Shown: one piece after another, positions 1 through 64,000 of the stretch
Position numbering within the stretch: the first letter of the stretch is position 1
Layout of the letters: each line of letters opens with the position of its first letter
Assembly: GCA_951406725.2 (NCBI GenBank)
Contig: OX597814.1
Coordinates: 222,084,001 to 222,148,000, forward strand
Origin: Octopus vulgaris
Taxonomy: Eukaryota
DNA length: 64,000 nucleotides
Direction: 5' to 3'
Translations under genes and position numbers: made by a program
The notes under the pieces: model-generated
Told to the model about the DNA's origin: nothing
Databases searched by the model: none
The model's input: only the letters and a program-made list of their open reading frames with translations

Positions 1-24
1 TTTTGCGTTCTTGTCCTATTTTTT

Positions 25-476
25 AAGTGATTTAGGGCGCTAGTCAGCACCAGCGTTGCTAGAAATGAATGTCAAAACAACTCTTAACCACTTGAGAGCC
101 CTTATCTAGCCACTGACAAAAGAGACAAGCTCCGTACGGCAAGCGGGATGGAGTCATATCATCGATGATTTCAGATCCGATTAATCTTCGTCAGTGACCC
201 GTTACTCTGTCGCTGAGGGTTAAAAATGTAATTCACCTTGTCAGTCTTATGAACTCCGTAGGAAACATTGACTGATTCCGAAAATAGTGAAGTGAGAATT
301 ATAAATTGTGAAGGTGGCTAATCGCAATTTACAACCGAAAGGCACAAGTATAGTCGTCACTAAAGTAACCGAGGGTGCTAGTCACCACCAGCATTGCTAG
401 AAATAAGAGTCAAATCAGCACTTAGCCACCTTAGATCATTTATCTAAAGAGTGACAAGGGAGACAAGCTCCCTACC
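25..476 (-). mobile_element. Putative non-LTR retrozyme (338-nt monomer, ~1.3 copies) carrying a hammerhead ribozyme
   Basis: Diverged direct repeat ~25-137 vs ~363-475 (period 338) with a complete hammerhead at 151-200 between them. Confidence 0.7.
151..200 (-). ncRNA. Type I hammerhead ribozyme
   Basis: Minus strand reads GGGTCA-CTGACGA-AGAT(taatcgg)ATCT-GAAA-TCATCGATGA-TA-TGACTC: 6-bp helix I, 4-bp helix II, palindromic helix III ATCATCGATGAT, AUA cleavage triplet. Confidence 0.85.
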
Positions 477-479
477 GAT

Positions 480-703
480 ATATGTTTGTGTGTATGTATA
501 TATGTATGTATGTATGTATGTATGAATGTATGTATGTATGCATGCATGCATGTACGCATGTATGCATGTATGTATGTATGTATGTATGCCTGTATGTACG
601 TATGTATGTATGTATGTTTGTATGTATGTACGTACGTATGTATGTATGTATGCATGTATGTATGTATGTATTTATTTATTTATGTATGTATGTATGTATG
701 TAA
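480..703. repeat. (TATG)n microsatellite
   Basis: Direct reading; it explains the MYVC/HTYI ORFs. Confidence 0.95.
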
Positions 704-1164
704 GTAGGCATGTATAAGTACACCGAAACGTACAACGAAACTGACTCTAGACCAAGTTATATACAACACAGATGCAAAATAGAGATGTCACTACACAAAA
801 ATTAAACTTACGCTTACACACACGTTCACTAAGTTGAATATATGCTGTTCAACACAAGGGACTATTTCAGGCATTCTGAGCATGTATTCATACATGGACA
901 ATTCACAGCAAGTTATCATTTCTCACTGATAGTATGAGCGCGTTCGGGCCTTGTGCCTACACTAGAAAAGAATATGAATGCGTTCATATTCATTGTAACC
1001 ACTGGAACAGAAAGAGCACTCTTCAGTGCTCTGCCGTATCAAATGAATAAATAGATCCACTGTGTTTCTATTGCATTTCTATCATTTTATTACGATAGAC
1101 TTTCTATTGATTATCCATTGTGTTGTTTACAGTTTGCTTCACTTAATGCTAGGTATAATTTTCT

Positions 1165-1365
1165 TTGGTTTGTTTCAGTCATTAGACTGCGGCGATGCTG
1201 GGGCACCGCCTTGAAGGACTTTTAGTCGAATGAATAGACTCTCAATACTTTTCATTTAAAGCCCGGTAGCTTTCCCGAATCGCTAATTTACGAGGACGTA
1301 AAGTCACCAAAGGCGGTTGTCAAGCGGTGGTGGGGAACAAACACAGACACAACGATACATACAGG
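1165..1365 (-). mobile_element. SINE family B, diverged 3' part
   Basis: Similar to the reverse complement of 62900-63100. Confidence 0.7.
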
Positions 1366-2054
1366 TGAGCGCACACGCGTACACACACACACACACACAC
1401 ACACACATAAACACCCTCGCGCGCGCGGAGCTGCGAATGAGCCGTCCCTGTTTTCTCTTGTCCGTGCTTTTGCTGTTTTTCCTGTCTGTCTTTCTAACGT
1501 CTGTCTGTCTGTCCGGATTTTTATTGCCGTCTGTTGCGTTCTTCTACCATAGTTTTCTTTCAACGTCCTTTAGTTCATTCTTCCTCTGTTTAATAATACT
1601 TGTTACGTAACATAGGCTACAGACCCCATATTTATCAAAGACCCATATTAATCAAAGAAATTATTATTATCATCAGCATTCTTCTTCTTCTTCTTCTTCT
1701 TCTTCTTCTTCTTCTTCTTCTTCTTCTTCTTCTTCTTCTTCTTCTTCTTCTTCTCCTCCTTCTCCTTCTCCTCCCCTCCTCTTTTTCTTCTTTTCTCCCT
1801 CTCCTCCACCTTCTAGAAGTTCAAATTAGCGTTATGACTAGAGTGCCGTATCTTTGATTTTGGCAGAAAGTATTGTTTTAGAGAATGTCTGAGACAACAC
1901 AAGATAATTAGAAGATTGTTTCAAAAGTAATTTGATTATAGGATGATAGTGTGATCTTAAGATGGTAGCAAAAGGTATTAGCTATTGTGTACTTTTAAAA
2001 GTAAATTTGAAAATATTTACAGTTTAAAATGCTTTTAATATTGTTTTTATTCTG

Positions 2055-2265
2055 CGAGTTGGCACACACGTTAGCACGCCAGCAAAAATTGCTTAGCGGC
2101 TTTTCGTCCGTCGCTACGTCTCCTGTGTTCAAATTCCGCCGAGGTCAACGTTGACTTTCATCATTTCAGGGTCGATAAGTTAAGTACCAATGAAACACTG
2201 GGGTCGACGTAATCGACTAGCACTTCCCTCAAATGTTCATGCCTTATGCCTTTAATAGAGATGAT
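2055..2265 (+). mobile_element. tRNA-derived SINE family A
   Basis: gcgagttggca..gttagcacgcc..gttcaaattcc B-box, central tttcatc..gggtcgataa domain, (ATT)n tail; many copies in the window. Confidence 0.85.
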
Positions 2266-2381
2266 TATTATTATAATTATTATCATTGTTATTGTTATTG
2301 TTGTTGTTGTTGTTGTTATTATAATTATTATTATTATTATTATTATTATTATAATTATTATTATTATTATTATTATTATTA

Positions 2382-2930
2382 TGACATCAATGTGACACTA
2401 GGGTAAAATATACGAAGACCAGTATACCCGTCAGGACTACTGGTCTGATAAGGTACATGCATCACAAACATATGTGTGCGACATAGTGATCTCTTATGAA
2501 AATAAACAGTGCAAGTAGGGCCCAATTAAAATTTTTTTGCAGATTGAGTCGCCCATCCCGCTCAAAAGGACCCTGTACAATAGTTGTTTAAAGATGTTGA
2601 ACGAAATACCCATGTTTCCATAGGTGAATTATTCAAACCCCAAAGAATCTCTCTCAACACATGACAATGATGCCCTCTCGCCCTCTCGCTATCTCTGCTC
2701 GTGATCAGAGATGCAGATAATGTCAGTCACTAAGGGACATGCTCAGCTGGTTAAGGTCCAACAACTGACGAGCAAATCTGTGGTATTGAGCAGAATATTT
2801 GCTGTAGCCTATCTTTTATACCAAGACAAAACATGTACACGTTAACACTTCCAATCAGTTGAGATCAGAAGCCATAAGAGCCAGTGCCTGGTACTGCATC
2901 AGAGCATTTACCCTGGTGCTGCATCAGGAC
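2382..2930 (-). mobile_element. ~560-bp (TAA)n-associated non-coding retroposon
   Basis: Homologous to 43630-44198, 30478-30604 and 59685-60160; abuts a TAA repeat. Confidence 0.8.
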
Positions 2931-2944
2931 ATTGTTATCATTAT

Positions 2945-3561
2945 CTCTTTGTTAGCGGTTTTGTTGGAACACTTGGAGTCTTCCATACGTTGCGGGCTTA
3001 CTACATGCAGTCGACGGTATCATGCTATTCGTTCTTTTCAGCCATCTAATATTTCCCTGATTATTCTGGTCGTGCCAAGGAGGCAAACATTTTGTAACAG
3101 TTCTACTGGGCACTCAATTCCAATTTCCTTTATATTCTTCATTATGCCTTCTGATACTGTTCTCAAGCACCCAAAAGATAATTGGCACTCTCTTCACATT
3201 CTTCATTTTCCATAGCCGGGTTATTTTGTACTTAAGAGGACTGTATCTATCTATATTTTCGTCTTCCTTCTCGACTCTTCGTGGGTCAAAGGGGCATGAA
3301 GCGTCAACTATATAGCATATGTGGTGCACTTTGTCCACCACCACTAGGTCCGGTCTGTTATACTATAACGCCTGATCTGTTTGGATTTTGCTAGTCTCCA
3401 ACTCTGCCACTTTCTGCAGTTTGTGCTCGTACCATGCCTTGCCTCTCTCTAGCCCCCACTTTTCTCACAGTTTCCAATGTAGCACCCTCTCTATCTGGTC
3501 GTGTCACCACAACTTGTAGTGGTTTTCGGCAAGTCTAGGGCATTCGTTCGTGATATGGGCA
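2945..3561 (-). mobile_element. 5'-truncated, decayed R4/Dong-type non-LTR retrotransposon (RLE domain and 3' UTR)
   Basis: Translates HITNECPRLA..HD..LHWKL, CYIVDASCPFD..RYSPLKYKITRLWKMK..VPII, QNVCLLGTTRIIREILDG*; frameshifts present; 5' end joined to (AAT)n. Confidence 0.8.
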
Positions 3562-3585
3562 TTATTATCATCATCATCATCATCA

Positions 3586-3628
<43 letters not shown>

Positions 3629-3641
3629 CATCATTGTAACT

Positions 3642-3800
3642 AAGGCGGCGAGTTGGCAGAATCGTTAGCACGCTGGAAAAAATGCTTAGCGGCATTTCCT
3701 CCGATCTTACATTCTGAGTTCAAATTCCGCTGAGGTCGATGTAATTGACTTACCTCCTCCCCCAAAGTTGCTGGATTTAAGCCAAACTTTTGAAACCATT
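3642..3800 (+). mobile_element. SINE family A, internally deleted
   Basis: aaggcggcgagttggcagaatcgttagcac head and ATT tail. Confidence 0.8.
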
Positions 3801-5266
3801 ATTATTATTGTTGTTGTTGTTGTTGTTGTTGTTATCATTATCAACAAGTACATCGTCATTCATAGTTATATCAATCTATGGAATTCGCTGCTGAGAACTT
3901 TCAGAATGTAGGTTTCGCGAAATGATTCAAGATAAAGATTTCTGTGTATTCCATATGTCTACTATCGCGACACATTATTTGGATGCTTCATAATCTGACC
4001 TGAATTTTAGTATAAAATCTTGTCATTTTTACTAACGAGATATTTAGGAATTATATAGTTGATCGATTAAATTGTCTATGTCCTCTCTTGAACAACATTT
4101 TCCTCGCGTCCAATTAAGATATCACAATTATAATGCTATTACTAATTTCAGTGGTATTATCGCAATCAAGTCATATAATCGTAAACATTTTAGATATGAA
4201 ATAGTGTTTGAAACACTATGATTAGTGACTGCAGCACTTATTATCAACCTATCGATTTAGAATGCTTCAAAAATATAATTAATGCAATTATAATGGAACA
4301 TAATCAATTCCTTGCAGCCAGTATAATAAAGAACTAAGAAACTGAATGAAGATAATTGAAGATCAAAATTAAAAACACTGTTGCGTCTCTTTCCTTCTTA
4401 CCTAAATTCTTCTCTCTATCGGTAAAAATATAAGCAAAACACATTACACGCAAGTTTCGACATATATTCACTTATATATAGGAAATTATATGTAAAATGA
4501 CAAGGAAGAAATGTTAAGAATTATGTCTGCATTTTAAAGAATTTCGTTTAGGAACTATGTGGCTCCGTGTTTGATACCGCTCCGTGTCTCACGTGAGATT
4601 ATTGCTTTTGCTATTACTGTGAGTCAAATAATAGTTTCCGAAAAGAATGTATGCTAAGTAGCTGAGGTATGCTTTGTAGCTGACTATATAAGAAGTTTGC
4701 ATCGCAAACAAGGTGTCTCACGCTTGATCACTTATGTGGCCTCTTATGATTAATGTCATTTCCTAAAGTCACGGGTAGTCTCATTTCATCCCAGCGAAAT
4801 GACGTTGATGGAAATAGCACAGAAAACAATCTGGCGGCTAGTAATTGCATTGTTATGAAGTGTCATGCTGATTCTGCTTGTAAATTACATCAACAGTAAA
4901 CGTTAATTTCAGTTGAACGAACGGCTGATTTCTCATCGTCCCACGGTGGGGATACCATCTTTATGTGTGTGTATATAAGTATATACAAGATCTCCATTTT
5001 TTTTTGTCTTTCTTGTCGTACAAATTCGCTAGCTCTCTTAGAAAGGGGTCTAATGCTCTTAGCTTAGACTTTTGGTGGGGCAACCAGATAGAACCACTTC
5101 AAGTGTAACTGCCCGAAATAGTCGTGACATCTGGTACTTGACTGAAGAAAGAAGGCCACAGATGACCCGTCTTTTTTTGCCTGTCCTTCTAATTGTTGTT
5201 TCTCTTGTCCACCTTTGTAGCGTCTATCTGTCCGTATGTTTTTATTGTCCTCTATTGCGTTTTTGT

Positions 5267-5345
<79 letters not shown>

Positions 5346-5495
5346 GAGATTCAGATGAATTAGGTACTTAAGTTGAGGCACCAAAGATTAGTGTGGTATT
5401 ATCCGTACAATTTCAAAATAAGGTGAATAAAACGAAAATAAGCAACAGGATATCCAGAGGTGAACGAGTACGACATCCTGTTGCTTATTTTGATT

Positions 5496-5546
<51 letters not shown>

Positions 5547-6121
5547 TACATACGCACACACACACGTGTATATACGCGCATACTAGCACACGTCTATATA
5601 AGCACACACACACACAAACACGCGCACAAAGAAGATCATACATACGTCTATATATTTAACCACCTCTTGTGCATGTGCGTATATAGACGTGTGTATGAAC
5701 CTTTTTGGTGAGCGCGTGTGTGTGCGAGATTGTATATATATTTTTTTTTTTGGGCGAATAATGTGGGTGAGAATGTGTATGTTTCAAGTGAGGATGGATT
5801 AGTGTTTACTTATAGGCGCATATATGTGAGTGTGCGGGCGCACATGTGTAGGTATGGACATGCGCGCATACGCGAATACAATGAACTTTTTAACACCCTA
5901 CTTTTACTCCCCCTCACTTAGAGGTCATTCAAATAGCTATTTTGTCTTAATGACGGTCAATTACACAGTAATTTCCCTTTGTTTAACGGTCATTTTTCAT
6001 AGCCTTTTTTCCGATAACCGGATAACTGAAAAGATGGCGGCGTGGATCTCCACCCCTCAATCCGAAACTTGGAGTTTTATCATGGCTACCGAATAATTGT
6101 CACATATTACATTTACAGGTG

Positions 6122-6155
<34 letters not shown>

Positions 6156-6156
6156 C

Positions 6157-6372
6157 CCCGGGACTTATTCTTTGTAAGCCCAGTACTTATTCTATCGGTC
6201 TCTTTCCGAACCGCTAAGTAATGGGGACGTAAACACACCAGCATCGGTTGTCAAGCAATACTAGAGGACAAACACAGACACACAAACATACACACACATA
6301 TATATATATGTACATATATACGACAGGCTTCTTCAGTTTCCGTCTACCAAATCCACTCACAAGGCATTGGTC
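6157..6372 (-). mobile_element. SINE family B fragment
   Basis: Matches the reverse complement of ~62810-63025. Confidence 0.85.
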
Positions 6373-6382
6373 ATATATATAC

Positions 6383-6449
<67 letters not shown>

Positions 6450-8663
6450 GTATGTATATATACATACATGTATGTATGTATAATATATATTTTCATACAC
6501 CTATGCATTAGTGTGTGTGTGTGTGTGTGTGTATCATTGTATGTATGAATGTATTTGATTATGTATATAATATATGCTTTTGTATGTCTGTGGGGCTCTG
6601 TTATATTGGTATCACCAACATACGCTTTACCAATTAATTTGACGTCTTTCGAGAGTAGCACCTCCGTGGTTCTTTTGACAAGTTTTGCATTTAGTTATTA
6701 ACGACTCCTCATATATCATTGCATTTCGAACTAATTATAGTTGTCGTAGCTTTTAATATATTAAACCATTTTGAAACTGCTATCTGTATCAAATTTCGCA
6801 GAATTATATATATTTGCTACAATCTTTTATTTGATTCACTCGATTAGGCAACTAACTTAGATATGGATGAGGTGATTAAATATATAATTTTCTAATTAAT
6901 ACATAACCTATTTCAGTAAATTTTCATTTATGACGTTTTCACTCCCAACATTTCATATCCTATATTTGTGCACTGCCATGATACTTTCGAACGTCATTTA
7001 AATTATGTATACATTATTATCCTGAGAGGTTTTATCTCTCATTCTGTTTATCTTAGAAACGAATTAAAAAAAAAAAACAGATTATAGATTTATTAATGCA
7101 CTCACGTATTTTGCTTGGGTTTACTTTGTAGCTTAAACTAATTTCTAATTCATAACATTTACGTTAATAGATCTTTTTTAAACTCTCTTGAAATTTTATA
7201 CTATTTCGTTAATAGTTAATTCCTTAAATTTTTCGTTTTATATCATTGCAACTGAAATTGCAGAAGGCAAAACGTGATAATATTATGGACCTCTTCATAT
7301 TTCCTTTCTCTCCACATTTAGTTTCGTGTGTAATTAAAATGAGTTAATACGTCTAATTATAATTTAGGCATTAAAGTATGGAATTTATTCAATTTATATA
7401 TTATGATAGGAAATTTGAGCAATTTGTCTGTAAAAGATATGTTGGTTTTAACAGTACTGATAAAAATTACGTACCTTTTATGTCATCAATAAAAAAGGGA
7501 TGTGCATTAACTATATGTAAGCAAAGGTGTAATCTACAAGTTGTATTAATTAAATAGGTTCCAGTACAAAGTCGTGTACAAAGTGCAGAGTGAATCAAGA
7601 GCAATGTCAATGTTCATGACAAAACAAAGTTTCCTAATGAATCTAGTTCATTGCTATTTCTTCGGTAAAATTGTTGTATGTTAGCATATCCATGGAGGCA
7701 CTAAGATAATTAGTTGACGTTAGCATTTGGGTTTTGGAGTCTAATATTTTGGACATCATAGACTTCAACTTACCTATCTGTCAACTTGAAACAATATCAT
7801 TAAGTTACTAGTATAACTCATAATCCATATATCACTGACTGATTGATCAATTAACTAAGTAATTAATCAGTTGATCATTAAAAAATATGAGCACAATAAC
7901 CAATTGTGTAATAAATATACGCACATAAGCAGATTGCGGGTTATGGCAATGCGTTAGGTATAAGGAAAGTAAATTAACCTCCTCTGTAACATTGTTTTCT
8001 CCTGTATACCTAATTACATATAATTATTTGTTGAAATTTAAAATGTTTCATTAACCAATAAAATTGTTCTTAGGTGTACAACTGCCTGCTTTGGCTATCA
8101 TTGGACAAGTTACTTCAAAAACTAAAAGCGTATAGTTCTTTCGAATGAGGAACTGAAATCGAAATGTGAATTCTGTTCACGGCTTTTGGTATGCAGGGTG
8201 TTTCTAGCTAAAGAATATTGATAAAATAAATATTCACAATCATGATAAACGACTGGATATCAGAAATCTAAGAGACGATTCGCTCCAATATTTCAAACAA
8301 GTTACAAAATCACAAAGCTTAATTGTCTCAATTTCCTATGGAGACAAACCAATTTACTAGCTCTTAGTTTATTAGTGGATATCAACTTTGCAGAGACCAG
8401 TCAAGCCGTATCTAATTTATATGATCAGCTGGCGTATCAGTAAAATGTTTACCAGTATAAATTGTTTAATAATCGGAGTAATGATGGTGTAAACTAATTG
8501 AAGCACGAGATTCTATAGATTACAGTAATCGACGGCTATTGACATTTCTGATTTTAATTTCCTAAGAATTAACAAATGAGACTATGTAAAACCGACCAAC
8601 GTTAGACCTGGTGATCAATACACACTCACTCAACATACGTTATTAATAATTCACAAACGCTGC

Positions 8664-8720
<57 letters not shown>

Positions 8721-9189
8721 CAGAGATGAAAATAAATATTAGGTAGGTATAAGTATAGTGTCAAGAAGTTAGCCTCACTAGTATGTGCTTTCAGGTTCGG
8801 TAACATTGCACAATCTTTTGGTGAGTTTCTTTTCACTATACATTTGGAAGGACAAATGCGAATTTGTCAGTTTTAAGTGTGTGTATCTGTATGAGTTTCT
8901 ATGCATGTATGTGTCTTCTTATATAAACATTTGTGTGAATACGTTTTACCAAAGTATATCAGTTTCAGTGTAAATATACTGTAGGTGGTGTAATTTATAC
9001 AGTAGGTGGTGTAAAGATACAGTAGGCAGAATTATTTAATTTAGTGGTAGCCTCTCAAGTCTGGGAAATACGATTCTACAATTTCTTGCTCAACAGCCTT
9101 TACAATCTGTTTATAGTGATTAACTGTTTGTGCTGTATGTAAGCTTACACCCAACATCAAATTGACATTGCCTATACAGGTGTACGGTG

Positions 9190-9330
9190 TGTCACATATC
9201 AGATACCGATGTGAGAGCAAACCAACGCTACATGAAGTATTTTGCTCAAAAACACAACGCGGCACTGGTCCTGGAATTGAAACCACGATCTTGCGATAGT
9301 GAGTGCATCACCGAGATCACTAAGCTACAC
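9190..9330 (-). mobile_element. SINE family C-like head fragment
   Basis: tgaagtattttgctcaaaaacacaacgc..ggaattgaaaccacgatctt, as in 28080-28180. Confidence 0.6.
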
Positions 9331-9589
9331 ACCCACAAATCGAGGAACATGTGCTTTCAGGGGAAAAAATCACTTCTCATGTCTCTCGACCCTAAGTTAA
9401 AAGTGTACTTTTTTGTCTCATGCTATCATAAATACAGTGAAAAGATTACGATATATAACAACTTTTAAGCCCCAATAAACGTATGTTCTAATAAGTTTTC
9501 AAGGTGATCATTACTTCTAAGTACAATTTAGAAGAACGAATCTGTGCAGAAACACATTGTATTTACATACACACACACACACACACACA

Positions 9590-10510
9590 GAGGGTGCATA
9601 TGGTATTTCAGGACATATTTATGGCTTTAAAAAAAGCTTATATAATAACAGAAAAATGTATTTTGATAAAAATAACATAAATACAAAACTAAAGTATCAA
9701 TTTAATAATTTCATTCAATAAAACCACCATAAGCATCAGTAACTACCTCTATGCGGTGTCGAAATCGTTTACAAGCCCAGATTTAATGGGTCGTCGTTCT
9801 TATCGGACATCACTCGAACTATGGCAACATCTTTTTCAACGATGCTTCATACATAGTATGAGAATTAGGAGGAGAATTACAAAGCCAAATGTTGGGGGTG
9901 ATTTGATCATGCAAATCGTCGAACATCCCTTCTTCTGTGATTTGAGCCATATCTGATGGTGCAGAATCTTGTTGAAAGACATAAGGCGTTCCATTGCATA
10001 CACTGTTGATCCAAAGCTTAAGAACTTTATCCAGAACCTCAGTATAAGCATCAGCATTCACCCTAAGGCCTTGTGTGGAAAAAAGTGAGGTGGCATCAAA
10101 TGTTCTTTATTGCTTACAACACCCAAAACTATGACACATGCAGGAAATGTTGTGTATTACTGCTGGAACCTCAGAATGGTCAGCACATAGCCATCTGCCA
10201 TTTCTTCAGTTAGTTTTCTGGTCTTGGTCAAAGTTTTTGTCATCCGAGAAAAAAACCAAAACACACCATCTTCTGATGGACTTCCAAGTTTTGTTCAAAA
10301 GTCTTTTGGATCTGATTAAACGGTTTTCTTTTTCTTTTGTTTTCTCATCACGTAAGATTTGTATCTGATGTCTTTATGCACAAGGTGTGTGTTTGTGTAT
10401 ATTTGAGTAGTCTCTATAGAAAAGTTGAGTCAGTTGTGAAACTTGTTTCCAACTAATCGTCCTAACCATATTGGGAGTAAAAAGTATATCACAAGACTCG
10501 TGCCCCCTTA
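9590..10510 (-). mobile_element. Decayed IS630-Tc1-mariner transposon (maT/DD37D-like)
   Basis: FSDDKNFDQDQKTN.RNGRWLCAD, QGLRVNADAYTEVL..LWI..YVFQQDSAPS motifs, with frameshifts. Confidence 0.75.
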
Positions 10511-10541
10511 TATATATGTATATATATATATATATACATAC

Positions 10542-10610
<69 letters not shown>

Positions 10611-12727
10611 ATATTATATCATTTCATATTGTATTAAGTCATAATATATCATATCATATTACATTGTATTTTTATAGTATTATGGAAAAATCCTTCAATA
10701 GTATTGTAAATCATTTTCGGTTCAGAAACAATATTCTCTCATGGCCGACTTTGCTTTTCAGGTTCGATGAATACAACCATTTATACACTGAGTTGATTTA
10801 GTTGATTATACATCTCACTATGTGCTACTAGCAATGTATTAAATAAGAGAACATTACACAAATTCATACTGAAGTCAAATTTTCGCAAACTTTAGTACAA
10901 AGAACGGTTACTAAAGTACAGTTCCGCCGCGAGTAAGATCGTTGTGCTTGTCACCAGAGAAAGTAGAATTATGCTTGATCGAGTAATTAGATTTATATTT
11001 ATTAATGTTTACTACTGAATAACTTTATAATTTAAGTACGAAAATATGAAAGCAAGTTCCCACAGGGTTCGATATTAAATATTACTGGGCAAGCTATTCA
11101 ACACTTTAACGACCCGACCACTTCACCACATTTATAAAATGGGAAATTTAGGATAAAACATTTCACTGCTGGATGGATACTTCTCCGTGCATGACGCATT
11201 TTTTTAGCAGGGCTACTAACGCAATAACTTGATGTTAAAGAGGCAGGCAGTCTCGGAGCCTTTACACTAGGTTTTAACATTTGAAGAAACTGGAATAAAG
11301 TATTTGGCTCGTCAGCGCACAAATATATCTAACCTCCTCGTTTTGAATTAATAATATTATATTAAAGCAATGCATCGCAATTACTTCGTTGGATATCGTT
11401 AATAAAGACAGACTGCGTGTATTACATCCCAATTTCAAATAAAATCATTATTACTAGCTCGGAGAAAAAAATTGTATCCACATTGCAAAATGAGATATTT
11501 ATTTATTATACTAGGTTATCTAAAATATATATTTATATATCTATATAAATATTGTTTCAATGACGCCATTAAGTCATACATTATTGATAGTAGCCTATAA
11601 ACATTTAACAGATTACGAGAATTATTTATTTAGTATGTCATAAATGAAAATGATTTGGCTTGTGTGCATGTTTGTGGATTCGATTGCTTGTGATTGAGAG
11701 GAGTTATGGCATTGGGTAAGGATCTTGAAGTTGCTCCGATCCATTTAGCCAGCAAAAGGAAGTAAGATTAACATCCGTAAAGGTTCAGTGGTATCATAAA
11801 AAATTCCAGAAAGATATCGTTTCTCTTTTATAAAACTGGCATCCCGTTTCATAGTACTCATCACACAAAACATCGCCTACGCTGGAGTCAAGTATTACAC
11901 AATGGAGTGAAGCGCTCTCGAAGAAAGGAAAACTCAGTAACGTCAGTGGGAAGACTGTGTGGGTGGGGGCAACCTTGGCAGACGTTGGACAACCATCAGT
12001 AGCTGAGACAAAATTATCCAGGCACAGATCGATAGTATTTCGAGACCGACGAATGTTTATATATCCATAAAAATGGTGAATTGGTTAAGTCATTAAAGAA
12101 GTCGTATAGATAGTAATGTTTCATCCGACTCTCTGTGCTCTGTGTTCGAATATAAATAAGATCAAATTTGAAATTGAAATGTTGACGTTCGTAAATACAT
12201 TATCATTATCTAGCAATGTTTTAGTTGCAATCAGGTCGAAATACGCTTGTGGTAGTAAATATTTCATCTAATTCTATAGGAACAGCCATTGATGTTTATC
12301 TAAAACTCGGAGTAACATATTTTCACTGAGACTACGCTGCATGGTCTCTTCATTCCACGATACTCTGAGATGATGTAGACATCTGACGCAAGACACAATT
12401 CTGCACTTGTACGGCAATGTAGATTTCACGGATAGAGTGAGCTTACGTGCATGGTTGATCACTATAGACAAAACATCTCTGGGGTTATTCAGGAAGAAAC
12501 TGCCGAACTTTCATCCGTCCTTTAACAACAGGAGAGTCTATAATTTATATACATGTGAGTTTGCAGGGATATATTATTCAGGCGGATTGAGTTTGCTTCC
12601 AAATTCCAGCTACCATAACAGCCCGTATTCGATGCCAGTGCCTACAATAAGTTGTTAAACATTGGTAAATATTCTCGTTGGGTAATTCCGAGTTCCCTAC
12701 TCAGGGCTGCAAAGCTTCTGTAGAGTG

Positions 12728-14645
12728 TAAAATAACATTAATAATAAGGGGAATGGAGATTTGCACATCGATAATTCATTTTGCAGTTATTTACAGCATA
12801 TTATCATGACCTGCATGTTTTTCGACTGCAGAGACTGTACAATGTTGCAAATTCAATCTTGCAATATTTTCAGTGCAGCTTCATCAGGGTCTGTAGCTTA
12901 GGTCCGCTTCCTGTTAAACTGAATGAAGAAAGAGCTTGTTGTTTAGTGTTCAGTAGAAGGTAAGTGTGTTACTATTATCAGGAGTTTATCCCTGCCGTAG
13001 TTGTAGGGGGACGCATGGTCTTAAACAGGTCAAGGTTGTTTTTTCTTTGTTTTTTGCAGTGTTCTTAGTATTTCCTAATGGTTCTGTGTGCTGTCTGTTG
13101 CACTGAGTACATTGTCTACATAGAAGTATTTAGTTAGCTTTCATTCATTTTGGGGGTTTTGGTTACTCCTTTATTAGTATCGTGTATTGTGTAACGTTTT
13201 CATTTAAATTGTCCAAACGTCTATTTGCGTGCGTGAAGTCATTTTAGTGCTCGTTTCTGTCTTGTGTTTACTAATGGGTATTTTGAAGTGATAATTTGGT
13301 AGAGTTCCCCCACGCGTAAGCCACATCTCTTCCCACCTATCTTACTAAGTTTAACAGAACTAATTATTTCCCAATCAACTGAATAGATTTTGTTATTATC
13401 TTTAAGCGACGAAATTAGCCTACGTTGGCCAGTATTATTTATTTTTCCCTATTTTTAAATGAATTTAAATGATTAGTGATCATTTGTTTAACAAAAGTGG
13501 CCTTGCACGAATGCAAAACTATTCCCTATTCTCTGAGGTAATTTTACATCTGTAAACAACGTTTTTGGTTTTATATTTAGAATTTAATGGACAGGGACTA
13601 GTTTGGTTATTTCTGTTATTATTTGCGACATTGGCTTCGCTCGAAATTGTTTCTGAATTATTTTCCATATTTACCGACCTATTTCCGATGCTCTAAATGA
13701 TTTCATTTTGGGAACTACAATTTTTAGGTTGTTCCATGTACTCTTTCTTATGTTACGAGGGAGTTTTTCAGAGTTGTTTCCCCTTGTTTGTCAATTCTAT
13801 TATTATCACTCCTCTGAGGTCTAGTGCGATTAATTACGGTTTCATCGCTTCTGTTAATATTGTTGCTATTTGCTGTTAATCTATTATTTGTATTCTGCTT
13901 ATTACTATCTTCCTGGAAGTTACTGATGTTACTTGCGTTGTGAGCGGTTATAAATTGTGCGAGATAATGGCTAATAGAGGAAACCAGTCGAAACTTATAT
14001 TTATGAAAAATTTTGAGGTTTTTGTTGTTTCTAGGAAAGTGTCTTTTCGACGCCGTATAGAACAATTTAGGGAGGTTGGAATTATTTCCGTAGTATTAGG
14101 AATATTTTTGTTATAATTGATTTTCGGTGTAGTCAAGTTTTTAGCGATAGTACTCTTCTATTTTCATGGTTAGCTCGTTTATTATTGCATCCATTAGCAG
14201 TCAGAGTGCATGAGTTTCCGTGGTGGTTTGCACTCTTGCTAAGGTGCAGCGCATTAATGCTTCCATTGCTATTCTGGTTATTTAATTCTGTATGGGGTAC
14301 AAACCTTTTAATCCCTACAGTTTTTTTTGTCGTTAGGTGCTTCGTTTTTAAACTTACCACCTTTAGTTTTCCTCCCCCTTACTCCTTTAGAACACTGCAA
14401 AAAAAACCTTGACCTATTTAGACCATGCTCCACCTTCAACTACGGCAGGGTTGAACCTCAGGTCAAGTTCCTATTAATAGCAACACAATCTACTGAACAC
14501 TAAACAACTCTTTCTTCATACTGTTTAATTCGAGGTGGACCCAAGGTACAGACCTCCCACGTGTAGGTACGGTAATATGCTGTAAATAACTGTAAAGTAA
14601 ATTATCGATGTGTTAATCTCCATTCTTTTTATTATTTATGTTTTA
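12728..14645 (-). mobile_element. Penelope-like retroelement remnant with inverted terminal arms
   Basis: Arms ~12728-13065 and ~14390-14645 are inverted copies. Interior encodes FPRNNKNLKIFHK..ITAHN, CPLNSKYKTKNVVYRCKIT and LKDNNKIYSVDWEII..KRCGL (RT C-terminus/GIY-YIG). Confidence 0.8.
12808..12891 (-). ncRNA. Decayed hammerhead ribozyme in the Penelope pLTR
   Basis: GACC-CTGATGA-a-GCTGCA...TGCAGT-c-GAAA-aacatgca-GGTC. Confidence 0.6.
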
Positions 14646-15344
14646 TATGTGTGTGCATGCGTGTGTGAGTGTGAGTGCCTGTGTGTGTTTCTATGTATGC
14701 ATATATATGTATACATATTTCTGGATCAAATTAACATTTACCGCTGTACTAAAAATTCGGCGAATGGTTGAGATAGAATAAATGATGTGAAAATATCGAC
14801 CGACTATTAGACAAAGCAAATAAATAAAAGTACTGATACGTGCGTTTCGCCATGTATCAAGAAACATCTTCAAAAGAGGAAAATGCAGTTGTAGTAGTAG
14901 AAGAACACATATTCATGATACATATTCTTGATATATAGAGTTATCGATAAACTAGACGGTGTAAAAGAGGGGAATTACTAATGGAGTGATGAATAAAGAG
15001 AAAGGCGGGAAAAAAAAACGTGAAGCCAAGAGTAAAATATATTACGGAAAATAGAATGGGAGAGAGAAAACGATAAAGGTAAAAAAAAAAGGGACAACGA
15101 AGGTCAATTGACAGTGCTTTGCGGTTAGTTTCGGATACTTGACTTTCAAGGGGATAGTCGTAAAACTAAGCATTGAGGAAGTTCTTAAAGAGAGACGAAA
15201 AGAAAGGAAATCGATTTAGAAAGAAAAAGAGAACTATGCTACATTTTCCAGTCGTCTTCATGACAATCCCGCATAATGACACTCGCATATCAAGCTTCAT
15301 TCGAGTTTATATCTTTTGCGTAAATGCTTTGGGTAATATTGGTA

Positions 15345-15505
15345 TCAAATTTTGGTACTAGGCCTGCAATTTCAGGGGAGGAGGAGTAAGTCGATCACAT
15401 CAACCCCGGTAATCAGCTGGTAATTAGCTTATCTCCTCCGAAGGATGAAAGGCAAAGGTGACCTCGCCGGATTTAAACTCATAACGTAAAGATAAACGAA
15501 ACGCA
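15345..15505 (-). mobile_element. SINE family A, diverged
   Basis: gaaggatgaaaggcaaaggtgacctc..ttaaactc. Confidence 0.7.
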
Positions 15506-15524
15506 TGCTTACATGCACGTATGC

Positions 15525-15558
<34 letters not shown>

Positions 15559-17520
15559 TTATATGCATGCATGCATGTATGTGAGTATATATGTATGCGT
15601 GTGCATGTATATATGCCTGTATTTTGTGAAATTTATAGAGTCACTATACTTTTATTTTTATATAAAATGATATTTATATAAAATATATTTCACTCAAAAT
15701 CTATATCATATCTGATTTCATTATACGAAAATATTGTATTTTGATATTGTATTTTGAAATTTTTGCATTGTTACACACACTTTTTGTTTTAGTTATTTAT
15801 TTATTTATTTTTTGATATTTCAACACAATATATTTTAATGTTTCCGAAATTATGAATAATGTGATTCTTCTGATTAACTGTCTTTGGAATAACTTTCCAA
15901 TACTTCATATCTTCATATTTTCTTCGATTAACGAGCTACATATTATAACTTAATGTCTAATAATATATTTGATACATCATTGCTTTAGACTGTATTACAA
16001 ATTATGAGACGTACGTTCTTATACACATATTTCTTTATAAGGCAAATTCATTCTATATATTTTATGTAGCCCTTCAGTATTATGGACAGGGCCAATTGAG
16101 AGACATCAGTAAATTTATTCTTTCTAATTTTGGCATATGGCCTGCAAACTGAAAGGAAAGGCGTCAAATCGACTATATCAGCCCCACCTTTTGTTTAGTA
16201 CTATATTTAACCCACCTTGAAAGGATTAAACCCAAGTTGAACTCAACAGGATTTGATCTCAGAATGTAAAGAGTTGGAATAAATGACGCTACAGTGAATT
16301 CATATATGTATTTTAATACAATAACTTTATAAGAACCGTTTTAGTATTCTGTATTAAACTGATGTTTTATAGTTATGAGAAAACGGAAATCCTAGGGGGT
16401 TACAGTCCCCACCCCCAGGACAAAAGAGAATAAGATTGACAAGACTGTTATTGGTTTTCACTTCGGAAACGTACGTTTACATTGGATGGATGGAAACGTG
16501 ATCAATATTACCAATATTCCTTTTCTCATATATCGGAATAATCGACTCAACGCTAAAGTCTGATAGATTATTGATTCCATTTTCATACGCAAGTGAAACA
16601 AAACATGTACAATAAACACATGTTAGGGTAGTTATTTAAAAATGAATAAGCAAAAGCTTTAGAAGCTATATTCTTAGCTGTGGATAGGATGTGGTATGTT
16701 GCCATGACATGTTGTTTGAGACACTTGAGTCCCGGTCAAACCGACGCCTGTTTGTGTGGTAAATAAATCACAATACTAGAGGGGATTAGAACTTCAACTT
16801 CGGATAAACTTCATAAAATTGAGATTCAACATATGGTGATGGAGACGGATTATGTTTTTAGTCAAAACAAATTTACGTTCATCTAGTCCACTAAAATTGA
16901 CTGTGGGCGCCGTCAGACAAATTTACTAACTTTAACTAACGAATTGACCGAGTCGTAAAAGCTTCGAATACATTTCCTTGCAGGATATCTTCTGGTTATC
17001 TCTCCTCTGAGTTCGAATATCACTGAAATCAAATAAGTCTTTAAATTTCCGGAGATGTTAAAGCACCAGTCCTATACCGTATATTCTTTGAGTCATCCAG
17101 TATTCTACTGTTCCACTCAAGTCTAACCGTTGGTACTGCGATATTACCTTACGCCTTGCTCATTCACAACTGATTATTTCATGACTAGCATATATTTCAT
17201 TAAACACAAGAAATGATAATACAAAAGAGACCAAGGAAGGATTTGATCTTATGCACTAATCCTCAAACTTCTAGATGTATTACCCCGGCTCAATGCCTGA
17301 AATTGTTACAGCTGTGAGGAAAGTAATAAGAAACTAGATTTTTGTTCTTTAATAACATCTCCATCAATTCAATAAAAGAGAACTTTCGCTGGATTTGCTA
17401 CGAGCTAATGATGCATTTGTCTTGAACAGAATATTTTTATATTATGCAGTTACTCTATGGGACTTTGCAAATAAAAGAATGTGCAATCATCTCTATTGTT
17501 CACATTGCAACGGAAAATAC

Positions 17521-17664
17521 ATAAGTGAACGTTTATGCTGACAGTCACGCTCTCGATAATAGTATTCACTTTTATTGGTCACTTCCGCCTTTAGAATCGC
17601 TTCCCACTTCGTGTAAAACCAATATCTCAAGAAATCAGCATATCTGGATGAGGACACTATGCTT
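17521..17664 (-). CDS. Candidate downstream exon of the CUB gene
   Basis: ttgaacag acceptor; open frame in phase 2 (SIVSSSRYADFLRYWFYTKWEAILKAEVTNKSEYYYRERDCQHKRSL), compatible with the preceding candidate exon; donor uncertain. Confidence 0.25.
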
Positions 17665-18529
17665 CTGTTCAAATGAACGGATATTGAATATAATGAATAT
17701 TATACTTTTTGTATTTGATGGGGAAATATTATTCACAAGGTTTAATATTTCAAAAGTTTCCAAAAAAATATTTGCCTAAATAACGATAAAGTGATATATA
17801 TGTATGTGTGCTTGTATCTACTTTCATCCTTTTCTTGATTTCAGTCATTTGATTCTGGCCATGCTGGGACATTTCCTTGACGAATTTAGACGATCAAAAT
17901 GATTTCTTTATTTTTAAGTCTGGCATATATTGTAACGAACCGCATTTAACGAGCCACTAACTTCTAAGGGCATAAACAAACGATGATCGGCTAGCATACG
18001 TCCACACACACACACTCTCTCTCTCTTTCTCTCTCTCTCACTCACTCTCTCTCTCTCACATGCACACGTGTATATACACACCAGTACACATGAACACATA
18101 CACGCGCTCATACATGTTAGCGTGTGGGTGTGTAAATAACTGGATCTCCTTTTGATCCGTGGTTGAATATTCAGTTGTTCGAACAAGTGATCTTCCAGCA
18201 GAATGAAATGACCTCTGAGTGGGTGAACATTGTATAGATACGCGTAGTATTAGCATAAATCTCAGAGAGAATCAGTGTGACACATTATGTGGCAATCACA
18301 CTCACAGTCTTGCATATAGCTTCCTACTATCCATTTTCATCCAGTTATTATCGATCAATCCATGTCTTTGCTCATTACATCATATAGTCAGATGAAAACT
18401 GATGCCTTGATGCTATTTCACACACACACACACACAAACTCATACATATTTATTCGAACATATTTTTATTCGAAAGTCTATGAGTATTACTTAATACAGT
18501 TTTTGAAGTGTAAAGGTGATTTTTGTAAG

Positions 18530-18948
18530 AAAAATTATTTTTAAAAAAATGTTATGAAAATGAGGAAGTTACTAACCTTTTTGGGGAAGAATTTTTTTTT
18601 AGTGCACGAACAATTCGTTAAAACTTTTCAAACACACACACACATACATACATACATACATACATACATACATACATACATACATACATACATACATACA
18701 TACATACATACATACATACATGCATACATACATACATACATACATATATATATATTATTATTATTAAAAAATTATTTTTTTAAAAATGTTATGAAAATGA
18801 GGAAGTTACTAACCTTTTTGGGGAAGAATTTTTTTTTAGTGCACGAACAATTCGTTAAAACTTTTCAAACACACACACACATACATACATACATACATAC
18901 ATACATACATACATACATACATACATACATACATGCATACATGCATAC

Positions 18949-19010
<62 letters not shown>
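18530..19010. repeat. Near-identical ~237-bp tandem duplication including (CATA)n
   Basis: A unique ~100-bp block is repeated at ~18530 and ~18767. Confidence 0.9.
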
Positions 19011-19014
<4 letters not shown>

Positions 19015-19543
19015 AGTTCACTTAAAATGTTGGTCAGTGTTATCGTGTTGTCGGTAGCAGAATGCACTTGCCCAACTTATTGCGCTGTGCGATCGAACCC
19101 AAAACAGCGTAGTTGTGAAGCAAACGGCTTTACCGCACAGTCATATCGAGAATTTCCATATAAACATCCAAAGCGTTATAACTCTTTGACTTGCTAAGGA
19201 GAGTCTCACTATATATAAAAAGATTAATGAATACTTATTTTGATTGATGTCTTATATGCATGGTACTGGTTTCTTACATGTGCGCTTATCTAATAGACTA
19301 AACAGTTTATGCTAAACAGTAAATAAAACGTAAAAGGAAATGGCTTACTGCATAAATATAGATGCTATTGCGTTCTTCCAACTGCACAGAACATGAAACA
19401 CGTATGTTAAATGAGTCGGCTTTCATTAAGAAGACACATATTTTTCAACATAAATGATATTAAAATCAGAGTGAATCTGGCGGCATTTAATACCTACCGA
19501 AATATACTTTAACTCTTATAATGTCAAGATTGATGTTACATAC

Positions 19544-19613
19544 CTTGTACTATTCGAGGGCAATACTATTCTTGGGCAATTTTGAAAATATAATGAAGGA
19601 GTTGCATATTTTT
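19544..19613 (-). CDS. Candidate downstream exon of the CUB gene
   Basis: cttag acceptor, AAG|GTATGT donor, open in phase 1 to phase 2: (E)KYATPSLYFQNCPRIVLPSNST. Confidence 0.35.
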
Positions 19614-21377
19614 CTAAGATGGTGGAAAAGTCGATCTTTACTGCGTAGGTAGTACTGCAGATGTAATTTCAAGAAACAGTATCTTTTAAAGCTATATTTT
19701 TACATCTTTAACTTTCTAGATTGCTATCTATTTATTTTCACTTTAAGTTGGGAAATGAATGATCTTAACAATAGAACGAAATCAAAGACATTATCTATAA
19801 TATTATTCTTCAAGATGAAGTTTCAACAAAAATTAATGCGTCGATTTGAAAAATAAAAGAAAACTATAAAAATGCCGTATCCTAAATTTTTTAATTCTTA
19901 TTTTCTTTGCTAGCATGCGCAGTCTATTTTTGTCCGCATTTTATAAGCAAATATTTTGCAATTGAGCAGATGATAATTAATCAGACTGAAGTGCACGACT
20001 CGCGGTCGTAAGAACGCGGTTTCGATTCCCAGACCCGGCATTGGGAATGTTTATTGAGCAAAAACACCTAAGCTCCACGCGGCTTCGGCGGGGGTGGTGG
20101 TGAACCACGCTGTACTCTTTCATGACAAATTTCTCTCACTCATTCTTCCTACTTCTGCCACAAAGCAGAGGAACCATTGTGTAACCCACTATGGTGTGGT
20201 AAACTTTCAGACCCTAGTCTAGATTGCGAATCCTCTGTACCCCAGGATGGTTCAGCTCTCCACCTGTTAAAAGCCACCGTTTACGGAATGAGGATAACAA
20301 CGTAGCTTTCGCGCCCGTGCAACCGCCAGTCTATCGCGTGTGGTGGGTGGATCTTCAAGTTGCCACACGCATTCTTAGTAGCTTAGAGTAGGCTCGAATT
20401 AGAGATCATTCTTTGTGGCTAATGGCTTGAGTCCTGATTGGAAGAAGAACAACAACCACTATACATATCAGTAACAAGACTCGGTTCAATTTATTTGCTA
20501 ATCCAGATTAGCAAATTTCTCTCTCTATTTCTCTCTCTCTCTCCCTCTCTCTCTTTCTCTCTCTCTTTCGTCATACACACATACATACATGCATTCATTA
20601 TATGTGTATGTGTATCTATTTATCTCTTAACATATCTATCTGTGTATCTCTTCATATATCTGTAGAATTACCTACTTACCGACCTACCTACATATCCTCC
20701 ATGTCTGTATGTCTACCTACCTCTTACCTACCTACCTCAATTTAATCACAATGTTTAAGTTAAATCATAGTTATAATGGAAAATACTTCGCCAAGATGCC
20801 ATGCGCTGGGAATTAAACCAAGATTTAGGGATTCCAAAGCGAACTTCTTACGCACTCGTCCATAATGCAAACATAAACACGTACAAAGAAGCAAAAAAAT
20901 AAGTACTAACAGAAACACACATTCACACATACACGAGTGCAAACACATACAAAAATGTGTACACATATGCACTTAAATTATTTTACTCCTTGGCAGAAGT
21001 TTACATTTAATTCTGACGCACTCCTCTAAGGTAACTTAACGTTTTCTTTAGCTAAGAAACAAAAGAAAAGAAAAAGTTTGTCTGAGAGTGATTGTCATTG
21101 CTTTCCAGATTCGAACTACAATTTATTGAGTCGGTACTCCATGTGCACCCATCACTGCTGCACTGCGTTCATGGTCAAGATACACGAAGAACACCTTGTA
21201 GAGCCAAATAAGTAAGAGTATATTTTGCATTGTTGTCACTGTAAGCAACGTCAGTAAGCAGCGTCAGCACTGTAACACTGACGCATGTTCGGTTTGTTCA
21301 CAGTGCAAATTTCAAGTGTTCATATACCCATAAATAGTATGGATATGAAAATCAGCTGGGCAGGTTGCACATTTACA

Positions 21378-21725
<348 letters not shown>

Positions 21726-21811
21726 AATCCAAACGGGAAACAAAAAAACAACAACAAGGGAACAATTACAGTATTATTATTAATAGGCGCTCAGGAAATG
21801 GAAGCAGGGAG

Positions 21812-21846
21812 GTATGACGTTTCGAGCGGAGCTCTTCGTCGGAAAC
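21812..21846 (-). ncRNA. Minimal hammerhead-like motif (Penelope type, U4C variant)
   Basis: GTTT-CCGACGA-a-GAGC(tcc)GCTC-GAAAC-GTC-ATAC. Confidence 0.55.
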
Positions 21847-22014
21847 ATAAAGAAGGAAGAGAGAGGAAAGAAAGATCCCGGAGCGGGCAACGGAGATAGA
21901 GAAAAAAACGGCTGGTGTTAGGAGTAGCACATAGTGAAAGGCGGATGTTTACGATAACAAGAGCAAAGTGGGTTTTTAAAGGCAAAAGAGTGGAGACAAG
22001 GTTGGTAACGCAAC

Positions 22015-24700
22015 AGATGTGTGTGTATGTGTGAGTGTGTGCGTGTGCGTGTGTGTATGTGTGTGTGTGAGGCGAGGTAAAAAAACAAAAAATATATGTA
22101 TGTGTTAGTGTGTGCGTCTGTGTGTAGGCGTGTGAGGTAGGGCGAGACGGTGGTCAGCATAGCAGCAGCATAGCAGACAAAGGTCAGTAGTGAGAAAAGG
22201 GAGGAAGGAGGAAGGGAGGGAGGGGAAGGGGTGGGGGCGTATGTAGCGTGCCAGCGTGTGTTGAGTAGTAGTGTGTGTGTGTGTCCAGTGTCGTGGTAGT
22301 ATTAGTGGCGAGTAGATTGAATGTGTGTAAGAGTGATGTATATGTTTAAGCAATGTGTGTATATGTGTGCGCGTGTGTGTAACGAAAAAAAGGGGGGGGG
22401 GTTAGGAAAAGGACTCCAGCGGAGGGGAAGATGGAAGAGTGGTCCCGCGGAGACGGGCGTGGGAAAACCCAACGACAAGCGACATCCCAGGAACGGGCGG
22501 GAGGTCTCGTCGGGTCCAAGGGCGAGGTGCATGCGGGCGCATGCGTGCGCGAACCGGCGCAAACGCGTGTGTGCGCGAGCCTGCGAGTGTGCGCGTACGT
22601 ATGTGTGCATGTGGATGTGTGAGTGTGTCTGTGTGTATGTCTGGGTGGCAGTGTGTCCGATGAATGTATGTGAGTATGTGTGTATGTATGTGTGTGCATA
22701 GATGTATGTCCGTGTGTGTGTGTGTGTGTGTATGTGTGTATGAGTGTGTATGTATGTACGTGTGGGTGTGGGGAAGTGTGTGTATGTGCATGTGTGTGCG
22801 CGAACATACAGGTGTGTGAGTGAGTGCGTGTGTGTGTATGTATGTGTGAGTGTGTATGTATGTGTGTGTAGGATGCATGTATGTGTATGGGTGTATGTAT
22901 GCGTGTGTGTATGTATGTATGTGTACGTGCGTGTGTGTGTGTGTATGCGTGTAGGTGTGCGCGTGTGCATGCGTGCATGTATGTGCGTATGTGTGTGTGT
23001 GTGCATGTGTGTGGGTATATATGTGTGTGCGTATATGTGTGTGTATGTGCGTACATGTGTGTGTGTGTGCATGTGTGTGTGTAGGTGTGTAGGCGTGTGT
23101 GTATAGGTGTATGTATGTAAGTATGTATGGGTGTGTCCGTGTATGTGTGTATGTATGTGTGTGTATGTAGCTGTGTGGGCGTGTGTATATGTGTGTGTAT
23201 GTAGGTGTGTAGGCGTGTGTATATAGGTGTATGTATGTATGTCTGGGTGTGTCCGTGTATGTTTGTGTGTGTGTGTGTGTGCATGTGTATGTAGGTGTGT
23301 GTGTACGTGTGTAATGTATGTGTGTATGCGTGTGTATGCGTGCGTGTGTGTATGTAGGTGCGTGTGTATGTGTGTGGGAGTGTAGGTGTGTGTGTGCGTG
23401 TGCGTGTTTATGTTGGTGTGTGCGTATGTGAGTGTGAGTGTATGAGTGTTTGTCATGCATGTGTGTGCGTGCAGGTGAGTGTGTGTGTAAGTATGTGTGT
23501 GTGTATGTTTGTGTGAGTGTGTATGTGTGTATGTCTGTGTGTATGTATGTGCGTATAGGAGTATGTAGGTATGTGTGTGTGTATGTATATGGGTGTATGT
23601 ATGTGTGTGTGTGTGCATGTGTATAAGTATATGCGTGTGTGCGTATGTGTGTGTATGTGTATGTGTGTGTGTTTATGTATGTGTGTATTTATGTGTGTAG
23701 GCGTGAGTGTGTAGATGTATCTATGTATGGGTGTGTGTCAGTGTGTGTTTGTGTGTGTGTAGGTAGATGTGTGTGTCTGAGTGAGGGTATGGCTGTGTAG
23801 GTGTGTGTGTGTATGAATGTAAGTGTGTGCGTATACAAGTGTAATGTATGTATGTGGGTGTGTGTGTGTGTGTATGTGTACGTGTGCGTGTGTATGTGTG
23901 TGTGTGTATGCGTGTGAGTGTGGGTGTATGGGTGTATGTCTGTGTGTGTGTATGTCTGAAGTGGGTATGTGTGTGTATGTATGTATGTGTGTGTGTGTGC
24001 GGGTATGTGTGTGTGTGTATGTGTGTGTGTGAGTAGGTGTGCGTGTATGTATGTGGGTAGGGATGCATGCGAGTGTGTGGGTATGTATGCAAACATACGC
24101 AAGCGCACATCCGAAGCAAGCCCACACACACGAAGCGCGCTCACGCACACAACGCACAAGCAGTGCAACGCAAGCCCAAAGGGGCCGACCGAGCCCCCAG
24201 CGCGCGCCAAGGCGCGCGAGCGCAAAGGCCCTCGAACGCCCCGCTACGCGGGAACCGAGGATCCATCAGCCAAAACCGGAAAGCAGAAAAGAGGGGGGCT
24301 GCCTGGATGCAAAAAGGTGTATGTGTGTGTGCATTCAGTGTACGGGTGTGCATGTGTGGGTATGTATGTATGTATGTGCCTACATGTATGTGTGCATGTG
24401 TGTGTGTGTGAGGTATGTACGTGCGGTGTGTGTGTGTGAGTGTGTGTGTATGTATGTGCGTATGTATGTGTGTGTGTATGTGTGTATGTATGTCTGTGTG
24501 TGTGTGTGTGTGTAAGTATGTATGCGTGTGTGTATGTATGTGTGTGTGTATGTGCATGTGTGTCTGTAAGTGTGTGTGATTAAATGTGTGAATGTATGTA
24601 CATAGATGGGTCTACGTATGTGTGTGTGTGAACAGGCGTGTGGGAGGTAGGTAGGTGGGTGGGAGGTAGGTGGGTGGGTGTGTGTGGGTGGTGTGTCCGG
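22015..24700. repeat. Degenerate (TG)/(TATG) array with GC-rich islands
   Basis: Direct reading; source of the HT/CV pseudo-ORFs. Confidence 0.85.
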
Positions 24701-24734
<34 letters not shown>

Positions 24735-24752
24735 GGTCTCAAGAGGAGGGGG

Positions 24753-24802
<50 letters not shown>

Positions 24803-24813
24803 TCAGCTTGATT

Positions 24814-25040
24814 AGGCAGCGAGCTGGCAGAAACGTTAGCACACCGGGCGAAATGCTTAGCGGTATTTCGTCTGTCGTTACGTTCTGAGTTCAAATTTCG
24901 CCGAAGTCGACTTTGCCATTCATCCTTTCGGGGTCGATAAATAAAGTTCCAGTTTCGCACTGCGGTCGATGTAATAGAATTAACCCCTTTGTCTGTCCTT
25001 GTTTGTCCCCTCTATGTTTAGCCCCTTGTGGGCAGTAAAA
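24814..25040 (+). mobile_element. SINE family A, full length with TSD
   Basis: tRNA-like head; acattcagcttga duplicated at ~24799 and ~25051. Confidence 0.9.
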
Positions 25041-25673
25041 AAATATATACACATTCAGCTTGAAATGCAACGTGTGCGACACAGCAATTATTTAATTAAT
25101 TACATAATATATAACTGCCATGAACAATTAGTTTCATTTGGACTGGAACTCGAAATGATGGTTTCTAATATAGGTAACATAGCATTGTCTAAGATTTATG
25201 AAATAATTAATTCTGTCTGCGTTGTATCTAGTAAACTTTATCGAAATTTATTTCTTTATAGCACAATAGCTTTGAAAATTTTAACTACTCGAAAACCAAC
25301 ATAATATTTTTAAAAAAGCAACACTCATTATATTCTCTTATAGAATTTCGTTAAATAGAAAATTTAAATAATTCACTCGTTACGTTAGTTAAATGCTTAT
25401 TTTTAAGAATAATCAACGCATTAAAAATCTTCACATGCATCCATTTAGTTCGATAATTGTTTGTGTCGTGTAACTTGACTCCGTAAGATCGTGTATGTAA
25501 TTGCGTACGTACAATGAAAGTTGTATGGGGATATAGATTTCTTAAAGAGTTATTTACATACAGTTAAAACGGCGGTTAAACCCATTTACGACAAAGGGGC
25601 TTCCCATAATCTTACAGGAAGTTCTCACTTCGAAGGTATATAATACAAATAGTACAGAATATGTATATCTATG

Positions 25674-25723
<50 letters not shown>

Positions 25724-25724
<1 letters not shown>

Positions 25725-25967
25725 TGTTACTTATTTGATTCATTTTGACCACTGCCATGCTGGAGCACTGCCTTTAGTCAAACAAATCGACCTCTGGACT
25801 TATTCTTTGTAAGCCTAGTACTCATTTCATGGGTTTCTTTCGCCGAATCGGTAAGTTATGGGGATGTAAACACACCAGCATCGGTTGTCAAGCGATGGTG
25901 GCGGGACAAACGCAAACAAATACATACATAGTATATACATATATACATACATACATACATACACACT

Positions 25968-26042
<75 letters not shown>

Positions 26043-26318
26043 GTTTATATATTTATATATTGTTATATATATATATATTTATTGGCTAAACTGGCAAAAT
26101 GGCCATTCCGAAATATAACAATATATATTTATATATATGTATATACATATACACGACAGGCTTCTTTCAGTTTCCCCTCTACCAAATCCACTCACAAGAG
26201 TTTGGTCGGCCCGAGGCTATAATTGAATACACCTTGAAAGGTGCCACGCAGTGGGACTGAATCTGGAACCATGCGGCTTGTAGGCAAGCTTTTTACCATA
26301 CAGCCACTCCTGCGCCCA
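25724..26318 (-). mobile_element. SINE family B, full length with expanded internal microsatellite
   Basis: ggcgcaggagtggctg head on the minus strand; internal TA/CA array. Confidence 0.9.
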
Positions 26319-26324
26319 TATATA

Positions 26325-26781
26325 TAGGGGACGTGAAGATGATTTAGTAGTTCAGTATGCTAAAAACTGGGCCAAAACGCCGCAGAAACCGTATGAAATG
26401 TTCCAGATTAGTTAGAGATTAACTTGTATGAGCCGAACACCTATTTTTCACTGGCAAAATAGTCCAGGCAAGCAAGTCCATATAGGCGCTCCTGAAAAGA
26501 GCAGAGCACCTGCAAAAGGGCCTGGAACCGGCACCAGACCACAATTCCCCCCTTGTAACTGGTCCCTCACCCACCTTACTGTCCATACCTTGGTCACCGT
26601 GATTTTTGCTTACTACTAAAACTGAAGGAGATGAAGGAAGAGTTCACTGGGTTTCTGGACACCTTCCCTTTGGAGGAGTTTCATAGTTGGAGCTCTACAA
26701 ATACATTGAAGTCAGGGGCTCCAATTTTGAAGGAAATTAGAGAATTGTCTTTGAAAACTTCTGGAAAGCACCTATCGTGTA
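26325..26781 (+). mobile_element. Internally deleted mariner remnant
   Basis: KLGQNAAET (N-terminal) and PHPPYCPYL..DF (HPPYSPDL-like) motifs. Confidence 0.6.
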
Positions 26782-26785
26782 CGCA

Positions 26786-26839
<54 letters not shown>

Positions 26840-26846
26840 TTCACAT

Positions 26847-26888
<42 letters not shown>

Positions 26889-27150
26889 ACACACATAAAC
26901 ATAGATAGAAAGGTAGATACATATGAATACATGTATATTTGTATGTTCGCGTGTGTGAACATATGCGTATATATATTACGGTGTGTATGAGTGTGTGAGG
27001 CCTGTGACTTTTTCTGCATATCTTCATTAAAAATGTTCGTTTCAGTATCATATTCGTACCGACTGAAATAGTATACTAAACAGAAATGAGGATGTCATAT
27101 GGAAAATTCAATACTTATACAAGTAAGACGTATATAAATACTCATTCACA

Positions 27151-27196
<46 letters not shown>

Positions 27197-27713
27197 ACAT
27201 TTACTTACATAATTGTTACTATTTAAGAGCTTAATTTATCGCTACTCTGGGCTTAGCAGAGACGATTTAGGGACAAGTGAAATACATTTCTTTCTACATC
27301 TCAAAGTGAAAAGTTTCAGCTTGAAAGAAACTGATTTTGCTTGAATTTAAAAACGCTTGCTACTAGTAGATGATGATATATATATGCATAGATACAACGC
27401 ATCTTTCTCGCCAGTACTCGTCACTATAATCATGTAAGTAGAGGAAACTTTGCATAATTTTTCTTCTTCGTTTTTCTTTTTTGCAAATATGAAAGATTAG
27501 CAAATCTAGTAATTAAAAAAGTATGATGTTAGTATCTACTGCGGCGTAAAAGATAACTAATTTAAAAATCTAGATTTATAAATAACTTTCAAATATTAAT
27601 AAAAATTGATGTTATTCTCAATTTATTCTGTAATATTAATATTTTAAAGTAGGTGTTGAGCAGAAAAAAAGTCATGGCGAATCTAGACTTATAACATTAT
27701 AATACTTCATAAA

Positions 27714-27930
27714 AAGGTGGCGAGCTGGCAGAATCGTTAGCACGTCGGGCGAAATGCTTAGCGGTATTTCACCCTTCGTTACGTTTTGAGTTCAAATTCC
27801 GACCTGGTCGACTTTGCCTTTCATCCTTTCGGGGTCGATAAATTAAGTATCAGTTGAGTACTGAGGTCGATATAATCGACTATCTCCTTTCCCCAAATTT
27901 CAGGACTTGTGCCTATAGTGGAAAGGATTA
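27714..27930 (+). mobile_element. SINE family A (outer element of a nested pair)
   Basis: Full head and core; TSD attataatacttcRtaaa at 27696-27713 and 28199-28216. Confidence 0.9.
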
Positions 27931-27933
27931 TAA

Positions 27934-28189
27934 AATAAATAAATGCGCCCTTTTAAAGCCTAGCCAGGCTCATGGGCCCGGTCTCCCTGTTTCAATGGCG
28001 TATGTGTTCCCCAGCTAGACTGGACGCCAGTCCATCGCAGCGTTATTCATTTTTGCCAGCTGAGCGGACTGGAGCAACGTGAAATGAAGTGTTTTGCTCA
28101 AGAACACAACGCGTCATCCAGTCCGGGAATCGAAACTACAATCTTACGATCATGATGCTGACACCCTAACCACTAAGCCACGCACCTCC
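27934..28189 (-). mobile_element. tRNA-derived SINE family C (V-domain-like)
   Basis: A-box tggcttagtgg, B-box gtttcgattccc, gcgatggactggcgtcc core, (ATTT)n tail. Confidence 0.8.
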
Positions 28190-28399
28190 GCAGAAAGAAT
28201 TATAATACTTCGTAAATGTATTAACACTTGCCAAAAATTGCTTTGTGTAACTGTTCAGTAAGACGATTATTTTACAATAGACATTATGGAGGGAATTTCT
28301 CCTTTATGTTTAGATATTAAAGTCGGACGTTAAATCTCTATTCTGTTTCGTTATCTAAATGCTGAAAGGAGAAGAAATTAAGAATCAGACGTCACTTAC

Positions 28400-29077
28400 C
28401 ATTTATATCCATTACGTGTCTAGTCGTCTGAATGACTTGACTGACGAATTTTTCACTTTCAGCATATAGTGGAAATTTAGTTGGTTCGCCGTAAGCTGCA
28501 GTCAAAGATTTTTCCGAAGAAACTGGGGGTGTAGTAGCAGCTGATGTCGTCGATATTGATTTGGAGCGACTCATATTTTGTTGAGATGTCAAAAGTGTAT
28601 CAGGTAATCCCGAGGGAACAAACGTTGTAGTGTAGGGTACGTTATTCGAAGATACTGGTGGATTTTCGGTGATTTTCTCCTTTTGAAATGGTGATGCAGT
28701 TGTTCGGATGGTGGGGAAAATAAAACGATAGGTGGCATGGAAACCGCTTAACTCCACCCGTTCGTCTGATTTAAAAACAATTAACAGAACATTTGAAGTA
28801 GAAGCATAAGTTGCCGGTACTCTAGATCCGCACAGCGTGGCAATTCTTTCCGAATCGGTAGTTTCTCCGTCATAAACGTGTATGCTGTCCAGTCGGTTAT
28901 TGCACAATCCGAGACCATGATTCTCAAGCTCAATTTTCGTAAAACGTAAAGTAATATAAGCATGAATGGGGCCTTTGATGATCCACCTACAGTCAGTGTT
29001 TGCTGGGTAATTGTTTGGCCAGTTTGGAGTGGCGAATTCTCCGTTATTTTTCGTTAAGATTGCGTTGCAAGGCCACT
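28400..29077 (-). CDS. Exon encoding a complete CUB domain plus Ser/Thr/Pro-rich stalk
   Basis: tttcag acceptor and G|GTAAGT donor, phase 1-1, 678 nt; WPCNAILTKNNGEFATPNWPNNYPANTDCRWII..LDSIHVYDG..LCGS..STSNVLLIVFKSD..SGFHATY. Confidence 0.93.
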
Positions 29078-29969
29078 CTGAAATGAAAGGAAAAAAAACA
29101 TCATGACCAGAATATTCAATATAATTTAAAATAATCTATGTTTTTCAACATTATTTACATATCTGTAAATAAAATTCTGCCATATACATAGCCAAGTCAG
29201 ATATAACTATTATTTAAGACATAAATAAATAAAAATTAAGAAAGAAAGAAAGAAAGAAATAAAGAAGGAAAGAAATATAAAATTACGTGCTAATATAGGT
29301 TCTTATAGTTTATACATAAACACATGTATTCATACATAATACATACGCTGTGTTTGTACACACAAGCATATGTGTGCGTTTGAGCGTAAGTATGCATAAC
29401 TTTTGCATTGCACACAATTAATCATGCAGGTATGCATTTCTATAGGTATTTCGTTGTGGTAACATCGCACACCATGCTATGATACCACTAGAGAGTTTAT
29501 CTATATGTAGTAATTCAAGAAAGGAGACACAGAGCCTACATTTTTCTTGCCTTATCTCAGAATTTTTTTTTCCACAATCTGTATTCCCAATACCCAATGG
29601 CTAACGAAACATTATAAAATTACACTCCGTCTCTCGACTAACCGGGTATGAGAATAATACAAGATTAAAAACATGGAAAAATCGATACTATTATGCAAGG
29701 AACATAGAAACAGTTAAGCAATCCTAACTCGGTTATACAAAATTATACTAAAAGATATATAAAACAAATCAACCGATAAATCGCAAGCCAACGAGGAGAG
29801 CTGTATATGGTCACTCGACCTGGTAGAAACAACAATCAAATCTTTCACAACCATTCATACGAATATGTCTCATATTCGCATGAGGCGATTTTGATTTGGA
29901 TATAGAAAGAATGGGAAAATAACGGATGGAACATGTTTGGTCAGATGCTTATAAGAGTGTTTTTTAGTG

Positions 29970-30084
<115 letters not shown>

Positions 30085-30302
30085 TTCTTTATTGGCCACG
30101 CAGGGCTAGACACAGAAGGGACAAAATACAAAGTAGAGCTTTTCTTTTTGGGAACAAGGAAAGAGAAAAAAAGGGAGGGGCGAATTCCGATCGAAAGGGA
30201 TCGGGAAAATAAAACGATAGATAGATAGATACACACACACATGCATATATTATTTGCCTTATTTACATTTGACGGATGTTTGCCCTCATCTTGTTTGTTG
30301 CT

Positions 30303-30348
30303 AATACAACGTTTTGGCTGTTATATCCTCCAGCCTTCATCAGGTGTC
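30303..30348 (-). ncRNA. Inactivated hammerhead motif (Penelope-type end)
   Basis: GACAC-CTGATGA-a-GGCTG..CAGCC-aAAAC-GTT-GTATT; G12 changed to A. Confidence 0.55.
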
Positions 30349-30424
30349 TTGGAGAAATTTCGGACTTGGGTTCTTATTCCTAATGTATATTTCGATGTTC
30401 TTCTTCTTCTTCTTCTTCTTCTTC

Positions 30425-30477
<53 letters not shown>

Positions 30478-30604
30478 GAGTGAGAGAGCAGTTCATGCCA
30501 TCAAAGTGACACTGGGGTAAAATATACCCATCATGACTACCCGTCTGATAAAGGTACACCAGGCACATGCATCACAACCATATGTGCGCGACATGGTGAT
30601 CTCA
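30478..30604 (-). mobile_element. 5'-truncated copy of the TAA-associated retroposon
   Basis: Only the 3' ~125 bp; (ATT)n on both sides. Confidence 0.85.
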
Positions 30605-30664
30605 TTATTATTATTATTATTATTATTATTCTTCTTCTTCTTCTTCTTCTTCTTATTATTATTA

Positions 30665-30700
<36 letters not shown>

Positions 30701-30790
30701 TATTATTATTATTATTATTATTCAGGTCATTGCCTGGAATCGAACTCTTAAATATAGAATTGTAATACATGCATATATATGTACATTTAA

Positions 30791-30848
<58 letters not shown>

Positions 30849-31039
30849 TGATAGCAAAATAAGTCCGACATCACCACACACGCCTCTATCTACGTATAAC
30901 TGCCATTCATTCCTATGTTTCCATCACCTTCCTCCCCTCCTTACCAAATACACTCAGAAATACGCACATAACCAAACACCAACCTTTCGCACTGGTCAAA
31001 AGGGTAAGCATCCCTCTATCAAACTTCCACTAATGTTAT

Positions 31040-31167
31040 ATCGCCTGAAGAAATGAATCCATGAAGATGATCAGTCCCATGCCCCCGATACTACAGACTG
31101 CACTGTAATCAGGAATACGGAATGTGATATTAAGAGACACCTGATTCGTGGAAACACCGGTAGCGAT
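31040..31167 (+). ncRNA. Hammerhead-like motif with long helix II insert
   Basis: ATCGC-CTGAAGA-a-ATGAATC..~83nt..GATTCGT-g-GAAAC-accg-GTA-GCGAT. Confidence 0.55.
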
Positions 31168-31279
31168 GCGTTAAATGCTTATAATTTCTATCCAAGGATT
31201 TTTGTTATGTATGTATGTACATGCATATGTATATGCTTGTATAGATATATGTATACGCAGGGATTCGAAGAATCAAAAA

Positions 31280-31483
31280 CAGTAATCCCTCGCCAAATCG
31301 CGGTTCACCTATCGTGCACTGAGTACATCGCGAATTTTTCTGACTAATATATGTAAATTTATGACGCGGTCTCCTCAGTATATCCGGGTTTCTGCGGCAG
31401 ATAGGTATTTATATTTTTCACGTTTTAATTAATTCTTTGGGGGGTTTCGGAATGTAACACCCGCGATAGTCGATGGATTACTG
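31280..31483. mobile_element. Tigger/pogo-like MITE
   Basis: TIRs cagtaatccctcgccaaatcgcgg / ccgcgatagtcgatggattactg, followed by TA. Confidence 0.7.
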
Positions 31484-33235
31484 TAGTGCTCCATGAAATC
31501 TCTTCAGGTGGTATGCAGCAAACTAGCGTTGCTGTGGTCGTACTAGATCGATGCCCTGAAAGTTTTAGTCGAACAAATTGAATATAGTACTTAGCGTACT
31601 ATATTGTACTTATTGTATCTTTCCTTTTTGCTTGCCGGTAAGTGCTGACACTATTTGTCAAGCAGAATTGAGCTGGGCTTACATCTTTTCCGTAAACAAA
31701 TTACTCACAGTGTATTGGTCGGATCGAGTAGCCTATTGCAGAAGATATTTTGCGAAGACGCCCCGCTGTCAAACCAAAACTGAAACCATGTAATTGCGAA
31801 GCAAATTTGTTAATTACACATCTATGCCTGTGCATATAAGAAAGAAATACTCAAATATATGTTATGAAACAGATACGAGCATCTCTCTAACTGGAATTTT
31901 AATGAAACTGCGAGGACCGGCAAAGCCATCGGCATGTCGTCTTCTTCCAGAGCAGAGCCGTATAAAAGGCAATCTAGAATGTTAAATGTTTATTTCTGAA
32001 AGCACCGATGCATTGAAAAAGGAAACGCATTTGATAATTATGTTTTTCCGCTGTATCGTATGTCAAGCTAAATAACCTCCATTAAGAATCAATTGTGTCG
32101 TCATGTGCTGTGAATGCATAGCACATGGCCGATCAGCAACACAACGATCAGGGAAGTAACAGCCGGTAACGATGGATCTCCACAGTGACATACAATATGT
32201 ATAAAGAAGAATAAACCAAAGGGGACCAAATGAAGGGTACATGTGCATATAAACAAACAGAGTTATAAACATATTAATAAGTATGTGAAAAGAAATTGCA
32301 GGATGGATAGGGAGATATGATTCTAGGAAAATATCTAGGAAGCAGAAGTAGCAGTGAGAAATGACACCGAATATCTGTACAGACTTATAAACGGCCTGAC
32401 AAGAACAAGAACGGTTTCTTGCATTTCAATTATGAATAAGGATGGCTATACGCTGGTAACGAATGAAGAGCAATCAACCAAGTGAGTGGAACATTTCTAA
32501 GAAATGTGGAACATTGTAGACCCTGTCGACTTCCTTCATATCACCAGTACCGTGTCAAGGCTTGGGCACACTCAGCAGTTTCCCAGACTCATCAGGGGCT
32601 TAGGGATCCAATTCGGTTCTATTTATACTGTGGTTTGCTGTCATGAAATACATTGTATTAGAACCAGTGCACTCATTCGCCTAGTGGCATATGATACTGC
32701 AAAGGTGGCTTTGAATTTCACCCAGTTTCTGGAGGGTCACGTGCAGATGACAGACAAGGACACTCGTACCAGAAAAGTCACCGTTTTTATTCAGGGCTTC
32801 GAAAACAAGAAGACAACAAGGCTTAAAAATATAAAGGTAGAGTTGCTAAAACCATACTCAGATTAGTGAAAAGGAATGCCTCTTTCTTGCTCTGGCACCA
32901 AAGCGAGTCTAGAATCAATTGGAATATTTCATTAAATATAGAATACTGTTAGGAACAGAATCTTAAAATAGTAGCAGAGAAATGATGTCAGCAAGACATA
33001 TTATAGAATGAGTATGTAGATATCGGTTGCATTCCACTAGGGAACATTGAGAAAGTGAATCGAAATGAGATATTTTTTTAAGATCAAGAAGGTAAAGTAA
33101 ATAAATGCTTTTAGTGGAACATCAAGAATAAAAATAATAAAAAAGAAACAAATAATTATGTATGAGTTTGTGTGCTTTAGTGTGTACGTGTAAATACATA
33201 TACTTACATAATATATATATATACATATACATATA

Positions 33236-33301
<66 letters not shown>

Positions 33302-33308
33302 TATACAT

Positions 33309-33343
<35 letters not shown>

Positions 33344-34068
33344 TATATGCATACAGACATATATACACATATGTATGCCTTCGTAAATATATGCATATTT
33401 GTTTATACATTCGTACATACATGCATACATACATTCATACATACATACATGTATGCATGCTTACGTGCATATGCTTGTCTATGAATGTATTTATACATAA
33501 AGCTTTCGGCAAAATGTATTGAGTTATGCTTTGTTAGTTCCGATCTAAATAGCATATCTTGCTATTCCAGATACTATCTTCTGCCGTTCTGTTTATTCCA
33601 ATTACGTAAATAGCTTAAACTAGATGCACGCAAATTAATAATGTAAACAAATTTGGACGTAAACAATGGTGCGTTGCATATCATATTATATACTCGCCAG
33701 CCAAAATTATGTATCAGATTGCAGGACAAAAAAAACAATAATTTTCTTTTTAACACTGCTGTTTTTTTTGTTTTTTTTCTTTATTGTATATCCTTATTAC
33801 TTTATGGTGAGGTTATGTCAATTGTTATGACCCGATAGATAAAATTATACGATTGTAGGAAAATTATATAATTATATATTTTTAAAGCAAAAGCTATATC
33901 GTATTCGAAAATGCTGACACTTGATTCATATGTATATTTAGGTTTCCGAGTTAAGATTATTTAAACCATGTTTTGCAGACACTTCCTTCATAAAACGGTT
34001 AGCCATTAGTTGTTTTCCTTTTTTTTATTTTGTCATAGATTTATTAGAAATCTATCTGTTGAACATTC

Positions 34069-34114
<46 letters not shown>

Positions 34115-34823
34115 TTTGGTTGTTTGTCTCCGTCTTATCAGTAATAAACGACGTCATAACAGAATAATCGCAACCAGAATTTTAAAATAATCTACATTTG
34201 AAACCAAAATATTTAGAGAAAAACTTTATGAGACGAATCATTCGTGAATAATGGATTTACTGGAGTAGAATATAATCTATAGACTTTTACACTCTTTTAT
34301 TTATTTGCAAACATTTAGATTCTGATACGCCAGCAGCTACTACACAGGACCAGTTATATTCAAATGTATGAATGTTAAACACGGCCAAATATTACGAAAT
34401 AGTAGTTCCTTTTGATAGAAGAAAATGGCGCAGATTGAAAATAAATGAAACGCTATTCGAAACAACGGTATAAAATTGGAACACCTGGGTGTGTATGTAA
34501 GTGTGCGCCCGCTTATGACAATTAATTATTTAAAGCTACATACTAAATTTCATATTTTTCCCCTTCACACGGCTTGAAATTAAGGGCAGAAATGACACCA
34601 AGCGTTTTAACCGACGGGCTAACATTTCTGACACTTCGCCGCCTTTATGAAATTATATATCAAAGGCATTCTTTTCCAGTCTCTGTTAATGTAAACAGAA
34701 AGATTTGAACAAATGAAATCCTAAAAGTGGTCCAGAACATATCATCAACATGCACTTATATATAACGTATGTATAATACAATTTTTCAGGTCATACAGAC
34801 GTTAAAGTGTCAAGCAAAATATC

Positions 34824-35031
34824 CTCTTTTACTTGTTTCAGTCATTTGACAGCGGCCATGCTGGAGCACCGCCTTCAGTCGAGCAAATCGACAACAAGAC
34901 TAATTCTTTGTAAGCCCTGTACTTATTCTATCGGTCTCTTTTGCCGAACCGCTAAGTTACGGGGACGTAAACACACCAGCATCGGTTGTCAAGCGATGCT
35001 GGGGGGGACAAACACAGACACACAAACATAT

Positions 35032-35108
<77 letters not shown>

Positions 35109-35274
35109 CACGACAGGCTTCTTTCAGTTTCCATCTGCCAAATCCACTCACAAGGCTTTGGTCGGCTCAAGGCTATAATACAAGACACTTGCTCAAGGTA
35201 CCACGCAGTGGGACAGAACTCGGAACCATGTGTTTGGTAAGCAAGCTACTTACAACACAGCCACTCCTGCGCCT
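34824..35274 (-). mobile_element. SINE family B, full length
   Basis: Closely matches the reverse complement of 62704-63100. Confidence 0.9.
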
Positions 35275-36401
35275 GTTTTACATATTCATCTTAATTGGGC
35301 ATTTAAAGCTTTATAACAATTGATTTGCAATTTGTTCCTACTTTATTTTGTTTAGTGGTCTGTATTTTGAAATGCGTAATTTCTTTTGCTTTTTAAATCG
35401 TTTATGTATGTATGTATGTATGTATGTATGTATGTATGTGTGTATGTGTGTGTGTATGTATGTATGTATGTATGTATGTATGTATGTATGTATGTATGTA
35501 TGTATGTATGTATGTATGTATGTATGTATCACAGCACCAGTAACAGTTCAGCTTCGTGCAATGGCCGATAACGAGGGGGCAGCCATAATAATGTATGTAT
35601 GTATATGTATTATATTGTATTATATCATTATTATGTTATATTGTATTATATTACTTTATATTGTGTCTGGGAGAATCATTCACTTTCAGTGCCTTATTAT
35701 TTAACACACTCACCGGTTCGATTTCCACTCATTTACTTATTCATTTTTTCTAAAATTTTCGCTGCCTCTTGCTTTAGAGTTACCAACGAAATTCGCTACA
35801 TGTAAGAAGGTCAGAAAAATCGATTGTCTATCTGAGACTGAAAAAGCGTTCCTAAAAATAAGATAGAGGTTAGGACACAAACATACGAAACCAAAACAAC
35901 AACATCAATAGCATTGGACATAAACGCATAAATGTGCAGAATAAATACATACATACAAACGTGCGCACACTCATACATAAATATATGCATACTCAGACAC
36001 ATACATGCATACACACACATGCATACATAGATACATGCATAATAACATACATACACATGTGTATACACATGCACATTGATGCACACAATTGCACAAAAAA
36101 CAAAAGGAACGCAGCTCTGATAATGGACAGAGTCAACGACTACTGAAAAGGTTGCAAGACGCAATGAAAACGAGGGGAAATCGAACCGGTGAACGTGAAG
36201 GCCATTCAGAGTAGACCTCACACATGGTTCCAGTAAGATGGGGCAACTGCTCATACCGCAAGAGAAACAATGCAGTTGCTACGGCAGTGCTTTGGAGAGA
36301 GAATAATCTCTGAAAGAGAATGACTTTCCCCAGACAATAAAATATGCTCCAACACACGAATTCACAGAAAGAATCTTGTAAATCAAATACGAAATCGATA
36401 C

Positions 36402-36464
<63 letters not shown>

Positions 36465-36524
36465 TGTATGTATGTATGTATGTATGTATGTATGTATGTA
36501 TGTATATATGTATGTATGTATATA

Positions 36525-36562
<38 letters not shown>

Positions 36563-36595
36563 AATATACTATGTGAGTGTATGTGTGTATGTATG

Positions 36596-36654
<59 letters not shown>

Positions 36655-36694
36655 CTAATATTCTATGTGTGTGTATGTGTGTGTGTACATGAAC

Positions 36695-37897
36695 TGTGTT
36701 AGCCCAGAAGTCTGTTCGGTTTATTTAAGCGACAATAAGTCAAGTTTTAAACACAAAGCCGTATATTCAATGAATCGTATAATCAAAGTCTTGTTCCAAT
36801 ATCTTCTACCATCTTGTGGGAAGAATCATTATTTCCAGCTCACAGAAGTTCCAGTCCTTAACTGGTGGAAATATCTTCCTGATGAATTGTTGCATCCTCT
36901 TCAGAGCATTTTTTGATTTGACAGACCTTTAGGTCTGTCAATTCAATAAATGTTAAGGAAACTAACAGAAGAAAATCTGAAGGGACAAGGTTGGACGAAT
37001 ATTATCAAACTTCCTAACCAACCCCCAGTATTTTCTACCGCGTCAGCAAAGTGTGCGGCTTGGCGTAGTCGTGATGAAGGACAGTGCCCTCACGTTTCAA
37101 AAGTGCTGGACTCTTCTAGTGGATCACAAATTTTAATTTATCCAGCTGATCATAGTACGCATTTAAAGTGATGGATCTGTGCGTAGGGAGAAGGTCGTCA
37201 AAGCCAACACCCTTCAAATTCCACTTAAATGAAACATAACCTACTTCGTGTCAAGTCCTGCTTTGGAGGTTGTTTGTGGAAGTTCGCTACAATTCATTCA
37301 TCATCGTTAGCTCTTCACCTTGTCATAGACGACGCGTTTTTCGTCCACTGTCACCATTCTCTTCAAAGTCGGATAATTGTTTTCCAACTTTCTACAACAT
37401 ATCGCAAATGGTAAACCATTTGGCAAGGTTAGCCTCACTCAATTGATGTGTGACGCAAACATCGAGCCTGCTGACGTAACCAAGTTGATGTAGATGGTTT
37501 ATAACACTTGATTTCGATATTCAATGATTATCTGCGCTCATCGGGGTCGTATAACGTTGTGTTGGTGTCGACTAAACACTTTATTTGTTCGCTGTTAATA
37601 ACAACTGGCCGACTTAAGTGAGGTGCATATTGAAATAAAGAATTTTTCGATCGAAATTTTGAGAACCACTTCTGGCACAAACATGCGGTGACGACATTGT
37701 TCGGTTTGGTTCTCCATTTTCAGGCTGATCCCATCGCACAAAATACAACCGGTTTCGTCGTATGTTTCCGTCGAACCACGTACATATGTCAAGTATCTGA
37801 CGAGCGTGCATGCGCGGGGAACAAAAATAAGTATTTATACAAGTGTTTAAGGAGCTCAGTGTCGACATAAACCGAACGGACTTTATGTCAGTCCCAC
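36695..37897 (-). mobile_element. Decayed mariner transposon (~1.2 kb)
   Basis: TIR core aagtcYgttcggtttat at both ends; LKRMVTVDEKRVVYD, VLHHDYAKPHT and LPTRW motifs. Confidence 0.8.
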
Positions 37898-37924
37898 TAT
37901 ATATATATATATATATTATATATA

Positions 37925-38750
37925 CTAGCTGAATTACATAACCGGTAATTCCTGGGAAAGCGGAGTTTATCCTATGGTTCCGTTCTCATAATTGTTTCGC
38001 TATTACAATGACAATACAAAACAGCTTTTGTGTATTTACAGAGAACAGCGAACAGTTTTACACAGGATTTTGTTTTTAGGAATTCACAATAAGTTATGAA
38101 TACCCAAATGTCAGTTATGTAATAACATGAAATTAATTACCCGGAAGTAAGAATTCAAATAAAGTAACCCCTAAAAGGGATTTAATACGGTCCCAGAGTA
38201 TAGAGAACTTAGAAGGAAATACTAATAAGGTATGTATACTAAAATCGGGAAGCATGTTACGTAATAACAGGCTAATCAGATATGAGATAATAACAATTCA
38301 AAGTAAATAATTCTGAAAAAAGCTTTTGTGCGTTCGCAGAGAATATTACCCTCAGCGGCGCTAGTGTTGGTATATTCGTGAATAAGTCACTAACCGATAT
38401 AGGTGGATTTATTGTTTAGAAAAATACTATTTGCTTGTTTGAGCGTTGTACTGGATAAATTACGAAAATAACTCAAATAGGTCAAATACTGAGAAATAAG
38501 CATACTCAATTTGATTTATACCAAATAATTTAGGAAAATGAATGGGTTATTTGCCTTGGCTATATATAAGGATCCCTTCCAGGGACCTATTGCTGACTAT
38601 TTCAACGATCTGAGTATGCCATGAGGTTTCGAGACATGAGTTATACTCACGTGTCAAGTTACATCAAAATCGATAAAACGATGTTGGAAGAGTTAGGTTT
38701 ACAACTTCACAAACACACCTACAGACAGATTTCCCCTCCCCCGATATATA
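37925..38750 (-). mobile_element. Probable non-autonomous Helitron
   Basis: Minus-strand 3' end cccaggaattaccgg..CTAG|T; subterminal region resembles 56900-57000. Confidence 0.5.
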
Positions 38751-38787
38751 TATATATGTGTGTGTGTATATATATATTCATTTATTT

Positions 38788-38998
38788 TTTTACTTGTTTC
38801 AATCATTTTACTGCAGCCATGCTGGAGCACCACCTTGAATAGTTATAGTCGAATAAATCGACGCCAGCCCTTATTTTTAAACCTAGTACATATATTCTAT
38901 CGTTTTTTTTTTAGGGGGAGGATCTCTTAGTTTACAAGGACATAAATGCACCACCACTGGTTGTCAAACGGTGACGGGAGGAAAACACAGACAGAAAG

Positions 38999-39041
<43 letters not shown>

Positions 39042-39205
39042 CACAAACACATGGGCTGCTTTCACTTTGCTTCTACAAAATTCAATCACGAGGTGTTGGT
39101 CGGCCCGAGGCTATATTAAAAGACACACTGTTCCAATGTGCCACGCAGTGGGACTGAACCATATGGTTGGGAAGCAAGCTTCTTATCACGCAGTCACGCG
39201 CCTGT
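38788..39205 (-). mobile_element. SINE family B, diverged
   Basis: gccatgctggagcacc tail and ccacgcagtgggactgaacc head. Confidence 0.8.
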
Positions 39206-39209
39206 GACA

Positions 39210-39281
<72 letters not shown>

Positions 39282-39673
39282 TGTGTGCGTGCACACACAC
39301 ACATGTATACAGATACACATACACGTGTATATGTGCGTGATTGTGTGTACGTCTAAATGTACATATGTACACTTGTGCGAGTGTGTGTGTGTGTGCTTGT
39401 TTGTCTGTAGGAGTTGGTTGATGATTTATATGTGCATTTGTGTGAATGTTCCTTCCTATACAGCTGTGTATAAGAGTTTGAAGTCAATAGATGTAAAAAA
39501 ATATATTTATATACATAAATATATTGGGTTGCAGTTATGTATTATTTACTGGTTACATTCCGTATTATTTTTCTCCATTTTCATATATTAATTACGTCTG
39601 TGCGAATGTATAGGTAGTTGCGTATTTGTATGTTCTTGTTTGTGTGCGCCTTTATGTGATGCGATACTGTGTC

Positions 39674-39743
<70 letters not shown>

Positions 39744-40470
39744 TATGTTTACTTGCGTGTATGCTATTCAACAAAGCCATTCTATAAAATCACATTGAAA
39801 TACAATATATATCGTCTTGTAGTATAATTCCTTTTGATAAATATTTTCTTGAAAATGTTCGTGAAATTTGAAGTTTTCTTAAACAAACATAGTGAAAAGA
39901 AAATTTTTTCAAATTATATATGATTTGTTTGTATGTATGTTCGGTAAAAACGATGTTGTTCATAATTTTTGAACTTAACTTTGTTCAAAACTTTCAGCTG
40001 TACTAAGTATTAATAATATACTATACTGATACGACATAGCTTATGTTAAAATATTAATATCAGAGCTATTACTTTTATAGTTAGTATTCATAGATCGACT
40101 CGAACTAAAACTTTCGTGATATATAAAATTTATAATATTCATCTGTATACATTTACTAGTAACAAATGTTTTTACTATTTCGCATCTCATTTAGAATGAT
40201 ATTGAAACAAATTCATATTTATAACTTCTTTGTTTCTTCATCGTTATTAATACCCTCCTCCTCCTACTGCTCATCATTATCCTGGTTTTCAACATCAGAC
40301 TCACCACCTATATTATTCTTTTCTTGCAGGTTACGCAAAATATAAATTGGATCTGCAGGAACGAAAGTATAAACATGTACGGTGATCATACTAAGGACTT
40401 TTTGCGAAATTCCCATCATTTTCAAATAGTAAAGGTATTGTGCCCACATAGACAGGTCTGGCACTGGAAC

Positions 40471-40670
40471 CCGATGTATTATCAAAAAGTTCCCGGACTA
40501 GTTTCGTTAAATAAAATGATAACTTATTTACCTAACTATTAACATCATACTTTTCGAAATAATCACCTTGCGCAGCAATACACCAGTCCCAGCGTTCCTG
40601 CTATTTTTGGCGTCTGGGCCGCAAGTCGTTTTCCGTAAGCTAGTCGAGGACCTTCAGTGATTCGCTCTTA
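40471..40670 (-). mobile_element. Mariner 3' end fragment
   Basis: ERWDWCIAAQGDYFEK followed by TIR-like tcaaaaagttcccggact. Confidence 0.7.
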
Positions 40671-40861
40671 GTTTTCACTTACTGGGGCCTAAGCTACGAA
40701 ATTAATACTCCTGCAGATCGTGAACCTGAAGATCAAATATCTCAACTACCGCTTTTCTTACATTAAGCAATAAAATATGTTCTACTCGTAAAAGTTCTTG
40801 TATTTCAAAAGAGATAGAGTGACTCAGAAATTGCTTATATTATTAGTTACATATATGTGTA

Positions 40862-40933
<72 letters not shown>

Positions 40934-41440
40934 TGTATGTATATATATATTGCTTCTAATATAGGCGCAAGTCCTGTAGTTCACGTGGAGAACAGATAAC
41001 CATACTGACATTATATCTTAGTTGGTACTTCATTTTGTTGACCTTGAAAGGATAAGAGGCATATCTGGCCTCAGCGTGAAGTGATTTTGAAAACTAATGA
41101 GCCGAAACAAATACTGCAAGGTATTTGTCGAGAGCTCTGTCTGTTTATCAATCCTTTGACGCATATAATTATATTATGAATGCAAACACTACAGTTGTAG
41201 GGAGATATTTTATTTATCTATCAGTGTAACATGAACGTGGTGGATAATATGGCAGATTCCGTTGATTATACTGATATAGGAGAGTATTGTAGTTCGCTTG
41301 AAGCATTGTGTATTGTTTGTAAAGAATAGAATGTTTTGAATCGTTCAACAATGCACTAAAATACAGACAATGGGCTATATACTATACAGTAAATGCTGAT
41401 GACTGTGAAGAAAATATGGTGCCAAAAGCAATAATGTATG

Positions 41441-41513
<73 letters not shown>

Positions 41514-41680
41514 TAATAATAATAATAATTATAATAATAATAAAATTAATAATAATAATAATAATCCTTTCTACTATAGGCACAAGGCCTGAAATAATAC
41601 TGAAATACAGTGATCAATCTAATATATTAAAAAAGAAAAGCCGTAAGAAAAACCGATTATAGCAGCGAATCCATCTAAGA

Positions 41681-41717
41681 ATATCTGAAGAAGGAATTTT
41701 ATTCCGAAATATCATAT
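41681..41717 (+). ncRNA. Minimal type I hammerhead motif
   Basis: ATAT-CTGAAGA-a-GGAAT(ttt)ATTCC-GAAA-T-ATC-ATAT; core intact, helix III reduced to the palindrome ATAT. Confidence 0.6.
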
Positions 41718-42164
41718 CAGACTATGGATGACATAATTACAACAGCTATATAGTCCATTGTCTGCATCATAGTGCACTGTTGTACCATCCAAAACTTCTT
41801 ATTCTTTATATTGATATACTTGAATTCGCCAAAGGATGAAATCTTGATTATCATCAACGTCTCATCCATATTCCTGAAGGCAGAATAGATGACGAGACAG
41901 AATAAAAATAATGGAATTGAAACATTTGCGCTTATATCAGTTATAAACTCAATTCCGTTCAGCAGTATTTCGGTTATTCTCCTTTTTTTTCTCTTTTTTT
42001 TTCTGGAACTTCATTATAATTATCTACGAAATAAGTACAGGGGCCAATCTAATGAAATACACCATCTCATAAAACTTTAAGCGTTTGTGATAGATGCAGC
42101 TGCTATTATTGTCATCAACGTCGTTGTTGTTGTTGTTGTTGTTGTTTTTGTTTTTGTTAATGCG

Positions 42165-42372
42165 TCGATCTAGCGGATTTCTTCGCGTGTCAGTCAAAAA
42201 GCTTAGCGCTATTTCGCCCGTGTTTAGGTTCTGAGTTCAAATTCCGCCGAGGTCGACTTAGCCTTTCATCATATGGGGGTCGATGAAATAGATACTAATT
42301 ACGCACTGGGGTCAATGAAATCGACTATCCTCCTCCCCCAAATTTCAGGCCTTGTGCCTATAATAGAAAGGT
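42165..42372 (+). mobile_element. SINE family A
   Basis: gttctgagttcaaattccgccgaggtcgac core; (CTT)n(ATT)n tail. Confidence 0.85.
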
Positions 42373-42386
42373 TTCTTCTTCTTCTT

Positions 42387-42461
<75 letters not shown>

Positions 42462-42462
<1 letters not shown>

Positions 42463-43493
42463 TATATTTGAGTTTTGCTTTATAATTGTACAAGTTGCTC
42501 CAAGTCTCACCCAGAGACCTCAAGAGACAACAGGCTGGAAGTTCATGTTGTTGTTATGCCTAGTGTGCCATATATTGGGGGGGAGGGGAGTTTTTGGTGT
42601 TGTACTAATGAATGTCTAAAAAAAAACCGATATTTATGTTTGTTTTAAACCTTGAGATTACATAGAAAGTATTTTGCGTAGGATATGAGCAGTTCCCATG
42701 AGCACTATCTTTTGAATTTCTGCCATTTTTGGGTTTCCTGCTATCTGAGTTTGGTAGCTCTCAGCCCCTTTTGCTATCATTCCCAGAGCACCTATGACAA
42801 CAGGTATTGTTTTAGTCTTCAGGTTCCACATTTTGCTGATTTCTATTTCAAGATCTTTATATTTGCTCTGTTTTTGGTAGGTCTTGACATATACGTTTAT
42901 ATCGATTGGGACAGTCATATCAATGAGGAGGCATGTTCTTTGTTTGAAGTCTTTCAATATGATGTCTGGCCTATTTGCATCTATCTTTCTGTCAGTTTGA
43001 ATGGGAAAGTTCCAGAGGAGTGAGATGTGGTCATTTTCAAGCACTGGGGGTGGTTTGTGTTCCCACCAGTTTTTTTCATGGGGCAAATCCAGGTTTTTGC
43101 AGATTACCCAGTGAATATATTGTGCAGCTCTATCGTGTCTGTTGAGATACTCTGTAGGCGTTAGAAGACTGCACTTGGAGACCACATGGTCAATGGTTTC
43201 ATTTTGTTGCTGGCATACACGACACGTTGGACTGCTTCTGATCTTTAATATGTTGGCCTGGTAGTTTCTTGTTGGTAGGCATTGATCTTGAGCTGCTATG
43301 ATAAACACCTCTGTTTCAGATTTTAAGCCAGAGGCCATTAGCCATTGATGGGTCAGGGCTTTGTCAACATCTGCATTATTTGCTCTCTTTGGGTATTTGC
43401 CATAGAGAGGTTTTTCTTGCCATTTATCATTCAGAATATCTAAGGCCGCAGATTTAGCACGGGTTTTCATGCGCTTAGCTTTTTCTGTGCCTT
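42462..43493 (-). mobile_element. 5'-truncated R4/Dong-type retrotransposon: CCHC zinc knuckle, restriction-like endonuclease, 3' UTR
   Basis: Uninterrupted frame to the stop at 42658: KPLYGKY, SETE..AAQDQ.LPTRNY, CRVC..H..C, RHD, RPDI..ID..P..K..KY, PVVIGALG; (TAA)n on both sides. Confidence 0.92.
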
Positions 43494-43519
43494 TATTATT
43501 ATTATTATTATTATTATTA

Positions 43520-43629
<110 letters not shown>

Positions 43630-44198
43630 GAGTGAGAGAGCAGTGCATGTCATCAAGGTGACACTGGGGTAAAATATGCGAAGTCCAGTATACCCATCAT
43701 GACTACCCGTCTGATAAGAGTACACTAGGCACATACATCACAACCATATGTGCGCGACATGGTGATCTCATATCAAGATAAACAGAGCATGACCTTGCAG
43801 GTGAGGCCCAGTTAGAATTTATTTTCCTCTGGTCGAGTAGCCCACCCCGTTCAAAAGGTCCCTGAATAAGGATTGTTTAAGGATGTTGAACAAACCACGC
43901 ATGTTTCCAAAGGTGAATTATCCAAAATTCCAAGAATTCCTTTCAACACACGGCTATAATGATGCCCGCCCCCACACTACTTCTGCTCGTGGTCAGAGAT
44001 GCACATATCGTCAGCCACTAAGGGACATGCTCAACTGGTTATGGTCAAACAATTGACAAGCAAATCTGTGGTATTGAGCAGAATATTTGCTGTAGCCCAT
44101 CTTTTATACCAAGACAAAATAATGTACATGATAATACTTCCAATCAGTTAAGATCAGAAGCTATGAGAGCCACTCTCTGGTACTGCATCATGGCTTTT
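43630..44198 (-). mobile_element. TAA-associated non-coding retroposon, apparently full length
   Basis: Ends ctctctcactc(AAT)n; four copies in the window. Confidence 0.85.
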
Positions 44199-44237
44199 AT
44201 CCTCCTCCTCATCATCACTATTATTATTATTATTATT

Positions 44238-44393
44238 CAGTAGTTTTATTTTTATAGCGTGCTTTCACTTCACTACCGAGCACAGCTCTGTGTGCCTTGG
44301 GTATGTGCTGTGATTTGTTGTGATGCTCTCATGGTTATTGTATGGAAAGTGTTCTGCGTAGGATGTGTGCAGTGCCTAGTAGTGCAATTTTCT

Positions 44394-44394
<1 letters not shown>
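44238..44394 (-). mobile_element. Extreme 3' fragment of another R4/Dong family
   Basis: QKIALLGTAHILRRTLSIQ* plus a different 3' UTR, inside (TAA)n. Confidence 0.85.
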
Positions 44395-44439
<45 letters not shown>

Positions 44440-44449
44440 CATTATTATC

Positions 44450-44500
<51 letters not shown>

Positions 44501-44502
44501 AA

Positions 44503-44579
<77 letters not shown>

Positions 44580-44581
44580 AA

Positions 44582-44629
<48 letters not shown>

Positions 44630-44735
44630 CATTATTATTATTATCATTATTATTATTATTATTGTCATTATTATTATTATCATTATTATTATTATCATTA
44701 TTATTATTATCATTATTATTATTATCATTATTATC

Positions 44736-44792
<57 letters not shown>

Positions 44793-44796
44793 AATA

Positions 44797-44854
<58 letters not shown>

Positions 44855-44857
44855 AAA

Positions 44858-44907
<50 letters not shown>
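44395..44907. repeat. (ATT/ATC)n microsatellite
   Basis: Direct reading. Confidence 0.95.
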
Positions 44908-44909
<2 letters not shown>

Positions 44910-45688
44910 CATTATTGCTTTTGGCACCATCTTTACTTCACAGTCATCAGTATTTACTGAAGAGCATTCATATAAATAGGTCCTTCAAATTATTACTACC
45001 ACCACAACTACAGCCACCGCAACCAACAGTGCCACCAACACCTCGGTCATTATTGTATTCGCCGCAGTCGATTTTAACGCTAATATTAGTAGTAAATTCT
45101 CAGACTTCCCATAAACGTTCTCAAACAACTACCAAGAAAATGTAGCAATATTCATGTTTACTGACCGTGATTCTTTTATGATTCAACAAAATTCATGACC
45201 ACAGTTAAAACATGACTCTATTTCTTTGCAGACAAACTTTGGCAGTGTTTGCCAACAAACGTTGATGTGAATAACGAGTCGTTAAGAGAAGTGGTCAAAA
45301 TAATTGAGCGTGAGGCACCGAGAGAGGGAGACAAAGGGAGTTAAGGAGATAAAACTCAGAAAGGATAATGGTGAAGAAATTATGTTTGTGGATGGCAGAG
45401 AGAAATAAAAAAAAAAAACAGAGAGTGAGTGGGGAGAGAAGGTGTGATAGAAATAATACACCCTTGGGCAGAAACAGTGTGTGCGTGTAACACAGTGAGA
45501 TAGGAAAACGGAAAATATTATGTGATTGAATGACTTAGTAGCGAAGTGAGTCTATGAATCTCGTTCAGTGTACATGTGTTTTTGCGTGTATGCGACGCGC
45601 TTGTGAAGTTTGTATATGTGTGTGCACGAGATTATGTGAGTGCTGTGTGTGGATACTTTGTAATAAGTTATAAGTTGTAAGATATAAT

Positions 45689-45730
<42 letters not shown>

Positions 45731-47192
45731 GAGAAAAGTGAGAGAGAGTGAGAGAAAATGAAAGAGAGAAATAGAGAGACCTGTCTGTGAGTAGGCGGAG
45801 ACAAGCAAGATAAAGAATAAATGAGAAGAATAGAGAAAATGAAAGATAAGAACATGGTAAGGAAGCAGTTGGAGGTGGAGGGGAATAACATGTTGTACAA
45901 AGCGAAATAAGAATTTCGCTCGATCCATCTTGGATTTATGTATCTTACCATATATACGTGTGTGTGCGATGAGACAAACAGAGAGAGAAAGAGAGAGGGG
46001 TAAGTGGGGGGGAGTGAGTGAAAGAGAGAATGAATGAAGGAGAGAAAATGAAAGAAGGACAGAAAGAGGAAAGCAAGAAAAAACAAACGGAAATGTGTAT
46101 ACGTATATATATTTTGATGGCGCTCATATATTAGAGGAGAATGTAAAATCGTGTTTGTGTCTTCGCGAAATGTGTGTGGGTGTAAGAATTAGAGGCAATC
46201 AAATAACAAATAACTGAAATAAAATGAACTGATTTTATCTCATAAAATAAAGTGCGAAGAGGTGTATGAGTTGAATCCATATTGTATGGTCTGTAGGTGT
46301 AAGAATAAAACAGAGGGGGAAAAAGTTATTCATAAATTATTCGTAAATTCATTCTATAATGAAAGGACTACCATACTGCAGTTCCAACAGAAAGTAGCTA
46401 TTGAATAAATCGTAATTTATTCAATAGTCCATATGCAGTCTCGCTATGAAATACGCCTCCGAGAATTCTCGTTTCGGCACCTTGGGATGAGGAATGACAG
46501 GATTGATTTCATTGTTACTTAACAATACTTCCAGAAATCATCTCAATTCAAAGTGCCCATACAAGATTTTGGCAGGATAATATGTACTACAAACGGTGCA
46601 CCCAAGAAAATGCAATGTTGCTAAAATTCCTTTTTTCTCTCTCTTTTAATGAATATGCTAAAGAATTCGATTTATCATCATTTTCATTCTAAAGTTAAGG
46701 ATATTTGAAATGTAATTCTCAAATTTGTTACATTATATTAAAGAGTTACTTTATGATATTAACTTCCTTCTGTTGCTAAAGTTGTTAATAGCGAGACGTT
46801 CAAACCTGTTCTAGGTGATGTTAGGTGTAGGTTGTTAATACGATTTATATTTAAGTTTGTTGGAAGAATAAACCTAGAAGGCATATAGAGTCCGAATAAC
46901 ATGAATGAGTAACATTGAAGGTTGATGAACCGAAAGCAATTACAAAAATAGTAGAAAGACCCGCAGGTTAATACACACATACATACTGAGGTTAATTAAG
47001 AGCGTCTAAATGATTACATGCACTGCTAGAAATAGTAGTCTATTACGTTTTTAATTATATAGTATCATCTTCAAACATATTACACACAAACTCTATTATC
47101 TCCCCCCAAAAACGTATGATTGCAATTTAAATACTTCGATATAAATTCCCCTCGATGAGGTAACAAAAACAATGCACCTTCATATTACTTAC

Positions 47193-47424
47193 CGGCATTG
47201 TAAAATATTCTGAATCCTGGAGCGTCATGGTTGGCATCTGTTATAAAAACCAAACTCACATTGTTTGTCTTCGTTATAATCTCCTTAGTGTGCGCACCTG
47301 CACAGAATGTTTCCAGCCCATTGCCTGGTACTCGCTCTTGAAGTAAGAGCCGATCGTTCCGTGAACTACAAGGATCTCCAACTGGGTAACCAAGATCGAA
47401 ATGGGTAAACCAAAGGCGGACGAC
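47193..47424 (-). CDS. Exon encoding the C-terminal part of a CUB domain
   Basis: tttcag acceptor and G|GTAAGT donor; VVRLWFTHFDLG..C..DRLLL..FCAG..TKTNNVSLVFITD..APGFRIFY; phase-1 end joins the 29077 exon in frame. Confidence 0.9.
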
Positions 47425-48949
47425 CTGAAAATAATAGGAAATAAAGGAATTGAAAACAAATCTGCAGTCAGTCATAGTATACATATCAACATCACCAACA
47501 AGTACCAACTTTAAACTTCCCTACGTAATCAATCAAACTACTACAAAAAGCAGCTAAATAACCTTTAAATTATACACAAATTTTGGGCAGACGTATACTG
47601 TATACTGAAGTCTTAGATACACAACAACCAAGAGAGATTACAGTGGCCATAACTAAACGCCTTTTCTCGTAATTTTTTAGTCAGTGTTGATTTGCTGTTA
47701 AAGGAAAATGATATTTTGCCAATATTATCCATAGAGCTTTGAAATTTCTTATTCTGGTCAATGAGAATCGCTACATTATATTTCCTATGTGAACATTATG
47801 TAAGATTGTCTGAGAAAATATAAATTAGATTTATGCTTATAAGCAGACCTGGTTACCCCTAAAAATTTAACTTATGGAAGTCCGAAATATGTAGCTGATT
47901 AATGTGATATTGTCTCTCGAGGAAAAATTAACATATTAATATTGCTTTCATTTATTTTCTGCGTACCTGAAAACAGACAGTGATAACTCATTTATCGTAG
48001 AGACAACCTTATTGATGACACAACCTATTTAATCAATGTTGTTATTATGGATATTATTTATACCCAGATTAGAAATCCAAGGAATAGAGGAAACCAGTGG
48101 CCTTATGCATACCAAGTGTGACCATCAATCTTTTCTTATACCTAAGAATATTGTCCAATATCTTTACAACGGTGGGGTACGATTTGTAAGTAACGTTGCC
48201 GCTAGTAATAAAAATATATCACAGTAAAATAGTGAGATATTTGTCAAATTACATCACTGTACATAGATATTCTGAACGTCTACAAAACTGTGAGTGGTGC
48301 TGAAAATACCTGGCGCTTTGAAAGTGAAATATCTATCTGATTTTGATTAATAGTTGCATATATTTATCCTTAATTAAAACGCAATGGAGGAAAAGGGCAA
48401 CGCGTTACAGTTCCTAATTATCTTTACCGGGATATTTGATGTAGAATTTAATGCATTTATTAGATTCTTCATTAGGAATCAAAATTCTCGTGATTGTTGA
48501 AACCGGATAAGCTTCAATGGAAAATAGAGTGGTAATGATATGCAATTGATATTCATATATACATAATCAACGGTGAGAGGTAACCATTGACATTCCTATT
48601 AATAATTTGGATTTTACTAATGCAGTGTCTTTCATTATAGACTTCTTAACGGACATAAATTCATTCACTTTTAGCCTTCAAACACACACATAAACGAGTT
48701 GAATCACAGGCTTTCCATAGATTCATAGTTGCACACACGGACACACCATCACTAAGGGAAAGACACAGACATACAGAGTAGATTAATCTTCTTGCAATAA
48801 GACTATATTTCACACGCGGTCACATCTTCGAATCAGCAACGTATATACATGACTGCATTGCAGCTAATTATATATTTAATCGTTCTAAAATCTCTTCAAT
48901 CTACTATATTCAAATTCCGTCTCTTTAATTGTATATTTCTTGTATTTGT

Positions 48950-49044
48950 TCATCATCATCATCATCATCATCACCACCATAACAACCACCACCACCACCA
49001 ACAACACCACCACCAACAACAACAGCAACACCACCACCACCACC

Positions 49045-49075
<31 letters not shown>

Positions 49076-49230
49076 CCACCACCACCAACACCACCACCAC
49101 CAACACCACCACCACCACCACCACCACCAACACCACCATCACCACCACCACCAACACCACCACCACCATCTTCTTATTCTTCTCCTCCTCCTTCTTCTTC
49201 CATCTGAGCTCCTCCTCTTCCTACTCCTTC
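48950..49230. repeat. (CAT/CAC/CAA)n and (CTT/CTC)n trinucleotide arrays
   Basis: Direct reading. Confidence 0.9.
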
Positions 49231-50139
49231 TTTATCTTGCCGTCATCGACGATAATGTCGATGGAAATAACAGTTGTGGTGATACGAGGAATTGGCAAAA
49301 CACGAAGAATAACCATTTAAAAAAAAACAAAATACAAAAAAAAAACATTGACAATGTTTCCGGAGATTAGCTTTGGAATTCGATCAATCCATGCCATTAC
49401 CACATGAAAAAGAGTATTGTTTATCTCTATCACGAAATTATTTTCCGTCCTTGACTGAACATACTATTGAACAAAGAACCAGGAAGATGTCAACCATTCT
49501 ATCTCTCAAAGTGTGGTGAGACGTTCAATCTGCCTTCAAAACTGTGAAGAAAGGAATCCCTGGCCGAAGTGTTGTGCGATTTGGTTCCCAACCAAACAGG
49601 GCAAGATATGCGGGAGTGTACGCATCGGTACACAAGCTTTTTTTTGTTCCTGTGAATATATAAGAAAACAAATACCTGTATGTGGATGGGATATACTAAA
49701 TGTTTTCAGGTGGTTTCGTAAAGTATACCCTTTTATAATTGCTTTTATAATTGGCTCCAAAGAAAAGGGCGATGTTAATCGCCGAGGAGGTCCTAGTCTG
49801 TAGAAACATCGGGATTTGATTGTCCTCTGGTGGCACTTTCCATCATCAGCTTTACGGAGATTTTGTTCTTCAAGTCGAAAATCTATTATTCTTTTCAGAT
49901 ATGCGGTAGGTTTTTACGACATAACGTTTTCATGATATTACTTCATTCCTTATGCTACATAAATTGTCGTTGTCGTCGTCGTCATCCTCATCATCATCAT
50001 CATCCATATCATTATTGTTGTTCTTTTTGTTATTACTGTTCTTATTATTCAATATTTCGTTTACATCATTTATGTAGACATAATATGATAGATAAATCTC
50101 CTCGAAGTAGTAAAACGGACACGGTTTCTATTTCCAGAT

Positions 50140-51117
50140 TAATCAGTTTCAGGTGGATGAGGAATTTTTTCCCAACAAAGCTCTTCGATCTTCTGTGATG
50201 TGATCTTTGCAGTGTGGGATCGCGCATTGTCCTGACGTAACATCACCCCTTTTCGATTTACTAAAGCGGGTCTTCTCTTCTTCAGAACTTGGTTCAAACG
50301 CTCTAATTGCTGACAGTAGACTTGAGTATCGTATTGCATTAGGTGGTAACAATTCAAAGTGAATTACTACTTTGTAATCCCACCAGATAGAGAGAAGAAC
50401 CTTTCTCCCATGAATTTTTCTTCCCAGTTGTGGTTTAGCTTTTTCCCTTTTACCAAGCCACTGTTTACGACGTTTAACATTTTGACAGAAGACCCATCTT
50501 TCGTCACCAGTCACAAGTCCATCCAAAAAGAGTGAAATCAGTTCGCGAGAATGAAAAGAAGAGCAGATGTTAACTCAGGATTTGCGATTGCTTTCGGACA
50601 ATTTATGAGGCACCCATTTTCCAAGTTTAGGAACCTTTCCAAGTTGTTGAAGGTGACGATGAACTGTTGTATGGTAATGATAATGCAGGATTTTCTTCAA
50701 GTAATGCCTCAAGGAGCTTATCATGAAACTCGACTGGACGTCCTGTTCGATCTTCATCGTCAAGGCTGAAATCTCCAATTCTGAATTTTGCAAACCATTT
50801 CTGCAAGTACTTTCATTCAAGCATTCTTTCCCATAAACTAAACGTATGTTTCGAGTCGCTTCAGCTGCAGAGTTTCCTTTTTTGTACTCATAAAGATTTA
50901 TGTGCCTCAAATGCCATTTGGATACTTCCATGTTAGAAAGTGTTTTCATCAAAGAAATTTTGATTCTATTATTCTGTAAAATAATATTTAATTAGTTTAA
51001 ATGTACACAAATGCATAAAAATAATTTTTAATTCCATTAGACATTCTAAAATACTATTAAATTTCATTCAATTTTTAAAAGGGTAAAAACGGACAGAACT
51101 TATGGGATGACCTGATA
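50140..51117 (-). mobile_element. Mariner transposon, frameshifted and 3'-truncated
   Basis: TIR tatcaggtcatcccataagttctgtccgtttt; WVPHKLSE, LVTGDERWV, KVLLSIWWD, QDNARSHTA and IPHPP motifs. Confidence 0.9.
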
Positions 51118-51316
51118 TTTTGCTGCTTTAATTAAATGAAAGTACACTGTCTGAAATTTAATAAAATACAGTCAGATTTTACGCGGAAGGATTTCAAGAA
51201 AAATCTAGTATTTACAGTTTTCCTATACGCTCATATGATTCATCGATATGATTCATTCCTGTATATACGTATGCAAACACGCCCAGGTATATATGTATAT
51301 GGGTGTGTGTGTGTGT

Positions 51317-51371
<55 letters not shown>

Positions 51372-51442
51372 GTAAATATATATATGTGTGTGTGTATATA
51401 TAGAAATGTGTGTATGTGTGAATAGATATACATAAGTGTGTG

Positions 51443-51486
<44 letters not shown>

Positions 51487-51732
51487 TATATATATACATA
51501 TATTTATAGTAGTGTAATGAATATATGATATACATTATACAATTATGTACATCTACATGCATATCAAAGCTTGTGTGTGCGCGCGCGTGTATGGGTTTAT
51601 CTGAGTGCGTGTGTATAAGTGTGAATTGAAATATATATATATATATATTTCAATTCACACTTATACACACGCACTAGCATATATATATATATATATTCAA
51701 TTCACACTTATACACACGCACTCGCATACACT

Positions 51733-51784
<52 letters not shown>

Positions 51785-52230
51785 TATATTCATATATATT
51801 TATATATATACGTATTAAGATATTGAATTTTCTCGTTCTTTTAATGTTCTCTTCAAACGCTTTGATATCAGCAAAGCTGTGGGTAAAACCAGCTGTGCTT
51901 CTAATATCGTATCAGTTCAATAATTTCAACGTTCGTCGCATTTGATACTGAAGCAAGGACGGTTTCACCCATCTTGTAAGATGTACCCTGCAGCAAAATA
52001 CAATGAGAAATGTAATCTAAATCAGGAAATAAAAGAATGAAAAATAATCACACTAAATTTTTTTTGAAAATAGTAAATCAATGCGCGTTTTCTCTTCAGA
52101 AGTATTTCCTTTAATCTTGGTGAAATACATACACAATATTGGATAATGCATTTTTACATTATAATTCTCGATGTAGACATAACTCACACCCATGTGCGGA
52201 TATGAGAGACTTTGACAGATACATGGTACT

Positions 52231-52332
<102 letters not shown>

Positions 52333-52464
52333 TTATACATGTATATGTATATATATATATATATATATATGTACAGACACACATACACACATATATGTAT
52401 GTAAATGTATATATAGGTGTCTATATGTGTATTATACACACACACCCATATGTATTTAACATAA

Positions 52465-52856
52465 GTTTCAAATTTTGGTACAAGTCCACCAATTTTGTGG
52501 GAGGGGCTAATTCGATTACAACTACTCGAGTGCTCAACTAGTTCATATTTTATCGACCACAAAATGATGAAATCTAATGTGGATTTCCGCTGGATTTCAA
52601 CTCAGACTATACATACATAATTATTTCTTTACTACCCACAAGGGGCTAAACACAGAGGGGGACAAACAAGGACAGACAAACAGATTAAGTCGGTTATATC
52701 GACCCCAGTGCGTAACTGGTACTTAATTTATCGACCCCGAAAGGATGAAAGGTAGAGTCGACCTCGGCGGAATTTGAACTCAGAACGTAATGCCAGACGA
52801 AATACGGCTACGCTTTTCGCCCGGCGTGCTAACGTTTCTGCCAGCTCGCCGCCTTA
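52465..52856 (-). mobile_element. Two adjacent family A SINEs (old 52465-52606; young 52622-52856)
   Basis: The young copy is flanked by the TSD tatacatacata. Confidence 0.88.
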
Positions 52857-52888
52857 TACATACATAGTATCATATTACATATGACATA

Positions 52889-52965
<77 letters not shown>

Positions 52966-54356
52966 CGCTATAGATACAGAGAGAAGAAGATAGAGTGTGA
53001 GAGCGTGAGGCGTGCGTGTATGTTGTACTTAGTCTTGGTGCCTCTTTGAAAGATGGACATCAGTACGAGTTGTATTCTTAGGGTGTCCAAGTGGCTTTAC
53101 TATGAGGCCATAGTTACTTTTTATTACTCTTTAGTAAATTATATTACTAAAAAATTAATATTACCCTCTTAGATATCGTTACTAAACTAGAGTGCTGGTT
53201 GATAGTTAGTTACCAACTTATCACATGATCTTCTTTGGGATTTGATCTCGGATATTTGTGTCTGTATTTGTGTATTTTAGAACTAGTATTACACTGTGTA
53301 CAGATAGTGTTTTAGAGAAGCAACAACTAATGACTGGAATTTAATTTCCGAATCTTTCAAGGAAACCATCGGTCGTATCGCATATTAACTCATTTCATAT
53401 TATAAGAGTTCGCTTTGAAATTGAGTGACATGAGTAAAAATGTGTCGGTTCAGTTTTGTGGTGGTTATATTAAGAGTTGGCATGATAAGATACTGCTACC
53501 CTGATGTCTTGTTCTATTGGATGTATGTACTGTCTCTGATTTAGATTTGATTTTTACGTCACAACTGTAGGATGTTTCCCGAATTTATACTAAAGACGGT
53601 GATGTTCATGTCCCATTGTACATCTGGTTTTTTTAATGCATATGCATATCAAGTCTATCGATAAAATGGTTACGATAGGTGTCGCTGTCTTGTGAAGTAT
53701 GTAATTAACATGTGTGCACATAAAAAGCTCTAAATCTATTGGTAATCACGCAATGTAGACATTCACTATTTCAAATATAAATATCTGTGTGAGACTCTGG
53801 TCTTTGAAATTACTGAGTGTCGTATTACATAAATAATTAACTGTGGGGAGAGAGAGGGAGAGAGAGAGAGAAAGGGAGAGAGATAGTGAGGCTGGAGACC
53901 TTTATGATAACACATTTTATTTTAATGTATTAACGGGTAAATTACAACTTTCTTTTTATTTATTTTCTTCTTAACAAAGTATATCACTTTATAAAATTAA
54001 TTCATTTACATTCATTCTGTAAGTAACACTACGGTTATATATATATATATATATATACTTGTCGTCTCCTGTGGCCAAGCACAACTTCATAAGCTAGCCC
54101 CATGCTCAATTCGTCCTGTCGAAAGACCCTTGTCCTACGTCCTGGTTTTGTTTGTTGTTTATTCTTTATACTTTATTTTTACCGTATTGTTTTACGTTTT
54201 GTATTCTTATTGTTGTCACGTATTTGTATTTTGTTCTGTCTTCGTTCGTTTCCGTCCTCGTGTTGTATACATTCACTTTCTTCAGGGATCTAATGCATAT
54301 TTCTGGCTATCCACTACGGTTAAGATGATCTATATATATGTCTGTATTATTTTACT

Positions 54357-54430
<74 letters not shown>

Positions 54431-54803
54431 CACTCATATTTACTTGTTTCGCTTCTTATATTTCGTTACTTTTACGTGATGCTATGATACTATTACCGTG
54501 ATACTGTGATACAATTAATTAAATGTGTGTAAGTATTTTTATATACTAGTAGTTGTGTGTGTAAGATACAAAAATAGTATATGAAAAATTCAAGTTTGAT
54601 ACGCATAATTATGCTTATATTTGCATATATATATTATACCCTTTCCTAGTATATTTTTAGGTTTAAAAGTAAGAGTGTTTTAATTAGCTGTACGTCAAGA
54701 TATTGTCACTTTCGTTGCTTAAATTTCATCTGTACACACCTGCTCACTGGGCCACCTACACATAAGCATAAGCTCACATATGTGTGCAAGTGTAATACGT
54801 GCG

Positions 54804-54876
<73 letters not shown>

Positions 54877-55467
54877 AGTGTTTTGTCCGTTTGCAATGGT
54901 ACACAATACGAAAACAAGAATAACACAGTAGTGAAATGTACTCTTGAGTGCTATGACGGGGACAGTCGCTTAAAGGGGCATAAAATACAGAGACAAGAAA
55001 GTGAGCCATTATACTTGTCTAATAGTTGCAGCTAACACAAAACTGTCTATCCCGAATATAACTGCAGTTAGTATGGGATCTCTTAGCATTTAAATTCCAT
55101 TATTTTACTACGTAAATCCACTTACCAGTGGAATGTATTCGCCCTATGTTTAGTTCGATAACTTGCCACCATATAAAGAATTCTGGCAGCAATCAATGAT
55201 CAAACTACAGTTCTACTTCGTTTGTATCAAACTGCATTTATAATTCTTGTGCTGCATATCGCTATGAAACAAATTTGACGCCAATCTTTATATTTTCCTC
55301 GATATCCTATCAAGATATAAGCGATGTTATATACATGCGCAGACACACACACACACATTCCTCAGTGTGTGTGTGCGTGCGTACATGTACTTGCATAAAG
55401 TGTTTATATATAATTCAGTAATTATATATATATATATATATTCATATAATATATACATGTATGTGTA

Positions 55468-55508
<41 letters not shown>

Positions 55509-56601
55509 CACACACAAACAAACACACATATACATGTACATATGTACATATACATGCATATTGTAAATCATTATATTAATACATATACATATTTCTCTGC
55601 ATGTGCAAGTGACGTAAATATATGAGTGTCTCTGCAGTAATTATATATATATATAATATAATATATTCATATAATATATATATGATTGTGTGTATATATA
55701 TATATGTCACATATATACTATGTGTATATATATACATACACACACACAAACAAATACATATATATATGTACATATGTACATATACATACAGGCATGTTGT
55801 ATATCATAATATTAATACATATAGATATTTCTCTGCATGTGCAGGTGACGTAAATACATGAGTGTCTCTGCGTGTGTGGAAATTATTCATAAGCATGCTA
55901 TATATGCATACATAGAGATCGCATGTTCTTATATTCTAGGATCACAGGTATGTAGTGCACTTCATGTTTGATTACATCTGCTATTTATAGTGGCATAGAT
56001 ACCTTGGCTCCCAGATAGTAAACATAAATATGGATTTTGCCATGATAATTCTCATTTCAAATGAAGTTAATTAATTTGTAATATTTGAAAGTGTAGGACG
56101 CCGTATAGATGAACTCGATAGATTAAGAATCCACCTTATTTTATCCAAACCAACAAATGTTTCTCAACCTGATAGTCTAACATTCAAGAAATAGTAACTA
56201 ACTCTCCCTTAAATATGTATATAAAAGGACACAGTATATAGGTTTTGATACAAATTCCATTCTAATAGCACAACTTTGTAGCCGATAAAGCTTTCCCAAT
56301 ATTACTTTCATCTTTATACTTAATCGATTTTACGGATTTCCCGAACCGGTTACACTTTGACTAACAATCAAAGAAAATGCCCGGTAAACATGTATCACAT
56401 CATATACGTATATTGATATCTTAAGCAGATATTATGCTTCATATGAAACGACACTGTGTAAATAATATATATTTCTTTCATAATCTTTAATCTCAGTAAT
56501 TTCAGCTTAAAATTTCAACTTTTTAAAAAAATTTCTATATCTAAGAGGTTTAAACACGACACACGTCACACGACGCACGATGCTTTTAGTTTTATTTGTT
56601 A

Positions 56602-57001
56602 CTAGCAGTATCGCCCGGCGTTGCTCGGGTTTGTAGGGGAAATAACTATAGAAGCATTTTTAGAGAGTTATAGCCAAAAAATAGCAAAAAAATGCATTAA
56701 AAATGGAAAAAAAATTATTGCAATTTTTTTTTTAAATCGTTGACTCATCGTAGACATTTTTAGAAAGATACTTCCCTTATATAATAGCAAAAAAATGCAT
56801 TAAAATGGTAAAAAATGATGGTAATTTTTTTTTAAATGGTAGACTCATCGTAGACACGCGCTAATACCCAGAAGGGCTCGATATGAATCACGACTATAAG
56901 ATACCCGGTTTTGGTTAAACTGCACCGCAAAATGTGGGAGTAGTTAGGAATCTAAATCGTTGGAGACAGACAGCACACAACTTTACTTTTATATATAAAG
57001 A
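56602..57001 (-). mobile_element. Non-autonomous Helitron (400 bp)
   Basis: A|TC 5' end, cccgagcaacgccggg hairpin then CTAG|T 3' end, no TSD, internal ~95-bp duplication. Confidence 0.8.
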
Positions 57002-57420
57002 TTAACACTGTTAGAAAACGTATAAACATCCCACATTTTCCTTCGTACTCGCTATATTTTTTAAATCTTGACATAATTCTATAATGACTGGCAAGAACAA
57101 GTAAAAGAGTTAGACAAAAACCATAGTGGCTATATGTTTCTAGCTTCCATTCACAGCTGCAAAACAAACAAAAAGAAATGAAAGGAGTAAAGAATAAAGA
57201 AAAAAATAGAAAAAAAAATCAATACATTCAAGCACACGGTTCCCCAGATTTTTAACTTCAAAGATACCCTCTTACTCTGCCGCATTTTTGCTTATCTGTC
57301 TTCTTAAATATTCATGCGAGACAGAGCCAACGAGTTATTTCATTTACACATGAACAGTAGTACGAACAGTATACAACAATTACAAGCAAGCATTGTTTCA
57401 CTTGCTATTTTTACTATTAC

Positions 57421-57458
57421 ATAAGAAGAATTGCCAATATCAGTATCGTTGCCGCCAT
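57421..57458 (-). CDS. Possible first coding exon (signal-peptide start)
   Basis: aaaacATGG context, [12 protein letters not shown], weak donor AT|gtaata. Confidence 0.2.
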
Positions 57459-57618
57459 GTTTTCTTTGGTGAGATTCAGAAAACTTGTTTTTGTTGAATA
57501 CTTATCAAAGACGACAGAAATGCAATAAATATTAAGAAGGAACGGGAAAAAAATGTAGTTTACAAAATTTATCAGTTTCGAAAACGATATTCCGAATTGC
57601 ACACATACAGAAGCATAT

Positions 57619-57684
<66 letters not shown>

Positions 57685-57840
57685 AAACACACACACACAT
57701 ATATACATATACATACATACGTACATGGATATGTTGTACGCTTGTGTGTATATATATATATGTCTTTATATATATGTATATATACATATACGTATATATA
57801 ATATATATATACGTGTGTGTATATATACATATATGTATAC

Positions 57841-57871
<31 letters not shown>

Positions 57872-57959
57872 CACGTATGCATATATTTATATAGGTATAT
57901 ATATAAATATATATATATTGATATATATATATATATATATAGGTGTCTATATATACACT

Positions 57960-57993
<34 letters not shown>

Positions 57994-58010
57994 CATATAT
58001 ATATATACGT

Positions 58011-58053
<43 letters not shown>

Positions 58054-58630
58054 AGATTGATAGATAGATAGATAGATAGATAGATACGTATATATTACGT
58101 ATATATATACGTATGTATATATATATATTTATATGTGTGTGTGTATTCGTAGACATGTCTGTATATTTGAGTTTGCAAATATATATTGAAACGTCTTTGC
58201 GTGCGTGTCTGGGTGTGCGTCTCTGTGTATGCGTGTGTGGGCGTCGGTGTGTGCCTCTGTGTTTGAGTGTAAGTGTGTATTTGTTTTATAAATATAAATC
58301 ATATGCAAAAAACAAGTGTTACTCTGTTTAGAATTCTTCTACATTAGAAACAAAAACAACAACAAATAACAAAACATATTTTTGGATTTTTATAGATATT
58401 TTATCATCTGTTATTTTAAAAAAATGACGTTAAATTTGTTTTTTACTCTACATTGTCTAAAGTGGTTGAATTAATCATATTATTCAGGTTGCTATGTTTA
58501 TTAATGGATCCCGGTTAACCTGAAATACAGTGATCGTTAATTGAAGATGATATTAAAATATACGTAGGTCTTGAGCACCAATAAGTTTCAATCGTATTTT
58601 ATCTGTAAAAGTGGAAATTCAATCTCAATG

Positions 58631-58837
58631 TACGAAAGGATGCTGAAAAGTTTTGGGCTTTAAGGGTGGTTGGAGACCCAAATTTCCGAGTTTTTTTACG
58701 GGGCTCATAAAATCTGAGTAACCGCCGCAATAAATGTGTGAACCTGAGAGGAGAATATATTTAATAAAAACATAATTAGCAGGGCGTCCCCTATTTTGTT
58801 TTATCCAAAACCAGGAACCTTTCAGCACACTCTCGTA
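58631..58837. mobile_element. Mariner-type MITE
   Basis: ~30-bp TIRs tacgaaaggatgctgaaaagtt / aacctttcagcacactctcgta with TA ends. Confidence 0.8.
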
Positions 58838-59246
58838 TTTTGGTCAAAAATTTCTAATCTGAAACGCTAATACGAGATGCCCATAAGGTAAATCTAAATC
58901 ATTTGTTGAAAAGAATTCCATCTATTGATCTCGACGAACATCAAGAAACGATACTTCTTATGTATTCTGTAGCTCATCGATGATCCTACGATATCAGAAG
59001 TAGAGTAAAAAAAAAAAAAAAAAAAAAACAAGGAAGATTTTGTACAAGTTGAAACGGATACATTTTGAAGATACAAATTAATTCTCTTGAGAAAATGACA
59101 TAATTGTAAACTAAAATTAGATAGTTTTCGTTTACTCGAAAGATGGTACATTACCAAGTGTTCGATATGGTGATGCCTATATATTGTTTATTCCTTGGTG
59201 TCTTAGAAAGAGTTATACTACAATCATTCCTGTCTAAAGCCTGCAT

Positions 59247-59289
<43 letters not shown>

Positions 59290-59461
59290 TGTGTGTGTGT
59301 CTGTATATAGATAGTTAGATTGATAGATAGATATACATTTAAATGGCGGTGCCCCAGCATGGCCACAGCTCGTGAGCTGAAACTAGAATCAATCAATCAT
59401 ACATATATATATATATATACACTCGCACACACACACACGCACGCACACACACACACACATA

Positions 59462-59531
<70 letters not shown>

Positions 59532-59556
59532 TATAGATAGATAGATAGATAGATAG

Positions 59557-59642
<86 letters not shown>

Positions 59643-59684
59643 GTTCATATACACACAAACAACACTGGTTTTTGAGGCCGTGGT

Positions 59685-60160
59685 TTCTGATCTTAACCGA
59701 TTGGAAGTTTTATCACGTACATTGCTTTGTGTTGGTATAAATGATGGGCTACAGCGAATATTCCGCTCAGTACCACAGATTTGCTTGTCAGTTGTTTGAC
59801 CTTAACCAGTTGACCATGTCCCTCAGTGGCTAACAATGTGTGCATCTCTGATTACGAGCAGAACTAGTGGATGAGCATCATAGCTATGTGCTAAGAAGAA
59901 TTCTTTGGAGTTTTGGATAATTCACCTTTGGAAACATGGGTGTTTCATTCAACATCATTAAATAATTCTTATTCCGTGACCTTTTAATCGGGTTAGGCTA
60001 CTTGATTTGAAGAAAATTCCAACCGGGCCCCCACCTGCAAGGTCACCACGTCGAACACATATGGTTGTGATGCATGTGCCTGGTTGTCATGATAGGTATA
60101 CTAGGCTTCGTAAATTTTGCTCTAATGTCAATTTGATGGCATGCATTGCTCTCACTGAGT
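59685..60160 (+). mobile_element. Diverged copy of the TAA-associated retroposon
   Basis: Reverse-complement match to 43630-44160; followed by (TAC)n(TAA)n. Confidence 0.8.
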
Positions 60161-60193
60161 GATACTACTACTACTACTACTACAACTACTACA

Positions 60194-60227
<34 letters not shown>

Positions 60228-60304
60228 ATACTAATACTGCAACAACTACTACTACTACTACAACTACTACTACTACTAATACTACTAATACTAATACTGC
60301 AACA

Positions 60305-60414
<110 letters not shown>

Positions 60415-61862
60415 TTGTTGTTAAAGCCGGTTCGCATGTTCTACTATCGATCTATGATGTAAAAATGAGGAAAAAATATATGGATCAAACGAAAATGCCA
60501 TTTATCATGCATTAGAATATGCATCATTCGCATTCCCAACAAATGAATTGAAGCTTTATGACTGTGTAATATAATTAAAACGAAAGCGAAAAATATCTCG
60601 GTAAACAAATAACCGGATTTTGAGCAGCGCGAACATCCTTTTAACAATATACTTCTCAGACGCATTCCACGAAAGTTTGAACATGGCTTACTGCGGAGAC
60701 AAATTACGCAATTGTTTGCACATTTTAGTCTTGCTAGACGTTCAATAGATCTTAATTTGCAATGGTTGTTTTTATTCAAATTTAATTTGAAGGTATTCGT
60801 TCGTTTCCGTCTTTTTCTTTTCTTTTTTTTTTTTGTGTGTGGACTCTATATAATTTTCTTCTTGTAATCATTTTATAGAAGCCGAAATGGTTATTTCTAT
60901 ATTTCGTGTTACTGACCTGTTATATAAATTCCTGGTATGATTAAAAAATTATCTTATATCATGAAACACGATGGCAAACGTGGTTAGAATATGTAGATCA
61001 TTGGGAAAATGTCGAATAGTGAAATTGAGGTTTTGATTATTTCATGCCTTACATAATCTTTACTTTGGAATATAGTTTTAATCAATTAGGTAAACTACCC
61101 TCTTCGTTTATAAAATGAATGCGATTAGAAACCTAACTCAAATATCAGAATCTCGTGACTTAATAATTTGAATAAATGTATTAAATGCCTTTATTAATGC
61201 TTCTTAGCCCTCGGTTGTCATTGATTCATTACACTTATGATTAAAGGCATTCCATCTGATATTATTTATATTTGAAACAAAATGTTATCTGCGACCATAC
61301 GATCAAACAGGTCTTTTCATGCTTTGAAAACTATTCCAGGGTAATGTAGACCTAGAGACATAGGAAGAAATGTGGTTGCTTCGGGTACAACCTGGGAGCT
61401 ACATGAGAGAACCTGTTCACAACACAATTGACAGTGTTACATCATTTTGAAAAGACGATGTTTATGCTATTATACATTTATGGCAGACATTTTATACGCA
61501 CATACACACTAACACACATGTGCATGTTCATATATGTGTTATGTATTTGTGTATTTGTGTATTTGTGTTCGTTTCTCTAGAATATCTCTATGAGTGTCTG
61601 TATACATACATGTATACATAAACACACGCACACACACACATATCGTAGTTTATCACTATTATTACTAGCATTCCTTGGAGTACTCTTATATTATGAAAAT
61701 AAAGTCTATTAACATGGAACGCGTAGATAGTGTCAAAGAAAGAGTTTTAAAGATAAATATAGCAGAATTGTATTATTGCTAAAGTGACACAGAATAAATA
61801 AATAAATAAATATATATATATATATATAATAGTAAAAAATAAATAAATAAATAAATAAATAA

Positions 61863-61914
<52 letters not shown>

Positions 61915-62373
61915 TGTAATTCCCTTACGGGACTGTCACGTTAAGTTGACAGTACACAACCACTCTATCGCTCCACCACCGCTCATGTCTCTTTGAGACA
62001 TTTAGAAATTTAATATTTCTGATTAAGGTAACCAGTGAATAGATTTCACTGTAAATATATATATTTGTGAAGGCTAGACAGGTACCTCAATCAGCTGATC
62101 TCACTATCCTGGGCTGATGACGGGTTAAGACCCAGAAACATGCATGTCCTCAGGTGTGAATCTTGGTTGGTAGGAGTGCTTGCCTCCCATTCACAAATAT
62201 AAGGACACAGGAAATGTGTCAAAGCCGACAGGAAGCGTCGATGCTTCCTAGGGCTAAACAGCGGTGATGTAATTCCCATACGGGACTGTCACGTTATGTT
62301 GGCTGTATACAACCACTCTATCGCTCCATCAGCGCTCATGTCTCTTTGAGACATTTAGAAAGTTAATATTTCT
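61915..62373 (+). mobile_element. Putative non-LTR retrozyme (353-nt monomer plus 106-nt terminal redundancy)
   Basis: Direct repeat 61915-62020 / 62268-62373; central hammerhead; many hairpins; (TA)n on both flanks. Confidence 0.78.
62108..62154 (+). ncRNA. Type I hammerhead ribozyme
   Basis: CCTGGG-CTGATGA-c-GGGT(taag)ACCC-a-GAAA-CATGCATG-TC-CTCAGG; GUC cleavage after 62148. Confidence 0.88.
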
Positions 62374-62659
62374 AATATATATATATGTATATCTATATAT
62401 ATATGTGTGTGTGTCTGTGTCTCTCTGTCTGTCTGTCTCTGTGTGTAATAAGTTTGTGCTCCCGCACGGCCGCAGTCAAATGACTGAAACAAGTAAAAGA
62501 ATGATAGAAGAAAATAATATATATATTCATAGATACGCGCGCGCGCGCGCGTGTGTGTACATGGACATACCGGAACATAGGAGGAAGTAGTTCGATTAGT
62601 AGAAAGACATAGATGTGTTTACATGTGTATGTGTGTGCGTGTGTGAGTGTGTACAAATA

Positions 62660-62693
<34 letters not shown>

Positions 62694-62703
62694 CGTATTA
62701 TGT

Positions 62704-63100
62704 AGGCGCAGGAGTGGCTGTGTGGTAAGTAGCTTGCTAACCAACCTCATGGTTTCGGGTTCAGTCCCACTGCGTGGTATCTTGGGCAAGTGTCTTCTGC
62801 TATAGCCCCGGGCCGACCAATGCTTTGTGAGTGGATTTGGTAGACGGAAACTGAAAGAAGCCTGTCGTATATATGTATATATATATATGTATGTGTGTCT
62901 GTGTTTGTCCCCCTAGCATTGCTTGACAACCGATGCTGGTGTGTTTACGTCCCCGTCAGCAAGCGGTTCGGCAAAAAGAGACCGATAGAATAAGTACTGG
63001 GCTTGCAAAAAGAATAAGTCCCGGGCTCGAGTTGCTCGACTAAAGGCGGTGCTCCAGCATGGCCGCAGTCAAATGACTGAAACAAGTTAAAGAGTAAAAG
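62704..63100 (+). mobile_element. tRNA-derived SINE family B, full length
   Basis: A-box tggctgtgtggt, B-box ggttcagtccc, internal TA/TG tract, conserved tail. Confidence 0.9.
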
Positions 63101-63142
<42 letters not shown>

Positions 63143-63663
63143 TTATATATAGACTTATATGTATATAGATCGATCGCGTGATGGTCAGAGAGTCAGGCAA
63201 ATAGATTGAGAGAAAGAAAGAAAGAAAGGTAGATAGATAGATACATACATACATACATACATACATACATACATACATACATACATACATACATACATAC
63301 ATACATACATACATACATACATACATACATAGGCATCACCTGTTTGTCTGTAAAAGTTCAGAAAGCGTGAGGTTGGTGATAATGATTAACAATTGAAAGT
63401 TATCGAGAGGGACATAAGCAATATACATATGTGTCAAATAGAAATATAAAGCAAACTCTATACACACTTCCATAGTGATAATCTTACATTAGAATCGATT
63501 TCACTTCAGCAAAAACAAAATAAAGAACCGTCTTGAATTCATTTGTTTGTTTTACTCATTTGTGTCTATTGTTAAATGCCAGAATTTCATTGTTTTTAGA
63601 ATTTCCGTTACTGTTTCATACACACATACGTTAATTGTCGCTGTGTAAATATACATGTATAGA

Positions 63664-63717
<54 letters not shown>

Positions 63718-63804
63718 CATACATACATACATATATATACATACGTACATACATACATACATACATACATACATACATACATCAATACATACATACGTAT
63801 ATAC

Positions 63805-63851
<47 letters not shown>

Positions 63852-64000
63852 TATATACCATGTACCGTTTTGTGTCTCTAGCACTAAGCTTCTTTATTTT
63901 GGAGCCTTTTATTATATTTCTATATGAATAATATTTTGTCTAATGACTATATATATACCATATATATATTATATATATATACCATATATATTATATATAT

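Follow-up and report, generated by a model that had tools for sequence, protein, structure and literature searches.

The 353-nt element described here probably represents a dispersed non-coding family with a U1/U2-type promoter and a predicted circular RNA, which is moved in trans by Penelope RT/GIY-YIG proteins and inserts into AT-rich DNA. One copy lies in the window, the whole 64,000-nt stretch of Octopus vulgaris DNA that was analyzed. The original prediction had read this copy as a retrozyme-like element with an intact hammerhead core; the U1/U2-type promoter core and a LINE target site go beyond that reading.

The unit in the window (43.6% GC) was numbered from window position 61915 as unit position 1, with cleavage predicted after unit position 234 (Table 1). 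The terminal repeats were aligned by BLAST at an offset of 353 with 100 of 109 positions identical, and a second comparison yielded 112 nt at 91% identity; the predicted 353-nt spacing was correct, and the predicted repeat length of 106 nt was slightly short. Both flanks read as (TA)n, as had been noted. The unit folded at -122 kcal/mol (z = -6.27; 0 of 100 shuffles equally good), and the hairpins named earlier recurred in this predicted fold. The longest ATG frames reached 20 codons (plus strand) and 62 codons (minus strand), in agreement with the absence of coding potential first proposed. No Penelope or LINE protein match, and hence no RT plus GIY-YIG ORF, was found in the window. The window copy is an ordinary, probably terminal, family member, a 1.3-unit copy with a promoter and a single hammerhead that could produce a linear RNA and would make no circle alone. 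The nearest sign of a host gene was a 247-codon open frame at 28395-29135 (minus strand) with a CUB-domain-like exon, recognized by eye. A SINE-like repeat at 62700-63100, with a partial second copy of its 3' end at 62456-62508 (593-nt spacing), contained no tRNA detectable by ARAGORN.

Table 1. Features of the window copy and its flanks
Feature	Position	Strand	Basis
AT-rich simple repeat, (TAAA)n then (TA)n; insertion target, 5' side	61794..61912	.	sequence
Terminal redundancy, copy 1; unit positions ~351 to 106	61912..62020	+	BLAST
PSE-like U1/U2-type promoter core, ~57 nt before putative start	62030..62041	+	matrix; absent from U6 loci
AT-rich box, ~25-35 nt before putative start; similarly spaced AT-rich stretch in U1/U2 promoters	62052..62066	+	by eye
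Predicted long rod-like stem, hammerhead at tip	62060..62200	+	folding
Putative transcription start; empty in window copy	62087..62106	+	duplicated around LINE inserts in other copies
Type I hammerhead; predicted cleavage after C62148	62108..62154	+	sequence, covariation
Hairpins, most abundant part of family; candidate Penelope-protein binding region	62201..62264	+	folding, copies
Terminal redundancy, copy 2; contains both fixed 3' end sites of family	62265..62373	+	BLAST, copy ends
Short 3' end site A, unit positions 45-60; putative reverse-transcription start	62312..62327	+	copy ends
Long 3' end site B, unit positions 100-113; putative reverse-transcription start; window copy's own end	62367..62376	+	copy ends
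(TA)n, insertion target, 3' side	62377..62410	.	sequence

The proposed type I hammerhead with its GUC site was complete when every part was re-read in the sequence. Helix I pairs CCTGGG (62108-62113) with CTCAGG (62149-62154) with one G.U, and is followed by the core CTGATGA (62114-62120), a C62121.A62134 mismatch, helix II GGGT/ACCC and GAAA; helix III is the palindrome ACATGCATGT, and GTC then precedes the predicted cleavage after 62148. Rfam reported no hammerhead family in the window, even at E up to 10, and a loose hammerhead regular expression alone matched the window 10 times, so it is covariation and copy number, more than the motif itself, that support a hammerhead. In an alignment of 24 variants drawn from a pairing-filtered list, all 6 helix I pairs and the 3 core pairs of helix II showed changes on both sides, and 0 of 500 shuffles matched the score. 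Because that list was pre-filtered, the fairer test is that of 28 distinct helix I combinations with no pairing filter, in which 4.25 of 5 positions were paired compared to 3.24 after shuffling (maximum 3.82 in 5000 shuffles). The exact hammerhead of the window was the commonest variant in the sampled loci (36 occurrences, overlapping loci counted). The base of helix II was usually mismatched, with C.A in 25 of 43 cores, so that the mismatch is a family-wide feature and not decay. In 31 of 43 cores, helix III formed a perfect palindrome 6, 8 or 10 nt long, an arrangement predicted to favor dimer folding and reported for dimer-active hammerheads in the available part of PMC4209133. The canonical core was replaced by CCGATGA or TTGATAA in older subfamilies, whose hammerheads may be weak. 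The pattern of variation identifies a covarying type I hammerhead whose core and base pairs are conserved. According to the portions available of the two sources, 8 of 9 dimers assayed in a frog study gave no cleavage (10.64898/2026.07.22.740005), and insertion in vitro did not require the Penelope hammerhead (PMC11167929).

The genome (2.8 Gb, 227 contigs) contained at least 62 unit matches, counted from 40 scored of 2295 candidates, and a 3'-proximal 29-mer had 581 exact matches, with 0 for the reversed control. Subfamilies diverged down to 60% identity. The core of the window's subfamily was conserved in 61 exact genomic matches, which, with the covarying fold, bore out the retrozyme-type assignment. 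Copies greater than unit length, as proposed for the window locus, were confirmed there and in 28 distinct copies containing repeated parts. Tandem multimers, which the original prediction suggested seeking genome-wide, were found as rare dimers and one trimer and not as long arrays: at least 8 dimer matches in 7 loci, a lower bound since the search used an exact-match pattern. The trimer had three hammerheads and three promoter cores. Head-to-tail units with two or more hammerheads were accordingly a feature of the family only, the window copy having one, and none of the 61 exact cores lay at unit spacing on one strand. The units of one dimer (L403) differed at 1-2 of ~210 compared positions, which fits a recent insertion or a local duplication. 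The trimer (L406) was flanked by a 14-nt direct repeat, recognized by eye; therefore, some insertions leave a target duplication.

The LINE site of the retrozyme was considered as a transcription start because the LINE junction in U2 genes lies a few nucleotides before +1. A TCAGT-type core was present at -55 to -60 in 57 of 60 U1/U2 loci; one exception was mis-anchored, and the two misses were U2 genes whose +1 was occupied by a LINE end. Using a matrix built from 10 representative U1/U2 sites (one mis-anchored), the best site fell at -53 to -61 in seven of seven retrozyme promoters, which are homologous and not independent, with start-site anchors chosen by eye within a few nucleotides. The site listed in Table 1 was the top-ranked matrix site of the unit, with 7.7 bits (0.04% of window positions score this high); the older promoters scored 11-13 bits. 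Two other LINE targets with CCAAT/TATA promoters had low matrix scores. The unit is thus predicted to have an snRNA-type promoter, with a U1/U2 core about 55-60 nt before the putative start. None of 30 U6 loci had the core at the U1/U2 position, and a U6-type promoter for the unit was not supported. Many U6 copies (L438-L467) were retrocopies fused directly to SINE sequence, and the likely true U6 genes had an octamer-like motif and a TATA box.

Several copies contained a 1.6-1.8-kb insert immediately 5' of the hammerhead, with a GT-rich 5' end, a single ORF with a CCHC knuckle and ZCCHC3-like features, and an AATAAAG end. Target duplications of 10-21 bp flanked 19 of 20 full inserts, the exception being L077, an ORF1-only LINE whose head is the first ~20 nt of U1 snRNA and whose duplication was not clear. 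A Penelope ORF as the identity of the 1.7-kb insert was rejected on the knuckle, the ZCCHC3-like features, the poly(A) signal and the insert's own duplication. Two-ORF LINEs with APE, RT and zf-RVT were present in the genome, and the best named relative of one of the genome's LINE proteins was in Argonauta hians (63% identity). The invading LINE combined a CCHC ORF1, an APE/RT/zf-RVT ORF2, a duplication and a target preference, all Tx1-like features; by domain layout and target habit, the invaders were assigned to L1/Tx1-type LINEs and their ORF1-only derivatives. ORF1-only "half-L1" elements exist. There were 14078 candidates of the ORF1-only LINE genome-wide, and young tandem arrays of it (L124, L125, L127-L129, L137-L139) had a ~1.8 kb period and frames of 450-480 codons.

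For the ORF1-only element, 92 distinct 3' ends were recorded; 43 of them were followed by a hammerhead core 20-39 nt behind and ~21 led into another insert. The insertion point lay ~55 nt behind the promoter core, and one lineage was also found at U2 +1. At 30 loci of one RT-encoding lineage, whose query was picked because it was seated on a retrozyme, the LINE led into a hammerhead unit (19), a full U2 (3), a U2 duplication (1) or elsewhere (7). One full LINE lay within a unit with both flanks present (L244). The junctions were of 41 types, combining 19 LINE ends and 36 distinct 13-nt flanks, and point to many separate insertion events. Only 3 of 30 loci of zf-RVT LINEs at large led into a hammerhead, so the targeting is not universal. 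The LINE family also inserts ~25-30 nt behind the TATA box of a CCAAT-box repeat (L100, L135-L137, L284), and such insertion behind CCAAT/TATA promoters without an snRNA core (L100, L135, L284) counts against the explanation that we prefer. No Rfam family match was found in 20 loci with other LINE targets. Further LINE targets (L323, L324, L325, L326) comprised another hammerhead-like unit, a short hairpin RNA-like sequence, and a repeat in which one motif resembles a 5' splice site and another a hammerhead.

It is very improbable that the promoter likeness is a chance or hairpin artifact, that transcription is instead TATA-type, Pol III or read-through, and that the LINEs pick a loose T-rich-then-ATC sequence. 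The core is short (~7 informative nt), forms one arm of the CAGTGAA/TTCACTG inverted repeat and scores low in the window copy; the lack of a run of four T in the unit also fits that reading, as does the ATC common to the junctions in U2 and several other LINE targets. However, the core position equals that in U1/U2 genes within a few nucleotides in all seven promoters, the older of which score well; U6 loci use a different promoter; and the LINE targets are diverse, as the 36 flanks indicate. A newt retrozyme with a reported snRNA promoter, cited in the available text of PMC2220036, also argues for a U1/U2-type promoter.

The ends of the copies were surveyed at 70 loci taken in genome order among the 29-mer matches, skipping five already-sampled places; 63 were retained after seven overlapping loci were dropped. 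The 3' ends fell at site A or site B and not at the cleavage site, the 5' ends were variable, and the targets were mostly AT-rich DNA. There were 38 head-to-head pairs, comprising 34 A+B, no A+A, no B+B and 4 with one unclassifiable end, and the unpaired arms were 13 A, 14 B and 1 other. The two fixed sites rule out freely permuted ends, for which the original prediction had suggested a search. The genome contained intact Penelope families encoding RT and GIY-YIG. In a young 775-aa family there were two 3' ends, and all four pairs that could be read were, by eye, short plus long; in another autonomous family, the one readable pair was also short plus long. Because the autonomous Penelope elements here pair their ends likewise, "retrozyme" and "non-autonomous Penelope element" can name one thing, and the non-autonomous Penelope pLTR first listed as the alternative becomes the likely route of movement. 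The family has the marks of such elements: two fixed 3' ends, a tail at one end, head-to-head inversions and AT-rich targets. From the strict pairing of short with long ends, a single Penelope complex would be expected to prime the two ends of a break at different RNA sites. In the available part of PMC11167929, purified Penelope protein started reverse transcription at two internal sites, extended both strands and cleaved AT-rich DNA; a one-end-only tail, inverted arms and AT-rich targets are given as Penelope traits in the accessible portions of PMC8557442 and PMC3846280. As far as its available text goes, a 2026 preprint, which also took in four invertebrates, describes vertebrate retrozymes as non-autonomous Penelope derivatives, arguing the origin from co-occurrence and phylogeny and leaving the mechanism to be shown (10.64898/2026.07.22.740005). 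LINE-filled units were amplified after insertion with Penelope-type ends. The 775-aa family (L214, L408-L437) was very young: many of its copies were identical, its tandem period was 4271 nt, a second ORF lay upstream, and the core of its hammerhead read CCGAAGA. In other Penelope families (L207, a 781-aa family; L483; L493), the 3' region as scanned yielded no hammerhead.

No pseudo-LTR shared with the unit was found in 140 Penelope loci of at least four families; the search found only retrozymes situated in the AT-rich tails of these loci. A family sharing an 8-nt terminus with site B was rejected as partner, the match being too short to count, and a Penelope fragment that met a copy in head-to-head orientation (L155) was not taken as evidence of co-insertion since it lacked its own 3' end. 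It is very improbable that the unit is the pseudo-LTR of an autonomous Penelope element and that the copies are the 5'-truncated ends of this element, although the integration signature equals that of Penelope elements, thousands of Penelope candidates in the genome are unscored, and 24 of the 57 retrozyme families of Xenopus correspond to known transposons, almost always to Penelope termini, in the part of 10.64898/2026.07.22.740005 available. Upstream of the long copies, by contrast, lay another unit and no ORF, so that copies are not always attached to Penelope ORFs, in line with the original prediction. The only common upstream cargo was the LINE, with its own poly(A) signal and duplication; Penelope fragments occurred at just four distinct loci of 130 scanned, apparently as neighbors or targets; and the Penelope pseudo-LTRs here had CCAAT/TATA promoters without the snRNA core.

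For the non-autonomous family, the templates were judged from arm lengths and repeated parts. The median arm was 156 nt, and most arms had no promoter, those longer than ~300 nt regaining it; 12 of 99 arms passed the putative start, and 7 of these retained the promoter core. None of 29 arms that reached the hammerhead stopped at the cleavage site, and a cut linear monomer as the main template was therefore not supported. Repeated parts within a copy differed at 204 of 3291 sites (6.2%; 28 copies) compared to 8.8% between copies, and the units of one multimer shared private variants. The arm lengths and the within-copy similarity fit a circle or an uncut multimer. The two repeats of the window copy differed at three family-polymorphic sites, a difference not expected from a single circle copied 1.3 times, and two multimers were chimeric, L405 switching variant at the cleavage site and L406 inside a unit; hence more than one template is sometimes used. 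Contigs of four presumed-RNA runs covered the unit, showing neither strand, ends nor circle.

The same element, promoter and Penelope mobilization could operate with no circle, a reading that we consider unlikely, in which the templates would be linear uncut multimers or read-through transcripts between which the RT jumps, and the hammerhead would trim RNA or be a leftover. The two chimeric multimers agree with it, as does a copy that begins at the putative start site and runs 1.8 units (L004), and uncut RNA was the main in vitro substrate of the Penelope protein in the available text of PMC11167929. On the other hand, the absence of arms ending at the cleavage site speaks against cut linear templates, and source multimers are rare, yet the start site is passed by 12 arms. 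Hammerhead pairing is kept even across the most diverged subfamilies, and circles have been demonstrated in mussel, coral and axolotl retrozymes (PMC7229834, available portion; Cervera and de la Pena 2020).

The explanation that we prefer, and consider probable, runs in five steps. Pol II would start at ~62087-62089, some 55 nt behind the promoter core. Rare two- or three-unit transcripts would be cut at each hammerhead, as suggested by the fold and by known retrozymes, and the cut units closed into circles that include the promoter sequence. A Penelope protein, probably as a dimer, would then cut AT-rich DNA, and the break ends would be primed separately, one at site A and one at B, ~55 nt further; the two cDNAs would join head to head, or one arm would be lost, which would account for the observed end signature. 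Most arms would be short and promoter-less, as observed, with the rare ones above ~300 nt recovering the promoter. LINEs and ORF1-only derivatives, whose insertions were observed, would by a putative rule enter the start site of units and of U2 genes; their likely gain would be a borrowed promoter, and the filled 2-kb units would also be copied by the Penelope route. The upstream position of the promoter would explain why greater-than-unit copies matter, and an snRNA promoter gives a reason for both the hammerhead and such copies, because it would otherwise be lost on retrotransposition. A bolder reading, possible but less likely, is a three-tier parasite. In it, a circular hammerhead RNA would have captured the host U1/U2 promoter, and the circle would carry that promoter through Penelope reverse transcription; LINEs would find start sites, by bound factors or open DNA and not by sequence, and then travel inside the retrozyme as 2-kb protein-coding hammerhead units.

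This family supplies copy-level evidence on the transcription and copying of animal retrozymes, and the LINEs at +1 of U2 and in unrelated hammerhead units make a Tx1-type targeting rule testable. The class of element is known; the promoter match, the strict end pairing and the shared LINE targeting of U2 and retrozymes were not found in the literature searched, which, supplements aside, also yielded no cephalopod retrozyme and no LINE targeting retrozymes. The available part of an octopus repeat annotation described active L1-Tx1 and Penelope families and no ribozyme, and neither "ribozyme" nor "retrozyme" was found in that part of its main text (PMC13282606).

The family resembles metazoan non-LTR retrozymes, as described in the available text of PMC7229834, in being non-coding and highly self-paired, with 150-450 nt, less than 50% GC and a hammerhead of type I; axolotl HHR_Amex2 likewise has a mismatch at the helix II base. 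In contrast to those retrozymes, most of its copies are dispersed and 5'-truncated, and their 3' ends are fixed at two sites; the longest multimer is a trimer compared to up to 62-mers, and it is known from genomic sequence, whereas the mussel, coral and axolotl retrozymes have demonstrated circles. It also has a promoter and a LINE target site, neither of which that text describes for metazoan retrozymes.

Newt satellite 2 was reportedly studied by Coats, Zhang and Epstein in 1994, the work said to be the source of the snRNA-promoter report. It is likewise a hammerhead repeat, of ~330 nt, with an snRNA-type Pol II promoter (cited in the available part of PMC2220036), but it is a vertebrate tandem satellite, whereas the present family is invertebrate and dispersed with Penelope-type ends. 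With EN+ Penelope elements and their derivatives, so far as the accessible portions of PMC11167929, PMC8557442, PMC3846280 and 10.64898/2026.07.22.740005 describe them, the family shares AT-rich targets, 5' truncation, inverted arms, a tail at one end only and a hammerhead between the promoter and the 3' end; it differs in having no ORF, a tail of ~55 nt instead of 30-40 nt, and a predicted snRNA-type promoter instead of CCAAT/TATA. The invading LINEs are like target-specific LINEs of the Tx1 clade (Keno in U2, Tx1 in Tx1D, Tx1-Mar and SINEU), which have two ORFs with APE, RT and zf-RVT in the available text of PMC4494074; tandem insertion in multicopy RNA genes or transposons is shared, and dependence on target transcription has been proposed there. 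Unlike Keno and Tx1 as described in that text, one lineage here was found at U2 +1, in several diverged hammerhead units and at other promoters, and 1.6-1.8-kb ORF1-only derivatives insert likewise.
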